Positions 1 to 64,000 of a DNA stretch of 64,000 nucleotides are shown here, piece after piece. The notes under the pieces were generated by a model. That model saw only the letters and a program-made list of their open reading frames with translations. It made no database searches and had not been told where the DNA came from. The stretch's first letter is position 1, and the number at the start of each line of letters is the position of its first letter. The stretch spans positions 2,296-66,295 of the forward strand of contig JBAZGA010000005.1 of assembly GCA_041653115.1 (NCBI GenBank). The letters are read 5' to 3'. This DNA is from Candidatus Omnitrophota bacterium. Its GTDB lineage: Bacteria; Omnitrophota; Gorgyraeia; Gygaellales; Profunditerraquicolaceae. Both the position numbers and the translations under genes were made by a program.

Positions 1-1383
1 TGGTGGATGCTGCCCTTAGGTTTAATGGCAGTTTTAGCCACAGTCGGGCCGTTTATTTATATCTATCTCAGCCGCCGGGCTGAAGATAAATTACTCAAAG
101 AGCAGAGGCGCTACCAGAATACCTTAAAACAAGCCTCCTTAGGGATGACGCGCATCCGTAATTTAAGGAGACTCCTGGATTTAATCGCCCATATCATTAC
201 TAAGACCGTCAAGATATCCTATGCCGCAATTTATCTCTATGACGAGGAGTCTGATAAATATCGTCTGCAGGTCAGCCGCGATAAGGGCAGGGTGCCTATC
301 CCGGAATTGCGCTCAGATAATACCCTGATTAATTGGATATTATTGGAGCATGACCCCCTGATTTACGAAGAGATCAGGCGCCAGATGCAGGATGCCCGAG
401 ATGCTACCTACAAGCATCTGGAAAAAGAGATGCGCCTTTTAACCGCCTCGGTAATTATACCTTGTTTCTTAGAAGATAAGTTCTTAGGTTTTATTGTCTT
501 GGGCGATAAACTCTCTGGAGGCATTTATACTCCTGATGATCTGAATGTTTTCCAGGTGTTGGCCAGTCAGGCTGCCTTAGCCATAGAGAACGCCGAGTTT
601 TATGAAGAGACCAAGAAAATACACGAGCAGATTGCCCAGGCAGAAAAGATGGCGACTATTGGAACAATGGCTGATGGCCTATCGCACCAGATCAATAACC
701 GTTTTTACGCGCTCTCCCTGATTGCCGGCGATACTATCGATACTATAAAGCTTACCGATACTTCCAAATGTACCCCTGAAATCAGAGAAATGATCGATTC
801 TGTTAACCATGCCCTCGGCCGCATCAAGACTAATGTGATGCAGGGAGGCGAGGTAGTAAAGGGGATACTCAAATATACCCGTAAAGGCGAAGAAAGCTTC
901 GGGCCGTTAACCTTAGACCAGGTTTTAGACGGGACACTGGAGATGGTGCAATACAAGGTAAAACTCTCCGAAATTGACATTGTGCGGGATTACCCGAAAG
1001 ACACCCCCAAAATCAAAGGTAACCTCACGCAGTTAGAAGAGGTCTTTTTTAACTTTATTGACAATGCCTACGATGCAATCGTGGAGCGCCGCACGCTTTT
1101 TAATGAAGAAGGCTACCGCGGCAGGATCAGGTTCTCTGGCCGCGAAAAAGACAATAAATTAGAAATTACCATTGAGGATAACGGATTAGGGGTTAAGGAC
1201 GATAATATGAAGAAGATCTTTACGCCCTTTTTTACCACCAAGGCCTCATCGCATAAAGGCACCGGCCTTGGGCTTTACGTGATCAATAAAATTATCACCG
1301 AGACGCACCAGGGGACAATTAATTTTGAGTCGGCTTATCGCGTCGGCACCAGGTTTATTATCGAGCTGCCGATTGCCAGATAA
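1..1383 (+). CDS. Sensor histidine kinase (TM, GAF-like region, HisKA, HATPase_c); 5' end probably truncated by the window edge
   Basis: C-terminal HATPase_c motifs (DNGLGV, GTGLGLYVINKI) and a conserved His in a HisKA-like segment; the ORF begins at nt 7 but reads open to the window start. Confidence 0.8.
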   Translation, partial: WWMLPLGLMAVLATVGPFIYIYLSRRAEDKLLKEQRRYQNTLKQASLGMTRIRNLRRLLDLIAHIITKTVKISYAAIYLYDEESDKYRLQVSRDKGRVPIPELRSDNTLINWILLEHDPLIYEEIRRQMQDARDATYKHLEKEMRLLTASVIIPCFLEDKFLGFIVLGDKLSGGIYTPDDLNVFQVLASQAALAIENAEFYEETKKIHEQIAQAEKMATIGTMADGLSHQINNRFYALSLIAGDTIDTIKLTDTSKCTPEIREMIDSVNHALGRIKTNVMQGGEVVKGILKYTRKGEESFGPLTLDQVLDGTLEMVQYKVKLSEIDIVRDYPKDTPKIKGNLTQLEEVFFNFIDNAYDAIVERRTLFNEEGYRGRIRFSGREKDNKLEITIEDNGLGVKDDNMKKIFTPFFTTKASSHKGTGLGLYVINKIITETHQGTINFESAYRVGTRFIIELPIAR

Positions 1384-1400
1384 AATAAGGAGGAGGTAAA

Positions 1401-1760
1401 ATGCCAAGGTTATTAATCGTAGACGATGAAAATGACGTCAGGGAATTTGCCGCGAATTTTTTCCGCAAGCGCAAAATCGACTGCCTCACTGCTTCCAGCG
1501 GGGAAGAGGCGCTGGGGATTGTAGAGGAGCATAATCCGGACCTGGTATTGCTGGATATTAAAATGGAAGGTATCGACGGGATTGAGACCTTAAGGCGGAT
1601 TAGGGAGAAGCACAAGGATGTTAAAGCGATTATGGTTACCGGCAGGAAACCGGAAGAGCAGGAGGCTTTTGATAAATGCCGGGAGCTGGGCGCTTTGGAC
1701 TATATCCATAAGCCGCTGGAGCTGGATGAATTAGAGAAGATAGTGCTGAAAAACTTATAG
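1401..1760 (+). CDS. Single-domain response regulator (CheY-like receiver)
   Basis: LLIVDDE...DLVLLDIKMEGIDGIE receiver signature; RBS GGAGGAGG upstream; 119 aa with no output domain. Confidence 0.85.
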   Translation: MPRLLIVDDENDVREFAANFFRKRKIDCLTASSGEEALGIVEEHNPDLVLLDIKMEGIDGIETLRRIREKHKDVKAIMVTGRKPEEQEAFDKCRELGALDYIHKPLELDELEKIVLKNL

Positions 1761-1771
1761 AGAGGACAGCC

Positions 1772-2935
1772 ATGCCTATTGACTACAAGAAAGAGCTGGA
1801 GACCGCGGCAAAGAATATGATTCTGGTGCACGAGCCGGATGTCCTGATTAAGATGATTATCAGGATGCTGGTGCAGAAGGCAAAAGTCAAACATGCCGGG
1901 ATGTTATTGCATAACCGCGATAAAGATACTTATATTCTGGCTGTTTCGCGGGGTATTGCGGGCTTAAAAATACCTATGGGGTTTGCCCGGATGGACGCGG
2001 ATAATCCGCTTATCCGTTTCTTCAGGCAGCGGCTGGATAAGAAATTTTTCTCAAACGGCGCAATTATCCATGAAGAGGCGCAAAAAGTATTGAAAAAGAA
2101 AATCGGCGACGGCGAAAAGGAATTGTTAAGCCAGGCGTTGGCCCAAATGGAGATATTCGGGGCAGTAGTTTGTATACCCAATTATTTCCGGGATGAATTA
2201 GTCGGCCTGGTATTATTAGGCGCAAAAAAGAACGGCAGGAGATTCGCCGAAGAAGAAATAGATTTTTTTCTTGCCCTGGCTTCGGATGTGGCGATGGCTA
2301 TCCGCAACGCCCAGTTATTCCGTGAATTGGAATTAGAGCTGAAAAGAAAGCACCAGCTTTTTCTCCAGACTACGATTGCCCTGGCCGCGGCGATTGACGC
2401 CAAAGACCATTATACGCACGGCCATACCGGGCGCGTCACAAACTTGAGCCTGGATATTGCCAGGAGGCTTGCTCAGGAAAACAAAGAATTATTTGACGAG
2501 AAGTCCCTGGAAAACTTGCATATTGCCGCGCTTTTGCATGATATAGGGAAAATCGGCATTCCCGAATCGCTCCTGAATAAAGAAGGGCCGTTAAGCGGAG
2601 AAGAGCGGCAAAAAATGGAAGGGCACCCTTTGGTAGGCGCGATAATATTGCAGCCGATCAGGGACCTGCAGGAAGCTACTTTAGGCGTAAAATACCATCA
2701 TGAAAGATACGACGGCTTAGGCTATCCTGAAAAGCTGAAAGCCGAAGAGATACCTCTCTCCGCTGCGATAATTGCCGTTGCCGACAGTTTTGATGCGATG
2801 ATTACGGACAGGCCTTACCGCAAGGGTTTATCCAAAGAAGAGGCGATAGCGGAAATCAAACGCGCCAGAGCCAAGCAGTTTAATCCCCGCGTAGTAGATG
2901 CCTTTCTTGAGCTTTATCAGGAGGGTAAAATTTAG
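1772..2935 (+). CDS. GAF-domain HD-GYP phosphodiesterase (c-di-GMP hydrolase family)
   Basis: HD motifs HYTHGHTGRV...LLHDIGKIGIP...HHERYDGLGYP typical of HD-GYP, with an N-terminal GAF-like region. Confidence 0.8.
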   Translation: MPIDYKKELETAAKNMILVHEPDVLIKMIIRMLVQKAKVKHAGMLLHNRDKDTYILAVSRGIAGLKIPMGFARMDADNPLIRFFRQRLDKKFFSNGAIIHEEAQKVLKKKIGDGEKELLSQALAQMEIFGAVVCIPNYFRDELVGLVLLGAKKNGRRFAEEEIDFFLALASDVAMAIRNAQLFRELELELKRKHQLFLQTTIALAAAIDAKDHYTHGHTGRVTNLSLDIARRLAQENKELFDEKSLENLHIAALLHDIGKIGIPESLLNKEGPLSGEERQKMEGHPLVGAIILQPIRDLQEATLGVKYHHERYDGLGYPEKLKAEEIPLSAAIIAVADSFDAMITDRPYRKGLSKEEAIAEIKRARAKQFNPRVVDAFLELYQEGKI

Positions 2936-2941
2936 CCGCCG

Positions 2942-4066
2942 ATGGAAGCCAAGCGCATAATTTTGATGTATATATCCGCGGTGTCGGGCCACCGGAGCGC
3001 CGCCATAGCTATTGAAAAGGCGATTAAGCTGTTGTCTCCCGATACGCAGATTTTAAGCATCAACGCCTTTAATTATACCAACCCTATCTCGGAACGAATC
3101 ATCAACCGGCTTTATATGGGCGTAGTCGAGAAGGCCCCGGCAATCTGGGATTATCTCTATGATAATCCTCAAGTAGCCAAAAGAATAGAAAAGCTAAAAA
3201 AAGCCGTGCATAGATTTAACTCCCCGAAATTAAAAAAACTTTTTGACGAATTCCGGCCGGACGTGGTTGCCTGCACCCAGGCTTTTCCCTGCGGGATGGT
3301 CGCGGATTTCAAAAAAATATATAATTCCCGTATCCCGCTGGTAGCTGTGCTCACCGATTATATACCCCACTCTTATTGGATTTACGATACCGTAGATTTT
3401 TATATTACGCCTTCGGATGAAGTAACGGGGCGCCTGGTGTCAAGAGGGATATCCGGGGAGAAAATAAAAACCCTGGGGATTCCGTTTAGCCCCAGCTTTA
3501 ATCAGCCGATAGATAAGAAAAGCGTCTTACAAAAGCTGGGTTTAGGCGAAAATATTCCTACTATATTAATCATGGGTGGAAGCCACGGCTTGGGCCCGAT
3601 AAAGACAATTATCGGCTCTCTTGAGAAAACAGCGCAGGAAATCCAGGAAATAATTGTTGCCGGAGCCAACCGCAGGCTCTATCGTTCTTTAGCCAGGCAA
3701 ATAAAAAAATATAAAAAAAAGATTGCGCTTTTGGGTTTCGTTGATAATATTAATGAACTGATGAGCGTTTCCGATATTATTCTCACTAAGCCCGGAGGCA
3801 TTACGGTTGCCGAGGCACTGGGGAAAAAGCTGCCGATGCTGATTATCAAGCCCCTGCCCGGACAGGAGGCCAGCAATACCGCTTATTTGACAGAAAAAAA
3901 GGCCGCGCTTAAGATAGATGATTTAAACCGGATAAACCTTATTATCGATGATTTGCTGCTGGATAGAGATAAATTGAGCGTTCTCCGGGAGGCGAGCGGC
4001 CAGATCAGCAAGCCTTTCGCCAGCCGCGATATCGCCGAGCTGCTCCTAAGTTTAAACAATGTTTGA
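2942..4066 (+). CDS. MGDG-synthase-like diacylglycerol glycosyltransferase (UgtP/MurG-like, GT28 superfamily)
   Basis: N-terminal MGDG_synth-like region and a C-terminal GT-B nucleotide-sugar binding region (GGSHG, PGGITVAEALGKKLPM). Confidence 0.65.
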   Translation: MEAKRIILMYISAVSGHRSAAIAIEKAIKLLSPDTQILSINAFNYTNPISERIINRLYMGVVEKAPAIWDYLYDNPQVAKRIEKLKKAVHRFNSPKLKKLFDEFRPDVVACTQAFPCGMVADFKKIYNSRIPLVAVLTDYIPHSYWIYDTVDFYITPSDEVTGRLVSRGISGEKIKTLGIPFSPSFNQPIDKKSVLQKLGLGENIPTILIMGGSHGLGPIKTIIGSLEKTAQEIQEIIVAGANRRLYRSLARQIKKYKKKIALLGFVDNINELMSVSDIILTKPGGITVAEALGKKLPMLIIKPLPGQEASNTAYLTEKKAALKIDDLNRINLIIDDLLLDRDKLSVLREASGQISKPFASRDIAELLLSLNNV

Positions 4067-4919
4067 TTACTTCCTTTATAGGATAGGCCAGTTTATCGCC
4101 CTGTCTTTACCCTTAAAAATAGGTTATAAAATAGCGGTAATCGTTTCCGACCTGCATTACACATTTGCCGCTAAAGACCGCCGCACCGTAAAGGCTAACT
4201 TAAAAGCAATCTTTCCGGAAAAAACAGACCGGGAAATCCGGCGGATCAGGATACGGATGTTCCGTAATTTTGCCAAATACCTGGTGGATTTTTTCCGTTT
4301 TTCAAAATTGGACCGGGAATACATCAAAAGGAATATCAAAATAGAAAATATGCATTACTTTGACCAGGCGCTCGCCGAAAGAAAAGGAGTGATTACGGTT
4401 ACCGCTCACCTGGGGAACTGGGAATTGGGCGGGGCATTGATCGGAATTCTGGGGTATCCTTTCTGGGTAGTAGCGCTTGTCCACAAGGATAAGCGGGTGA
4501 ATGAATTCTTCAATTTTCAAAGAAAAAGCAAGGGGGTCAGCGTTATCCCCCTGGGCAAGGCTGCCAGGCAGTGCCTCAATGTTTTGCGGGAAAATAAAGT
4601 TTTGGGCCTGGTAGGGGACAGGGATTTCAGCGCAAACGGAGGGGTTAAGCTGGATTTTTTCGGTAAGCCTACGCTTTTTCCGGAAGGCCCGGCAATATTT
4701 GCCTTAAAGACGGGTGCAGTGATCGTGCCGGGGTTCATGCTAAGGAACGAAGACGATAGTTTCACTTTCCGTTCCGAGAAACCGATAGAATTCGCTCCGA
4801 CGGGAAATCGGGAAAAGGATATATTGGAGTTAATCAAGCGTTACAAGGTGATTTTTGAAGAGTATATCAGGAAATATCCTGACCAGTGGTATATGTTCAG
4901 GAAATTCTGGGCTGACTGA
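4059..4919 (+). CDS. Lysophospholipid/lipid A acyltransferase (LpxL/HtrB-like, LPLAT superfamily)
   Basis: HLGNWELGG (HX4D/E-type acyltransferase motif) and a length and profile typical of Kdo2-lipid IVA acyltransferases. Confidence 0.65.
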   Translation: MFDYFLYRIGQFIALSLPLKIGYKIAVIVSDLHYTFAAKDRRTVKANLKAIFPEKTDREIRRIRIRMFRNFAKYLVDFFRFSKLDREYIKRNIKIENMHYFDQALAERKGVITVTAHLGNWELGGALIGILGYPFWVVALVHKDKRVNEFFNFQRKSKGVSVIPLGKAARQCLNVLRENKVLGLVGDRDFSANGGVKLDFFGKPTLFPEGPAIFALKTGAVIVPGFMLRNEDDSFTFRSEKPIEFAPTGNREKDILELIKRYKVIFEEYIRKYPDQWYMFRKFWAD

Positions 4920-5591
4920 ATGAAGACCTGCGTAGTCATACCTACATACAATGAAGCCGGGGCAATCGGCGGGTTAATCAGGCAAGTCCGCCAACAGGGC
5001 CTGGAAGCCGTGGTTATTGATGACGGTTCTTCGGATAATACCGCGGATATCGCCCAGGATGCCGGAGCGACTGTCTTCCGGAATAAAGACAACAAAGGCA
5101 AAGGCGCTTCTTTGATAAAGGGCTTTAAGTATGCTTTGGCAAATGATTTTGACGCGGTGATTACGATGGACGGGGACGGGCAGCACCTGCCTGAAGAGAT
5201 ACCGTTTTTCCTGCGCCTGGCGCAATATTCCGACAGCGCGCTCCTTATCGGTAACCGGATGTTTAAAACTAAAACCATGCCCGGCATCAGGATTTTTACC
5301 AATAAACTGATGTCCTGGCTGATTTCCGGAGTAACAAAACAAAAAATTCCCGATACGCAGTGCGGTTTCCGGCTGCTGAAAAAAGAGGCGTTGGAAAAAA
5401 TGCGGCTGAATACCTCTAAATACGAAACCGAAACGGAAATGTTAATTCAGGCCTCGCGCCTGGGGTTAAAAATCGAATCCGTCCCGGTTAAGACTATATA
5501 CCGGGGGGAAAAAAGCCAGATTAACCCTTTTGTGGATACCTTAAGGTTTATCAAATTCATGGTGAAGGAATTATGGACTACGCGACCCTGA
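4920..5591 (+). CDS. GT2 polyprenyl-phosphate glycosyltransferase (DPM1/GtrB-like)
   Basis: VVIPTYNE...DDGSSDNT...MDGDGQH GT2 signatures. Confidence 0.8.
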   Translation: MKTCVVIPTYNEAGAIGGLIRQVRQQGLEAVVIDDGSSDNTADIAQDAGATVFRNKDNKGKGASLIKGFKYALANDFDAVITMDGDGQHLPEEIPFFLRLAQYSDSALLIGNRMFKTKTMPGIRIFTNKLMSWLISGVTKQKIPDTQCGFRLLKKEALEKMRLNTSKYETETEMLIQASRLGLKIESVPVKTIYRGEKSQINPFVDTLRFIKFMVKELWTTRP

Positions 5592-6214
5592 GGCAGAGGA
5601 TGGTTGAGGAGCAGATTATCCCGCGCGGCATAAAAGACGAGCGCCTATTGGGTGTCTTCCGTAAAGTGGAACGGCATAAATTCGTTTCCCAAGAATTAAT
5701 CACCAACGCTTATGCGGATTTTCCCGTTCCCATCGGGGAAGGACAGACCATCTCTCAGCCTTATATGGCGGCTTTAATGACTGAGCAGTTGGCATTGACC
5801 GGCCAGGAAAGAGTCTTAGAAATCGGCACGGGTTCGGGTTATCAGACGGCGATACTGGCAGAGTTGGCAAAAGAAGTATATAGCATAGAACGGCTTCCGG
5901 GTTTGGCTCAGAAGGCCGAGGGTATACTTAATGAGCTGGGTTATACAAACATCAGGATAAAGGTAGGCGATGGAACCCTGGGCTGGAAAGAAGCCGCTCC
6001 TTTTGACCGGATTATCGTTACCGCTGCCAGCCCGCGCATCCCCTTACCGCTGACAGAGCAGTTGAAAGACCCGGGTAGGCTCGTTTTACCGTTGGGTGAG
6101 ACTTTCAGCCAGGCCTTAACCGTGGTAGAGAAGAAAAACGGCCAGGTTGAGTCTGTCAAGATTTGCGGTTGCGTCTTTGTGCCCTTAGTGGGTAAATACG
6201 GTTGGAAGGAATGA
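5573..6214 (+). CDS. pcm: Protein-L-isoaspartate O-methyltransferase
   Basis: GQTISQPYMAA...VLEIGTGSGYQTA SAM-binding and PIMT motifs. Confidence 0.9.
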   Translation: MDYATLRQRMVEEQIIPRGIKDERLLGVFRKVERHKFVSQELITNAYADFPVPIGEGQTISQPYMAALMTEQLALTGQERVLEIGTGSGYQTAILAELAKEVYSIERLPGLAQKAEGILNELGYTNIRIKVGDGTLGWKEAAPFDRIIVTAASPRIPLPLTEQLKDPGRLVLPLGETFSQALTVVEKKNGQVESVKICGCVFVPLVGKYGWKE

Positions 6215-6220
6215 GCCAGG

Positions 6221-6718
6221 ATGTTAGATATAATCGTTAATTGGTTAAAAGACATACCTAAAGAGCTTCTGGTAACTATTGTAGCGGCTTTACCGATATC
6301 GGAATTAAGAGGCGCTATCCCTTTGGCATTATCTTTTAATATGCCGTTAACCAAGGCATTCTGGCTGGCGGTATTGGGAAATCTTAGCTTTGTCGTGCCG
6401 GCGCTTTTTCTCTTTGAGCCGCTCTCCAATAAATTGAGAAAATTTAAACTCTGGTCGCGTTTTTTTGACTGGCTCTTCAAACGGACAAAGAGAAACGCAG
6501 ATACCGTACAGAAATACGAGGCATTAGGGTTAGTCTTATTTGTGGCGATGCCGCTTCCCATGACCGGAGCCTGGAGCGGGGTCATTGCCGCTACGTTATT
6601 CAAAATCAGGTTTAGATACGCTTTGCTGGCGATAGTAGCGGGTGTTTTGTTTGCCGGATTAATAGTTTCCACATTGTCCGTGTTAGGCATTGTAAGCTGG
6701 AGGGCGATGGCCAATTGA
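6221..6718 (+). CDS. Small multidrug-export-like integral membrane protein (COG2426-like)
   Basis: 4-TM hydrophobic profile with an ELRGAIP motif recalled from this family; family assignment is from memory only. Confidence 0.45.
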   Translation: MLDIIVNWLKDIPKELLVTIVAALPISELRGAIPLALSFNMPLTKAFWLAVLGNLSFVVPALFLFEPLSNKLRKFKLWSRFFDWLFKRTKRNADTVQKYEALGLVLFVAMPLPMTGAWSGVIAATLFKIRFRYALLAIVAGVLFAGLIVSTLSVLGIVSWRAMAN

Positions 6719-7218
6719 TACAGGTCTATACAGGTAACGGCAAAGGAAAGACTACGGCGGCGCTGGGCCTGGCGTTACGCGCGGCAGGAGCGGGATTAAA
6801 AGTATATATAGCCCAGTTTGCCAAGGGCAGGCATTACAGCGAATTGAATTCATTAAAGAAGCTGAAGAATATAAAACTCGAGCAATTCGGCAGGGGCTGT
6901 TTTATCGGAAAAATCCCCGCCAAAACGGATATCACCCTCGCCGGAAAGGGCCTGAAAAAAATAAAAAAAATTATTTCCCGTAAGGCTTATCGCGTAGTAA
7001 TATTGGATGAAATCAATATCGCCCTAAAGCTTAAGCTGGTAGAGTTAGAGGACGTTATCGGGCTTTTAAAAAGAGCGCCTAAAAAGACGGAAATCATCCT
7101 TACCGGCCGCTACGCGCCGGCCGCGATTATCAAAATAGCCGACCTGGTGAGCCAGATACGCCAGGTAAAACATTATTATAAGCGGGGCCTCCCCGCCAGG
7201 AAAGGGATCGAGCATTGA
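6715..7218 (+). CDS. cobO: Cob(I)yrinic acid a,c-diamide / corrinoid adenosyltransferase (CobO/BtuR family)
   Basis: N-terminal YTGNGKGKTTAALGLALRAAG P-loop typical of BtuR/CobO; ATGA overlap with the upstream gene. Confidence 0.8.
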   Translation: MIQVYTGNGKGKTTAALGLALRAAGAGLKVYIAQFAKGRHYSELNSLKKLKNIKLEQFGRGCFIGKIPAKTDITLAGKGLKKIKKIISRKAYRVVILDEINIALKLKLVELEDVIGLLKRAPKKTEIILTGRYAPAAIIKIADLVSQIRQVKHYYKRGLPARKGIEH

Positions 7219-7901
7219 GTTCGGATAGAGTATTTCAGATAGCGATTTTAATCTCGCTGGTTGCCCATGCCGTTATCTTATGGCAGTCCCCCAATTTCGG
7301 CCTTTTTAGTTCCAGGAAACAGGAAAATACCAACGTAGAACTGCGTTATATCAAGCCTCCGGAGGAAACCAAGCCTCCCCTTAAGGCATTATCCCCCAAG
7401 GAAGAGCCGTTTCTTAAAATGCCGCCGAAGATTACGGCGGAAGAAAACAGGCTACGGCCTTCTATTGATAAAGAAGATATTTTCAAGAAGAATAAGGGCG
7501 GGAGTGTTTCTCAAAAATATACCTTTGCCAAGCCGGCGCTGATAAAGCCCGATATCATCGCGGTGAAGAAAAAAATAACTTTATCACCGCCGACTGCGGA
7601 GAAGACAGAAAGCCCCAATTATATTGCTTATTCCCAGATTATCCGCGAAAAGATTAAGCGCGCCCTTTATCAAAATTATAACAGCATGGAAATAGGGGAG
7701 GTCTACCTTGCTTTTATCCTCTCCAGGGACGGCTATATCAAAGAGGTGCGCCTGATAGAGGAGAAGTCTTCGTCCAGTGCTTATCTTAGAGAAACCGCCT
7801 TACGCAGCATCAGAGACGCTTCGCCGTTTCCTGATTTTCCCAAAAAATTAGATTACGACCAGCTCTCCTTTAATGTCATCGTTTCTTTCGAAATAGAGTA
7901 A
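7215..7901 (+). CDS. TonB-like energy transducer (N-terminal TM anchor, Pro/Lys-rich linker, TonB_C-like domain)
   Basis: TM helix, proline-rich spacer, C-terminal GEVYLAFILSRDGYIKEVRLIE...SFNVIVSFEIE resembling TonB_C. Confidence 0.6.
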   Translation: MSSDRVFQIAILISLVAHAVILWQSPNFGLFSSRKQENTNVELRYIKPPEETKPPLKALSPKEEPFLKMPPKITAEENRLRPSIDKEDIFKKNKGGSVSQKYTFAKPALIKPDIIAVKKKITLSPPTAEKTESPNYIAYSQIIREKIKRALYQNYNSMEIGEVYLAFILSRDGYIKEVRLIEEKSSSSAYLRETALRSIRDASPFPDFPKKLDYDQLSFNVIVSFEIE

Positions 7902-7911
7902 GCGCTTACCT

Positions 7912-7940
7912 TGACATAACCCTAATTATATGTTATACTT
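7912..7940 (+). promoter_or_regulatory. Sigma70-type promoter upstream of cvpA (TTGACA-17-TATACT with extended TGt)
   Basis: TTGACA at 7912-7917 and TATACT at 7935-7940 with a 17-nt spacer. Confidence 0.55.
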
Positions 7941-7967
7941 ACTCATAATTTAAATAAAAATAAAATA

Positions 7968-8552
7968 TTGATGGGTGTGATTAGACAGATTAACTGGGTA
8001 GATGTCTTTGCCATAATTCTTTTTGGCAGAGTATGTTATATCGCTGTAGAAAAGGGGTTTCTCTCCGAAATATTCAAGTTCTTCGGGACGATTTTAACGA
8101 TTTATTTGTCGCTGCATTATTATACGGCGCTGGGAGATTTATTGAGCGGCCGCCTGGGCATAAAGTTTATCCCCCTGGAATTCCTGGATTTCCTTTGTTT
8201 TATTTTCTTGTCCTTAGTTGGTTACCTTTTCTTTATAGTTGTTCGCCAGCTGTTCTCCCGGCTCTTCCAAATCAAAGCGGTGCCCTATCTGTCCCGCTGG
8301 GGCGGGTTAGCCCTGGGGATAGCCAGGGGAATTTTAATGGTCGGCCTGGGCGTATTTATGCTGGCTATTTCCAGCGTTACCTATCTAAGGGAGAGCGCGG
8401 TTAATTCTTATTTAGGGAAGCGCGCAATCCATATTGCCCCTGCCGTATATGGCGGGATTTGGAACGGCCTGACCTCGAAGTTTATGCCCGGCGAGAAATT
8501 TAACCAGACTGTCCTGGAAGCCCAAGAAAGCCAGCAAAAAAACCAGAAATGA
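7968..8552 (+). CDS. cvpA: CvpA family membrane protein (colicin V production protein homolog)
   Basis: 4-TM profile and a conserved N-terminal NWVDVFAIILFG CvpA signature. Confidence 0.75.
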   Translation: MMGVIRQINWVDVFAIILFGRVCYIAVEKGFLSEIFKFFGTILTIYLSLHYYTALGDLLSGRLGIKFIPLEFLDFLCFIFLSLVGYLFFIVVRQLFSRLFQIKAVPYLSRWGGLALGIARGILMVGLGVFMLAISSVTYLRESAVNSYLGKRAIHIAPAVYGGIWNGLTSKFMPGEKFNQTVLEAQESQQKNQK

Positions 8553-9424
8553 AATTACAGCATTTTTATGAAAAGGTAGTAAAATTCGGGATTGACCGCG
8601 ACCCGAGAAAGAAGGCATTGATAAGTTCTTATGCCGATACGGCTATTTTGTACGGCAAGCCGAAGACAGAGGTAAAAAGTATCCTCGTCGGCATAGATAT
8701 AGAAGCCGCAGAGCTTTTATTGGCAGACAGGCTCCGCCGCAAGCAGCGGCTGGACCTGGTTATTTCGCATCACCCCGAAGGCAGGGCATATGCCGCGCTT
8801 TACGAAGTAATGCAATTACAGGTTGATTTGCTGGCAAAGGCCGGCATATCCCGGCAGGTTGCCGGCAAGCTCCTGGAGGAAAGGAAGCGCGAGGTGGAAA
8901 GAAGGGTCCTGCCGCAAAACCATATGCGTTCGATAGATGTCGCCCGGCTTCTGGATTTGCCGTTTATGTGCATGCATACGCCGGCTGACAATCACGCATC
9001 GACTTTCATCCAGGAATTAATGCGCCGCCAAAAGCCTAAAAAGGTACAGGATATCGTTGCCATCTTGATGGGGCTGCCTGAATATAAAGAGGCGGCAGCC
9101 GAATTAGCCGGGCCGCGTATTATCCTGGGTTCGCCCCGCCGGCCTGCGGGCAAGACTTTTGTCGAGATGACCGGCGGCACAGAGGGTTCCCGCGAAGTTT
9201 ATGACAAGCTTTATAAACAGGGCATCAGGACGCTTATCTGCATGCATTTAAGCGAAGAGCATTTTAAGAAGGTCAGAGACGCCAACCTTAACGTGGTGAT
9301 CGCCGGCCACATCTCCTCCGACGCCTTAGGGCTTAATCTGCTTCTGGACAGGATAGAGCAAGAGGCAGGAGAAAAGTTCCAAACCCTTGATTGTTCGGGC
9401 TTCCGCAGGATTAGAAGAAATTAA
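8549..9424 (+). CDS. Nif3-like dinuclear-metal-centre protein (divergent)
   Basis: DLVISHHP metal-binding motif, MHTPADNH and GHISSD segments; position next to dnaG-rpoD matches the known Nif3 (yqfO) neighbourhood. Confidence 0.5.
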   Translation: MKLQHFYEKVVKFGIDRDPRKKALISSYADTAILYGKPKTEVKSILVGIDIEAAELLLADRLRRKQRLDLVISHHPEGRAYAALYEVMQLQVDLLAKAGISRQVAGKLLEERKREVERRVLPQNHMRSIDVARLLDLPFMCMHTPADNHASTFIQELMRRQKPKKVQDIVAILMGLPEYKEAAAELAGPRIILGSPRRPAGKTFVEMTGGTEGSREVYDKLYKQGIRTLICMHLSEEHFKKVRDANLNVVIAGHISSDALGLNLLLDRIEQEAGEKFQTLDCSGFRRIRRN

Positions 9425-9439
9425 CTAAGGACATAAGTT

Positions 9440-11209
9440 ATGCCAGGTCTTATTCCGGAGAATATCTTAGACGATATCTTAAGCCGGGTTAATATCGCTG
9501 AAGTGATTTCAGAATATATCCCCTTAAAGCGCGCAGGCAGGAATTTCAAGGCGCTCTGCCCTTTTCATCACGAGAAGACGCCTTCTTTTATGGTTTCTCC
9601 CGACCGCCAGATTTACCATTGTTTCGGCTGCGGGCAGTCGGGAAACGCTTTTAAGTTCCTGATGCAGTATGAGCGCATCGAATTTCCCGAGGCAGTGGAA
9701 ATCCTGGCAAAAAAGGCGGGCGTAATCCTGCCGGAAATTAAAAAACAGGATAATCAGACCCAGAGCCTGGTCAGCCAGCTTTATAAAGTCAATGAGCAGG
9801 CCGCGTATTTTTATGAGCAGGCCCTGTATTCCCGGGAAAACGAACAGGCATTAAATTATTTGTTGAAACGCAATATCAAGAAAGAGACGATGAAGCTGTT
9901 CAGGCTCGGCTTTGCCCCCGACAGGTGGGATGTCCTGATGAGCTATCTGAGGCAAAAAGCAGCCGGCTTGTCTTTGCAGGAGAAGGCGGGTTTAATCGTT
10001 TCCAAGCCCGACGGAGGCTATCACGACCGGTTTAAGAACCGGATTACTTTCCCGATACTCGACGTAAAATCCCGGGTTATCGCTTTCGGGGCAAGGATAT
10101 TCGCCGACAAGGACAATAAGCTGGCAAAATATGTTAATTCGCCCGAGACATTTATCTATACCAAAGGAAAAAACCTCTATGGCCTGAACCTGGCGAAAGA
10201 TGCAATCAGAGAGCGCGATTACGCGGTGATTGTGGAAGGCAATTTAGATTGCATTATGCCGTACCAGGAGGGGTTACGCAATATCGTGGCTTCCTTGGGT
10301 ACCGCGCTTACCGAAGAGCAGGTTAGATTATTAAAGAGATACACCCAGAACGCGGTAATGATTTATGACGCCGATAATGCCGGGCAGAACGCAACCCTGC
10401 GGTCGCTGGGGATATTTCTTGAAGAGGATATGAATGTGAGGATTGTAGCGCTCCCTGAAGGGCTTGACCCGGATTTATTTGTGCGTAAATACGGCATCCG
10501 GGCGCTGGAAGACGAGATAGAAAAGGCGAAGGGGTTATTCGATTATCAGCTGGGGGTTTTAGAGTCCCGCTATGATATCGGGAAAGAAGAAGGAAAAAGA
10601 AAGATTTTTGACGAGATGCTGATTACCATAAAAAAAGTAAAAAACGGGATTTTGCGCTCCGAATACATCAAGCGGCTCGCCGAGCACGCCGATGTGCCTG
10701 AATTCGAGGTGCGCGATGAATTTAACAAGCTCAAGGACGGCCGGCTGCGTCCGGATTCATACAGGTTTATAGAGCGGGGGAAAGCAGCGAACATAAATCC
10801 CACCGAAAAGTTATTGATTAAGCTGATGCTGGAAGAGAACGAGCTGATCGAGCATATCCGGCAGCACCTGGAGCCTGCCGATTTTCAGGATGAAAGGACC
10901 GCGCGGATTGTCTCGGTAATGTTTGATTTAATCAGCCAGGGAAAGGTTATAGAAACGAGCAAGTTGCTCAATTACCTTGACGATGAAGATACCCTAAAAT
11001 ACATCTGTGAATCGGCATTTAAATCGGAGGTATCCTCCGAGAATAAAGAGAAGGTGATTGACGACTGCATCAGGCTGATAAAGAATAAACGGCTGCTTCT
11101 TGCCAGGCAGCGCCTCCAGGAAGAGATAGAGATTGCCGAAGGTTCGGGCGATGAGGAAAAATTGAATAAACTAAAGACACAATTTTCCGATTTACTAAAA
11201 AAGAGGTAA
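9440..11209 (+). CDS. dnaG: DNA primase
   Basis: CHC2 zinc finger CPFHHEKTPSF...HCFGCG, TOPRIM (EGNLD, MIYDADNAG), C-terminal DnaB-interaction region. Confidence 0.95.
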   Translation: MPGLIPENILDDILSRVNIAEVISEYIPLKRAGRNFKALCPFHHEKTPSFMVSPDRQIYHCFGCGQSGNAFKFLMQYERIEFPEAVEILAKKAGVILPEIKKQDNQTQSLVSQLYKVNEQAAYFYEQALYSRENEQALNYLLKRNIKKETMKLFRLGFAPDRWDVLMSYLRQKAAGLSLQEKAGLIVSKPDGGYHDRFKNRITFPILDVKSRVIAFGARIFADKDNKLAKYVNSPETFIYTKGKNLYGLNLAKDAIRERDYAVIVEGNLDCIMPYQEGLRNIVASLGTALTEEQVRLLKRYTQNAVMIYDADNAGQNATLRSLGIFLEEDMNVRIVALPEGLDPDLFVRKYGIRALEDEIEKAKGLFDYQLGVLESRYDIGKEEGKRKIFDEMLITIKKVKNGILRSEYIKRLAEHADVPEFEVRDEFNKLKDGRLRPDSYRFIERGKAANINPTEKLLIKLMLEENELIEHIRQHLEPADFQDERTARIVSVMFDLISQGKVIETSKLLNYLDDEDTLKYICESAFKSEVSSENKEKVIDDCIRLIKNKRLLLARQRLQEEIEIAEGSGDEEKLNKLKTQFSDLLKKR

Positions 11210-11215
11210 AGAGAG

Positions 11216-12748
11216 ATGAAGAAAAAAATTTACACCAAAAAGGACGTAGAAAAGATTATCGCCCTTGGGCGGCAAAAAGGTTATCTTACTTACGATGAGG
11301 TAAATGACCTGCTTCCGGAAGACATCGCCTCTTCCGAGGATATCGACCAGATTTTTGAACTCCTGGGCAACGAAGATATCCAGCTTGTGGAGAGCGAAGA
11401 GGAAAGGACAGGCGGGAAAGCCGTCGCGCCCCTGGTAAAAGAGGCTATTTTAAGCGAACAGCAGGCGGTGGAAGAAAGGTTCCTGCCTCTGGATGACCCG
11501 GTAAAGATGTATCTTAAGCAAATGGGGTCGATTTCCCTGCTTACCCGGGAACACGAGATTGAGTTGGCCAAAAAAATAGAAGAGGCGGAGGATAAATTCA
11601 AGCGTGCGGCTATGGCGGCGAGGTTTGTCCGCAACGAGCTGCTGCGCGTCGCAGACGATATACTGGAAGGCCAGCTGAACCTGGATGAGGTGGTAAAAGA
11701 AGATATCAAAGCAAAGCGCTCCAGCGTCGTCAAAAGGATTAAGCGGAATAGCGAGCGCTTGAGGCGGACCAAGAGCAAGACCAAGACTATTGAGTTATTG
11801 ATGCAGTTTAATTTCACCACTTCAGTGGTGGAAAGAGCCGTGCGTAAGCTAAACCGCCTGCTCAGGGAATTGAACTCTGCCGTGTTTCAAAACGGGCGTA
11901 ACCGCTCCCGCAAGGCAGCTCTCTTAAAGCGGCTGGCAGAGCCTTACAAGAAAATCAAAGAGCAGATGAAGCTGATTAAGGCTACGCACCTGAAATTTAA
12001 CCGCACGAAAAAGCGCCTGGTCGAGGCCAATTTAAGGCTGGTCGTGAGTATTGCGAAAAAATATACCAACCGCGGGTTGTCGTTCTTAGATTTAATCCAG
12101 GAAGGCAATATCGGTTTAATGCGCGCGGTGGAGAAATTCGAATATAAGCGCGGCTATAAATTTTCTACCTACGCTACCTGGTGGATCAGGCAGGCGATTA
12201 CCCGTTCGATTGCCGACCAGGCACGCACCATCCGTATCCCGGTGCATATGACCGAGACGATAAATAAAATTATGCGTTTCTCGCGGATGTTTGTCCAGCA
12301 GAACGGCCGTGAGCCGAACCCCGAAGAAATCGCCCAGAAAATGCGCCTGCCGCAGGATAAGATAAAGGTGATTTTGAAGATTGCCCAGGAGCCGATATCT
12401 TTACAGACTCCTATCGGCGATGAAGGCGATACTCATTTCGGGGATTTTATCCAGGACAAAAAGGCAATTTCTCCCGCTAACGCCACGGTGCGCACGATGT
12501 TAAAAGAAGAAATGAATTCCGCGCTCGGCACCCTCAGTGACCGTGAAAAGAAAATACTGGTCCTGCGTTTCGGGGTAACCGACGGTATCCCGCGGACGCT
12601 GGAAGAGGTAGGTAGTGTTTTCCGCGTGACCCGCGAAAGGGTGCGCCAGATTGAAGCCAAGGCGTTAAAAAAGCTGAGGCATCCGACCCGCTCCCGCCGC
12701 CTGCGCACTTTCCTTGATATGACCCTGGCACACCAGAGGGAGTATTAA
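11216..12748 (+). CDS. rpoD: RNA polymerase primary sigma factor (sigma-70)
   Basis: Region 2 [37 protein letters not shown] and region 4 HTH; canonical dnaG-rpoD order. Confidence 0.95.
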
Positions 12749-12769
12749 AGGCAGGCAGTCAGCCCAGAG

Positions 12770-13144
12770 ATGAGCGATATCAAAGAGAAGAAGATTGCCG
12801 TAGTCGGCGTATCGCATAAAGAGGAAAAAGTCAGTTTTAAAATATTCCGGGATTTGCTTGCTGCCGGCTTCAATGTCAAAGGGGTCAATCCTTCTGACGG
12901 CGAGGTAGCCGGCAAAGAAATCTACCGCTCTTTAAAAGAGCTTGGATTTGTTCCCGATTTAGTGATTACGATTGTCCCTGTGCAGGTCACCGAGCGGATA
13001 GTTGATGAATGCAGGGAGCTGGGAATTAAGGAAATCTGGATGCAGCCGGGCTCAGAAAGCGAAGCGGCGGTTAAGAAAGCCAAAGCATACGGGATTTCCG
13101 TTACCTACAACGCCTGCTTTATGGTGCAAAAAGGCCTCTGGTAA
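12770..13144 (+). CDS. CoA-binding domain protein (YccU-like)
   Basis: KKIAVVGVS...VPVQVTERIVDECRELGIKEIWMQPGSES CoA_binding signature. Confidence 0.8.
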   Translation: MSDIKEKKIAVVGVSHKEEKVSFKIFRDLLAAGFNVKGVNPSDGEVAGKEIYRSLKELGFVPDLVITIVPVQVTERIVDECRELGIKEIWMQPGSESEAAVKKAKAYGISVTYNACFMVQKGLW

Positions 13145-13181
13145 TTCCATACTCTTTCCTCCTATTTTTTCTAATTTTCCC

Positions 13182-13210
13182 TTGCCAAATCACCGATAAA
13201 ATAGTATTAT
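13182..13210 (+). promoter_or_regulatory. Putative promoter of the tRNA-Met/tRNA-Val pair (TTGCCA-17-TATTAT)
   Basis: -35-like TTGCCA at 13182-13187 and -10-like TATTAT at 13205-13210, followed by an AT-rich discriminator. Confidence 0.45.
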
Positions 13211-13236
13211 ATAATGTTACTTTATATATAAACGAC

Positions 13237-13309
13237 GGGCCCATAGCTCAGTGGTGAGAGCAGGTGACTCATAATCACTTGGTCCGGGGTTCGAATCCCT
13301 GTGGGCCCA
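13237..13309 (+). tRNA. tRNA-Met, elongator type (anticodon CAT; Ile2/lysidine not excluded)
   Basis: Manual cloverleaf: acceptor GGGCCCA/TGGGCCC, D-loop AGTGGTGA, anticodon loop CTCATAA, T-loop TTCGAAT. Confidence 0.8.
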
Positions 13310-13327
13310 GGGTTTTCGTAAAATCCA

Positions 13328-13401
13328 GGGCGCATGGCTCAGCTGGTTAGAGCGCCACACTCACATTGTGGAGATCGTAGGTCCGAATCCTACTGCGCCC
13401 A
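13328..13401 (+). tRNA. tRNA-Val (anticodon CAC)
   Basis: Manual cloverleaf: acceptor GGGCGCA/TGCGCCC, anticodon stem CCACA/TGTGG, loop CTCACAT; the T-loop reads TCCGAAT (C at position 55), which is unusual. Confidence 0.7.
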
Positions 13402-13426
13402 CTTATAAAAGAGGAGAGGTTCAAAA

Positions 13427-14155
13427 TTGCCGATTGACGGCCTAAAAACACAGATTGCCAACCTCACTAAATTACAGACGGTGGATAGCGAAATTTACGC
13501 TTTACGCCGCGAAAAAGAATCCCATCCCCAGGCAATCAAGGCGCTGGAAACCGCCTTTGAAGAGAAGAAGCTGAGCCTGGCAAACGCGGAAAAGGCCTTG
13601 TTGGATTTGCAGAAACAGAGAAAGGAAAAGGAAATAGAGCTGGCTTCCAAGGAAGAGGCGGCAAAAAAATTACAGACGCAGCTTTATCAGCTCAAGACCA
13701 ATAAAGAATACCAGGCGATGCTGCAGCAGATACAGGATAGCAAGGCAGACGCTTCCGTAACCGAGGACGGGATTTTGCTGCTGCTTGACCAGATAGATAA
13801 GGCCAAGGCCGACATCGAGAAGGAAAAGAAGAGGCTCCAGGATGAGGAGAAGGTATTTAACCAGGAGAAGGCAAAGGTAGAAACCCGCGGCAGGGAAATC
13901 GACGACCGGATGAGCCAATTAGAGGCGCAGAGAAAACAGGTTATACCCGGCATTGACCCGAAAATACTCAGCCAGTACGAAAGGATATTGCTTAACCGCG
14001 ACGGCTTAGCTATCGTTACGGTCAATAATAATTCCTGCCAGGGGTGCAATATGTACGTGCCTCCCCAGGTAATCAATCTGATTAAGATGTATGAGAACCT
14101 GATTACCTGCGAGGTTTGCAACAGGATACTTTGTATCGGCGATGAGGCAGCTTGA
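13427..14155 (+). CDS. Coiled-coil protein with C-terminal C4 zinc ribbon (COG1579 family)
   Basis: Long coiled-coil followed by CQGCNMYVPPQ...CEVCNRILC zinc ribbon; this family is commonly found beside rnpB/RNase H genes. Confidence 0.7.
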   Translation: MPIDGLKTQIANLTKLQTVDSEIYALRREKESHPQAIKALETAFEEKKLSLANAEKALLDLQKQRKEKEIELASKEEAAKKLQTQLYQLKTNKEYQAMLQQIQDSKADASVTEDGILLLLDQIDKAKADIEKEKKRLQDEEKVFNQEKAKVETRGREIDDRMSQLEAQRKQVIPGIDPKILSQYERILLNRDGLAIVTVNNNSCQGCNMYVPPQVINLIKMYENLITCEVCNRILCIGDEAA

Positions 14156-14552
14156 GATTTATATTGACGGCGCGGCAAAGGGCAATCCCGGCCCGGCCGG
14201 GATAGGCGTAGTGATTGTCCAGGGGGGAGAGGTTTTAAAAAATATCGCCAATTTTATCGGCAACGCGACGAATAATGTTGCCGAATATACGGCGCTGATT
14301 TACGCCTTGCAGGAAGCATTGCTCTTGAAGGCGGAGTCGCTAAAGATAAATACAGACAGCCAGCTTTTATGCCGCCAGATAAAAAAAGAATATAAAGTAA
14401 AAAACGCGAATATCCGGGCGCTATATAACCAGGCATTGCATCTTTTATCGGGCTTCAAAGAGATTTCTCTGAATCATATTGCCCGCGAGAATAACCGCGG
14501 CGCGGATAAATTGGCCAATCTTGCGATAAAAAAAGCGATTAGAAAAGCTTAA
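14142..14552 (+). CDS. rnhA: Ribonuclease HI
   Basis: IYIDGAAKGNPGPAGIGVVI...NNVAEYTALIYALQEA...NRGADKLANLA RNase H catalytic DEDD context. Confidence 0.85.
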   Translation: MRQLEIYIDGAAKGNPGPAGIGVVIVQGGEVLKNIANFIGNATNNVAEYTALIYALQEALLLKAESLKINTDSQLLCRQIKKEYKVKNANIRALYNQALHLLSGFKEISLNHIARENNRGADKLANLAIKKAIRKA

Positions 14553-14574
14553 AAGTTAACGTTCTTTAATAATC

Positions 14575-14956
14575 GGGCAGGTAGAAAGTGGCCGCTCCGT
14601 TTACAAAAACGGAGAGGAAAGTCCGAGCTCCGGAGGGTAAGCGTAATGGGTAACGCCCATCCAGCGGCAGGAAACTGCCGGTGAGGATTTCCCGCCTTTG
14701 GCGGGATCCCTGCGGAAGCGTAAGCAAAGGCAGGGAAGAGCTACAGAGACGAGCCCGCCACGATTTGTGGCGGGGTGAAACGCCAGCAATCTCTACGCGG
14801 AGCAAGGCCAAATAGGAGACGAGGGGTGGACCCGCCCCGTTAATAATCTCGGGTAGGCTGCATGACTTTCGGCGGCAACGCCGGAAGCAAGAGAAATGGC
14901 CACCAGGACGCGGTTAATCGCATCCGGTACAGAACTCGGCTTATTCTATCTGCCCT
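14575..14956 (+). ncRNA. rnpB: RNase P RNA, bacterial type A
   Basis: P4 hallmark GGAAAGTCCGAGCTCC near the 5' end, conserved 3' ACAGAACTCGGCTTA, P1 pairing GGGCAGGTAGAA / TTCTATCTGCCC, T-run after the 3' end. Confidence 0.85.
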
Positions 14957-14985
14957 TTTTAAAATGTAATTAAAGGGAGGAAATT

Positions 14986-15738
14986 ATGTCAGGTCATTCA
15001 AAATGGAAAACCAATAAAGCCAAAAAAACGGCGGCTGACGCTAAAAAGGGGGCAGCCTACACTAAGCTGATTAAGGAAATTACGGTTATTGCGCGCGAAG
15101 GCGGAGGCAATCCGGAAACAAACAGCAGGCTGCGGGCGATTATGGCCAAGGCAAAAGAAGCGAATATGCCTTCGGATAACGTCAAAATGGCAATCAAGCG
15201 CGGCACCGGAGAATTGCCCGGGGTAGTTTATGAGAGCGTTACTTACGAGGCCTATGGCCCGGCGGGCGTGGCAATTATGATTGAGGCGCTCACCGATAAT
15301 AAAAACCGTACTTCCGCGGAACTGCGCAACGTGATGTCTAAAAAAGGCGGTAATTTTGCCGGCGCAGGTTCAGTCAGCTGGATGTTTACCAAAAAAGGCT
15401 ATTTTCTGATTGAGAAGAGCCAGGCCAAGGAAGAGGAGCTGATGACCCTCGTCCTGGATGCCGGAGCCGAAGATATGAAATCAGACGATAAAAATTACGA
15501 AATTTTTACCGCGCCCCAGGATTTTGAAAAGATAAAGCAGGTCATCGAGGAAAAAGGGATTAAGTGCCAGGACGCCGAGGTAACGATGATTCCTTCTTCA
15601 AGCATCAAGCTGGCCGGCAGCGACGCCAAGCAATTGCTGGAATTAATCAGCGCCCTGGAAGAACACGATGATGTGCAGCAGGTTTATGCCAACTTTGACA
15701 TACCCGATGAGATCATCGAGCAGATGGGAGATGCCTAG
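14986..15738 (+). CDS. yebC: YebC/PmpR family transcriptional regulator
   Basis: MSGHSKWKTNKAKKTAADAKKG N-terminus and overall YebC profile; RBS AGGGAGG. Confidence 0.9.
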   Translation: MSGHSKWKTNKAKKTAADAKKGAAYTKLIKEITVIAREGGGNPETNSRLRAIMAKAKEANMPSDNVKMAIKRGTGELPGVVYESVTYEAYGPAGVAIMIEALTDNKNRTSAELRNVMSKKGGNFAGAGSVSWMFTKKGYFLIEKSQAKEEELMTLVLDAGAEDMKSDDKNYEIFTAPQDFEKIKQVIEEKGIKCQDAEVTMIPSSSIKLAGSDAKQLLELISALEEHDDVQQVYANFDIPDEIIEQMGDA

Positions 15739-15742
15739 GAAG

Positions 15743-16225
15743 ATGCGCATCCTGGGGATCGATCCGGCTTTGACCATCAGCGGATACGGGGTAATTGACA
15801 ATTTAAAAAACCGCCTGGCTTTAGTAGAGGCGGGGATAATCAGGACTTCGCCCGGACAGCCATTAACGGAGCGCTTAAAAAAAATCCACCGGGGGATGGC
15901 GAAATTAATCCTGGATACCCGGCCCGATGTTGCGGTTTTGGAAAAATTATACGCCCATTACCGGCATCCCACTACCGCTTATCTTTTAGGCCAGGCGCGC
16001 GGGGTAATTCTCCTGTCCTGCGCGGCAGGTAATGTCCCGGTGGTGGAATACGCGGCTACGCGCGTCAAAAAAGCGATTGTCGGCCAAGGCCTGGCGTCCA
16101 AATACCAGGTACAGAAAATGGTAGCGAGTATACTTGATTTAAAGAGCCTGCCTAAGTTTACAGACGTGACTGATGCCCTGGCATTGGCTATCGCGCACCA
16201 TTATATCGCGGGGAAGCAGGTATGA
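15743..16225 (+). CDS. ruvC: Crossover junction endodeoxyribonuclease RuvC
   Basis: MRILGIDPALTISGYGV... RuvC N-terminus; start moved from the track's 15668 to ATG 15743 with RBS AGGAAG. Confidence 0.9.
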   Translation: MRILGIDPALTISGYGVIDNLKNRLALVEAGIIRTSPGQPLTERLKKIHRGMAKLILDTRPDVAVLEKLYAHYRHPTTAYLLGQARGVILLSCAAGNVPVVEYAATRVKKAIVGQGLASKYQVQKMVASILDLKSLPKFTDVTDALALAIAHHYIAGKQV

Positions 16226-16848
16226 TCGCGAAAATTTCCGGAAAGATTGCCGAAAGAGGCGCCAATTATTTACTCATTGATGTCGGCGGTATATGTTATG
16301 AGGTTTTTCTTCCCACCTGCGTAATGCAGCGGCTGGATGAAGGATTACAGCCGGACAATACGGTCAGCCTGATTACCTATCACTATCATCAGGTTGAGCC
16401 GTCTAAAAGCACTCCGGTTCTGATCGGCTTTTTAAATGAAGTGGAGAGAGAATTTTTTGAGTCCTTTATTACCGTATCGGGGATCGGGCCGCGCGCGGCG
16501 CTCAAGGCCCTGAATAAGCCTATCTCTTTAATTGCCCGGGCAATCGATGAAGCGGACATAGTTTTCCTGACTTCTCTGCCGGGTATCGGCCAGCAGAGGG
16601 CAAGGGAAATTGTCGCCAAGCTGCAGAACAAAGTCGGTAAATTCGGCCTGATTCAGGACGATAAAGTCAAAACGCGCAAAGTCCCGGTCAGCGATATCGT
16701 GGAAGAAGCGCAGGCCGTTTTGATGCAGCTGGAATATAAGAAATCCGAAGCCCAGGCAATGATTAAGAAGGCGCTGGAAAGGTCCAGCGGCATCCAGACG
16801 ACCGAGGAGCTTTTGAACGAACTCTATAAACAGAGGAAATTAAAATAA
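16222..16848 (+). CDS. ruvA: Holliday junction DNA helicase RuvA
   Basis: MIAKISGKI...LIDVGGICYEVF OB-fold start, HhH motifs (GIGPRAALKAL, LPGIGQQRAREIV), ATGA coupling to ruvC. Confidence 0.9.
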   Translation: MIAKISGKIAERGANYLLIDVGGICYEVFLPTCVMQRLDEGLQPDNTVSLITYHYHQVEPSKSTPVLIGFLNEVEREFFESFITVSGIGPRAALKALNKPISLIARAIDEADIVFLTSLPGIGQQRAREIVAKLQNKVGKFGLIQDDKVKTRKVPVSDIVEEAQAVLMQLEYKKSEAQAMIKKALERSSGIQTTEELLNELYKQRKLK

Positions 16849-16849
16849 A

Positions 16850-17425
16850 ATGAGCGAGGATAATGTCAAAGCGGTAATCGAGGCGCTGCTTTTTTCCAGC
16901 GACAAGCCTCTGACTCTTGAACAGATAAGAGGCGTGTTGAATAATCTGGACACCAGCCAAATCCGGCAGTCTCTGGAAGAATTAAAGTCTGAATACGAAA
17001 CCGCCAACCGGGGGGTGCGGGTTACGGAAGTCGCCGGCGGATTTCAGATGATTACCTCGCCTGTTTTTGCCTCTTTTTTAAAGAAGCTTTATAAGCAGCG
17101 CCGGGTAGAAAAATTGTCCAAACCCGCCCTGGAAACATTGGCGATGGTGGCTTATAAACAGCCGGTATCCAAGGCGGAGATAGAGTCTTTGCGTAATGTA
17201 AATGTCGATGGCGTAGTGGCGAGCCTTTTGGATAAAGACCTCATCCGCGTTGCCGGAAGGAAAAAGGCTCCGGGCCGGCCTTTTGTCTACGGGACAACCC
17301 GGCAGTTTTTGGAATACTTCGGCTTAAAATCATTGGAAGAATTGCCGAAGATAGAAAATTTCCAGGTGCCGCCAAATACAGGGGAGGGGATAGATGAGCC
17401 TAAAGAAGTTGCGCAGACAAATTGA
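16850..17425 (+). CDS. scpB: Segregation and condensation protein B
   Basis: AVIEALLFSSDKPLTLEQI ScpB N-terminal winged helix. Confidence 0.85.
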   Translation: MSEDNVKAVIEALLFSSDKPLTLEQIRGVLNNLDTSQIRQSLEELKSEYETANRGVRVTEVAGGFQMITSPVFASFLKKLYKQRRVEKLSKPALETLAMVAYKQPVSKAEIESLRNVNVDGVVASLLDKDLIRVAGRKKAPGRPFVYGTTRQFLEYFGLKSLEELPKIENFQVPPNTGEGIDEPKEVAQTN

Positions 17426-18455
17426 TAATATAGATAAGCAGATAACCCGGCTTTTGAACCTGCGTACCAGGGTAACGCTGGATATCGCCAGGCTTAAACG
17501 CAGCGCCGGAAAGAGCGGATATTCTCCGGACCGCGAAAGTGAAGTGCTGAAGAGAGTCACCGGCGCAAACAAAGGCCCGTTGAATAATTCCAGCCTCACT
17601 GCAATCTACAGGGAGATTATGTCTTCCAGCCTGAGTATGGGCGCAGCCGTAAGGATAGCTTATTTGGGGCCGCAGGCGACCTTTACCCACCTGGCAGCTT
17701 TAAAGAAATTCGGCACACAGGTGGAATATTTAGCCTGTAACAGCATCAGCGATGTCTTCTCGGCAGTGGAAAAAGGCGAGGCGAATTACGGCGTGGTCCC
17801 GATAGAGAATTCCATCGAAGGAGCAGTCAGTCATACCCTGGATATGCTCGTGGATTCGGATTTAAAGATTTGCAGCCAGATAATTTTAGAGGTGGCGCAT
17901 AATCTCCTGGCAAATTGCCCGAAGAGCAAAATCAAGCGGATATATTCTATCGCGCAGGTCTTCGGCCAGTGCCGCATCTGGCTCCAGGAGAACCTGCCTC
18001 TTACGGAAAGAATTGAGGTATCCAGCACCACCCGCGCCGCGCAAATCGCCGCCAAAGAAAAATACAGCGCCTGCATTGCCTCGCTTTTAGCGGCGAAGGT
18101 TTATAAACTAAAAGTAATCGCTTCCGATATCGAAGATTCGGCGCATAATATTACGCGCTTTCTGGTCATCGGCCGGACCGACGTGCCGGTAACCGGCAAC
18201 GATAAGACCTCGATTATGTTCTCGATTAAAGACAGGGTAGGGGCGTTGCACGATATGCTTATGCCTTTCAAGAAATCCCGGATTAACCTGACCAAGATAG
18301 AGTCCCGGCCCTCAAAAAAGAAAGCCTGGGATTACTACTTCTTTGTTGATTTAGCCGGCCACCGCAATAATCCGAAGGTGAATAAGGCAATCCGGGAACT
18401 GGAAAATAAATGTAAGTTTTTGAAAATTTTAGGCTCGTATCCGGTAGGAGAATAA
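17394..18455 (+). CDS. pheA: Bifunctional chorismate mutase / prephenate dehydratase (P-protein)
   Basis: N-terminal CM_2 helix (LRRQIDNIDKQITRLLNLR), PDT domain, C-terminal ACT. Confidence 0.85.
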   Translation: MSLKKLRRQIDNIDKQITRLLNLRTRVTLDIARLKRSAGKSGYSPDRESEVLKRVTGANKGPLNNSSLTAIYREIMSSSLSMGAAVRIAYLGPQATFTHLAALKKFGTQVEYLACNSISDVFSAVEKGEANYGVVPIENSIEGAVSHTLDMLVDSDLKICSQIILEVAHNLLANCPKSKIKRIYSIAQVFGQCRIWLQENLPLTERIEVSSTTRAAQIAAKEKYSACIASLLAAKVYKLKVIASDIEDSAHNITRFLVIGRTDVPVTGNDKTSIMFSIKDRVGALHDMLMPFKKSRINLTKIESRPSKKKAWDYYFFVDLAGHRNNPKVNKAIRELENKCKFLKILGSYPVGE

Positions 18456-19537
18456 TGGAAGAATTAGTCAGAAAAAATATACTCAGGATTATGCCCTATC
18501 AGGCAGGTAAGCCCATAGAGGAAACAAAAAGGCAGTTGGGTTTAAAGGACGTGATTAAGCTTGCTTCTAACGAGAACCCCCTGGGCGTATCTCCCAAGGC
18601 AGTGGCAGCGATAAAAAAGCACCTCTCGCAGCTTAACCGCTACCCCGACAGCAGCAGCTTTTATTTGAAAAGAAAGCTGGGTAAATATTTTAACCTGCAG
18701 CCGGGCCAGATTATTGCCGGAAACGGCTCGGACGAGCTGATTGACGTGATTATCAAGACCTTTGTCGAAGAAGATGAAAACATCATCACCTCGGAGGGCA
18801 CGTTCCTGGAATACGGCATTATTTCCCAGGTGAATAACCGTAAAATCATCACTGCCCCCCTGAAGTATTTTAAATATGATTTAGGGGCGATAAAGAAAAA
18901 AATTGACAGGAGGACCAAGCTTATTTTTATTTCCAACCCGAATAATCCTACGGGCACTTATGTTTCCCAGCTGGAACTTGAAGAATTTATGCAGGACCTG
19001 CCCGAAGGGGTATTATTGGTGTTGGATGAGGCATACGATACCTTCGTTGATACCGCTGATTTTCCCAGCAGCCTAAGCTATATCCGCGATAATAATGTAA
19101 TCGTGATGAAGACATTCTCCAAGGCTTATGGCCTGGCCGGTTTAAGGATCGGCTGCGCCTTTGCCCGTCCGGAATTAATTTCGGCGATGGAAAAGGTCCG
19201 CCAGCCCTTTAACGTCAATTCATTGGCGCAGGCAGCGGCCGTTGCCGCATTAGACGACAGGCAGTTCCTGAAAAAAACCAGGAAGATAGTTTTAGAGGGC
19301 AAGGGCTATCTTTACGATGGCCTGACGTCGCTGGGATTAGCCTATGTCCCGTCGGTTGCTAATTTTATCCTGGTTGATGTGGGGCGGGACAGTGTCCTTT
19401 TCTTCAGGGAGATGCTTAAATACGGCGTGATTATCAGGGATATGAAACAATACGGCTTAAAAAACTTTATCCGCGTAAGCGTCGGGACAAAAAAAGAGAA
19501 TGAACGGTTTATCAGAGTTTTAAAGAAAGTACTTTAA
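18455..19537 (+). CDS. hisC: Histidinol-phosphate / aromatic aminotransferase (class II PLP)
   Basis: LASNENPLG...KTFSKAYGLAGLRIG PLP-lysine context. Confidence 0.85.
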   Translation: MEELVRKNILRIMPYQAGKPIEETKRQLGLKDVIKLASNENPLGVSPKAVAAIKKHLSQLNRYPDSSSFYLKRKLGKYFNLQPGQIIAGNGSDELIDVIIKTFVEEDENIITSEGTFLEYGIISQVNNRKIITAPLKYFKYDLGAIKKKIDRRTKLIFISNPNNPTGTYVSQLELEEFMQDLPEGVLLVLDEAYDTFVDTADFPSSLSYIRDNNVIVMKTFSKAYGLAGLRIGCAFARPELISAMEKVRQPFNVNSLAQAAAVAALDDRQFLKKTRKIVLEGKGYLYDGLTSLGLAYVPSVANFILVDVGRDSVLFFREMLKYGVIIRDMKQYGLKNFIRVSVGTKKENERFIRVLKKVL

Positions 19538-19548
19538 GGAGGATGTAA

Positions 19549-20565
19549 ATGATTATCGTATTAAGGCCGGATGCCACCGAAGAGCAGATTAACCATATTA
19601 TTGAAAAAGTAGAGAAGCTGGGGCTTAAGCCTCACGTCTCAAAAGGCACAGAGCGCACGATTATCGGCCTTATCGGGCCAGAGGACGTGCTGCGCGTGAC
19701 CCCCTTAGAGGTTTTTCCGGGCATAGAAAAGGTAATGCCGGTATTAGCGCCTTATAAGCTTGTTTCGCGGGAATTCCGGCGTGAAGATTCTGTGGTTGAT
19801 TTGGGCAAGGGAATAAAAATCGGCGGTAAAAAAATAGTAATGATGGCCGGTCCCTGCGCCATTGAGAACCCGGAGACTTTATACGAAGTCGCCAAAGAAA
19901 TAAAAAAGTCCGGGGCAGTGGTTTTACGCGGCGGGGCATTCAAGCCGCGCACCTCGCCTTACAGCTTCCAGGGATTAGGCGAAGAAGGCTTAAAGCTTTT
20001 AAATAAAGTAGGCAAGGAGCTCGGTTTGGTCACGGTCAGCGAAGTGATGGATACCCGCGACGTGGAATTAGTGGCGAAATACGCGGATGTCTTTCAGATC
20101 GGCGCGCGCAATATGCAGAATTTTAATCTCCTGAAAGAGGTGGGACTGACCAAGAAGCCGGTAGTTTTAAAGCGGGGGATGTCTTCCACGGTCAAGGAAT
20201 TATTGATGTCGGCGGAATACATCTTAGCCGGAGGGAATTTTAACGTGATTTTATGCGAGCGGGGTATCCGCACATTCGAGGATTCAACGCGTACCACCCT
20301 GGATATCAGCGCGGTGCCGGTGATTAAGCAGCTTTCGCACCTGCCGGTAATCGTTGACCCCAGTCACGCTGCCGGAAAATGGGGGTTGGTTTCCCCGCTT
20401 TCCAAGGCTGCCCTGGCTGCCGGAGCCGACGGCCTGATTGTAGAGGTGCACAGCCACCCCGAAGACGCTTTATCCGACGGAGCGCAGTCTCTCTTGCCGG
20501 ATAATTTCAGCGGATTGATGGAAGAGTTGAAAAAAATAGCCAGGACCTTAGGCAGGGAAATCTAA
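19549..20565 (+). CDS. aroF: 3-deoxy-7-phosphoheptulonate (DAHP) synthase, type I-beta with N-terminal regulatory domain
   Basis: About 70-aa N-terminal ferredoxin/ACT-like domain followed by a KDO8P/DAHPS (I-beta) TIM barrel (MMAGPCAIE..., [16 protein letters not shown]). Confidence 0.8.
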
Positions 20566-21392
20566 TGCGTTTATTCGATAAAGTAGCCATTGTCGGCGTA
20601 GGTTTAATCGGCGGGTCTTTGGCTTTGGCAATGAAAAAGAAAAAGCTCGCCCGTAAAATCATCGGAGTCAGCCGGCATAAAAAAACCTTATCCCTGGCCA
20701 GGAAAAACCGGGCGATAGATGAGGGGACGCAGGATTTAAGCATAGTCAGGGATGCGGACCTGGTAATTTTAGCGGCGCCGGTTAAAACCATCTTAAGATT
20801 GGCGGAGAAAATCGCGCCGCTGGTAAAAAGGGACTGCGTCGTTATCGATGTCGGCAGCACTAAAGAGGAAATCGTCTCTAAATTAGACAGGCTTTTCTCC
20901 CGTTATGTCGGAACGCATCCTTTGGCCGGTTCAGAGAAGCGCGGCATCAATAACGCCGACCCCTTTATCTTTGAAGGTTCCTTATGTATCCTGACGCCGA
21001 CAAAAAATACCGACCCTGCGGCAAAGAGAAAAACAGAAGAGTTATGGCGCAAACTCGGCGTGAGAGTGGTGTTTTTATCCGGACGAGCGCACGATAGAAT
21101 ACTTTCTTTTATCAGCCACCTGCCGCATCTGGCCGCCTTTTCCTTGATCGGCATTGCCCCCAGGCAATATTTAAGGTTTGCCGCAAGCGGCCTGAAGGAT
21201 ACGACGCGCATTGCCGCATCCGACCCCGGGCTTTGGGCGGATATTTTTTTAAGCAACGCCGGATTATTGAAGGCAGTGAGCCTGTTTGAGGATGAGCTGC
21301 GCAAAATAAAATCGGCAATTAAAAGCAAGGATAGAAGTTTACTGATTAAAATTCTCAAGGGGGCAAAGAAAAAAAGAGAGCTTTTGGAATGA
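20565..21392 (+). CDS. tyrA: Prephenate dehydrogenase
   Basis: VAIVGVGLIGGSLALA Rossmann start and PDH_N/PDH_C profile. Confidence 0.85.
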   Translation: MRLFDKVAIVGVGLIGGSLALAMKKKKLARKIIGVSRHKKTLSLARKNRAIDEGTQDLSIVRDADLVILAAPVKTILRLAEKIAPLVKRDCVVIDVGSTKEEIVSKLDRLFSRYVGTHPLAGSEKRGINNADPFIFEGSLCILTPTKNTDPAAKRKTEELWRKLGVRVVFLSGRAHDRILSFISHLPHLAAFSLIGIAPRQYLRFAASGLKDTTRIAASDPGLWADIFLSNAGLLKAVSLFEDELRKIKSAIKSKDRSLLIKILKGAKKKRELLE

Positions 21393-22042
21393 TTGTCGCT
21401 ATCGACGGCCCTGCCGGCGCAGGCAAGAGCACGGTTGCCAGGATATTGGCCAGGGAACTGGGCTTTCTTTACATAGATACCGGCGCAATGTACCGGGCGC
21501 TGACGCTAAAGGCCCTGGAAAATAGAATTGAAACAGAGGATACCGCGCGCCTCGTAGAATTGGCCCGCAATACCAATATTGACTTGGCGAATGATTCAGA
21601 CGGCTCTTTAAAGGTTTTTTTGGACGGCGGCGATGTCTCCGCCCAAATCCGGCAGCCGCGCATCACTAAATACGTCTCCGATATCGCCAAAATCAAAGAC
21701 GTGAGAATAGTGATGCTGGGTTTACAAAGGAGGCTGGGTAAAAGTAAAGACAGTGTTTTAGACGGCCGCGATATCGGGACCGTAGTCTTTCCCGATGCCG
21801 AGAAGAAATTCTATATTGACGCCGATTTCTCCGAACGGGTAAGGCGGCGTTATCAGGAGTTAAGAGATTTAGGCCAGGACGTAACTTTAAAAGATATAGA
21901 GTCAGACCTCTCTAACCGCGATAAAATAGATTCTACCCGCGAATTCGCGCCCCTCAAAAAAGCCGATGACGCTGTTTATATCGATACGACCAGGATGACC
22001 ATCGAAGAAGTAGTAAACAAAGCGTTAAGTTACATCCGTTAA
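21389..22042 (+). CDS. cmk: Cytidylate kinase
   Basis: IVAIDGPAGAGKSTVARILARELGFLYIDTGAMYRA. Confidence 0.95.
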   Translation: MIVAIDGPAGAGKSTVARILARELGFLYIDTGAMYRALTLKALENRIETEDTARLVELARNTNIDLANDSDGSLKVFLDGGDVSAQIRQPRITKYVSDIAKIKDVRIVMLGLQRRLGKSKDSVLDGRDIGTVVFPDAEKKFYIDADFSERVRRRYQELRDLGQDVTLKDIESDLSNRDKIDSTREFAPLKKADDAVYIDTTRMTIEEVVNKALSYIR

Positions 22043-22047
22043 GCGCC

Positions 22048-23847
22048 ATGGATAAATCACCCATCCGGAATTTTAGCATCATCGCCCATATCGACCACGG
22101 TAAATCCACCCTCGCAGACAGGATATTGGAATTGACCGGAGCGGTGGAGAAGGTGCATAAAGGCACCCAGCTCCTGGACGATATGGAGTTAGAGCAGGAG
22201 CGCGGCATTACCATTAAGGCCTCAATGGTCAGGTTGTCTTACCGTTCTAAAAAAGACAATAAAGATTATATACTCAACCTGATTGATACGCCCGGCCACG
22301 TAGATTTTACCTATGAGGTTTCCAAGTCCCTGGCAGCCTGCGAAACGGCGATACTGGTGGTAGACGCCGGCCAGGGGATAGAAGCCCAGACCGTGGCTAA
22401 TTATTATCTTGCCCGCGACAATAAGCTCCAGGTAATCCCGGTAATCAATAAAATCGACTTAAACACCGCCGATATACCGCGCGTCAAGAAGCAGCTGGTC
22501 AATGTGCTGGGGTTTGATGAGGAAGAGATAATTTTGGCTTCGGCAAAGGAAGGCACCGGCGTAGAAGAAATTTTAGAGAGGATTGTCGAGCGCGGGCCTC
22601 CGCCCAGTGGCGAGGTTAACCGGCCGCTGAAAGCGCTGGTCTTTGACTGCCGCTTTGACACTTTTAAAGGGGTAGTCGTATTCGTGCGGGCGATGGACGG
22701 GAAAATCGAAAAAAATACCCAGATTAAGCTGATACATTCCGGCAAGACTTATAAGATAGAAGAATTGGGCGTATTCAAGGACTTAAAATATGCCCGGGTT
22801 GATGCTTTATCCTGCGGCGAAGTAGGGTATCTTACCGCCAATATCCGCGACCCCAGGGAAATTATCATCGGCGACACCCTGACCGACATCAAAAATCCCT
22901 GCGCGGAGGCCTTGCCGGGGTACCGCACGCCAAAGCCTTTGGTATTCTGCGGTATTTATCCGGTAAACGCCGCGGATTTCCCTAATTTACGCACGGCGAT
23001 GGATAAATTAAAATTATCGGATGCTTCATTTGTCTTTGAGCCGGAAAATTCGCAGTCTTTCGGCTCGGGTTTCCGCTGCGGCTTCTTAGGCCTGCTGCAT
23101 ATGGAAATCGCCCAGGAGCGCCTGGAAAGAGAATATGATTTAAACCTGATTTTGACCGTTCCAAACGTAGTCTACAGGATAAGGCAGAGAAGCGGGGAGC
23201 TTACCGAGGTAGATACCCCGGCGAAATTTCCGCCCCCCCAGGAAATCCAGGAGGCGCTTGAGCCATATGTGTGCTTATTGATGATTATACCGGTGGACGC
23301 GATAGAAGCGATCTGCGATTTTACCAAAGCCCGGCGGGGTATCTTTTGCACCAGCGAATACCTTACCGAAGACCGGGTAAAACTGGTCTTTGATATACCG
23401 CTCTCCGAGATCATCGTGGATTTTTACGACCGGATGAAGTCCTTGACCAAAGGGTACGGTTCCTTAGACTACGAATTCAAGGAATACCTTCCCACCAAAC
23501 TGGTAAAATTGGATATCCTCTTAAACGGGGTTATCTGCGACGCCTTTTCTTCTTTAGTCTATAAAGAAAAGGCGATGTCACGCGCTCACGCCTTGACTTC
23601 TAAACTAAAAGAATTAATCCCGCGGCAATTATTCGAAGTCGCTATCCAAGCGGCGGTAGGCAGCCAGATTTTAGCTTCGGAAAAAATACGCTCCGTGGGT
23701 AAGCATGTAACCGCGAAATGTTACGGCGGCGATATCACCCGTAAACGCAAGCTCTGGGAAACCCAGAAACAGGGCAAAAAGCGGCTGAAGCAGCTGGGTA
23801 AGGTGCAGATTCCGCAGGAAGCATTTTTGGAGGTATTAAAGATATGA
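22048..23847 (+). CDS. lepA: Elongation factor 4
   Basis: IRNFSIIAHIDHGKSTLADRILE G-domain and LepA C-terminal domain. Confidence 0.95.
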   Translation: MDKSPIRNFSIIAHIDHGKSTLADRILELTGAVEKVHKGTQLLDDMELEQERGITIKASMVRLSYRSKKDNKDYILNLIDTPGHVDFTYEVSKSLAACETAILVVDAGQGIEAQTVANYYLARDNKLQVIPVINKIDLNTADIPRVKKQLVNVLGFDEEEIILASAKEGTGVEEILERIVERGPPPSGEVNRPLKALVFDCRFDTFKGVVVFVRAMDGKIEKNTQIKLIHSGKTYKIEELGVFKDLKYARVDALSCGEVGYLTANIRDPREIIIGDTLTDIKNPCAEALPGYRTPKPLVFCGIYPVNAADFPNLRTAMDKLKLSDASFVFEPENSQSFGSGFRCGFLGLLHMEIAQERLEREYDLNLILTVPNVVYRIRQRSGELTEVDTPAKFPPPQEIQEALEPYVCLLMIIPVDAIEAICDFTKARRGIFCTSEYLTEDRVKLVFDIPLSEIIVDFYDRMKSLTKGYGSLDYEFKEYLPTKLVKLDILLNGVICDAFSSLVYKEKAMSRAHALTSKLKELIPRQLFEVAIQAAVGSQILASEKIRSVGKHVTAKCYGGDITRKRKLWETQKQGKKRLKQLGKVQIPQEAFLEVLKI

Positions 23848-24419
23848 GCACGAGAAAAAAGTCAATAGTCCGCGACTGGATTGAGTCAATCGTAGTTGCC
23901 TTTATCCTGGCGATGATTATCCGGGCATTTATCGTCCAGGCCTTTAAGATTCCCACCGGTTCGATGCGGCCGACCCTTTTAGAAGGGGATTTAATCCTGG
24001 TAAATAAGTTTATTTACGGCGCCAAAATACCGTTTACGGATTTGCGGCTGCCCCAGGTAAAGCCGCTGAAGAGAGGCGACGTGGTCGTCTTTATCTATCC
24101 CGAGAACCCGAAAAAGGACTTTATCAAAAGGCTGGTTGCCCTGCCGGGCGAGAGCGTAGAAATTAAAAACGGGACAGTATATATTAATAGCCGGCCGTTG
24201 CTTGACCCTCTGTTCAGCCAGAGGTATTATTATAACCGGGGCAGATTTGCCGAAGAAGGCGACAAGATAACCGTTCCGCCCGGTCACTTCTTTGTGATGG
24301 GCGATAATTCCGCTTCTTCCCAGGACAGCCGCTTCTGGGGTTTTGTCCCGCATAAAAATATATTGGGCAAGGCGATGGTTATCTATTGGCCGCCCCGGCG
24401 GATCAGGATTATAAAATGA
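23844..24419 (+). CDS. lepB: Signal peptidase I
   Basis: GSMRPTL (catalytic Ser box), GDNSASSQDSRFWGFV box E; conserved lepA-lepB order. Confidence 0.9.
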   Translation: MSTRKKSIVRDWIESIVVAFILAMIIRAFIVQAFKIPTGSMRPTLLEGDLILVNKFIYGAKIPFTDLRLPQVKPLKRGDVVVFIYPENPKKDFIKRLVALPGESVEIKNGTVYINSRPLLDPLFSQRYYYNRGRFAEEGDKITVPPGHFFVMGDNSASSQDSRFWGFVPHKNILGKAMVIYWPPRRIRIIK

Positions 24420-24982
24420 ACTTTGCGAATAAGATTTCTACATTCAGGATCCTCACCGTTCCTTTTTTTATCGCCAGTATCGTCTATTACGCGCCTGAGA
24501 GGGATTACTTAAGGCTGGTGAGCCTGGTTATTTTTATTGTAGCCGTGTTCTCCGACGCCGTGGACGGTTATATCGCCCGTAAATCCAAGCAGCAGTCTCC
24601 GGCAGGCCTGATTTTAGACCCGCTGGGCGATAAATTATTATTGATGAGCGCTTTTATTTGTCTGGCCTTGGGGAAATTCAGCATTACTTTCCCATTATGG
24701 GTGACTTTGATTGTCATCAGCCGGGATGTTTTAATCCTCCTGGGCGCAGCCGTGATTTATATGGTTAAGCAAAGGATTAATATCCTGCCGACCAAGTGGG
24801 GCAAGCTGACGACGATTTTTCAGATGTCGGCGGTAATCATCGTGCTGCTGCAGACGCCGATAAAAATCGCGCAGGTTTTTTGGTGGCTGGCGGTATTATT
24901 TACCGTGATCTCGGGGGCAGATTACATTATGAGGGGGTTTAAGACGCTTTATGCTTTGGATAATCCTCGCAATAGCCACTAG
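24416..24982 (+). CDS. pgsA: CDP-alcohol phosphatidyltransferase (PgsA-like)
   Basis: DAVDGYIARK...GLILDPLGDKLL CDP-OH_P_transf motif; start set at the ATGA overlap with lepB (track: 24386). Confidence 0.8.
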   Translation: MNFANKISTFRILTVPFFIASIVYYAPERDYLRLVSLVIFIVAVFSDAVDGYIARKSKQQSPAGLILDPLGDKLLLMSAFICLALGKFSITFPLWVTLIVISRDVLILLGAAVIYMVKQRINILPTKWGKLTTIFQMSAVIIVLLQTPIKIAQVFWWLAVLFTVISGADYIMRGFKTLYALDNPRNSH

Positions 24983-25601
24983 CTATCTCTTAGGCTCAAT
25001 ACCCACTGCCTATATTTTCGGCCGTTTATTGAAAGGCGTTGATATCCGTAAATTCGGCTCCGGCAATGTCGGAGCGACCAACGCCTTAAGGCTTTTAGGG
25101 AAAAGAGCGGGCCTGGCGGTATTGTCGCTGGATATGCTGAAGGGTATTCTGGCGGTAATTTTTGTGGCTGATTACGCGCTTTCTAAGAGCGCGCTATTAT
25201 CGGGGGATTTATTGCGCGCTATCCTGGGGGCAAGCTGCATCTTTGGCCATAACTGGACAATATTCTTGAATTTTAAAGGCGGCAAGGGGGTAGCCGCGAC
25301 TTTTGGAGTATTGATCGGCCTGGCCTTTAAGATATCCGGTTTTAACATCATCCTGGCTTTGGTAATTTTAGTCTGGCTGATTACATTCATTATTATCAGG
25401 ATTGTCTCTCTATCTTCGCTTTTAGCCGGCATAGCCTTGCCGGTCTTTATGCTTTTATTCAGGGATTCCCGGAATTTTTCCAACGGTTTGGTATTTTTCA
25501 GTTTATTGATTACCGTTTTTATTTTCCTGCGCCACCGCTCCAACCTCAAAAGGCTGCTCAGGGGGAAAGAACCCCGCCTTTCTTTTAAAAAGCCCGCTTA
25601 A
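24951..25601 (+). CDS. plsY: Glycerol-3-phosphate acyltransferase PlsY
   Basis: GSGNVGATNALR motif and a multi-TM profile. Confidence 0.9.
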   Translation: MLWIILAIATSYLLGSIPTAYIFGRLLKGVDIRKFGSGNVGATNALRLLGKRAGLAVLSLDMLKGILAVIFVADYALSKSALLSGDLLRAILGASCIFGHNWTIFLNFKGGKGVAATFGVLIGLAFKISGFNIILALVILVWLITFIIIRIVSLSSLLAGIALPVFMLLFRDSRNFSNGLVFFSLLITVFIFLRHRSNLKRLLRGKEPRLSFKKPA

Positions 25602-25646
25602 TCCAACCTCAAAAAGTAAGCGTTTTCCTCTAAGTCCTTTAATGGC

Positions 25647-25676
25647 TTGAAATTAGGTAAATCCGGATGTTATACT
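25647..25676 (+). promoter_or_regulatory. Sigma70-type promoter (TTGAAA-18-TATACT with extended GATGT) ahead of a structured leader
   Basis: TTGAAA at 25647-25652, TATACT at 25671-25676; shares GATGTTATACT with three other promoters in the window. Confidence 0.5.
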
Positions 25677-25807
25677 CTAAATTGAAGTTAAAACAGGCAG
25701 TTTTAATCATCCCCACCAGCCACGAGAGTAGGGGATAAGCCGGGTTGCCGGAAAAACAGGAGAAAGTCTTTTAAAGGGTAACCCGGCTTTAAATTCGCAA
25801 AGATATT

Positions 25808-26137
25808 ATGAGAGACCTATTATTTAAAAATTTAACTTCTACCCGGAAAAAAAGAAGGATAATCATCAGCTCCGAGGTTATCGATAAAGAAGGGGTGCGC
25901 AGTATTATCCGGCGCCATTTTGTTTGCCTGCTTAAGGAAGTCAAGGATAACAAGTTTCCCGCCCCCGAGCCTTACATCTATATCTTAAAAGAGCGTAATA
26001 CCCGGGAACAGAAAGAAAAATTTTTCTGCCGTATCAAGGGGAGCCTTTATGCCGTCAATAATCACAAGATATTTTTAATTACCTTCACGCATTCCTTGAA
26101 AATAACCCTCAGTGCCCTGCCCTGTATCGCGCAATAA
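25808..26137 (+). CDS. Hypothetical small basic protein
   Basis: 109-aa ORF after the promoter and hairpin leader; no recognisable motif. Confidence 0.35.
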   Translation: MRDLLFKNLTSTRKKRRIIISSEVIDKEGVRSIIRRHFVCLLKEVKDNKFPAPEPYIYILKERNTREQKEKFFCRIKGSLYAVNNHKIFLITFTHSLKITLSALPCIAQ

Positions 26138-26178
26138 AACAGAACCGATAAACAGCCGTTTCCTCTTTCCGAATATCC

Positions 26179-26209
26179 TTTGACTTTTTCTCTAAACCGC
26201 GTTATAATC
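26179..26209 (+). promoter_or_regulatory. Putative gatCAB promoter (TTGACT ... TATAAT)
   Basis: TTGACT at 26179-26184 and TATAAT at 26204-26209; the spacer is slightly long at about 19 nt. Confidence 0.4.
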
Positions 26210-26239
26210 AAAAGCTAAGTTTAAGCGGAGGCATAACTT

Positions 26240-26527
26240 ATGTCAATAGACAAAGATACAGTTAAGTATACCGCGCACCTGGCGCGCATTGAATTGCAGC
26301 CTAAAGAACTGGAAACCCTCTCCGGACAGCTTAAGGATATCCTGGGTTTTATCGATAAATTAAAAAAAATAGACGTAAAAAGTACGAGCCCCACCAGCCA
26401 TATCCTGCCGGTTAATAACGTGTTGAGGCGGGATGCCCCGGCTGAATCTTTGCCGCTGAAAAAAACACTGGAAAATGCCCCGCAGAAAAAAGAGAGTTTC
26501 TTTGCAGTGCCGAAAATCATAGAATAA
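26240..26527 (+). CDS. gatC: Glu-tRNA(Gln)/Asp-tRNA(Asn) amidotransferase subunit C
   Basis: Typical GatC start (DKDTVKYTAHLARIEL...) and size; RBS GGAGG. Confidence 0.9.
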   Translation: MSIDKDTVKYTAHLARIELQPKELETLSGQLKDILGFIDKLKKIDVKSTSPTSHILPVNNVLRRDAPAESLPLKKTLENAPQKKESFFAVPKIIE

Positions 26528-26545
26528 AAGCCTTTACCCCTATCA

Positions 26546-27994
26546 ATGGAAGAATTAAATAGATTAACAGCGCATGAGCTTATCGAAAGTTTAAGCCGTA
26601 AAGAAATTACTTCCGAAGAGGTTATTTCCCGCCTTAACCAGAGGATAAAAGATACAGACGCAAGAGTCAAAGCTTATGTCCGTTTCGATAGTTCAAACAA
26701 TCCGGCAGAGCAACAGTCCGGCGCGGCAGCGCTTCCCTTAAAAGGCCTTCCTATTTCCCTAAAAGACAACATCTGCACCGACAGCTTAAATACCGAATGC
26801 TGCTCGATGATTTTAGGGGGTTTCCGGCCGCCGTACGACGCCACAGTGGTCAAAAAATTAAAAGCTGCCGGCGCTCTAATATTAGGGGCGAAAACCAATA
26901 TGGATGAATTTGCTTTTGGTTCATCCACGGAGAATTCCTGTTTCGGGCCGACGCATAACCCCTGGGACTTAGAGTGCGTGCCGGGAGGCTCTTCAGGCGG
27001 TTCAGCCGCGGCAGTAGCCGGCGATGAGGCAATCTGGGCATTAGGTTCGGATACCGGCGGCTCAATCCGCCAGCCCGCCGCTTTTTGCGGCGTGGTCGGC
27101 TTAAAGCCGACATACGGCCGGGTTTCCCGCTACGGTTTAATCGCCTTTGCCTCCAGTTTAGACCAGATCGGGCCGATTACAAAGGACACAAGGGACAGCG
27201 CGTTATTATTGAATGTGATTGCCGGCTTTGACCCGCGGGATTCTACATCCGTAAATGAGAAAGTGCCCGATTATACGCAGGCGCTGCTTAATGATATAAA
27301 AGGGATTAAAATCGGTATCCCCAAGGAATATTTTATTGAAGGCACGGATTCTGAAGTCAAAACTATCATCAAAGAAGCCCTGGAAAAACTGAAGAGTTTA
27401 GGGGCGGACTGCCAGGAGGTTTCCCTGCCGCATACCGAATACGCGGTGCCGGTTTATTATATTATCGCCACGGCAGAGGCGAGCTCTAATTTAGCGCGCT
27501 TTGACGGAGTGCAGTATGCTTATCGCAGCAGCAGCCGCGCCTCGTTAATAGACATGTATAAAGAAACCCGGGGAGAGGGGTTTGGCGAAGAAGCAAAAAG
27601 AAGGATTATCCTGGGGACTTTTGTTTTATCCCACGGTTATTACGACGCATATTATCTTCGGGCGCAAAAAGTGCGCACGCTGATTAAGCAGGATTTTGAG
27701 CGAGCCTTTAATCAGCTTGACTGTATCGTCACCCCTACCACGCCCACGGCAGCATTTAAAATCGGAGAAAAAATAAAAGACCCCCTGAAGATGTATCTTT
27801 CCGATATTTTTACGATTTCGGTAAATTTAGCCGGGATACCCGCGATATCCATTCCTTGCGGTTTTACGAAAAAGGGCCTGCCCGTAGGATTACAGATTTT
27901 AGCCAGGCCTTTTGCCGAAGAAATGCTTTTCCGGGTCGCCCACACTTACGAGCAGAATACCGGCTGGCATAAAATGAATCCGCGACTGAAATGA
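26546..27994 (+). CDS. gatA: Glu-tRNA(Gln) amidotransferase subunit A (amidase signature)
   Basis: Amidase signature [12 protein letters not shown]...[12 protein letters not shown]. Confidence 0.95.
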
Positions 27995-29436
27995 AAGCAA
28001 AGAAGGATTACGAAGCGGTTATTGGTTTAGAAGTCCACGTGCACCTGAAGACCAAGACTAAGGCCTTTTGCGGCTGTTCCACCGAATTCGGCCAAGAGCC
28101 GAATTCACAGGCCTGCCCGGTTTGCCTGGGCTTTCCCGGGTCTTTGCCGGTGCTGAATGAAACCGCCCTGGATTACGCGATTAAGGTGGGCTTGGCCTTA
28201 AATTGCCAGGTGCAGGAATACACCAAGTTTGACCGGAAAAATTATTTTTATCCGGATTTACCCAAGAATTACCAGATTTCGCAGTATGATTTGCCGATAG
28301 CTAAAGAGGGGTTTCTGGACATAGAGGCGGGCGGAAAGAATAAACGCATCGCCATCAGGCGCGTGCATTTGGAAGAGGATGCGGGAAAGCTCATCCATAA
28401 AGAAGAGATAAGCCTGGTAGATTTTAACCGCGCCGGCATACCTTTATTGGAGATTGTCAGCGACCCGGAAATCAATTCGCCTGAAGAGGCCTATGAATAT
28501 TTGACGGTTTTGAAAAGTATCATTGAGTACCTGGGAGTTTCGGATTGCGATATGGAAAAGGGGTCTTTGCGCTGCGACGCCAATATTTCGCTCAAACAAA
28601 AAGGGGCGAAGGAGTTAGGCGTAAAAGCCGAATTGAAGAATATGAATTCTTTTAAGGCGGTAAAGGACGCGCTGGCGTTTGAAATCGGCAGGCAGGGAGG
28701 TTTGCTGGATGACGGCAAAGCAATCATCCAGGAAACCAGGCTCTGGGACGCTAAACTTCAGGAGACCGTTTCCATGCGCAGCAAAGAAGAGGCGCAGGAT
28801 TACCGTTATTTTCCCGAGCCTGACCTCGTGCCGTTTATCATCAGCCGGGAAAAGAAAGAAGAAATCAGGAAGTCTATCCCTGAATTGCCGGCTCAGAAAC
28901 TATTGCGCTTTACTAAAGAGTTTGGTCTAAGCGAGTATGACGCAAAAATCCTGGTTTCTTCCAAGCAGGACGCGGAATACGTAGAGCGTTTGATGCGTGC
29001 ATATCCCCGAGAGGATAAAAAACCGTTAGTAAATTGGCTAATTGGTCCGGTAACCGCCTTAGCGTCCGCTTCTAACTTAATTATTTCAGAATTAAAGATC
29101 CCCGGCGGCATTGACGAATTAATTGATTTAATCATTAATACAGAGGACGGAAAGATTTCTAATCTTACAGCAAAGTCTGTCTTTGCGGAATCAGTAAGTA
29201 CTGCTAATTTAGCTTCTAACATCATCCGGGAGAAAAATTTATTCCAGATTTCCGATGCTTCTGCCTTAGAATCAGAGGTTGATGCGGTGATCAAAGAAAA
29301 CCCCCAGTCGGTCCAGGCTTATCAGGCAGGAAAAAGCAACGCGATTATGTTCCTGGTAGGCCAGGTAATGAAGAAGACCGGCGGAAAAGCCAATCCCAAA
29401 GTAGTTCAGGAAATATTAAAGCGGAGGTTGCAATAA
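27991..29436 (+). CDS. gatB: Glu-tRNA(Gln) amidotransferase subunit B
   Basis: [18 protein letters not shown]... GatB N-terminus and C-terminal YqeY-like tail. Confidence 0.95.
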
Positions 29437-30704
29437 TGTTTAAAAAATTATCCTTCGGTATAATCCTGGCGCTGATTGTTTTTACGGTCAGTTCCGTAAG
29501 CTTCTCCGGGCCGGATAAAAAGAGCAAGGACAACCTTTACCGGGAAATAGAGTTGTTTGCGGATACGCTGGCGATTATTCAGACGGATTATGTCGATGAA
29601 GCCAAACCCAAGGATTTGATTTACGGGGCATTGAAAGGGATGCTTTCGTCATTAGACCCGCACAGCCAGTTTATGGACCCCGATACTTATAATGAGTTGA
29701 AGGTGGACACGGAAGGTAAATTCGGCGGGCTGGGCATCGTTATCACCATCAGGGACGGGCTTTTAACCGTAGTAACCCCCACGGAAGATACGCCTGCCTG
29801 GAAAGCCGGTGTCAAAGCCGGCGACCGGATTGTGCAAATCAACAATGAATTGACCCGCGATATGACGCTTACCGACGCGGTAAAAAGAATGCGCGGGAAA
29901 CCGGGGGAGGCGGTAAACCTTACCATCCTCAGGGAATCGGAAAAGAAACTTCTGGAATTCAAGATAGTGCGCGACATCATTAAGATAAAGGACATCAAGG
30001 AAGCAAGGATCCTGGAGGACGGCATTGCTTATATCCGGCTGGTCGAATTCAGGGAAAGCACTGCCCGGGATATGGATGCGGCTTTGGATAAGCTGAAGAA
30101 AGAGGGAATGAACGCCCTGATATTAGACCTGCGCAATAACCCCGGCGGGCTTTTGGAAGCGGCGGTAGAAGTGACGGAAAGATTCATCGAAAAAGGCAAA
30201 CTGATTGTTTCTACCAAGAGCCGCAAAAGCTCTCAGGATTTAAGGTTCTTATCCCGCGCAAAGGACCCGATCCTGGATTTACCCGTCGTTGTTTTAATCA
30301 ATGAGGGCTCGGCTTCCGGCAGTGAAATTGTGGCGGCGGTTTTTCAGGACTATAAACGCGGGATAGTCCTGGGGACGAAATCATTCGGCAAGGGCGTGGT
30401 GCAGACGGTGATACCTTTAAGCGACGGCTCGGCGCTGCGGCTTACCACCAGCAAATATATCACGCCTTTAGGCAGGATTATTCACGAAAAAGGAGTCATT
30501 CCCGATATCGCGGTGGAAGAAGGTAAAATCGAACTCGCTACCGCTAAAGCAGAAGATGTATTTGAAGAAATGGAGAAAAAAGAAACAGGTAAACCGCAGA
30601 AAAAAGAGGGGGAGTCCTGGAACTATAAAAGCGATAATCAGCTGATGCGCGCGCTGGACGTCTTAAAGGCGCTTAAAATCTATAACCAGGCTAAAAATAA
30701 TTGA
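29436..30704 (+). CDS. ctpA: Carboxyl-terminal processing protease (S41, PDZ)
   Basis: Signal anchor, PDZ domain, S41 catalytic region (GSASGSEIVAA, KSFGKGVVQT). Confidence 0.9.
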   Translation: MFKKLSFGIILALIVFTVSSVSFSGPDKKSKDNLYREIELFADTLAIIQTDYVDEAKPKDLIYGALKGMLSSLDPHSQFMDPDTYNELKVDTEGKFGGLGIVITIRDGLLTVVTPTEDTPAWKAGVKAGDRIVQINNELTRDMTLTDAVKRMRGKPGEAVNLTILRESEKKLLEFKIVRDIIKIKDIKEARILEDGIAYIRLVEFRESTARDMDAALDKLKKEGMNALILDLRNNPGGLLEAAVEVTERFIEKGKLIVSTKSRKSSQDLRFLSRAKDPILDLPVVVLINEGSASGSEIVAAVFQDYKRGIVLGTKSFGKGVVQTVIPLSDGSALRLTTSKYITPLGRIIHEKGVIPDIAVEEGKIELATAKAEDVFEEMEKKETGKPQKKEGESWNYKSDNQLMRALDVLKALKIYNQAKNN

Positions 30705-31498
30705 GAAAAGAAGAGAAGTATAAAATAGCGGTTTGGATTCTCTCTCTGGTAGTTATTCTGGAAGGGGCGTTTCTTTTTATCGCCACCCGGCCGAAAAAAA
30801 TACCTAAAAAAGCCAAAGCCCCTGCCCCGGTCGTGGCGATAAAGGGCAAGATTGCCATCGTGATTGACGATTGGGGTTATAATTTAAAGAACCTCTCCAT
30901 CCTGGAAGAGATAAAATACCCCCTCACTGTTTCGGTGCTCCCTTCCTTAAGCTATTCCCGCGCCGTGAGCAGCGGATTAAAAAAGAAGGGGTTTGAAATA
31001 ATCCTGCACCTGCCGATGGAGCCGCACGAGAGATACCGCCTGGAACGCGATACGATTATGGTTTCAATGCAGGCCGCGAAGATTACAGAGATTATCGGCA
31101 AGGATTTAGCCAGTGTCCAGAATGTATCGGGCGTCTCCAACCATATGGGTTCAAGGGCTACCGAAGACGAAAGGACGATGGAGATTATCTTCAGGGAGCT
31201 GAAAAAGAGAGGGCTTTATTTTTTGGACAGCCTCGTCTCCGGCGATTCGGTTGCCCCGGAAGTGGCTGAAAAAATCCGCCTTAAGTTCGCCAGGAGAAAT
31301 ATATTCCTCGATAACGAGGAGGACCCCGTTTATATCAAGGGCCAGCTTGAACAATTAAAGGCCGCTTCCAGGCTTCACGGCCGGGCAATCGGCATCGGGC
31401 ATGACCGCAGGGTCACCCTGCAGGTACTGAAAGAGCAGATGCCTTTATTGGAAAAAGAAGGATATAGGTTTGTTTTTGTCTCGGAGTTGGTGGAATAA
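30701..31498 (+). CDS. Divergent polysaccharide deacetylase family protein (YibQ-like)
   Basis: TM anchor and a PF04748-like profile (IAIVIDDWGYN...HLPMEP...NHMGSRAT). Confidence 0.7.
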   Translation: MRKEEKYKIAVWILSLVVILEGAFLFIATRPKKIPKKAKAPAPVVAIKGKIAIVIDDWGYNLKNLSILEEIKYPLTVSVLPSLSYSRAVSSGLKKKGFEIILHLPMEPHERYRLERDTIMVSMQAAKITEIIGKDLASVQNVSGVSNHMGSRATEDERTMEIIFRELKKRGLYFLDSLVSGDSVAPEVAEKIRLKFARRNIFLDNEEDPVYIKGQLEQLKAASRLHGRAIGIGHDRRVTLQVLKEQMPLLEKEGYRFVFVSELVE

Positions 31499-32487
31499 TG
31501 CTTGTCTTGGGGATAGAAACCTCCTGCGATGAGACCGCAGCGGCGGTAGTTCAGGACGGTAAAGAGATACTTTCCAGCGTTGTGGCGTCGAGCCTGAAGT
31601 TCCATAAAGAATACGGCGGGATAGTGCCGGAGATTGCTTCGCGCATGCAGCTGGAAACTATCGCTAACGTCGTAGATTCTGCCCTGAAAAAAGGCGGGAT
31701 TAAACTAAAAGACATAGACTTAATGAGCGTAACCTGCAAGCCGGGATTGCTGGGCTCTTTATTGGTAGGCGTATCTTTTGCCCAGGCTGCCGGCTTTGCA
31801 TCAAAGGTCCCTCTTTTGGGGATCGACCATCTGCACGGGCACATCTACGCGGCTTTCTTAAGCGGCCGGGCTCCGGCTTTACCCTTTATTGCCTTAGTGG
31901 TTTCCGGAGGCCATACGAGCTTATTCTACATAGAAGATTTTGACCGGATTAGTCTTTTAGGCTCTACTCTTGACGATGCCTGCGGCGAGGCCTTTGATAA
32001 AGTCGCCAAGATTCTAGGATTAGGTTATCCCGGAGGCCCTTATATAGAAAAAGCCGGCCAAAAAGGCAATCCGCGCAAATACAAGTTTGCCTGCAGTAAT
32101 ACGAAAAAGCCCCTGGATTTCAGCTTCAGCGGGATAAAGACAGCTCTTTGGTACGCGGCAGGGAATAAGCGGCTGGGGCAGCAGGATAAAAAAGATATGG
32201 CCGCTTCATTCCAGGAAACGGTAATCAATACTTTGATTGAAAAGTCGTTATTAGCCTGCAGGATGAAGAAGGTAAACCGGCTGGCAGTGGGCGGAGGAGT
32301 GGCTGCAAACAACCGCTTAAGGGAATTATTTTTTCAGCGCGGCAAAGCCAGCGCCTTGAAAGTATATTTTCCGCCGCGCGAACTCTGCCTGGATAACGCG
32401 GCAATGGTCGCGGGCTTGGGATACCGGCTATTCAAAAAAGGAGGTAGGCGAATATGCTTCCCGACGAACAGATTATTCTGCGTTTAA
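31498..32487 (+). CDS. tsaD: tRNA N6-adenosine threonylcarbamoyltransferase
   Basis: MLVLGIETSCDETAAAVV...HLHGHIY Kae1/TsaD signatures. Confidence 0.95.
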   Translation: MLVLGIETSCDETAAAVVQDGKEILSSVVASSLKFHKEYGGIVPEIASRMQLETIANVVDSALKKGGIKLKDIDLMSVTCKPGLLGSLLVGVSFAQAAGFASKVPLLGIDHLHGHIYAAFLSGRAPALPFIALVVSGGHTSLFYIEDFDRISLLGSTLDDACGEAFDKVAKILGLGYPGGPYIEKAGQKGNPRKYKFACSNTKKPLDFSFSGIKTALWYAAGNKRLGQQDKKDMAASFQETVINTLIEKSLLACRMKKVNRLAVGGGVAANNRLRELFFQRGKASALKVYFPPRELCLDNAAMVAGLGYRLFKKGGRRICFPTNRLFCV

Positions 32488-32900
32488 TTTTGTCCGTATT
32501 ATTAGGCGGGTTGATTGGTTTTGAGCGCCAGATGCGCCGCCGCACCGCGGGGTTACGCACCCACATCATGGTCTGCCTGGGCTCGTGTCTTATAATGTTG
32601 ACATCGCTTTATGTTTTTGATATATATAATAAGATAGCGCCCTTAGACCCGGCGCGGATTGCCGCCGGCGTAATTACCGGTATAGGTTTCCTGGGGGCAG
32701 GCGCGATTATTCGTGACAGTGAAGGAGTCAGGGGCCTGACTACCGCTGCCAGCCTATGGGTGGTTGCCGGCATAGGTTTGGCTATCGGCTGCGGTTTTTT
32801 TATGGGAGGCATTTTTACTGCTATACTAGGATTTGTAATTCTCTTCTTTTTAAGGTACGTGGAAGGGGTGCTCTTTGAAAGAGAGCAATGTAAAAAATAA
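32454..32900 (+). CDS. MgtC/SapB family membrane protein
   Basis: RLILSVLLGGLIGFERQ...RTHIMVCLGS MgtC signature. Confidence 0.85.
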   Translation: MLPDEQIILRLILSVLLGGLIGFERQMRRRTAGLRTHIMVCLGSCLIMLTSLYVFDIYNKIAPLDPARIAAGVITGIGFLGAGAIIRDSEGVRGLTTAASLWVVAGIGLAIGCGFFMGGIFTAILGFVILFFLRYVEGVLFEREQCKK

Positions 32901-32950
32901 GCAGTTTATTCACCCGTTAACAACGGGAAAATTGAGGAGGTGAGGCTGAA

Positions 32951-33457
32951 ATGGCTTTTAATAAGAAAAAGCTGGAAGAAAGAGTTATGGATGTGGACGC
33001 CTCAATGCAGGGAGAGTTAAGTTTTAGGGACCCGGTAAACCTGCGGATTAACGGCAGGTTTGAAGGGACGCTGAATACGCGGGGCACCTTGACCATCGCC
33101 TCAACCGCGAATGTAGTGGCGGATATTATCGGAGATAATATTATCGTCGGCGGCAGGCTCAAGGGCCGCGTCACCGCCAAAGAAAGCCTGACTCTTCTGC
33201 CCAGCGCGGTTCTCGAAGGCGACATATATCCTTTAAAGTTAAACGTCGCGGAAGGCGCGATATTCGAAGGCCGCTGCATCATGCTGCATGATTTTTTGAA
33301 TGCGGAAGAGCTGGCGCGTTACCTGGAAGTGGACTTGAATTCCATCCTGGAGTGGGCCAGCGCAGGCAAGGTGCCGGGGGTCAAAGAAGGGGAGCGCTGG
33401 AGATTCGAGCGTAAGGCAATAGATACGTGGGTGGCTTCGGGTAAGGTAGGAAAATAA
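32951..33457 (+). CDS. Bactofilin-domain protein fused to a C-terminal excisionase-family HTH (HTH_17-like)
   Basis: Bactofilin beta-helical repeats (GTLTIASTANVVADIIGDNIIVGGRLKGRVTAKESLTL...EGDIY) then LNAEELARYLEVDLNSILEWASAGKVPGVKEGERWRFERKAIDTWV. Confidence 0.7.
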   Translation: MAFNKKKLEERVMDVDASMQGELSFRDPVNLRINGRFEGTLNTRGTLTIASTANVVADIIGDNIIVGGRLKGRVTAKESLTLLPSAVLEGDIYPLKLNVAEGAIFEGRCIMLHDFLNAEELARYLEVDLNSILEWASAGKVPGVKEGERWRFERKAIDTWVASGKVGK

Positions 33458-33469
33458 CTTAAAAAATAA

Positions 33470-33778
33470 ATGACGGAAGAAAAACTTTTAACCATCAGGG
33501 ATGCCGCTTTAATCCTGGGCATCTCCGAAAAAGAGATTATTGATTTGGCCGAAAGCGGCACAATTCCCGCCTATAAAATCGGCGGCGTATACTTAAGGTT
33601 TAAACGCCAGCAGATAGAGGAAGCCAAAAAAACCTTAAACCTCGCCCCTAAGCCGGATGCCCGCCTGGAAAGGCGCTCGTGGAAAGACGGATTCAGCGAT
33701 TTTTTCTATTTTAACGATTTTTATATAATTTCCATCTTGATAATAGCCTTGATACTTTGGATAATATTCAAAGGGTAA
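33470..33778 (+). CDS. Excisionase-family HTH protein with C-terminal transmembrane anchor
   Basis: LTIRDAALILGISEKEIIDLAESGTIPAYKIGGVYLRFKRQQI (HTH_17-like) then the hydrophobic tail YIISILIIALILWIIF. Confidence 0.6.
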   Translation: MTEEKLLTIRDAALILGISEKEIIDLAESGTIPAYKIGGVYLRFKRQQIEEAKKTLNLAPKPDARLERRSWKDGFSDFFYFNDFYIISILIIALILWIIFKG

Positions 33779-33788
33779 TGAAAAAATA

Positions 33789-34457
33789 ATGCTTCTTAAG
33801 CGGGGGTTCTGCGATTTAGGGTTTGCCAGGCTTGACATAGACAGGCAAAAGCGCCGCGGATTTTCCGAAGCGGTATATTGCCCGGGAAAAACCAGGTCCC
33901 ACCTAAAAGATATCGCCAGGACATTCATCAGGAATAAGCAGGATTTACTCTTTACGAAGTTAGAGAAAAGCACTTTTAATTATTTAAAGAAATCATTTCC
34001 CCGCTTAAAGTATAACCCGCAGGCAAAGTTAGGCTATTTATCCAGGCAGCGTAAATCCTTGAAAAAAGGCGTGGTCGCGGTAATCTCGGCAGGGACCGCG
34101 GATATTCCGGTAGCAGAGGAAGCGGTTACCACTTTAGAGGTAATGGGGAACCGCGTGCTTAAGCTTTATGATGTAGGCGTCGCCGGCGTGCATCGGCTGA
34201 TGTTCGATATCGGGAAGATTAGGAAGGCAAGCGTAATTATCGTAGTTGCCGGTATGGAAGGGGCGTTAGCCAGTTTAGTCAGCGGATTAGTCAGCTCTCC
34301 GGTGATTGCCGTGCCGACGAGCTGCGGATACGGCGCGAATTTTTCCGGGCTTTCGGCGTTATTAACGATGCTGAACAGCTGTTCGCCGGGCGTGGCGGTG
34401 GTAAATATTGATAACGGATTTGGCGCGGGTTATATGGCAAGTTTAATCAACCGATGA
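33789..34457 (+). CDS. larB: LarB-like PurE-family carboxylase (nickel-pincer cofactor biosynthesis protein homolog)
   Basis: PurE-like core VVAVISAGTADIPVAEEA...VIIVVAGMEGALASLVSG plus a LarB-type N-terminal extension of about 90 aa. Confidence 0.65.
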   Translation: MLLKRGFCDLGFARLDIDRQKRRGFSEAVYCPGKTRSHLKDIARTFIRNKQDLLFTKLEKSTFNYLKKSFPRLKYNPQAKLGYLSRQRKSLKKGVVAVISAGTADIPVAEEAVTTLEVMGNRVLKLYDVGVAGVHRLMFDIGKIRKASVIIVVAGMEGALASLVSGLVSSPVIAVPTSCGYGANFSGLSALLTMLNSCSPGVAVVNIDNGFGAGYMASLINR

Positions 34458-34870
34458 TTTCCTTAAAGGAAGGAATAAGATTCCACGGGCATTTGGGGCC
34501 TTACCTGGTTTTGGGGATACGCGCCGGGGAACTGGCGCTGAAAAAATTAAACTGTAAAAAATATTTTGGCCTGGAGGTCAAGGTTTGGGGTGCCGGCGAA
34601 AAACCCAAATCCTGCCTGATTGACGGCTTGCAGCTTTCTACGGGAGCGACTTACGGAAAAGGCAATATCAGTAAATTTAACGGCAGGGTAATCAGGATCG
34701 GCTTTAAAAATAAGGTCAGCCGCAGGAAACTGATTTTAAAATTTAAGAATACCCTGCTGAAGGACTTGGCAGAAGCGGACACGCATCAAAAAGCAGAGAG
34801 ATTGGCAAGGCAATTATATAAAAAAAATCATGCGCAGCTTTTTAACTTAAAACTTACCTCCGGAGATTGA
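34454..34870 (+). CDS. FmdE-domain protein (formylmethanofuran dehydrogenase subunit E-like)
   Basis: EGIRFHGHLGPYLVLGIRAG N-terminal FmdE signature; 138 aa. Confidence 0.6.
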   Translation: MISLKEGIRFHGHLGPYLVLGIRAGELALKKLNCKKYFGLEVKVWGAGEKPKSCLIDGLQLSTGATYGKGNISKFNGRVIRIGFKNKVSRRKLILKFKNTLLKDLAEADTHQKAERLARQLYKKNHAQLFNLKLTSGD

Positions 34871-36201
34871 AGATGGCTTTATCAGGGCTGGATATCTATA
34901 AGCTTTTACCGAAAACGAACTGTAAAGAATGCGGGTTTGCGACCTGCCTTGCCTTTGCCATGGCATTGGCAAAGAAGGCAGTAAGCATTGACAAATGCCC
35001 TTATTTAAGCGCAGAAGCAAAAAAACAATTAGAGGCATCGAGCCTGCCTCCGGTAAAATTAGTTACTATCGGCGCGGGAGAAGATAAATTAGAGGTCGGT
35101 AATGAGACGGTGCTCTTCCGCCACGAAGAGAAATTCCACCACCCCTGCGGTATTGGCTTTATTATTGAAGACACCTTAGGCGATAACGAAATAAAGCAGA
35201 AGTTAGAAAAAATTAAGCGGTTGAAATTCGAGCGCGTGGGGCAGGAATTAAACGTAAACCTGGTGGCGATAAAACAGGCGGGCAGCGGAGAAAGGTTCGT
35301 AAAAACAGTGCAACTGGCAACACAGAATAGCCGGCTTGGCCTGGTATTGATGAGCGAGGATTTAACCGCCTTAAAGCAGGCTGCGGAATTTACGAAAGAG
35401 AGAAGGCCTTTAATCTATCACGCAAGCAAAGGCAACCTCGCCGGAGTTGCGCAAATTGCGAAAGAATTTAATCTGCCGCTGGTTGTTTCCGCGCCTGATT
35501 TAGAGGCAGTTTCCATCCTGGCCGGGGAATTAAACAGCCGAGGGCTGAATGATTTAATCCTGGAGACCGGGATTAAGCCGATAAGAGATAGAATCTGGGA
35601 TTTGACTCAGATAAGAAGACAGGCGCTGAAAAAATCCAACCGCAGCTTAGGATATCCGGCCTTAACAATTATCGACAAGAAAGACCCTGAGGAAGAAGCA
35701 GCCGAGGCAGCGACTTATATCGCCAAATACGCGGGAATTATTTTGCTGCGCGGCATTGAGCCGTGGCAGATTTTATCCCTTTTGACTTTAAGGCAGAATA
35801 TCTACACCGACCCGCAGAAGCCGCTGCAGATTGAGCCCAAGCTTTACAGCGTCGGTCAGGTAACCGATAAATCGCCGGTACTGGTGACTACCAACTTTTC
35901 CTTGAGCTATTATACGGTATTGGGGGAAGTGGAGGCCAGCAAGATACCTTCTTATATCGTCAGCGTGGATACCGAAGGGATGTCGGTATTGACTGCCTGG
36001 GCAGCGGAAAAATTTACCCCGGAAAAAATCGCGGATTCCCTGAATAAATTCGGCGTCAAAGAGGCGGTTTCGCACAACAGATTAATTATCCCCGGATATG
36101 TGGCGGTGATGAGCGGGGATTTGGAAGAGAAGTCCGGACGGGAGATTATCGTCGGGCCCAAAGAAGCCGCCGGCATACCGTCATTTTTAAAAAAATTGTA
36201 A
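34867..36201 (+). CDS. acsC: Corrinoid iron-sulfur protein large subunit (acetyl-CoA decarbonylase/synthase gamma subunit)
   Basis: N-terminal [4Fe-4S] motif CKECGFATCLAFAMALAKKAVSIDKCPYL, TIM-barrel and B12-binding regions. Confidence 0.85.
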   Translation: MKMALSGLDIYKLLPKTNCKECGFATCLAFAMALAKKAVSIDKCPYLSAEAKKQLEASSLPPVKLVTIGAGEDKLEVGNETVLFRHEEKFHHPCGIGFIIEDTLGDNEIKQKLEKIKRLKFERVGQELNVNLVAIKQAGSGERFVKTVQLATQNSRLGLVLMSEDLTALKQAAEFTKERRPLIYHASKGNLAGVAQIAKEFNLPLVVSAPDLEAVSILAGELNSRGLNDLILETGIKPIRDRIWDLTQIRRQALKKSNRSLGYPALTIIDKKDPEEEAAEAATYIAKYAGIILLRGIEPWQILSLLTLRQNIYTDPQKPLQIEPKLYSVGQVTDKSPVLVTTNFSLSYYTVLGEVEASKIPSYIVSVDTEGMSVLTAWAAEKFTPEKIADSLNKFGVKEAVSHNRLIIPGYVAVMSGDLEEKSGREIIVGPKEAAGIPSFLKKL

Positions 36202-36208
36202 CCATAGG

Positions 36209-38137
36209 ATGGAAAAGTTCAAAGTTACATTTTACCCGGACAATAAGACCATAGAGGTAGAAAAGGGCAAGACTATCCTGACGGCTGCCATTTCTGCCGG
36301 AGTCTATATTAATTCCAGCTGCGGCGGAGACGGCGTTTGCGGCCGCTGCAAAGTAATTTTAAAAAAAGGCGAGGTAATCAGCCAGCCCACCGGAAGATTA
36401 AGCCTGGAAGAACGCAGGCAGGGGGTCCATCTTGCCTGTCTTTCTACGATAGAGGGCGATTTGGAGGTGGAGATTCCTCCGGAATCGAGGTTAGACTTAG
36501 AGCAGCTCAACCCCGAAGAAGTTGATTTAAGGTTAAAGGGCCTTTATTCGAAGGCCGAAGAAATCGAGCCGGTAAAATCAATTTTAGGCGAAGAAATTTT
36601 TCACCACTCTCCTTTAGCCACTAAGCTATATCTGGAATTACCTCAACCGACCCTGGAAGATACGGTCAGCGATCTGGAAAGATTATACCGCGCCATCCGT
36701 AAAATCCAGGATATCCCGGTGATGCAGGCCGGCCTGGCCAATATCCGCGGGTTAGGCGAGTTGTTACGTGATGCTGAATGGAAAATTACCGTGACTTTAG
36801 GCAAAAGAAACGGCACCACGGAAGTCGTGCTGGTTGAGCCGGGGGATACCTCGCAGCATAATTACGGCCTGGCCTTTGACATCGGGACTACGACTATTTC
36901 CGGGCAGTTGGTGGATTTACGCACCGATAAGGTTTTAGGCAGCAAAGCCGCTTACAATAAACAGGCGGCATTCGGCAGCGATATCATCACGCGTATCATT
37001 TATGCCCGGGAAGAGGACGGCCTGGAAAAGCTCCACCATGCCGTGGTTGACGTAATGAACGGGATGTTACATGAATTAATCCAGGAGCACTCAATAGACC
37101 TGAATGACGTGAACTGCGCCCTTTGCGCGGGCAATACCACGATGATGCATCTTTTGCTGCGGGTTGACCCGACATATATCAGGAGAGAACCCTATGTGCC
37201 CACGGCGAATTTTGTCCCGACGGTGCGCGCCAGCGAAGCCGGGATAAAAATAAATCCGCGCGGGCTTTTATCCTGCGTTCCGGGCGTCTCCAGTTATGTA
37301 GGCGGCGATGTCACTGCCGGGGTTTTATCCTGCGGCCTGGATAACGAAGAAGATTTATGCCTTTTGATTGATATCGGCACCAACGGCGAAATAGTTTTAG
37401 GCAGCAGGGAGTTTTTGATTTCCGCTTCTGCTTCTGCCGGACCGGCATTTGAAGGCTCGGGTGTTGCCTGCGGCATGCGTGCCAGCCGCGGCGCCATCCA
37501 AAAAATAAAAGTCAGCCCCAAAGATTTCAACGTTGCTTACAGCGTAATCGGCGAAGAAGAGCCCCGCGGCATCTGCGGCTCGGGTTATATTGACCTGATT
37601 GCCGAAATGCTGCGCGCCGGCCTCCTGGATAAAAGCGGGAAGCTCAAGGCAATAAAGAACAGGCGTATCCGTGATGGCGAAACAGGCAAGGAGTTTGTGG
37701 TGGTTTTCAAGGAAGATACAGGCACGGCTTCCGATATCGTGATTAATGAAGCAGATATTGAGAACTTGAAACGCGCCAAGGCAGCGATTTACTCGGCAGC
37801 CGCCAGCCTGGTCAGGCGTATGAGCCTCGATTTTAGGAAAATTAAGAAATTTTTTATTGCCGGCGGGTTCGGCACTTATATTGATGTCGCCAATGCCATT
37901 GCTATCGGCTTGCTTCCGGACTTGGATAAATCAAGATTTATTTTTGTCGGTAACAGTTCCTTGGCCGGAGCGCGGCAGATTCTTCTTTCTTACGAAGCGA
38001 TGAAAAAGGCGGATGAGATTGCCCGCAAGATGACTTACTTTGAGCTCTCGGTTGACCCCGGATATATGGATGAATATATGGCGGCTTTATTTTTCCCGCA
38101 TACGGATTTGGCAAAATTCCCCAGTGTGAAAGTATAA
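36209..38137 (+). CDS. acsV: Reductive activator of CFeSP (RACo/AcsV; 2Fe-2S ferredoxin plus ASKHA ATPase, DUF4445)
   Basis: Plant-type [2Fe-2S] motif SCGGDGVCGRCKV followed by a DUF4445/ASKHA-type domain. Confidence 0.8.
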   Translation: MEKFKVTFYPDNKTIEVEKGKTILTAAISAGVYINSSCGGDGVCGRCKVILKKGEVISQPTGRLSLEERRQGVHLACLSTIEGDLEVEIPPESRLDLEQLNPEEVDLRLKGLYSKAEEIEPVKSILGEEIFHHSPLATKLYLELPQPTLEDTVSDLERLYRAIRKIQDIPVMQAGLANIRGLGELLRDAEWKITVTLGKRNGTTEVVLVEPGDTSQHNYGLAFDIGTTTISGQLVDLRTDKVLGSKAAYNKQAAFGSDIITRIIYAREEDGLEKLHHAVVDVMNGMLHELIQEHSIDLNDVNCALCAGNTTMMHLLLRVDPTYIRREPYVPTANFVPTVRASEAGIKINPRGLLSCVPGVSSYVGGDVTAGVLSCGLDNEEDLCLLIDIGTNGEIVLGSREFLISASASAGPAFEGSGVACGMRASRGAIQKIKVSPKDFNVAYSVIGEEEPRGICGSGYIDLIAEMLRAGLLDKSGKLKAIKNRRIRDGETGKEFVVVFKEDTGTASDIVINEADIENLKRAKAAIYSAAASLVRRMSLDFRKIKKFFIAGGFGTYIDVANAIAIGLLPDLDKSRFIFVGNSSLAGARQILLSYEAMKKADEIARKMTYFELSVDPGYMDEYMAALFFPHTDLAKFPSVKV

Positions 38138-38138
38138 A

Positions 38139-38891
38139 ATGAGTTATACCATCGCTATTGCCGGAAAAGGCGGCACAGGCAAAACCACTATCGCAGCGCT
38201 CCTGGTGAGGCTGCTCAAGGAAAAGAAGCTGGGTTCGATTCTGGCAGTGGATGCCGACCCGAACAGCAATTTAGGCGAGGCCTTAGGCGTAGAAGTAAAA
38301 GAAACTATCGGCTCTATCCTTGATGATATCGCGGCGCATCCGGAGAGAATCCCTTCCGGGATGCCTAAAGAGCGCTTCATCGAATATGAAGTCCAGACCG
38401 CGGTCCGCGAGGCAGAGGGTTTTGATGTCCTGACAATGGGTAAGCCCGAAGGCCCGGGCTGTTATTGCTATGTCAATAACGTCTTAAGAAACCTGATGGC
38501 GCGCCTGATTAAAGACTACGATTATATCGTGATTGATAATGAGGCGGGTTTAGAGCACCTTTCCCGCCGGACCACCAGAAGCGCCGAGGCGTTGGTGGTA
38601 GTTTCAAACATTACAGCCGCAGGCTTAAAAGCTGCCGGAAGAATCGGCGAACTAGCCAGAGAGCTGGATATAAAAATAAAGAAGAGCCTCCTGGTAGTAA
38701 ATTGCTCCGAAAAAAATCCGGCAAAAGAAACGCTTAAAGAAATGGGTTTGGATTATATCGGTAATATACCCCGGGATAGGCGGATAGAAAAAATCAGCCT
38801 GAACGGAAATTCATTACTTGCATTAGCCGATGATGCGCAAAGCATCAGCGCCTTGCGTAAAATAGGAGATAAGATATGGCAGCAGAGTTGA
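38139..38891 (+). CDS. cooC: CooC/AcsF-type MinD-family ATPase (Ni-insertion accessory protein)
   Basis: IAIAGKGGTGKTTIAALL deviant Walker A and CxC metal motif GPGCYCYVNN. Confidence 0.8.
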   Translation: MSYTIAIAGKGGTGKTTIAALLVRLLKEKKLGSILAVDADPNSNLGEALGVEVKETIGSILDDIAAHPERIPSGMPKERFIEYEVQTAVREAEGFDVLTMGKPEGPGCYCYVNNVLRNLMARLIKDYDYIVIDNEAGLEHLSRRTTRSAEALVVVSNITAAGLKAAGRIGELARELDIKIKKSLLVVNCSEKNPAKETLKEMGLDYIGNIPRDRRIEKISLNGNSLLALADDAQSISALRKIGDKIWQQS

Positions 38892-39808
38892 TGTTGGAAA
38901 AATGGCCGGGTGAGGTAGCGGTGATTACTATCGGCGCGACTAAAGGCGAAGGGGGCAGCCGCTCCCGGGCGATTAAGGTCGGCGGCCAAAAGGCCCTGCC
39001 GTTTTTATCTGCCGAAGGCGCAATCCCGCATCGGCCGGTAATCGCCTTTGAAATCTGGGATACAGCGCCCACAGATTGGCCGGAAGAATTAAACAAGGAT
39101 TACCGCGATGTTTTTAGCGAGCCCCTGGCCTGGGCGGAAAAATGCGTAAAGAAATACCAGGCAGGAATTTTATGTTTGAAATTACAGGCAGCGCACCCGG
39201 ATTTCGGGGATAAGAGCCCGGATGCGGAAGCGAAATTAGTTTCAGAATTGCTCAAAAAAATAGATGTGCCGCTGATTATCTTGGGCTGCGGAGATGACGC
39301 CAAGGATAACCTGGTTTTACCGGCAGTCTGCGAAGCAGCCAAGGGCGAACGCTGCCTGATCGGGAGCGCCGTACAGGATAACTATAAAACCCTGACTGCC
39401 GCGGTGCTGGCAGACGGCCACAATATTGTCGCCGAATCGCCCATTGATATCAATATCGCCAAACAGCTGAATATTTTAATTTCCGATATGGGCCTGCCTC
39501 TGGAGCGCATCGTGATTAATCCTACTATCGGCGCACTGGGCTATGGCCTGGAATACGCCTATTCAATTATGGAGCGCAGCCGTTTGGCAGCCCTGGCAGG
39601 AGACAAAACCGTAGCCAGCCCGTTTATCTGTCTGGCAGCCCAGGAATCCTGGCGGGCAAAAGAAGCTAAAATAGATTCCGAGCACGGGATAATCTGGGAA
39701 ATAGTGACTGCTACTGCGCTGCTTCAGGCAGGAGCGGATATCCTGGTGATGCGCCATCCCCGGGCAATCGAAAAAGTGAATAAGCATATAGATGAATTAA
39801 CCGGATAG
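38876..39808 (+). CDS. acsD: Corrinoid iron-sulfur protein small subunit (acetyl-CoA decarbonylase/synthase delta subunit)
   Basis: About 310-aa TIM-barrel protein between cooC and acsE in the canonical acs order; profile consistent with AcsD/CdhD. Confidence 0.7.
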   Translation: MAAELMLEKWPGEVAVITIGATKGEGGSRSRAIKVGGQKALPFLSAEGAIPHRPVIAFEIWDTAPTDWPEELNKDYRDVFSEPLAWAEKCVKKYQAGILCLKLQAAHPDFGDKSPDAEAKLVSELLKKIDVPLIILGCGDDAKDNLVLPAVCEAAKGERCLIGSAVQDNYKTLTAAVLADGHNIVAESPIDINIAKQLNILISDMGLPLERIVINPTIGALGYGLEYAYSIMERSRLAALAGDKTVASPFICLAAQESWRAKEAKIDSEHGIIWEIVTATALLQAGADILVMRHPRAIEKVNKHIDELTG

Positions 39809-39819
39809 AGAGCAGGCAG

Positions 39820-40608
39820 ATGTTTATTATCGGCGAGCTGATTAACGGGATGTATAATAATATAGGTAAGGCGATTAAGGCAAAGGATAAGGCCGCCATC
39901 CAAAAGTGCGCCTTTGAGCAACTTCAGGCAGGAGCGGACGCCCTGGATGTCAATTGCGGCCCGGCATCGCGCGAGCCGCTTTCGGATATCCAATGGTTGG
40001 TCCAGGCTATCCAGGAGGTAACGGATAAGCCGCTTGCTCTTGATTCCAGCAAGCCGCAGGTGATTGAATCGGGCTTAAAAGTACTGAAAAATAAAGCAAT
40101 TATCAATTCTACCACCGCAGACCCGGAAAAGCTGGAAGTCCTTGTGCCCTTAGCGCAGAAATATAATGCCAAGCTCATCGGCCTGACCATCAGTTCCAAG
40201 GGTATCCCGCAGAATAAAGACCAGCGCCTGGAATTGGCCGCCAATATCGTGGCTACCTGCGCTGACGCGGGGCTTCCTATTGAAGACCTTTATCTTGACC
40301 CGATTGTGCTGCCGGTGAACGTTGCCCAGGCGCAGATGCGCGATATCCTGGAATCCATCCGCGAATTCAAAATCATTTCCGACCCTTCGCCTAAAACCAT
40401 TGTCGGCTTAAGCAATGTCTCCCAGGGAACCTGCGTCAGAAGCCTGGTTAACCGCACCTTCCTGACTATGGCAGTGGCTTTTGGCCTGGATGCCGCCATC
40501 CTTGACCCCAAAGATAAAGAGCTGGTAGATGCCGCCATTACCGCCGAGCTGATTCTTAACAAGCAGATTTACTGCGATTCCTATTTAGAGGCCTACCGGA
40601 AGAAATAG
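39820..40608 (+). CDS. acsE: Methyltetrahydrofolate:corrinoid/iron-sulfur protein methyltransferase (pterin-binding)
   Basis: MFIIGELINGM...GADALDVNCGP...DPIVLPV pterin-binding barrel signatures. Confidence 0.8.
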   Translation: MFIIGELINGMYNNIGKAIKAKDKAAIQKCAFEQLQAGADALDVNCGPASREPLSDIQWLVQAIQEVTDKPLALDSSKPQVIESGLKVLKNKAIINSTTADPEKLEVLVPLAQKYNAKLIGLTISSKGIPQNKDQRLELAANIVATCADAGLPIEDLYLDPIVLPVNVAQAQMRDILESIREFKIISDPSPKTIVGLSNVSQGTCVRSLVNRTFLTMAVAFGLDAAILDPKDKELVDAAITAELILNKQIYCDSYLEAYRKK

Positions 40609-40627
40609 GCAAAAGCCGGTCACAACC

Positions 40628-40655
40628 TTGACAAATCTAAAAAATATGTTATATT
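40628..40655 (+). promoter_or_regulatory. Sigma70-type promoter (TTGACA-16-TATATT with extended TGt)
   Basis: TTGACA at 40628-40633 and TATATT at 40650-40655. Confidence 0.5.
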
Positions 40656-40668
40656 TTACGCAATAGGG

Positions 40669-40710
40669 CCAGGTTGACTGAGGAGAGGTCAAGGTCAATC
40701 TGGTTTTTTT
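40669..40710 (+). terminator. Rho-independent terminator (10-bp stem with one G.U, 15-nt loop, T7 tail)
   Basis: CCAGGTTGAC...GTCAATCTGG followed by TTTTTTT, about 60 nt downstream of the acsE stop. Confidence 0.6.
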
Positions 40711-40769
40711 GTCGCCGCATATATTGTAATAAAATTGATTAAATAGTAATAATATATATAAGCTGAAAA

Positions 40770-41288
40770 ATGAAAAAAGCAAAAATCAGGATAAGGTTAT
40801 TAATTTGGATACTGCTGTTTATTACCGTATCGGTTTGGCTGGCTCTTGAATTCAACAAGAAGCGGCTTTATATCGAAAACTTACAGCTGGAACTAAGCCT
40901 GGAGCGCCGCCTAAAGGAATTCGTTCAGCAGGAACTCGACTCCACAAAGAATAGGCTGGAGAGAATTAGGGCAGAATTAGGCCAGACCCGGAAACATCTC
41001 AATAAGGTTAATAACAAGCTTGCCGCAGCAGAGAGTAATAACACTAAGTTGCTTGAAGAAAAAAGGGCCCTGGAAGCAAAATTACATTCTTTAACGGAAT
41101 TAAAGGCAGCTATCCGGCAGGTCAAGAAAGAGATGCGCCAGGAACGCTGCCAGCAGATTCTGGCGGAAAAAGAAACGCAGAATGAAGCCGATGCTTATAG
41201 GTTAGCCAGCGGAAATCGCGGCTTTATTTTGAAGGATGGCAAACCGACACACAAGCCCAGAGTGAGAATTGAAGTCCAGTCTGATTAA
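40770..41288 (+). CDS. Membrane-anchored coiled-coil protein (hypothetical)
   Basis: N-terminal TM (LLIWILLFITVSVWLAL) and about 120 aa of heptad-rich coiled coil. Confidence 0.5.
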   Translation: MKKAKIRIRLLIWILLFITVSVWLALEFNKKRLYIENLQLELSLERRLKEFVQQELDSTKNRLERIRAELGQTRKHLNKVNNKLAAAESNNTKLLEEKRALEAKLHSLTELKAAIRQVKKEMRQERCQQILAEKETQNEADAYRLASGNRGFILKDGKPTHKPRVRIEVQSD

Positions 41289-41329
41289 TAACTTTCTTAT
41301 ATCCAATTCGGAAAAAGGAGCAGGTTGCG

Positions 41330-41515
41330 ATGAATAAGAAATTACTTTTGACCAAGGAAGCTGCGGAAGTTTTAAGGGTTAGCGAGGAATACCTGCGTTC
41401 TCTTATAAGGAAAAAGAAGATTCCCGCTTATAAAGAGGGCCGCCGCGGCGGCTACAGGATTCCCGCGGTGGAAATCGATAATTATATCGCAAGCAGGTAT
41501 GACAAAGGGCTATGA
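41330..41515 (+). CDS. Excisionase-family HTH mini-protein (HTH_17/AlpA-like, 61 aa)
   Basis: LLLTKEAAEVLRVSEEYLRSLIRKKKIPAYKEGRRGGYRIPAVEIDNYI; RBS AAAGGAG. Confidence 0.65.
   Translation: MNKKLLLTKEAAEVLRVSEEYLRSLIRKKKIPAYKEGRRGGYRIPAVEIDNYIASRYDKGL
41445..41505 (+). repeat. Direct repeat copy A (inside the 3' end of the HTH_17 gene); att-like
   Basis: About 80% identity to 43340-43400 over about 60 nt, including an identical GGAAATCGATAATTATATC core. Confidence 0.6.
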
Positions 41516-41579
41516 GCGGAATCCCAAAAAGCTAAAAATTTATATTGCAATTTATTAACAAATATGTTAAACTTTTACT

Positions 41580-42218
41580 ATGAAATTTGATGAATTCCTC
41601 AAGAGGGTGCGGGGCTTACCGGTAATAGATGCCGAAAACCTGCTTGCCGGAGTCGTTAACCCGGCTCCCGTTAAAGTGCAGTTGAGCCGCTGGCGTAAGG
41701 CCGGAAAGTTAATCAAACTCAAGAATAACATTTACTTATTAGCTGAAAATTTCCGCAAAGCGGATATTTATGAACCGTACATTGCTTCGGCGCTCAAAAG
41801 GCCTTCGTATATCAGCCTTGAGAAAGCTTTTGAATACCACGGGCTTATCCCCGAAGCGGTTATGGTTTATACCTGCGTTACCACTAAGCGGCCAGGAAAA
41901 ATTATTACGCCCATCGGCACGTTTGATTACCGCCATATTAAAAGTAGCCTTTTCTGGGGGTATGATTCGGTTATTGTAAACAAGCAGCAGGCATTTATCG
42001 CAGGCCCTGAAAAGGCCCTGTTGGATTTTTTCTATTTAAGGGGCCTGCGGGTTGACGAGGCCTATTTGGAAGAGATGCGGTTGCAAAATTTCAGAAAAAT
42101 CAATTGCGTTAAATTACTTCAATATGCCGGGAGGTTTAAAAGCCCCGGCGTCCTGAAGGCATCTGAGATTATTAAAAAATACGTTTGCGGGCGCAGGAAG
42201 GAAGAAAAATATTTATGA
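41580..42218 (+). CDS. abiEi: AbiEi-family antitoxin / transcriptional regulator (type IV TA)
   Basis: N-terminal AbiEi_4-like profile (LSRWRKAGKLIKLKNNIYLL) and ATGA coupling to the downstream nucleotidyltransferase. Confidence 0.7.
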   Translation: MKFDEFLKRVRGLPVIDAENLLAGVVNPAPVKVQLSRWRKAGKLIKLKNNIYLLAENFRKADIYEPYIASALKRPSYISLEKAFEYHGLIPEAVMVYTCVTTKRPGKIITPIGTFDYRHIKSSLFWGYDSVIVNKQQAFIAGPEKALLDFFYLRGLRVDEAYLEEMRLQNFRKINCVKLLQYAGRFKSPGVLKASEIIKKYVCGRRKEEKYL

Positions 42219-43021
42219 AAGATTACCTGTTGGAGCTGGTATCGCAGAAAGAGGGGTATAATGCCAGGCTGAATACTATGCGGGAGTATTTGCAGGCATA
42301 TATCTTAAGGGTAATGCAGGATGAGGGCGTATTCCGCTCGGCGGCATTTTTAGGCGGTACGGCCCTTAGGTTTTTATACGGCCTGCCGCGTTTCTCCGAA
42401 GACCTGGATTTTTCTTCGGCAAAAAAACAGGCGGTTCCCTTCGCGGCATTGCTGAAAAAGATTGCCTCCGAACTTTCAGCAGCCGGCTACGATGCTTCAG
42501 TTGTTTACAACGACAGAAAAACTGTGAACTCAGCTTTTATCAAGTTCTCAAACCTGATGTTTGAAGCGGGGATTTCGCCTGTAAAAAGCCAGAAATTTTC
42601 CATTAAGGTTGAGATTGACACCCATCCCCCGGAAGGGGCTGTCCTTACGACCCAGATTGTAAACAAATATTTCCCGGTTTCTTTTTTATCCTATGAGATT
42701 GAATCGCTTTTTGCCGGGAAGCTGCATGCGTTATTGTCCCGCAGATACGCCAAGGGCAGGGATTATTTTGATTTAGGCTGGTATTTGTCAAAATGGAGCG
42801 CTATAGAGCCGAATTTCAAACTGCTCAAGAATGCCCTTAGACAGACAGGGTGGAAGAAGGATTTTCCTGCACAAGATAACTGGAGGCGGTTAATCCGCGG
42901 GATTGTTGAAGGAGTAAATTGGGCTAAGGTTAAGCGGGACGTCGAAGGGTTCCTGGAAAACCCTTCTGATGCAGGCATATTTACTAAGGAGAATACCCTC
43001 CGCCTTTTGCAAAATACCTAA
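42215..43021 (+). CDS. abiEii: AbiEii/AbiGii nucleotidyltransferase toxin (DUF1814)
   Basis: LGGTALRFLYGLPRFSEDLDF hallmark motif; start set at the ATGA overlap (track: 42185). Confidence 0.8.
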   Translation: MKDYLLELVSQKEGYNARLNTMREYLQAYILRVMQDEGVFRSAAFLGGTALRFLYGLPRFSEDLDFSSAKKQAVPFAALLKKIASELSAAGYDASVVYNDRKTVNSAFIKFSNLMFEAGISPVKSQKFSIKVEIDTHPPEGAVLTTQIVNKYFPVSFLSYEIESLFAGKLHALLSRRYAKGRDYFDLGWYLSKWSAIEPNFKLLKNALRQTGWKKDFPAQDNWRRLIRGIVEGVNWAKVKRDVEGFLENPSDAGIFTKENTLRLLQNT

Positions 43022-43046
43022 GCTATATAAAACGAAGGAACGCGCT

Positions 43047-43337
43047 ATGCCGGAATTCACAGTCAATGAAATAGTAGATGGCGATACCTTTAAGGTAGCA
43101 GGCGGATGGGAATGGCAGGGTATGACCGGGGAATCCGTGCGCCCCAGAGGTTATGATACGCCGGAAAAAGGGGAGCCCGGCTTTGAAGAAGCAAAGCAGA
43201 AGCTATCGGATTTAATCCTGAACAAGAAAGTGGATGCGAAAGATATTAAAGCAGTAGACGTATACGGAAGGCTGATTGCGGATATCTATTGCGAGGATAA
43301 GAACCTCGCGGATTATTTCCCTGAGTATAAGAGTTAG
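43047..43337 (+). CDS. Minimal staphylococcal-nuclease-like (SNase/thermonuclease fold) protein, 96 aa
   Basis: VDGDTF, RPRGYDTPE and DVYGRLIADIY align to SNase Ca-site/catalytic segments (IDGDT, VDTPE, KYGRGLAYIY); RBS AAGGAA; start moved from 42969 to ATG 43047. Confidence 0.65.
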   Translation: MPEFTVNEIVDGDTFKVAGGWEWQGMTGESVRPRGYDTPEKGEPGFEEAKQKLSDLILNKKVDAKDIKAVDVYGRLIADIYCEDKNLADYFPEYKS

Positions 43338-43339
43338 TT

Positions 43340-43400
43340 GCGGCGGATACCGGATTCCAGCTGCGGAAATCGATAATTATATCAGGTAGCGGTATAACAA
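43340..43400 (+). repeat. Direct repeat copy B (non-coding remnant of the HTH_17 gene's 3' end); att-like
   Basis: Matches 41445-41505; lies directly after the SNase-like gene. Confidence 0.6.
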
Positions 43401-43461
43401 TAGATAAGAATGGATAGAATGGCCAATTGATAGGTTTAAGAATGAGCAATATTCAGCAGGA

Positions 43462-44352
43462 TTGAAGAGTATGGAAATAAAGAGTATCTTAAAATATTTT
43501 CTTGGTATAGAAGATAGGTGGAGTATCGGAATATATACCGGAGATTCTTTCTGTCATTTTTACCCTCCGGAAAATATTAAGAATCCTGTTTTGACTGCGA
43601 AAGATATTACAGACAGAAGGGCAGTTTTTGTTGCGGATCCTTTTATGCTAAAGGAAGAAGGTATATGGTATATGTTTTTTGAAGTTTTATCTTTTTGGCG
43701 TTCTAAAGGCGAAATTGGTCTTGCTACCAGCAAGGACGGTTTTAATTGGTCCTACCGCCAAATCGTTCTTAGCGAGCCTTTCCATTTGTCTTATCCATAT
43801 GTTTTTAAATATAATGGTGAATTTTATATGATTCCTGAGAGCTACGAAAAGAAAGCCGTGCGGTTATATAAAGCGACTCGTTTTCCTAATCAATGGGAAT
43901 TTTCAGCGAATCTTTTACTAGGGCATGATTTTCAAGATTCTTCCATATTTAACTATAGGAACAAATGGTGGCTATTTACTTGCCCTACACTACAGAATAA
44001 TGAGTTAAAGCTATTCTATGCCGAAGACCTGCGGGGGCCCTGGCTAGAGCACGCCCGCAATTCGGTTATCAAAGATAATCCTTATGCCGCTCGTTGCGGC
44101 GGGAGAGTATTGGTATTGGATAATAAGGTTATCAGGTATGCTCAAGATGACTACCCGGTTTATGGGAGACAGTTATGCGCATTCGAAATTACTAGATTAA
44201 CGACTAACGAATATGAAGAAAAAGAATGTCCCGGCAATCCAGTATTAAAGGCGAGTGGTAGCGGCTGGAATAAGAGCGGTATGCACAATATTGACCCTCA
44301 TTTTCTCGGCCAGGAGAGGTGGTTTGCCTGCGTAGATGGTAACGACCGATAA
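43462..44352 (+). CDS. Beta-propeller GH43/GH130-like protein (family also annotated as glucosamine inositolphosphorylceramide transferase-like), putative
   Basis: ADPFMLKEEGIWYMFFE...YMIPES...WWLFTC pattern typical of 5-bladed beta-propeller glycosidase/phosphorylase folds; assignment is tentative. Confidence 0.4.
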   Translation: MKSMEIKSILKYFLGIEDRWSIGIYTGDSFCHFYPPENIKNPVLTAKDITDRRAVFVADPFMLKEEGIWYMFFEVLSFWRSKGEIGLATSKDGFNWSYRQIVLSEPFHLSYPYVFKYNGEFYMIPESYEKKAVRLYKATRFPNQWEFSANLLLGHDFQDSSIFNYRNKWWLFTCPTLQNNELKLFYAEDLRGPWLEHARNSVIKDNPYAARCGGRVLVLDNKVIRYAQDDYPVYGRQLCAFEITRLTTNEYEEKECPGNPVLKASGSGWNKSGMHNIDPHFLGQERWFACVDGNDR

Positions 44353-45608
44353 TGAGCCAAAATAAATCTTTAAAATTATTTAAGGATTATTCAACAGTAA
44401 TCTTCGGAGTCGGCCTGGGGCGAGGGCTGTCTTTGCTTGCTTCACTCATTTTGGCGCGCGCTTTAGGCGTGGAAAATTTCGGCATTTTTTCATTATTTTT
44501 CACCGTAATGACATTAATTTGGCAACTACCAATCAGCATTGATTCGACTTATGTCCGTTATGTAAAGGCGGAATCGGAAGAAAATAAGATTAGCTATCTT
44601 AGGACAAGCTTTTTAATAAAAATATTAATCTTCCTATCTCTACTGATTCTGGCTTTTCCCCTGGGTTTTTTGCTGTCGTATTATGTCTTCGGCAAGCCGG
44701 AATTGGTATTTTACATAAGCATCGCCGTCATTTCTGGGGCCTTTCTAAGCGTATTTTCCAGTATTTCCGGGCTATATCAGGGCGAAGAAGATTTTTTTAG
44801 GTTCTCACTTGTAAATCTTTTGTTTTATCTGGCGGTAATTTTAGTAATAGTGCCTATGTTTTTCTTTAAACTGGGGCTTACTTTAAATGCCGCAATCTCG
44901 GTAAACTTCTTTGTTGCGGCGCTGGCCGGTTTCTTGGGATACTTTTGGATATTCAGGAGGATAAAATCATTCTCTCCGGTGCATTTCTCACTATTTGCCG
45001 ATATGCTTCATTTCGGTAAATGGCTATTGGCCTCCAATTTTACTTATATAATCCTGCAACGGCTGGATATACTCGTCTTGGCAAAATACGTGGATTTCGC
45101 AAGCATAGGCATCTATTCGGCGGCAGTTAGGGTTGCCATGCTGGCATCACTATTTACCGGAAATATTTCCTCGATACTTATGCCGCGCGGCAGCCAGGCC
45201 CTAAAGTCCCGCCAGCATTTATAATCCTGCCTTAAAGAAGCGTTGTCACTATCCGGGGTATTGGTTTTTATTATCATCCTGATAATAATAGCTTCTCCGG
45301 CAATCATTAAGTTCTTCTTCGGGATTGAATATATGGGCGCCTTGCCCTTCAGCAGAATACTGCTCTTAGAGTCGGTATTCACGGTCTTATATACTCCTTT
45401 AATGTATCTTTTTTATGCCCGGAACCAAAGTAAGACGGTTTTTGGCTTAGGGTTGACAATGTTAACGGGAACCATCTGCGGCTTACTGCTCCTCGTTCCC
45501 AGATATGGCTTGACGGGAGCCGCGGTATCAATCGTTTTTTCTTCCTGTTGTGGCTTAATATTTATTATCTTTATGTCTTATAAAACCATAAGGAATATCC
45601 ATGGCTGA
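44352..45608 (+). pseudogene. wzx: Wzx-like polysaccharide flippase (MOP/polysacc_synt family) interrupted by a single in-frame TAA at 45222-45224
   Basis: ORFs 44352-45224 and 45243-45608 are in the same frame, both polytopic membrane segments, and together have Wzx-like length (about 418 aa). Confidence 0.6.
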
Positions 45609-46311
45609 TTTCGGGGAATTATCGAGACTGGCAGCTAGATACGGTTATGACGCAAATCACAATTTGCGTTATATGGCACTGGCCCAATTAGTAAAGAGTC
45701 ACGATATTAAAGATATATTAATATTGGGTTGCGGCAAGGGTATCCTGGAATACATTCTTCCCGAAGAAGTGAGGTGTACTTCCATAGATATAGACCAAAG
45801 AGCGATAGAGATTGCCAGAGAAATAAACAAGGAAAAAAGAAACCGTAACTTTATAGTAGCAGATATATTTAGAGTAATAGACGTATTGCGTAAACAGTTT
45901 GATGGAGTGATAGTTTCGGAAGTTATAGAGCATGTGGAAGATGATAAAAGAGTATTGGACATAGCCCGGCAATTTATGAAGCCGCAAGACAGCCTTTTCA
46001 TACTGACGGTCCCAAATCTAAACCGCTTCAGAAATAAGATCCATACGGCGTTTGGAGGAAAAATCGAGTTTATGTCAGACAGTCATATCAGAGAATATAA
46101 CCGTGGCGACATAGCCAATCTTCTTATCGCTGCTGGATTTTGGATAATTAAGACCGATTATGTTTATTTTAGGTTCCCCAAAGAATGCTTAATCAGACCG
46201 TTTATCGGCCTGAATAGTTTACTGCGTAAGATTATGCTGAAGGTTTTCCGGCTCTGGGCGGATTATATTATTGTTGTTTCGGTTATGAAGCAGGATGAGG
46301 GAAGGCCTTGA
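45601..46311 (+). CDS. Class I SAM-dependent methyltransferase
   Basis: ILILGCGKGILE...IDIDQRAIEIARE motifs I/II. Confidence 0.75.
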   Translation: MADFGELSRLAARYGYDANHNLRYMALAQLVKSHDIKDILILGCGKGILEYILPEEVRCTSIDIDQRAIEIAREINKEKRNRNFIVADIFRVIDVLRKQFDGVIVSEVIEHVEDDKRVLDIARQFMKPQDSLFILTVPNLNRFRNKIHTAFGGKIEFMSDSHIREYNRGDIANLLIAAGFWIIKTDYVYFRFPKECLIRPFIGLNSLLRKIMLKVFRLWADYIIVVSVMKQDEGRP

Positions 46312-47273
46312 ATATGCAGAAAGTTTCAGTAATCGTTCCGGTAAAGAATGAAGGACGGCACATCGCGGATTTATTGGGTTCCCTCCAGGCGCAATCCGTA
46401 AAGCCCGATGAAATAATCATAGTGGACGGCGGCTCTACTGACGGCACTGCCGGGATAGTTGAAGATTGCAGGAAAAAGGGAATGCCGCTTAGGTTAATAG
46501 CCGTTACCGAAGCATTGCCGGGAAAAGGCCGGAATATCGCTATTGAAAATGCAAAAAATGAAATCATCGCGATGACCGACGGAGGGATTATCCTAGACAG
46601 GGATTGGTTGAAGAACATAGTCGCGCCTTTTGCGGAAGATTCTTCCCTTGAAGTCGTGCATGGGCTGCGAGGTTGCCGCGCCGTAACTACCTTTGAGGAA
46701 TGTTTTGCGCTGGTCTATTTGCCGGCTAATCGGGCGCTAAAATCCCCGTTTAGAAATTTCCCGTTTGTCGCATCCACGGCGCTGAAGAAATATGTTTGGG
46801 AAAAAGCCGGGAAATTTAGAGAGGACTTGCGGGCGGGGGAAGACCTGCTTTTCCTGAAGAAATTAAAGGAGTCTAAATTCAGGACTATAGTTGCCTATAA
46901 TGCTGTGGCATATTGGCGCCCGCGCTCTTCCTTTAGAGAGGGCTTTTCGCTTGCTTTCAAATATGCCGTATGCGATGCAAAGACTCGCCTCCATCTTTCC
47001 AGACATTTCAGAAAATATTTAATGTATTCGCTTGGGGCGCTACTCGCCTATGCGGGCCTAAAAAATCCCGTCTGGTTCGTTCTTTTGGCCGCCGGGTTTG
47101 TATTGGATATTCTATTGGTTTGCAGGAAGCATTGGAATGAATTCTTGAAGCTTGTCGGGAGAAATCCGGGAAATCTTTTCACCATCACCGCCATCATTAT
47201 TATCCTGGATATCGCAGGCCTTTGCGGTTTCTCGGCAGGACTTATAAGGAAGATTTTTAAGCATGCCAATTAA
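46308..47273 (+). CDS. GT2 glycosyltransferase with C-terminal TM segments
   Basis: VSVIVPVKNEGRHI...IIIVDGGSTDGT...MTDGG. Confidence 0.8.
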   Translation: MNMQKVSVIVPVKNEGRHIADLLGSLQAQSVKPDEIIIVDGGSTDGTAGIVEDCRKKGMPLRLIAVTEALPGKGRNIAIENAKNEIIAMTDGGIILDRDWLKNIVAPFAEDSSLEVVHGLRGCRAVTTFEECFALVYLPANRALKSPFRNFPFVASTALKKYVWEKAGKFREDLRAGEDLLFLKKLKESKFRTIVAYNAVAYWRPRSSFREGFSLAFKYAVCDAKTRLHLSRHFRKYLMYSLGALLAYAGLKNPVWFVLLAAGFVLDILLVCRKHWNEFLKLVGRNPGNLFTITAIIIILDIAGLCGFSAGLIRKIFKHAN

Positions 47274-48582
47274 CGTGAAACTATTTTTCGCAGCCATAAT
47301 CGGGTTAGTCGCCTCGCTCCTGACTTTATTGCCCAGGACAGCCAACGAAAAAATAATTGTTTCCACTATGTTTATTGTCGCTATGCTTACGGCCGGACGC
47401 CGTGCGACTCTCATTGTGTTATTTTTGGTTTTGCGGCCCTGCCTAGATTTGATAGCCGAACAACAAGTTGCCGGCATTTGGAATAGCGCCTCCTTAGCCA
47501 CTATTTTTTTCATCCTGACGGCAGGGCAGGCATTATTAAGGAAAGAGAGTATCGCAAAGATTGCCGCAAACCGGCTCATACTTGACGCAAATAGGGTCTT
47601 TTTAGCTTTTCTGGTTCTTTCTCTGATCTCTTTTGTAAATTCACGAGACCTCTTGACCTCTTTCTCCGATTGGCTGCGGCTGGTTTCTATTATCGTAATG
47701 TTCAATTATGCCTTCTTATACTTTTCCGAAAGCAGGGCATTTGCAAAGTTATTTATTGCGATTCTGCTATCCGGCGTTGTGCCGCTTGCTTTAGGGATGT
47801 ATCAATATCTTTTTTATAAAGGCAATCTTTACACTCCCGGGTTTAACAGAATATACGGCACCTTCTTGCACCCGAATGTATTGGCAGAATACCTGGTCAT
47901 TTTATTTGTGGCGGTCCTGTATTTCCTTAAAGAGCACAGGTCTGGAAAGTCGCTGCAGCTTGTTTTGTATTCATTCCTCGCCATAGCTCTCTTTGAAATC
48001 TTTCATACTTATACGAGAGGGGCATGGATAGCGCTGGCACTATCCCTGTTCGTCATCAGTATCACTTATAGGAAACATCAGAAAATAATTTATTTTGTCC
48101 TGATTCTTACCGTTATGCTGGTCATCTTTCCGGCTATCCAAAAGCGCTTTATGGATATCAGGGCCCATAACCCGGAATTAATGAGTTCCTGGGAATGGCG
48201 GCTGATGGTTTGGAATGATACAAAAAAAGAAATAAGCAAACACGCCGTTATCGGGCATGGATTAGGGATGTATCAAAAAGGGTTTACTTTTATGGCCCAT
48301 AACGATTATTTGCGGCTCGCCTATGAAACGGGCATATCAGGATTAATTATCTATCTATTGTTTCTCGCGACTATCCTTGGTTGCTCAATAAGGAAGATAG
48401 TGCATGAAAAGAATAAGTATGCTAAAAATAGGTATGTGGCGATATCCGGGCTTATGGTTGCTTTTTTGGTTATGGGGGCGGCTGATAATCTTGTGCGTTC
48501 CACAGTGGTCTTGTTGTACTTATTTTGTGTAATAGGCGCCTTGGTTGGTTACCATCCGGACATTTCACATGAAAAAAGTTGA
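47263..48582 (+). CDS. O-antigen ligase/polymerase family membrane protein (Wzy_C domain), copy 1
   Basis: Polytopic protein with TRGAWIALALSLFVIS Wzy_C-like core and a periplasmic loop. Confidence 0.7.
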   Translation: MPINVKLFFAAIIGLVASLLTLLPRTANEKIIVSTMFIVAMLTAGRRATLIVLFLVLRPCLDLIAEQQVAGIWNSASLATIFFILTAGQALLRKESIAKIAANRLILDANRVFLAFLVLSLISFVNSRDLLTSFSDWLRLVSIIVMFNYAFLYFSESRAFAKLFIAILLSGVVPLALGMYQYLFYKGNLYTPGFNRIYGTFLHPNVLAEYLVILFVAVLYFLKEHRSGKSLQLVLYSFLAIALFEIFHTYTRGAWIALALSLFVISITYRKHQKIIYFVLILTVMLVIFPAIQKRFMDIRAHNPELMSSWEWRLMVWNDTKKEISKHAVIGHGLGMYQKGFTFMAHNDYLRLAYETGISGLIIYLLFLATILGCSIRKIVHEKNKYAKNRYVAISGLMVAFLVMGAADNLVRSTVVLLYLFCVIGALVGYHPDISHEKS

Positions 48583-49756
48583 AAGAAAAACTTATAATTT
48601 ATTAAAAGATCTTAGGCAACCCGCCTGTATCGTGCTGGGGATGGAATCGTTTACAGGATTAAGTATAATCCGCAGCTTAGGCGTAATGGGAGTTCCGGTA
48701 ATCGGAGTGGACTGGTCACGGCTTGCCATAGGAGCATTTTCCGAGTATTGCTCGGCAGCAGAATTCTCGCGTAATGAAGAAGATTTGCTTTGTCTTCTAG
48801 GAGCGATAAGGAGGATAAGTCGGCAGAGAAACGTAATAATTTGCGAAAGCGACAAGTATCTTTTATTCTTAGATAAGTATAAGCACGAATTAGACAAGGA
48901 TTTTTTCCTAACCATCCCCAGTAGGATATTATTATCAGAGTTGATGAACAAGAAAAGGATGATGGAATTAGCCGTGGAGGCAGGTATTGATACCCCGCGT
49001 ACTTTTTCCTCCAGCCGATTTTCAGAAGAGGAGATTAAGAAAAAAGTTCTTTATCCTTGTTTTATCAAGCCACTATATACCCAAACAAATTTAAGGACAA
49101 AGGGCGAAATAGCGAAGAATGAAAGAGAGCTTGAGTATTCTTTGGCTAAAGAAAGATTCAAAGGAGGATACATTGTCCAGGAGATTATCGGCGGCCCGGA
49201 GACCGATATCTGGATTTATGCAGGTTATATAAGCAAAAACTTAAAAGTAGGGGTTACTTGTTATAAATACAGGCAAATCCCTAGGGGTTTTGGAGTAGGT
49301 ATCGTCGCTTTTAGTATGAAAAATCAGGATGTGCAGGAGGCGGGAAACAGATTTTTGGATTACTTAAATTACACCGGATTATTTTGTCTTGAATTCAAAA
49401 AGGATTCCAGGGATGGCAAATATAAGCTTTTGGAAATCAATCCGCGGATTTGCGGCCAGAATCAGCTCTTCACATTCTTAGGGTTTAATCTCCCATATAT
49501 TGCATATCTTGATGCTTTAAGCTTGAAAGCCGAATATCCTGCTGCGCAAAAAGATGGTGTTTTATGGGTTTCAGTCATAGAGGATTTTATCACCTGTTGC
49601 AGGTATTATTGCCATTACAATAAGCTGATATTTATTGATTGGATCAGGAAATCATGCCAAGCGGATGTATATGCGGATTTTTCTATGCGAGACATCAAGC
49701 CGTTCATATTCAAACTCCTCAAGCATGTATTGAGGATGAATAAAACGAGCAATTAA
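48545..49756 (+). CDS. ATP-grasp domain enzyme
   Basis: GYIVQEIIGGPETDIWIYAGY...LLEINPRI ATP-grasp fold; start uncertain (alternative ATG at 48569). Confidence 0.65.
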   Translation: MVTIRTFHMKKVERKTYNLLKDLRQPACIVLGMESFTGLSIIRSLGVMGVPVIGVDWSRLAIGAFSEYCSAAEFSRNEEDLLCLLGAIRRISRQRNVIICESDKYLLFLDKYKHELDKDFFLTIPSRILLSELMNKKRMMELAVEAGIDTPRTFSSSRFSEEEIKKKVLYPCFIKPLYTQTNLRTKGEIAKNERELEYSLAKERFKGGYIVQEIIGGPETDIWIYAGYISKNLKVGVTCYKYRQIPRGFGVGIVAFSMKNQDVQEAGNRFLDYLNYTGLFCLEFKKDSRDGKYKLLEINPRICGQNQLFTFLGFNLPYIAYLDALSLKAEYPAAQKDGVLWVSVIEDFITCCRYYCHYNKLIFIDWIRKSCQADVYADFSMRDIKPFIFKLLKHVLRMNKTSN

Positions 49757-49758
49757 TC

Positions 49759-51003
49759 TTGAGGCATATTATGAAAATTCTGCTTGTAAACAAATTTTTC
49801 TATCTGAAAGGTGGCGCTGAATTCGTCTTTTTTGAAACAGCTAAACTCTTAAAAAATAAGGGCCACCAGATAATGTTTTTCTCGATGGACCATCCGCGCA
49901 ACTTAAAATCAGAATACGGAAAATACTTTGTTTCTAACATAGATTATGGGAGAAAGGGGATAAAAAATATCATATTTTCTTCATTGCGGCTTTTATATTC
50001 TATGCAGGCCAAAAGAAGGATAGAAGAGCTTATTTCTATAGAGAAACCGGATATCGCGCATTTGCATAATATTTACCATCAGATTTCTCCTTCTATCCTG
50101 CATGCCCTTAAAAAATATAATATTCCTATCGTGATGACCATCCATGATTTTAAGTTAGTCTGTGCTTCTTATCTGCTTTTTACCGGCGGGCATATCTGCG
50201 AAGCCTGCAGAGGAGGTCGGTATTATCAGTGTTTTTTAAAAAAATGCGTAAAAGATTCCCCCGTAAAAAGCTTATTGAATACGATGGAGATGTACTGGCA
50301 TCATAAGATGCTGCATATTTATGACCTGGTGGATATATTTATCTCGCCCAGCAGATTTCACAAAGATAAGATAAGAGAGATGGGTTTTAAAGGAAAAATT
50401 ATTTATCTGTCTAATTTTATAAACCTTAAAGAGTATACGCCGTCATATAGCTCTCAGGAGAAATCAGTTGTTTATTTAGGCCGCCTCTCCAGAGAAAAGG
50501 GGTTAGGTGTTTTATTGGAAGCTATGAAGGGGATAGGCGCGAAGCTTAAAATTATCGGCGATGGGCCGCTAAAAAAAATACTTTTTGAAAAAACAAGGTT
50601 AGAAAACCAGAAGAATGTTGAGTTCCTAGGATATAAGACGCTGGAGGAATTGAAGAAAGAAATAGAAAAAGCAATGTTTCTGATTCTTCCTTCGGAGTGT
50701 TATGAGAATAATCCCCTGTCCATTATGCAGGCTTTTGCTTTGGGTAAGCCAGTTATCGCATCAAGGAACGGAGGCGTGCCTGAATTGGTCAGGGATAATG
50801 AGACTGGCTTAACTTTTCTGCCGGGAGATGTAGGGGATTTACGGGCGAAGATACTCCAGCTTTTGAAAGATAGAGCCGGACAGGAACGTATGGGGCGCGA
50901 GGCAAGAAGAATGATAGAAGAGAATTGCAGCTCAGAAGTCCATTATAAGAAATTGCTCGGTATCTATAATTCCGTTCTTCTTAAGCAGGGGGTTTTGGAA
51001 TGA
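49759..51003 (+). CDS. GT4 glycosyltransferase
   Basis: C-terminal GT-B retaining signature (ECYENNPLSIMQAFALGKPVIASRNGGVPELV). Confidence 0.8.
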   Translation: MRHIMKILLVNKFFYLKGGAEFVFFETAKLLKNKGHQIMFFSMDHPRNLKSEYGKYFVSNIDYGRKGIKNIIFSSLRLLYSMQAKRRIEELISIEKPDIAHLHNIYHQISPSILHALKKYNIPIVMTIHDFKLVCASYLLFTGGHICEACRGGRYYQCFLKKCVKDSPVKSLLNTMEMYWHHKMLHIYDLVDIFISPSRFHKDKIREMGFKGKIIYLSNFINLKEYTPSYSSQEKSVVYLGRLSREKGLGVLLEAMKGIGAKLKIIGDGPLKKILFEKTRLENQKNVEFLGYKTLEELKKEIEKAMFLILPSECYENNPLSIMQAFALGKPVIASRNGGVPELVRDNETGLTFLPGDVGDLRAKILQLLKDRAGQERMGREARRMIEENCSSEVHYKKLLGIYNSVLLKQGVLE

Positions 51004-52103
51004 GAATCGTCATCCTGGGAACGCGGGGTTTTCCAAATGTGCAGGGCGGGGTTGAAAAACACTGCGAATGCCTTTCGGTTAATCTCGTAAAATTAGGATG
51101 CGAGGTTATAGTATTTACAAGGAAACCGTATGTGGATAAAAGCCTCAAAGAATATAAAGGGGTAACATTGGTTGTTCTCCCGGCTTTCCGGAACAAATCA
51201 TTAGAAGCATTTCTTCACACCTTTATAGGAGTTTTTTTTGCTTTGAGATATAGGCCTGATATTTTACATATTCAAGCCATTGGGCCGGCGTTTTTTACTC
51301 CTTTGGCGAGGACTTTAGGGATGAAAGTTATCGTCACTTCTCACGGCTCCAATTATAAGCATCTTAAATGGGGGAGATTTGCAAAGGCAGTTTTAAGGTT
51401 AAGCGAATTTTTAGGGGTAGTTTTTTCAAACGATGTGATAGCTATTTCCGATATTATTGCAGGAGAAATATTAAGAAACTATGGTAGGAAAGCAACTGTG
51501 ATTTATAATGGCGTGACTATGCCTGAGACTTTAAAAAGCGAAGAATCGCTAAAGAACTTCGGCCTCGAAAAAGGAAAATATCTTCTTGCAGTGGGAAGAT
51601 TTGTTCCGGAAAAAGGATTCGGTGAGTTGATAGAAGCATTCAATTCGTCTTTAGGCTGGAAATTGGTGATAGCTGGAGATGCCGACCATCAGGATGAGTA
51701 TAGCCGGAGATTGAAGGAGCTAGCTAAAAAGAAACCCGGAGTAGTTTTGACCGGTTTTTTAAGCGGGCAGACTCTGCATGAATTATATAGCCATGCCGGC
51801 CTGTTTGTGCTACCGTCTTATTATGAAGGTTTACCAATATCTCTTCTTGAGGCGATGAGTTACGGCTTATCCTGCCTGGCAAGCGATATCCCGGCGAATA
51901 GAAACGTGGGCTTAACGGATGATAGGTTTTTTAAAGCAGGCGATATCTACAGGTTAAGAGAAAAGATTATTTATTTTATGGATAAACCGTTAAACGAAGG
52001 AGAAAGAGCTGCGCAGATTACAATAATAACCGAAAAATACAACTGGGAAAAAATTGCAAAGCAGACGCTGGAATTATATAGACGTACGCTTTATAAAAAA
52101 TGA
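51000..52103 (+). CDS. GT4 glycosyltransferase
   Basis: PSYYEGLPISLLEAMSYGLSCLASDIPANRNV E-x7-E-type motif. Confidence 0.8.
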   Translation: MRIVILGTRGFPNVQGGVEKHCECLSVNLVKLGCEVIVFTRKPYVDKSLKEYKGVTLVVLPAFRNKSLEAFLHTFIGVFFALRYRPDILHIQAIGPAFFTPLARTLGMKVIVTSHGSNYKHLKWGRFAKAVLRLSEFLGVVFSNDVIAISDIIAGEILRNYGRKATVIYNGVTMPETLKSEESLKNFGLEKGKYLLAVGRFVPEKGFGELIEAFNSSLGWKLVIAGDADHQDEYSRRLKELAKKKPGVVLTGFLSGQTLHELYSHAGLFVLPSYYEGLPISLLEAMSYGLSCLASDIPANRNVGLTDDRFFKAGDIYRLREKIIYFMDKPLNEGERAAQITIITEKYNWEKIAKQTLELYRRTLYKK

Positions 52104-53155
52104 AAAAGCGAATTATTAATTTAATTTTAAGTATAATTTTTATTTTTATCATAGTTATAATAGTTCTTAATTTTTTTGCAGACTTACAATTCAATTCCGC
52201 TAAAAAGCTTGAATCTCTTTACCTTTGGCAGGAAGCTAAAGAGAGATACCAATTAGCCATAAGAATCAACCCTTTCAATACGCAATACCTTAGTGCCTAT
52301 GGAGATTTTTTACGCGACAAAAGCCTTTATCAAAAAGATAGAATTGCCTGGTTATTAATGGCGGAAAAATTATATAACCGCGCTTTAGAATTAAATCCCC
52401 GCTGCGCAGAATATGCCTTATCTTCAGGCCGGGTGAAATTGGAATTATTTTTATCGGATAAGGATAAATTTAAGGATAAACTTAGCTCTGGCTTAGCTGA
52501 TTTGAAAAGAGCCTTCAAGAATGATCCGAAAGGTTTTAATATTGCTTATTCTACGGGTTATACCGGGATGACAGTTTGGGATAATCTTAATGCAGGTGAG
52601 AAGAAGTGGGTTTTGGAAAGGTTAAAATACAGTCTTAAAATTGACCCCGAATATGGTGAGCATATTTATCCTTATTTATGGCAGGCTACAAAAGACTCTA
52701 GGCTTTTGCGTAAAATCAGACCTTTAGCATCCGTACAAGAGAAAAAAGAAGAATTAAAAAGGATAGAAAGAATTAAGCAGGGTAATCTTAGTCAATCCTG
52801 GCAAGGCAAGTCTTGGTATGGAGATAATATTTATGAAGGCGGGAATATGTATTGGATGGGGACAGTGGATATGCCGGTAAATATACCTGTGGGCAAGGCA
52901 ATAGTTAAACTACAAGCCAGTGGCTCACCGGCTAACGGCGTATGGCCTCATATGATTGTAGAATTAGACGGTGAGGAAATCGGAGAGACATTTGTAGAGA
53001 ACGCGGAATGGAAAGAATACATTTTTGATATAGATACAAAGGGCGGAGTTAAGGTATTGAATATTACTTTTTCGAACGACGGAAGCAACCCCGCTAATAA
53101 TGAAGATAGAAATTTGTATCTGGGCGAAGTCAAAATAATAAAAAATGAGCGATAA
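52100..53155 (+). CDS. Membrane-anchored TPR-like protein with C-terminal carbohydrate-binding-module-like domain
   Basis: N-terminal TM, TPR-like helical repeats, C-terminal beta-sandwich-like segment ending ...DRNLYLGEVKIIK (CBM-like); very AT-rich. Confidence 0.4.
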   Translation: MKKRIINLILSIIFIFIIVIIVLNFFADLQFNSAKKLESLYLWQEAKERYQLAIRINPFNTQYLSAYGDFLRDKSLYQKDRIAWLLMAEKLYNRALELNPRCAEYALSSGRVKLELFLSDKDKFKDKLSSGLADLKRAFKNDPKGFNIAYSTGYTGMTVWDNLNAGEKKWVLERLKYSLKIDPEYGEHIYPYLWQATKDSRLLRKIRPLASVQEKKEELKRIERIKQGNLSQSWQGKSWYGDNIYEGGNMYWMGTVDMPVNIPVGKAIVKLQASGSPANGVWPHMIVELDGEEIGETFVENAEWKEYIFDIDTKGGVKVLNITFSNDGSNPANNEDRNLYLGEVKIIKNER

Positions 53156-54356
53156 AATATATAGACGCATAATTTGGTTTGGGATAGCGTTAGTCTTAAT
53201 TTTTTCTCCCCTTGCAGGGGGGGCAACAAGGGTATGGGCAATTGCGCCGGTTTTGCTTATTGAATTTACGCTGGTATTCTTATGGCTCTGGAGAATCAAT
53301 AATCGAGGAGAAAAGCCTGAACGCACAGCTTTAGATAAGCCGATATTCGCCTTTGTTGTTCTGGCAGTTATTTCTTTTGTCTTTTCTATTTATAAACATG
53401 ACAGTTTCTTCGCGCTGCTTCGGCTCTTTGGTTATGTAGGAATTTTTTATCTGGTATTAAATAACTTTGACCAGATAATGCGCAGGCGCTTATCGGGATT
53501 AGTGATATTTATCGGCGCCGGGCTTTCTCTTTACGGCTTTTTGCAATACTTCGGTCCACTAAATCATTCCTGGTGGAACCCGCCGCAATTTTTAGCCGCA
53601 AGCTACATTAACCATAACCACTTTGCCGGATACCTGGAACTGGTAATTCCGGTGACGATAGGTATGTTATTTAGCCGCAGCCTGAAGTCTGCCGGTTACA
53701 GGTTAGTAATATTAGTAGCGCTAATCATTATGTTAATGGTTTTTATTTTTGTCCAGTCGCGAGGCGGGTGGCTTTCTCTGGCGGTTGCGCTTTTGGTGAT
53801 GAATATTGTCTTGATAAAACAGGGAAGGCTGAAGAAAAAGAGTTTCTTTGCTTTTTTCATTATTCTAGGGTTAATTTTCTCTTTTTTCTATTTTAACAGA
53901 GACGAAGTATCACAGCGTATAGAAACAGTTGCAGATATTCGCGACTTATCTTTTCAAACCAGATTAAGGATTTGGGATGGAGCAGTGAAGATGGCGCGCG
54001 ATAATCCCTTAATCGGGGTGGGGATTGGCGCGCTTGACTACGCGTTTTCTCAATACCGTCCAGAGGGCTTTGACGCCCGGGCAGTGAATGCCCATAATGA
54101 ATATTTGAATGTAGCCAGTGAGATGGGCATAGCAGCTTCTCTGTTGATGCTTTGGATATTCATCGCTGTAATTATTGAAGGTTTAAAGAAAAGGCATTTT
54201 AACTCCCGGAGGCTTGGCTGCGCAATCGGCATATTGAGCCTCTGCCTGCACGGTTTGATAGATTTTAATTTCCATATCCCGGCGAATATGTTATTATTTA
54301 CCATATATGCCGCTTTCATTATGACACCTAGCAAAGGGGACATAAACAGTGTTTAA
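53145..54356 (+). CDS. O-antigen ligase/polymerase family membrane protein (Wzy_C domain), copy 2
   Basis: NHNHFAGYLELVIPV...VQSRGGWLSLAVALLVM Wzy_C core and a large periplasmic loop. Confidence 0.7.
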   Translation: MSDKIYRRIIWFGIALVLIFSPLAGGATRVWAIAPVLLIEFTLVFLWLWRINNRGEKPERTALDKPIFAFVVLAVISFVFSIYKHDSFFALLRLFGYVGIFYLVLNNFDQIMRRRLSGLVIFIGAGLSLYGFLQYFGPLNHSWWNPPQFLAASYINHNHFAGYLELVIPVTIGMLFSRSLKSAGYRLVILVALIIMLMVFIFVQSRGGWLSLAVALLVMNIVLIKQGRLKKKSFFAFFIILGLIFSFFYFNRDEVSQRIETVADIRDLSFQTRLRIWDGAVKMARDNPLIGVGIGALDYAFSQYRPEGFDARAVNAHNEYLNVASEMGIAASLLMLWIFIAVIIEGLKKRHFNSRRLGCAIGILSLCLHGLIDFNFHIPANMLLFTIYAAFIMTPSKGDINSV

Positions 54357-55797
54357 AGAAAGAGATACGGTAATCAGGCAGGCGATGATGGTGCTGGATA
54401 TGCTTATTATCAGCGCCGCGTTTTTAATTACTTTTCTTTTAAGAAAGAATTTTGATGTTTTATACAGATTAAATCTTATATCTTCCAGCCACGTTATCCC
54501 CGGATTCTCGCCGTCATTAAACGATTATTTAATAGTTTTGTTTCTTATCGTCCCTCTCTATAGCCTGATGTTTTTTATCAACGGGATGTACCGCTCTATG
54601 CGGGGAATGTCTTTTATAGAGGTATCGTGGATAATCGTAAAATCGGCATTCTTTGTCACTTTTTCCTTTGCCGCGCTCGCCTTTTTAATGAAGCTGCATT
54701 TTGTGAGCAGGGTATTTTTTATTCTTTTCGTTACCATCAGCTCCGGAGCAATATTGCTGGAGAAGGCGCTAATCTTCAAACTGATGCATTATCTGCGCAA
54801 GCAGGGATATAATTACCGGCGGCTCCTGATTGTCGGCACCGGCAGGAGGGCGAATGATTTTGTCAATAAGCTGAAAAGCCATCCCCAGTGGGGTTTCCGG
54901 ATTATCGGGGCAGTGGATTTTGAGGAAGAAAAAATAGGTAAAAATTTTAACGAAGCTAAAATTATCGGCACTATTTACGATATACCGCGTATATTGCATA
55001 CCAAAACTGTGGATGAGGTAATCTTTGTCGTTCCCCGCTCCCGCTTGAGCGAAATAGAGAATTACCTTTATGTCTGCGAAATTGAAGGGATAAAGACAAC
55101 CGTAGCCGCGGATTTGTTTGATTTGCAAATATCTCATTTGCGCCAGACAGAGCTGGATGGAACGCCTTTGATTACTTTTGATACTACTCCCGCTAAAGAG
55201 TGGCAGCTCTTTCTCAAGAGGAGCGCGGATATTGTCATTTCCGGAATAGGGATAGCCGTTTTATTCCTGCCGCTTTTAATCGTAGCGATTCTTATCAAGC
55301 TTACTTCGCTCGGCCCGGTTTTTTATCTGCAGAAGAGGATCGGGTTAAACGGAAGAAAATTCATTCTTTTTAAGTTCCGTTCGATGCACAGGGGGGCGCA
55401 CAGAAGATTGTTCGGCCTTAGCTCTCGTAATGAAATGGAGGGGCCGGTTTTTAAAATCAAGGACGACCCGCGCATTACCCCGCTGGGGAAATTTTTGCGC
55501 AAATTCAGCGTTGATGAGTTACCCCAGTTGATGAACGTCTTTTTCGGGCAGATGAGCCTGGTAGGCCCGCGCCCGCCGGTTTACCGCGAAGTAAGGAAAT
55601 ACCAGCCCTGGCAGAGGAGGCGCCTCTCCATGCGCCCGGGATTGACTTGCCTCTGGCAGATAGCCGGGAGAAACAAAATAGATTTTGACGATTGGATGAA
55701 ATTGGATTTAGAATATATAGATACGTGGTCATTATGGCTTGATTTTAAGATTTTAGCGAAAACAATTCCCGCGGTCTTATTCGGCACGGGAGCGTAA
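54349..55797 (+). CDS. wbaP: Polyprenyl-phosphate hexose-1-phosphate transferase (WbaP/bacterial sugar transferase family)
   Basis: C-terminal PF02397 signature ...DELPQLMNVFFGQMSLVGPRP... and four N-terminal TMs. Confidence 0.85.
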   Translation: MFKERDTVIRQAMMVLDMLIISAAFLITFLLRKNFDVLYRLNLISSSHVIPGFSPSLNDYLIVLFLIVPLYSLMFFINGMYRSMRGMSFIEVSWIIVKSAFFVTFSFAALAFLMKLHFVSRVFFILFVTISSGAILLEKALIFKLMHYLRKQGYNYRRLLIVGTGRRANDFVNKLKSHPQWGFRIIGAVDFEEEKIGKNFNEAKIIGTIYDIPRILHTKTVDEVIFVVPRSRLSEIENYLYVCEIEGIKTTVAADLFDLQISHLRQTELDGTPLITFDTTPAKEWQLFLKRSADIVISGIGIAVLFLPLLIVAILIKLTSLGPVFYLQKRIGLNGRKFILFKFRSMHRGAHRRLFGLSSRNEMEGPVFKIKDDPRITPLGKFLRKFSVDELPQLMNVFFGQMSLVGPRPPVYREVRKYQPWQRRRLSMRPGLTCLWQIAGRNKIDFDDWMKLDLEYIDTWSLWLDFKILAKTIPAVLFGTGA

Positions 55798-55816
55798 TTT
55801 ATCAAGGGAGGTAAAA

Positions 55817-56650
55817 ATGCCAATTTCTATTGTTAAGCGGGGAGCCGCGATTATTTTAAGCCTGATGTTTTTTGCCTTAGGATGCTCAAAAGGGCCAAGC
55901 CAGGATGAGCGGGTGCTGGCGAAGATAAACAATTATGAAATGACTGTTTCGGATTTCCGGGACGAAGTGCGGATGACCCGCGGCAACAAGAGCCTTTCCC
56001 TGGAAGAGGCCAAGGCCAAGGAACAGCTGTTGACGGATTTAATCAATAAAAAAATCCTGATTCAACAGGCCCTCAAGCTGAATTTTGACAAGGATAAAGC
56101 ATTTATGAAGGAGATAGAAAGATACTGGGAGCAGGCATTATTGAAGCTGCTCTTTCAAAATAAATCCGAAGAGTTATCGCGGAGTATCCGCGTGGATGAC
56201 GCGGATGTGCTCCGGGCTTTTGCCAAAATGAAAAAGAGGCTCCTGGCGCAGTTTGTAGTCTTTAGCGATAGGGCTTCAGCCGAGCGGTTATCCCGGGCAG
56301 GCTCAAATTTCGACGGGGTAAAAAACAGCCTCAAGGGCTCTATTACCGAAGAAACAACCGCCTGGTGGGTTTGGAGGGATTTACCGGAACCGATTGAGGA
56401 TATTTTATTCAGCTTAAGGCCCGGCCAGGTCAGCAGCGCTTTTGCCTACGCGGATAATTGGGCGGTGGCGAGGCTATTAAAAGAAGAAGCGGTAGAGACA
56501 GGGCAGTTTGAGAAAATGGCGCCTGAAATCAGGGGTGAGCTCTTAAGGCAGAAAAAAACAGAAGCGCTGGAGAAGTGGATTGATGCTGTCACGAAACAAG
56601 CCAGGGTAAAAATCAATCAGAAGCTTCTTGAAGAAATAAAAATAGAATGA
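55817..56650 (+). CDS. SurA-N-like periplasmic chaperone lipoprotein (no clear PPIase domain)
   Basis: Lipoprotein signal (LMFFALGCS) and a SurA_N-like helical region. Confidence 0.45.
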   Translation: MPISIVKRGAAIILSLMFFALGCSKGPSQDERVLAKINNYEMTVSDFRDEVRMTRGNKSLSLEEAKAKEQLLTDLINKKILIQQALKLNFDKDKAFMKEIERYWEQALLKLLFQNKSEELSRSIRVDDADVLRAFAKMKKRLLAQFVVFSDRASAERLSRAGSNFDGVKNSLKGSITEETTAWWVWRDLPEPIEDILFSLRPGQVSSAFAYADNWAVARLLKEEAVETGQFEKMAPEIRGELLRQKKTEALEKWIDAVTKQARVKINQKLLEEIKIE

Positions 56651-56660
56651 GGAGGGGACG

Positions 56661-57227
56661 ATGATAGAGCAGGACTTTCAAAATAGAAGAAGGAACTATT
56701 TTATCAAGAAAAAATTCCAGATGGACTTTATCCTTAAGTTCTGCGGCCTGGTGGTAGCCGGTTCAATCATTTCCGGAGGGATAATTTTCCTGATGTCAAA
56801 AAGCACCCTCACCACCGCTTTTGAAAATTCGCGCCTGGTGATTAAAAGCACGGCGGATTTTGTGATGCCGGCGGTATTGCTGGGCAGCTGCGTAGTTGTA
56901 TTGCTGGTGGGCTTAGCTACTATTTTTATCACCCTTTTTACCTCGCATAAGATTGCCGGGCCCCTTTACCGGATGGAGCAGGATGTCAAGGACGTAGCCG
57001 TGGGCAATCTGAAGATGAAATTTCATTTGCGCCAGGGCGATGAGTTGAAAGGGATGGCGGAGAGCCTGGAAGCAATGGCGCGCAACCTTCAGTCAAGGAT
57101 TGCCGCAATAAAGAGCGGTTTTGCTGAATTGGAATCAGTAATTATTTTCCTGAACAGGGATGATACGCAGGGAGCAAAAGCAATCCTCGAGAAAATTAAA
57201 CAGGAGCTGGATAGCTTTAAAGTTTAA
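56661..57227 (+). CDS. Two-TM protein with HAMP-like linker (hypothetical signalling membrane protein)
   Basis: Two TM helices then IAGPLYRMEQDVKDVAVGNLKMKFHLRQGDELKGMAESLEAMARNL (HAMP-like). Confidence 0.45.
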   Translation: MIEQDFQNRRRNYFIKKKFQMDFILKFCGLVVAGSIISGGIIFLMSKSTLTTAFENSRLVIKSTADFVMPAVLLGSCVVVLLVGLATIFITLFTSHKIAGPLYRMEQDVKDVAVGNLKMKFHLRQGDELKGMAESLEAMARNLQSRIAAIKSGFAELESVIIFLNRDDTQGAKAILEKIKQELDSFKV

Positions 57228-57231
57228 ACGT

Positions 57232-57876
57232 ATGCGAACATTAGCCGTAGGGAAAAATTCGCGTTCCGCGCAGACGTGCATCTTGTTTTTAATCTTCTAT
57301 TTATTTGTCTGCAATTCTTCTCAATTCGCGGAAGAATACCGGAACAGGGAAAGCCAGTTTTTTGAGGGAAAGGCGCAGCAAGAGGCTGACAGCTGTCCCT
57401 GGACCACAATCAGCAGTTCTTATTTTACAATTTATTTAGAGCCGGACGTAAGCTTAAAGAGGGTGTTCTCAAGGATTAACCGGAGGGGTTTTTATACCGG
57501 CGCCGCGCGCCAGAGGATGAATTCTTTAGACAGTCTTGAAGAGAAGATTGCCTATAGAATGGATATATTGTTGGAGCGGGTAAAGAAAGTCCTGGATACC
57601 TACCCGGCCATCGCGAACATCAAAGTCAGGGTTTTTAAGAACCGCCAGGACCTGCAGGATGAATTTTACAGGATAACCTTCAGGCGCAGCCCGGTGCGCT
57701 CCTTTTATGTCCACAGGTACCGCACGATTTATACTTCCGAGGTTGATATAAGCGATTCGGTAATCGCCCATGAAATGGGCCATGCCGTGGTGGACCACCA
57801 TTTTCAGGCTGTGCCATCGGAAAAGGTAGGGGAGATGCTGGCGACCTACGTAGATTTACATCTTGATGAAGATTGA
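57232..57876 (+). CDS. Putative secreted HExxH zinc metallopeptidase-like protein
   Basis: Signal-peptide-like N-terminus and VIAHEMGHAVV HExxH motif; start set at ATG 57232 just after the upstream stop (track: 57160). Confidence 0.45.
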   Translation: MRTLAVGKNSRSAQTCILFLIFYLFVCNSSQFAEEYRNRESQFFEGKAQQEADSCPWTTISSSYFTIYLEPDVSLKRVFSRINRRGFYTGAARQRMNSLDSLEEKIAYRMDILLERVKKVLDTYPAIANIKVRVFKNRQDLQDEFYRITFRRSPVRSFYVHRYRTIYTSEVDISDSVIAHEMGHAVVDHHFQAVPSEKVGEMLATYVDLHLDED

Positions 57877-57921
57877 TTATGTTAGAGACTTAACTTCTAG
57901 GAAATAAATGACTTAAAAAAC

Positions 57922-57950
57922 TTGACAAAGGCATAGCCAGATGTTATACT
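57922..57950 (+). promoter_or_regulatory. Sigma70-type promoter (TTGACA-17-TATACT with extended GATGT)
   Basis: TTGACA at 57922-57927 and TATACT at 57945-57950. Confidence 0.55.
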
Positions 57951-57992
57951 TATTCTAAATGTGCTTAAATAAATAATAAGGAGGAGTAAATC

Positions 57993-58490
57993 ATGAAAAA
58001 GACAGCGATTTTGATACTTTTGATTTCATTTGTCATTATGGCGGGAATAGTAGAGTTTTCTTACGCCGCAGCCGGTAAGCTGACAAGATTAGAGCTCGCG
58101 GAATGTTTATCCCGCAGGCAGGGGATTAGCTTGCCTTCAGAGAAGCTTTCTAAGGATGCTTATTATAATTCCTTAGCCAATGCCTTAGCCACAAAAGGGA
58201 TAACGATATTCCTGAATTCCAAGCCCAATGAGCCCCTTACCTGCGCCCAGGCAATTGATCTGCTTTACGGCGTGGCAGGCGGCGGGAAAGAAAATCTGGG
58301 TACTACTGCCAAGATTGATTTTCTGGTAAGAAACGGTTATCTTTCTACGGCGGCTGACCCGGCAAAAATGGCAAGCACCTGCGAACAGATATTGTGTCAG
58401 CCCCCGGTAGCCGAACCTTATGCCCCTGCGGAAATTCTGCGCACCCAAGCGCCCGGAGAAAAAAGGGATAACCCCGTAGACCAATATTAA
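57993..58490 (+). CDS. Secreted hypothetical protein
   Basis: Signal peptide (ILLISFVIMAGIVEFSYAAAG); strong RBS AAGGAGGAG. Confidence 0.5.
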   Translation: MKKTAILILLISFVIMAGIVEFSYAAAGKLTRLELAECLSRRQGISLPSEKLSKDAYYNSLANALATKGITIFLNSKPNEPLTCAQAIDLLYGVAGGGKENLGTTAKIDFLVRNGYLSTAADPAKMASTCEQILCQPPVAEPYAPAEILRTQAPGEKRDNPVDQY

Positions 58491-58523
58491 AATTTAAATC
58501 TCTCTAAAATAGAAAGGGCTAAA

Positions 58524-59765
58524 ATGGAAGAAAAAAAGAGCAGCCTGAAAGGTGTAGTTATAAGTTTAATTTTTGCCAGCTGTCTTTTTCTTACGGCAGG
58601 TTTATCGTACGCCGAGATTATCAGCGAAGCATTACCCAAAAGGGAGGGGCTAAAGGCCGGCGAAATTATTTTTCATTCCGCGCTAAAGACTTCCGTCCAG
58701 TTCGATTCTAATATTTATCTCTCGCCTAATGATGCGAAGGACGATATTATCACCATCATTAACCCGTCGTTCGGCTTTAAAATACCGCTGCGCGAGAATA
58801 ATTTCAGCCTTGAGTATGACGCTTTTATCAACCGCTTTGCGCGTTTTAATGAAAACAGCCATACAGACCACCGCATCCAGGCAGACGCCGAAATCAATCT
58901 TACCGATTACAAGATATCTATTACCGACCTTTATTACCGTTTAACCGACCGCGCCGGGACAGAAGATGTTAACCGCACCAAGCGCCAGACGAATCTCTTC
59001 AGGTCGGGCATCAGCACTGAACGCGACCAGTTAAGGTTTGACTTAAGCTACAGCAACATATTGGAGCAGTTTCTTAGCAATGATATTTTCTTCAATGACT
59101 GGACTTATAAAGCCAAAAGCAGTATGACGCACCTGGTTGATTTGGAAAGCAGTTACAGGTTCCGGCCAAAAACCTCATTCGTCTGGGAAAACGCCGTAGG
59201 ATACGTAGATTATTACAAGGACAACGGCCTTTTCCCGAATTCAACTTATATTGAATCCCTGGCAGGGATTAAGGGAGAATGGTACAGCAAGCTTACTACC
59301 GACGTACGGGCAGGCGTCAGGTTCCAGGAATACGAGAGTTCTTCCTATATTAACGATGAAAATTACTGCAACTTGGAAGCCAGGGGAAGCGTAGATTACA
59401 CTTTTACTCCGGATGATACCCTTAACCTGAGAATAACAAAAACTACTTACCCTTCCACTTACCAGGATATGAATTATTATTCGGTAAATATGCTCGGCCT
59501 GAATTATTCCCATAGATTTTATAAAATGCTGGTCAGCCTCTTTGGCGCGGCTCAATATAATACTTATCCCAAGGATTCCACGGAAGGCGGCATAAGCGCC
59601 AAAAGGAAAGATTGGCTTTATTCCGGCGGCTGCTCCTGGAGATACGATGTCCGCAAATGGGTTTCCCTGGAAGCTAAATATGAATACTCAACAAGAGATT
59701 CCCGCTTCGACACCCTTGATTACCGACAGCACCTGACTACCTTAGCCTGCACCGTGGGGTTTTAA
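58524..59765 (+). CDS. Outer-membrane beta-barrel protein of polysaccharide export loci (hypothetical)
   Basis: Signal peptide, alternating amphipathic beta-strand pattern, C-terminal aromatic residue (…CTVGF). Confidence 0.5.
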   Translation: MEEKKSSLKGVVISLIFASCLFLTAGLSYAEIISEALPKREGLKAGEIIFHSALKTSVQFDSNIYLSPNDAKDDIITIINPSFGFKIPLRENNFSLEYDAFINRFARFNENSHTDHRIQADAEINLTDYKISITDLYYRLTDRAGTEDVNRTKRQTNLFRSGISTERDQLRFDLSYSNILEQFLSNDIFFNDWTYKAKSSMTHLVDLESSYRFRPKTSFVWENAVGYVDYYKDNGLFPNSTYIESLAGIKGEWYSKLTTDVRAGVRFQEYESSSYINDENYCNLEARGSVDYTFTPDDTLNLRITKTTYPSTYQDMNYYSVNMLGLNYSHRFYKMLVSLFGAAQYNTYPKDSTEGGISAKRKDWLYSGGCSWRYDVRKWVSLEAKYEYSTRDSRFDTLDYRQHLTTLACTVGF

Positions 59766-59766
59766 G

Positions 59767-60393
59767 TTGATTTCATCTTGTAAACACCTACAGCAAAAAA
59801 CCACCGTTAGCAAAGCGGTGGTTGCGGTGGTTTTTGTTTTATTATTCCTGTTTATCGTTCCCGCATGCGCTTTATCCGCCGATACCATCTCTAAGTATAA
59901 ACTACAGCCGTCCGATATTTTAAATATAACCGTGCATGGGCACCCGGATTTGACTACCAAAACGCGCGTTACTTCCGACGGCAGCATATCCTTTCCGCTG
60001 GTCGGAAAGGTCAAGGTAGAGGGTTTAACCGTCCAGGAGCTGGAGTCTTCCTTAAAGGCATCGCTGGAAGAGAAATATCTGGTCAGCGCGCCGGTATTGA
60101 TTTTTATCGAAGAATACCATCCCCGCCAGGTTTCCCTGGTGGGCGAAGTCGCCAAACCCGGGAAATACGATATGCCTCAAGAAAAAGATATGACGCTTCT
60201 TGAAGCCATTGCCATGGCAGGGGGATTTACCAAGGACGCCCTGACGCAGAAAGTAAAGATAATGCGCACGGAAGATAGTAAAGAAAAGGTAATTACCGTG
60301 AACGCCAAGGAAATTACCCTTAAAGGGAAAAAAGAAAAAGATATAATCCTTAAGCCGGATGATGTCATCGTCGTCCCGGAAAGCTTCTTTTAA
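59767..60393 (+). CDS. wza: Polysaccharide export periplasmic protein (Wza/Poly_export + SLBB)
   Basis: ILNITVHGHPDLTTKTRVTSDGSISFPLVGKVKVEGLTVQELE Poly_export motif; apparent TTG start 2 nt after the upstream stop. Confidence 0.75.
   Translation: MISSCKHLQQKTTVSKAVVAVVFVLLFLFIVPACALSADTISKYKLQPSDILNITVHGHPDLTTKTRVTSDGSISFPLVGKVKVEGLTVQELESSLKASLEEKYLVSAPVLIFIEEYHPRQVSLVGEVAKPGKYDMPQEKDMTLLEAIAMAGGFTKDALTQKVKIMRTEDSKEKVITVNAKEITLKGKKEKDIILKPDDVIVVPESFF
59794..59840 (+). terminator. Terminator-like hairpin with T-run overlapping the 5' coding region of the Wza-like gene
   Basis: AAAAAACCACCG...CGGTGGTTGCGGTGGTTTTTGTTTT. Confidence 0.4.
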
Positions 60394-60394
60394 G

Positions 60395-62185
60395 ATGGAA
60401 GATAAAAATAAACCCAAGAATAAATTAAAGAACTTAGCCGTAAAGACGGCAGCGAAGGCAGGGGCTACGCTTAAGAATATCTCCAATAATAAGCAGGCGC
60501 TGGATGCCCTGGAGAAGTTCCAGCAGTCTATAGAAAATCCGCACTTGAGGAATTATTTCGATATCTTATTGCGCCGGCGCGAAATAATCGTGACTTTTTT
60601 TGTGACCGTAGTCCTTCTGGTGGGTATCGGAAGCTTTATCATCAGGCCGGTGTACCGCGCCACAGCCACCCTTTTAATCGATGTGGAAAGCCCGAATATC
60701 CTTACTGCTTCGGGTTCTGTGGCAATGGGCTCCGAGAATTACTATACCTATAAGGAATATTTCCAGAGCCAGATGGAGATTATTACCTCGCGGCCCATCG
60801 CGCGCCAGGTATTCAATGAGCTGGGCCTTGGCAATGCCCGGGCATATCGCCGCGCAAAAGACCCGATAAAGAGCTTTCTTAAAAGCATAACCGTAGAGCC
60901 TGTGCGGGACACCCGTTTGCTTAAATTGCACGTAGAGAATAAAGACCCTGTTTTGGCGGAAAAGACAGCCAATCTTATGGCGCGGACTTATGTGATGCGT
61001 AACCTCGCTTACATCAGCAAGAACGAGCTGCTTAACCTTTTAAAGAATGAATATCTAAAATTACAGACAAAACTCTCCGAATATAACAAGATTTATAAGG
61101 ATGAGCATCCGGAAATGATTAAGCTCAGGCAGGAAATAGCCGAGCTGGTAAAGAAAATCCAGCAGGAAAACGAGGCAGTTCCCATTGGCGAAGGCGGAGA
61201 AGGCGATAGCGGGAAGCAGGATGTTTTTCGCGGCCTGAAGGCAAACAATATCAGTATTGTTTCTCCCGCCGAAGTCCCGGTTAACCCGGTGAGGCCCAAG
61301 AAAAGGCTGAATTTGCTGATTGCGCTTATTGTTGGCGCCTTTGGCGGCGTGGGCCTGGCTTTTCTCTTTGAATATCTTGATGATACCGTCAAGGGCGTGG
61401 AAGAAATAGAGTCTTCCGCAGATGTGGCGATACTGGGGAATATCCCGGAGATTGATCCTGATGATACGATGGGCGAAAAAGAGAAAGACATCATTACGCA
61501 TATAAAGCCCAAGGACCCGATATCCGAAGCTTTCAAGACATTCAGGACGAATATTACGATGCTTTCCACGCAAGAGCACCCGATAAAGAGCCTGCTGATT
61601 ACCAGTCCCGGGCCTTCCGAAGGAAAGACTTTCAGCGCCTGTAATCTTGCTATCGCGATGGCGCAGAATAATAAGCGCGTGCTCCTGGTGGACGCGGATA
61701 TGCGCCGGCCCCGCCTCAATAGCATTCTCGATAAAGAGAATAAAACCGGATTGAGCGCTTTCCTTTGCGGGCAGGCAAAATTTGAAAGTGTAATCCAGGA
61801 AACCCAGGTAGAAAATTTATCCTTTGTTTCCGGCGGGCCGATTCCTCCCAATCCTTCGGAACTACTCGATACGAAAAGGATGAAAGAGTTTATTGCTTTG
61901 GCTGCGGCAAAATTTGACTTCCTCATATTTGATACGCCGCCCATAGCCATTATTGCCGACGCAATTATCATTTCCCGCCTGGTTGACGGCATGGTGATGG
62001 TAGTGGAGATCGGAAAGACTTCGCGCCGGGCGTTCGCGCGCGTCTCTAAGGTCGCCAGGGATATCAAGGCAAGGCTTTTGGGCGTATTCCTGAACAAAAT
62101 TTCGCCTAATGCCGCAAACCACTATTATTACGCCGCTTATTATACGCATTATTCCCAGCAGCAGGACAAGCCCGCCCCGCTTTAA
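60395..62185 (+). CDS. wzc: Polysaccharide co-polymerase / BY tyrosine kinase (Wzc-like: Wzz domain, P-loop ATPase, Tyr-rich tail)
   Basis: Two TMs flanking a periplasmic coiled coil, Walker A SPGPSEGKTFSACNLA, Walker A' VLLVDADMRRP, C-terminal NHYYYAAYYTHY; start set at ATG 60395. Confidence 0.85.
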   Translation: MEDKNKPKNKLKNLAVKTAAKAGATLKNISNNKQALDALEKFQQSIENPHLRNYFDILLRRREIIVTFFVTVVLLVGIGSFIIRPVYRATATLLIDVESPNILTASGSVAMGSENYYTYKEYFQSQMEIITSRPIARQVFNELGLGNARAYRRAKDPIKSFLKSITVEPVRDTRLLKLHVENKDPVLAEKTANLMARTYVMRNLAYISKNELLNLLKNEYLKLQTKLSEYNKIYKDEHPEMIKLRQEIAELVKKIQQENEAVPIGEGGEGDSGKQDVFRGLKANNISIVSPAEVPVNPVRPKKRLNLLIALIVGAFGGVGLAFLFEYLDDTVKGVEEIESSADVAILGNIPEIDPDDTMGEKEKDIITHIKPKDPISEAFKTFRTNITMLSTQEHPIKSLLITSPGPSEGKTFSACNLAIAMAQNNKRVLLVDADMRRPRLNSILDKENKTGLSAFLCGQAKFESVIQETQVENLSFVSGGPIPPNPSELLDTKRMKEFIALAAAKFDFLIFDTPPIAIIADAIIISRLVDGMVMVVEIGKTSRRAFARVSKVARDIKARLLGVFLNKISPNAANHYYYAAYYTHYSQQQDKPAPL

Positions 62186-62239
62186 TCCCTATTGTAATTT
62201 AAGAAATTTATGTTAAGATAACAATTTATAAGGAGGAAA

Positions 62240-62626
62240 ATGGTCCGTAAAAAAGTCCTTCGGCACATCTTTAAATTTCACGGCTTCCGCGAGAGCCTGC
62301 TCATCGCAGTCAAAGGGATTCTTTACCTTTTTCTCTATCATCGGAATATGCGCCTGATATTCATGCTCGGCGTCACGGCATTTCTTCTCGGGATCTATTT
62401 TCAATTAAAGGGCATTGAACTGGTCGCCCTTTCTGTTACCATCACCCTCGTATTTATGGCGGAGATTTTTAACACCGCGATTGAGATGCTAATGAACATG
62501 TTTACGGCGAAATACCATGTCAGGATAAAACTGGTAAAGGATATTGCCGCAGCAGTAGTAGTGCTGGCGTGTTTAAACGCCCTTGCCGCAGGATACATCC
62601 TTTTCGTCAGGAAAATTTTTAAGTAA
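62240..62626 (+). CDS. dgkA: Diacylglycerol/undecaprenol kinase (DgkA family)
   Basis: Three TMs and the EIFNTAIE motif. Confidence 0.75.
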   Translation: MVRKKVLRHIFKFHGFRESLLIAVKGILYLFLYHRNMRLIFMLGVTAFLLGIYFQLKGIELVALSVTITLVFMAEIFNTAIEMLMNMFTAKYHVRIKLVKDIAAAVVVLACLNALAAGYILFVRKIFK

Positions 62627-62638
62627 GGGAGAGGATAA

Positions 62639-63145
62639 ATGGAAATCGAAAAGCTGAAAGAAAAGACAAAAAGAGATTTTAATAATACGGTTTGCCTGAT
62701 GGGTATCATACCGTTTTTGTCGCTGGTTTATTTATTAGTCGGTAAAAACGCCTCCTTCGCGGCCATCCCCCGCGAGGCGCGCTATATTATGGCCATCACC
62801 GTAATCCTGATATTGGCCGGTATCGTTACCGGCAGAAAGCTCATCTGGGCCTTAATCGAGGAGGTCCTGGAAAAAAATAAGCTGGCGGCGATTTCCGAAA
62901 CCGTGCTTTCCCTGGGCCACGAAATCAATAACCCGCTCTTGATTATGCAGGGCAATCTTGAATTGCTTGAGCATGATTTTGCCAAAAATAATATAGCGGA
63001 TAATTTAAAGGAGAGGCTGGCCCAGGTAAAAAACCGCTGCGAGCGCATTATGGAGGTGACGCAAAAAATGTCCAGCCTCACAAGGCCGGCTTCCGTATCT
63101 ATCAGCGGCGATAGTAAAATGATAGACTTGGCGGGTTCCGGGTGA
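62639..63145 (+). CDS. Membrane protein with HisKA-type dimerisation/phosphoacceptor domain only (no HATPase_c)
   Basis: Two TMs then LSLGHEINNPLLIMQGNLELL H-box; the ORF ends about 80 aa later with no N/G1/G2 boxes. Confidence 0.55.
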   Translation: MEIEKLKEKTKRDFNNTVCLMGIIPFLSLVYLLVGKNASFAAIPREARYIMAITVILILAGIVTGRKLIWALIEEVLEKNKLAAISETVLSLGHEINNPLLIMQGNLELLEHDFAKNNIADNLKERLAQVKNRCERIMEVTQKMSSLTRPASVSISGDSKMIDLAGSG

Positions 63146-63242
63146 AAAATCCAAAGTTCTTCGGGAGAAAAATGCTTGTTTTTATGCCGGTTTTATTTAT
63201 AATATTAATAAGGAGGGGGCTGTAAAATATAAAGGAGGGAAA

Positions 63243-63554
63243 ATGAAGAATTGGAAGATTATTTTACTCGCCGTAGCCTGTGTCGCGCTGGTCATTATCT
63301 TCGGCCTGCTGAGCCAAAACCTTTATTTAAAGAAACAAAACGAATTACTGCTTGTCAGCCTCAATCGCATATCGTCACAAGTCGGGGTCCTGGAAACACA
63401 GATGACGCCCCGGGCAGTGCCTTCCGTTATGAAGCCGAAGGCGGCAACTTTAAGAAAAGCAGCTCCCTGTTTTAAGCCCGAGGCAAAAACAGCCGTTCCT
63501 AAAGGAAACCGCGGTTTTTTAACCAGAGACGGACGTTCTACTTACGGGGAATAA
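63243..63554 (+). CDS. Hypothetical single-TM protein
   Basis: RBS AAGGAGGG; N-terminal TM. Confidence 0.4.
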   Translation: MKNWKIILLAVACVALVIIFGLLSQNLYLKKQNELLLVSLNRISSQVGVLETQMTPRAVPSVMKPKAATLRKAAPCFKPEAKTAVPKGNRGFLTRDGRSTYGE

Positions 63555-63565
63555 TTAATCTTTAG

Positions 63566-63642
63566 GGCGGCGTAACTCAGTCTGATAGAGTAGTCGGCTC
63601 ATACCCGATTTGTCACAGGTTTAAATCCTGTCGCCGCCACCA
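63566..63642 (+). tRNA. tRNA with CAT anticodon (Met or Ile2), encoded CCA
   Basis: Manual cloverleaf GGCGGCG...CGCCGCC-A-CCA, anticodon loop CTCATAC; non-canonical D-loop (TG for GG) and T-loop TTTAAAT. Confidence 0.6.
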
Positions 63643-63663
63643 CTTTATCAATAAAAGGCAGCT

Positions 63664-64000
63664 ATGCGTAAAAAAATTTTAATCGCGGATGACCAGGAAG
63701 AAATCCTGAAGATGTTAGAGCAGAGCTTAAGGCAAAATAATTACTCGGTTGTGGCCGTCAGCAGGGGCCGGGACGCGCTCAGGATGGCTAACCTGGATAA
63801 GCCGGATTTGGTATTATTGGATATCGCCATGCCCGATATGGACGGCTATGCCATAGCGTCTGATTTAAGGAATAATAAATCGCTCAAGGATGTCCCGATA
63901 ATTTTCCTCACCGGCAAAGAACTGGAAAGCGCAGGCATCGAAAAGAGGATACAAGACCTCGGCGCTTATGATTATATTACCAAGCCTTGCGACCTCCAGG
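63664..64000 (+). CDS. Response regulator receiver domain (3' end truncated by the window edge)
   Basis: ILIADDQEEI...DLVLLDIAMPDMDGY receiver signature; no stop before the window end. Confidence 0.8.
   Translation, partial: MRKKILIADDQEEILKMLEQSLRQNNYSVVAVSRGRDALRMANLDKPDLVLLDIAMPDMDGYAIASDLRNNKSLKDVPIIFLTGKELESAGIEKRIQDLGAYDYITKPCDLQ

Follow-up and report, generated by a model that had tools for sequence, protein, structure and literature searches.

Staphylococcal nuclease (Nuc; PDB 1STN; Pfam PF00565) is a protein of 149 amino acids with a helix 2, a helix 3, and the tyrosines Y113 and Y115, whereas the product of the gene described here, which we call mini-SNase, has 96 amino acids and lacks these elements. 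Relative to staphylococcal nuclease, it has gained a GGWEWQG hairpin and an NLADYFPEYK tail. Thermonucleases of the Nuc type are secreted and serve as virulence or nutrient nucleases, whereas mini-SNase has no signal peptide, is thus expected to be cytoplasmic, and is placed in defence islands. A second relative, Tudor-SN (SND1; PDB 3BDL), is one long eukaryotic protein (the truncated chain 3BDL_A has 537 residues) that joins several full-size SN domains, whereas mini-SNase is one shortened prokaryotic domain. A third is the RP4-type ParB or "thermonuclease family protein" (pJJ1886_4; WP_023363244.1), a mobile-element SNase homologue that shares 38% identity with mini-SNase over approximately 90 residues. 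The pJJ1886_4 protein has 167 amino acids and a complete SNase domain and is encoded beside a recombinase gene, whereas the gene examined here is minimal and chromosomal, and no recombinase homologue was detected within the window, by which we mean the whole 64-kb stretch of DNA that was analysed.

Two further systems bear on the surroundings of the gene. AbiE is a two-gene abortive-infection system, and the pair in the window is a bona fide AbiEi–AbiEii with the typical 4-nt overlap; it is two-gene here as well, with mini-SNase outside the conserved unit. Homologues of RtcR head defence "superoperons" that include type I restriction-modification (R-M) systems (Bell et al. 2024, eLife, PMC11090510). 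A sister subclade of mini-SNase holds the promoter-proximal place in operons composed of RtcR-like, SNase, and hsdRMS genes, and an SNase component has 0 occurrences in that article. Unlike these RtcR-led operons, the window contains no RtcR-like gene, no R-M homologue, and no sigma-54 promoter near mini-SNase.

Our preferred reading, to which we assign a probability of roughly 0.6, is that mini-SNase is a minimal cytoplasmic protein of the SNase superfamily that is carried as single-gene defence-island cargo beside a two-gene AbiE system and is not a subunit of AbiE. The features of the locus are collected in Table 1.

Table 1. Features at and around the mini-SNase locus, in window coordinates.
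Feature	Coordinates	Strand	Details
Intact HTH_17 (excisionase-family) gene	41330..41515	+	61 aa; Pfam HTH_17 E = 1.6e-13; left cassette edge
Direct-repeat copy 1	41445..41505	+	3′ end of HTH_17 gene; repeat search, pairwise alignment
Mobile two-gene AbiE unit	~41530..~43010	+	Extent from DNA homology to 19 related loci
abiEi, antitoxin/regulator	41580..42218	+	212 aa; PADLOC AbiEi E = 2.3e-53; outside SNase unit
abiEii, nucleotidyltransferase toxin	42215..43021	+	268 aa; PADLOC E = 2.6e-64; Pfam AbiEii E = 7.4e-27
Shine-Dalgarno-like AAGGA	43035..43039	+	7 nt 5′ of mini-SNase ATG; read from sequence
mini-SNase gene	43047..43337	+	96 aa, leaderless, pI ~4.5, 10.9 kDa
Direct-repeat copy 2	43340..43400	+	Out-of-frame 3′ HTH_17 remnant; begins 3 nt past SNase stop

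A preliminary description of this DNA had placed a 96-aa open reading frame with its own ribosome-binding site 25 nt after abiEii, all of which was borne out when the sequence was read again. The frame opens with ATG at 43047 and closes with TAG at 43335–43337, and the abiEii stop codon lies at 43019–43021. A longer candidate frame in the mechanical open reading frame list, which starts at 42969, encodes 122 amino acids, and runs into abiEii, was rejected because of this overlap and because the starts of homologues match 43047. The latter start was chosen because 316 homologues open with M-x-E-F. C-terminal truncation or pseudogene status was likewise ruled out, since homologues are uniformly 92 to 99 amino acids long and the NLADYFPEYK tail is conserved. 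The protein has approximately 64% of the length of mature SNase, in keeping with the two-thirds size first reported. The absence of a signal peptide was also confirmed, as β-strand 1 begins at residue 3 and the N-terminus is not hydrophobic, the highest Kyte-Doolittle mean over 15 residues being 0.73. A hydrophobic N-terminal segment does occur in longer homologues (L038–L080). No promoter-like site, including any that is sigma-70-like, and no terminator-like site was found in the gap between abiEii and mini-SNase, and mini-SNase is therefore likely to be transcribed by read-through from abiEi–abiEii.

The SNase motifs that had been named from the translation (DGDT, RPRGYDTPE, and YGRLIADIY) are real and align to SNase, and the PF00565 score of the protein, 25.4 bits (E = 2.1e-5), exceeds the cut-off of 21, although this match spans just positions 4 to 65 of the 107 in the profile. 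By using phmmer against PDB chains, residues 5 to 87 of the protein were aligned to SNase residues 13 to 93 (E = 0.011). This alignment pairs D11, R32, D37, T38, E40, and R75 with SNase D21, R35, D40, T41, E43, and R87, and the catalytic arginines and glutamate whose loss would have spoken against the assignment are consequently all in place. An AlphaFold2 model built with 41 homologues as input reached a mean pLDDT of 94.8 and yielded the anticipated OB-fold, with a five-stranded barrel, a single long helix, and, at the C-terminus, one very short helix (4 residues after the last strand). According to this high-confidence model, the protein is an SNase OB-fold without the C-terminal helical part. 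Its C-terminus falls at about SNase residue 100, such that the C-terminal third of SNase is absent, which removes helix 3 and the greater part of helix 2 together with the nucleotide contacts made by Y113 and Y115. In place of the helix 2/helix 3 sub-domain are the hairpin, which is Trp-rich, and the tail, both of which are conserved. The solved structural relatives of the model are all full-size SNase domains.

Selection has preserved the catalytic residues across the family. In an alignment of 41 sequences, full conservation is seen at D11, G12, D13, T14, F15, W21, R32, Y36, P39, E40, L58, D71, R75, and F91. Among 106 genomic family members, R32 and R75 are present in all 106, D11 in 105, and E40 in 104. 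Position 37 is Asp in 63 members and Asn in 42 (~40%), position 38 is Thr in 55 and Ala in 50, and the equivalent of SNase Y85 is variable. This pattern bears on the proposal that mini-SNase is a non-catalytic OB-fold that binds nucleic acids or acts as a regulator, as do the SN-like domains of Tudor-SN, for example by modulating neighbouring R-M or defence genes. We regard this as unlikely, since the positions that match SNase D21, R35, E43, and R87 vary scarcely or not at all in 106 sequences with an identity span of ~45%, which is hard to explain without catalysis. In addition, extended Tudor proteins contain non-catalytic SN-like domains, and the identity of these to the model is just 4 to 16%.

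A search of a collection of 5.8 billion proteins recovered 316 homologues of the window protein. Among the matches listed, 83 of 120 homologues are exactly 96 amino acids long and nearly all others have 94 to 99. A family profile run against 1.84 billion cluster representatives gave 212 matches at E ≤ 1e-10, many more than would arise by chance; their median length is 97 amino acids, and most have between 85 and 110. Judging from these sequences, the length of the family is conserved at about 92 to 99 amino acids. The hosts include uncultured Omnitrophota, Elusimicrobiota, Desulfobacterota, Nitrospira, Gammaproteobacteria, CPR bacteria, and several archaeal phyla, and this distribution is patchy and reflects horizontal transfer. 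Sequence clustering separated an RtcR-linked subclade (n = 42) from the different subclade to which the window protein belongs (n = 27). An origin of the family from phages was rejected, as only 2 of 34 viral-contig matches are family members and the phage genome collection gave no match. A reading of the acidic window protein as a DNA mimic with anti-restriction activity is likewise unsupported, because net charges of about −2 to −6 are small and members of the RtcR-linked clade range from neutral to basic.

Homologues already bear the generic label "thermonuclease family protein" at NCBI. The window protein represents a new, minimal, and uncharacterised form of a known nuclease fold. PADLOC defence models gave no match to mini-SNase proteins. 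The NCBIfam model "calcium-activated nuclease EcnA" is a weak match, and no paper on that model was found. Keyword literature searches that combined AbiEii with SNase, or SNase with defence islands, also returned nothing.

Domain fusions, considered as a clue to function, were mostly uninformative. A rare exception in architecture is a 294-aa protein (P0390) in which a sub-threshold Mrr_N-like winged-helix segment (E = 8.7e-4) precedes a mini-SNase core at residues 86 to 180, a fusion that would suit a restriction-type, DNA-targeting context. Separately, two mini-SNase paralogues are found in tandem at two loci (L083, 489–1061; L087, 4645–5285), and on one contig (Ga0222665_1000375) two paralogues (L088 and L093) lie ~13 kb apart. 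Such pairs may hint at hetero-oligomers or at repeated cassettes.

The position of the gene directly after abiEii had led to the proposal that it is the third gene of an AbiE module, either as a three-component variant or as an effector swap. Co-evolution as a third subunit, or the swapping-in of a new effector, would account for the local arrangement, in which mini-SNase directly follows abiEii on the same strand with its own ribosome-binding site, no promoter or terminator intervenes, and AbiE and mini-SNase share one HTH_17-bounded cassette (see below). The identification of the neighbours as AbiEi and AbiEii was upheld by PADLOC (Table 1), and the abiEii start at 42215 is backed by homologues.

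The comparative data, however, speak against a subunit. We assembled 110 mini-SNase loci, including the window, from genome, metagenome, and viral collections, and AbiE was found beside mini-SNase at 0 of the 109 other loci. This survey relied on simple open reading frame calling and BLAST clusters over ~110 loci, many of them on short contigs, such that a very divergent AbiEii could escape it; a lone divergent AbiEii could similarly escape the accompanying Pfam tallies, which cover 225 neighbour open reading frames and the top 25 families. Further comparisons gave the same result. A profile HMM built from 120 AbiEii homologues matched the window alone among 943 neighbour open reading frames, and tblastn with the window AbiEi, AbiEii, and HTH_17 proteins produced no match in 194 SNase-related loci.

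The survey in the opposite direction, which looked for SNase open reading frames in AbiEii neighbourhoods, was equally negative. The eight closest AbiEii homologues (73 to 80% amino acid identity) occur on 19 contigs that represent nine contexts. All nine hold the pair of a 212-aa AbiEi and AbiEii (the 212-aa AbiEi is the conserved AbiEii partner in loci L195–L213), and the gene downstream differs each time (Fic, an unknown reverse-strand gene, MacB/FtsX, a PilZ cluster, ShlB, DUF134, PATR, and others). Neither mini-SNase nor the HTH_17 gene is present in these nine contexts, and mini-SNase is likewise missing from 24 more distant AbiEii loci on viral contigs; overall, a mini-SNase HMM matched 0 of 43 AbiEii loci. 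At the nucleotide level, blastn homology of 72 to 77% identity spans the promoter region, abiEi, and abiEii, beginning at 41527–41545 and ending at 42886–43010 in full-length loci, and never reaches the mini-SNase start codon. In the metagenome-assembled genome JAGYNB01, AbiE (L209) and mini-SNase (L001) reside on separate contigs.

By this comparison, the window AbiE is an ordinary self-contained two-gene unit and mini-SNase is a separate one. The third-subunit proposal is thus already largely refuted by the comparative data, and we consider it highly improbable. What stands of the original view is that the gene directly follows abiEii and is probably co-transcribed with it; its status as an AbiE component does not. 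Because the genes are adjacent and probably co-transcribed, mini-SNase and AbiE may still interact functionally at this locus.

The cassette that holds both units is delimited by HTH_17 sequences. AbiEi, AbiEii, and mini-SNase are bracketed by an intact HTH_17 copy and a remnant copy, which share a direct repeat that extends over 44 nt with 89% identity, or over ~60 nt if a short divergent patch is included in the pairwise alignment. The HTH_17 HMM matches the downstream copy at model positions 40 to 55 only. Because the two copies bracket AbiE and mini-SNase in this manner, the simplest reading is that both fill a cargo slot made by recombination between HTH_17 copies, a process that would permit cargo to be exchanged. 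Homologues of the 61-aa HTH_17 protein that are 80 to 89% identical are very abundant in Omnitrophota, where these genes recur between accessory genes, several per contig. One contig (that of P0303) has the order HTH_17, Fic, AAA_14/DUF4143, HTH_17, AAA_14, 23S_rRNA_IVP, HTH_17, and an HTH_17 gene also occurs within glycosyltransferase clusters (L216, 3348–3551). The G+C content is ~0.51 in the Wood-Ljungdahl genes, 0.43 to 0.47 at 40.6–43.4 kb, and 0.36 to 0.44 downstream, a profile that is consistent with an island around 40.6–43.4 kb. A role for HTH_17 as a family-wide partner of mini-SNase was rejected, as an HMM of the Omnitrophota HTH_17 proteins had no significant match at other SNase loci.

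Several other genes in the window were noted. Two more HTH_17-type proteins are encoded at 32951–33778, and both are intact paralogues. One has 168 amino acids and, as judged by eye, a C-terminal HTH_17-like segment; the other has 102 amino acids and carries HTH_17 at its N-terminus (HMM E = 7e-4) and a transmembrane helix at its C-terminus, and the suspicion of a split HTH_17 gene at 33470 was dismissed because this is a separate, intact gene. Directly 5′ of the island, the region 34867–40608 contains genes that, from their translations alone, resemble those of the Wood-Ljungdahl/acetyl-CoA pathway. Putative products are corrinoid Fe-S protein subunits, a CooC-type ATPase, a 642-aa ferredoxin-domain protein resembling reductive activases, and a 262-aa protein resembling pterin-binding methyltransferases. 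Within the low-G+C island, flanked by the methyltransferase and HTH_17 genes, is the gene of a 172-aa protein (40770–41288). This protein combines a transmembrane segment at its N-terminus with a long coiled coil, and its PADLOC matches are weak and of the coiled-coil type (JetC, LmuB, and DndD). On the 3′ side of the HTH_17 remnant, a cluster of the polysaccharide or O-antigen type (43462–48582; G+C 0.36 to 0.44) includes a GINT1_N-like protein (Pfam E = 1.5e-61) and, by eye, a flippase-like membrane protein, a SAM methyltransferase, a glycosyltransferase, and an O-antigen-ligase-like protein.

Elsewhere, R-M operons are the commonest neighbours of the mini-SNase family. Neighbour counts over the 110 loci were obtained by BLAST clustering followed by Pfam and PADLOC annotation. 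An RtcR-like activator (CARF, sigma-54 AAA+, and HTH_8 domains) is present at 38 loci, HsdR at 31, HsdM/S at 26, an N6_N4 methyltransferase at 12, a small tyrosine recombinase at 7, and a ThsB-type TIR protein at 5, in 4 of which it has a PDC-M50A partner. Additional neighbours are Dcm and D12 methyltransferases and the NgoPII, CfrBI, and HinP1I restriction enzymes. In the subclade to which the window protein belongs, mini-SNase is, for example, followed by NgoPII, or by a methyltransferase and then CfrBI, in type II R-M contexts; it is also found with type I R-M genes and YgjP, with a TIR/PDC-M50 pair, with integrases, and only once with AbiE.

The most regular arrangement is that of the 38 RtcR-linked loci (L013, L016, L018, L027, L029, L032–L035, and L102–L156; for example L033, 4320–11525), which derive from diverse Proteobacteria, Desulfobacterota, Nitrospira, and others. 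Their gene order is RtcR-like, mini-SNase, hsdR, hsdM, hsdS, in which mini-SNase has 94 amino acids and hsdR is of the EcoEI type. A canonical sigma-54 promoter (TGGCAY-N5-TTGCW) lies 53 to 77 nt 5′ of the mini-SNase ATG in 32 of the 38, and the distance from the mini-SNase stop to the hsdR start is 4 to 78 nt wherever hsdR was separately called. Thirty-three of these loci fall inside the 42-sequence subclade, and the remaining five belong to two smaller clusters. The association of mini-SNase with R-M, and especially with the RtcR/sigma-54 operon, is not discussed in PMC11090510, and keyword searches found nothing on it.

In several other loci (L086, 1934–2844; L088; L090; L118), the PADLOC candidate system PDC-M50, which consists of the membrane protein M50A and the ThsB-like TIR protein M50B, lies directly 5′ of mini-SNase, and a small tyrosine recombinase of 195 amino acids is encoded another 2 to 3 kb upstream.

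These contexts invite two other explanations. Mini-SNase might be a stand-alone toxic or suicide nuclease that acts as a one-gene abortive-infection effector or as the toxin of a toxin-immunity pair. Its sites in defence islands beside TIR/PDC-M50, R-M, and AbiE systems, the inducible RtcR/sigma-54 control in one subclade, and a recurrent downstream open reading frame of 160 amino acids that could encode an immunity protein (cluster C7, 6 loci) would all fit. We nevertheless judge a toxin to be quite improbable, given that no partner gene is conserved throughout the family, that PADLOC gave no match, and that the window offers no partner, the mini-SNase gene being followed by the HTH_17 remnant and then by polysaccharide genes.

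Mini-SNase could also be a maintenance nuclease of mobile elements, by analogy with the RP4-type ParB nuclease encoded beside a resolvase on conjugative plasmids. Thermonuclease genes that adjoin a recombinase (38% identity) were the sole matches from the plasmid collection, and some mini-SNase loci carry the small tyrosine recombinases counted above, RepA-like genes (3 loci), or a ParA-like ATPase cluster (C8) that was unconfirmed by Pfam. The plasmid proteins, however, are full-length SNase domains of 167 amino acids, recombinases are absent from most mini-SNase loci, and a third of the loci are chromosomal RtcR/type I R-M operons. Moreover, the phage collection gave 0 matches and the viral contigs two close ones. 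A maintenance function is therefore very unlikely in our estimation.

We thus favour the reading of mini-SNase as single-gene cargo. On the gene contexts surveyed, defence islands and small mobile elements appear to carry members of the family as one-gene cargo, and the family is distributed patchily among uncultured anaerobic Bacteria and Archaea. In the window, mini-SNase would have moved next to an autonomous AbiE system (type IV toxin-antitoxin/abortive infection), with both inside the HTH_17-bounded cassette.

A possible mode of action can be outlined by reference to SNase. D11, D37, and T38 would bind the metal, and R32, E40, and R75 would carry out catalysis. The protein may thereby hydrolyse DNA or RNA in a manner dependent on a divalent metal (Ca2+ in SNase) and leave 3′-phosphate ends. 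Fragments of SNase with a truncation are unfolded in vitro, and loss of the C-terminus is destabilising. For this reason, the activity of mini-SNase may require oligomerisation or a partner, and an oligomer could make up for the lost C-terminal sub-domain. In uninfected cells, the protein might be kept harmless by low free Ca2+, by weak affinity for nucleic acids (pI 4.5, vs 9.5 for SNase), or by both. Its role would be that of an accessory nuclease that cleans up or degrades fragments alongside the adjoining defence system.

For the RtcR-linked clade, we speculate that mini-SNase may make or clear nucleic acid fragments tied to the CARF signal, a suggestion that arises because mini-SNase is promoter-proximal, as are RtcB and RtcA in the canonical Rtc operon. 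It is possible, though doubtful, that the ~96-aa family as a whole is an unrecognised accessory part of R-M and defence operons that makes or destroys 3′-phosphate fragments read by CARF domains or finishes restricted DNA, and that could potentiate AbiE when located beside it.

These findings remove the temptation to call a new defence system in the window, where an ordinary AbiE adjoins a nuclease that is unrelated to it. They also indicate that the SNase fold, a textbook model of protein folding, exists naturally as a conserved cytoplasmic protein of two-thirds size, and that this protein is repeatedly placed beside R-M systems, including type I R-M operons under sigma-54/RtcR control. If active, mini-SNase would be among the smallest stand-alone nucleases and a candidate accessory factor in inducible restriction.
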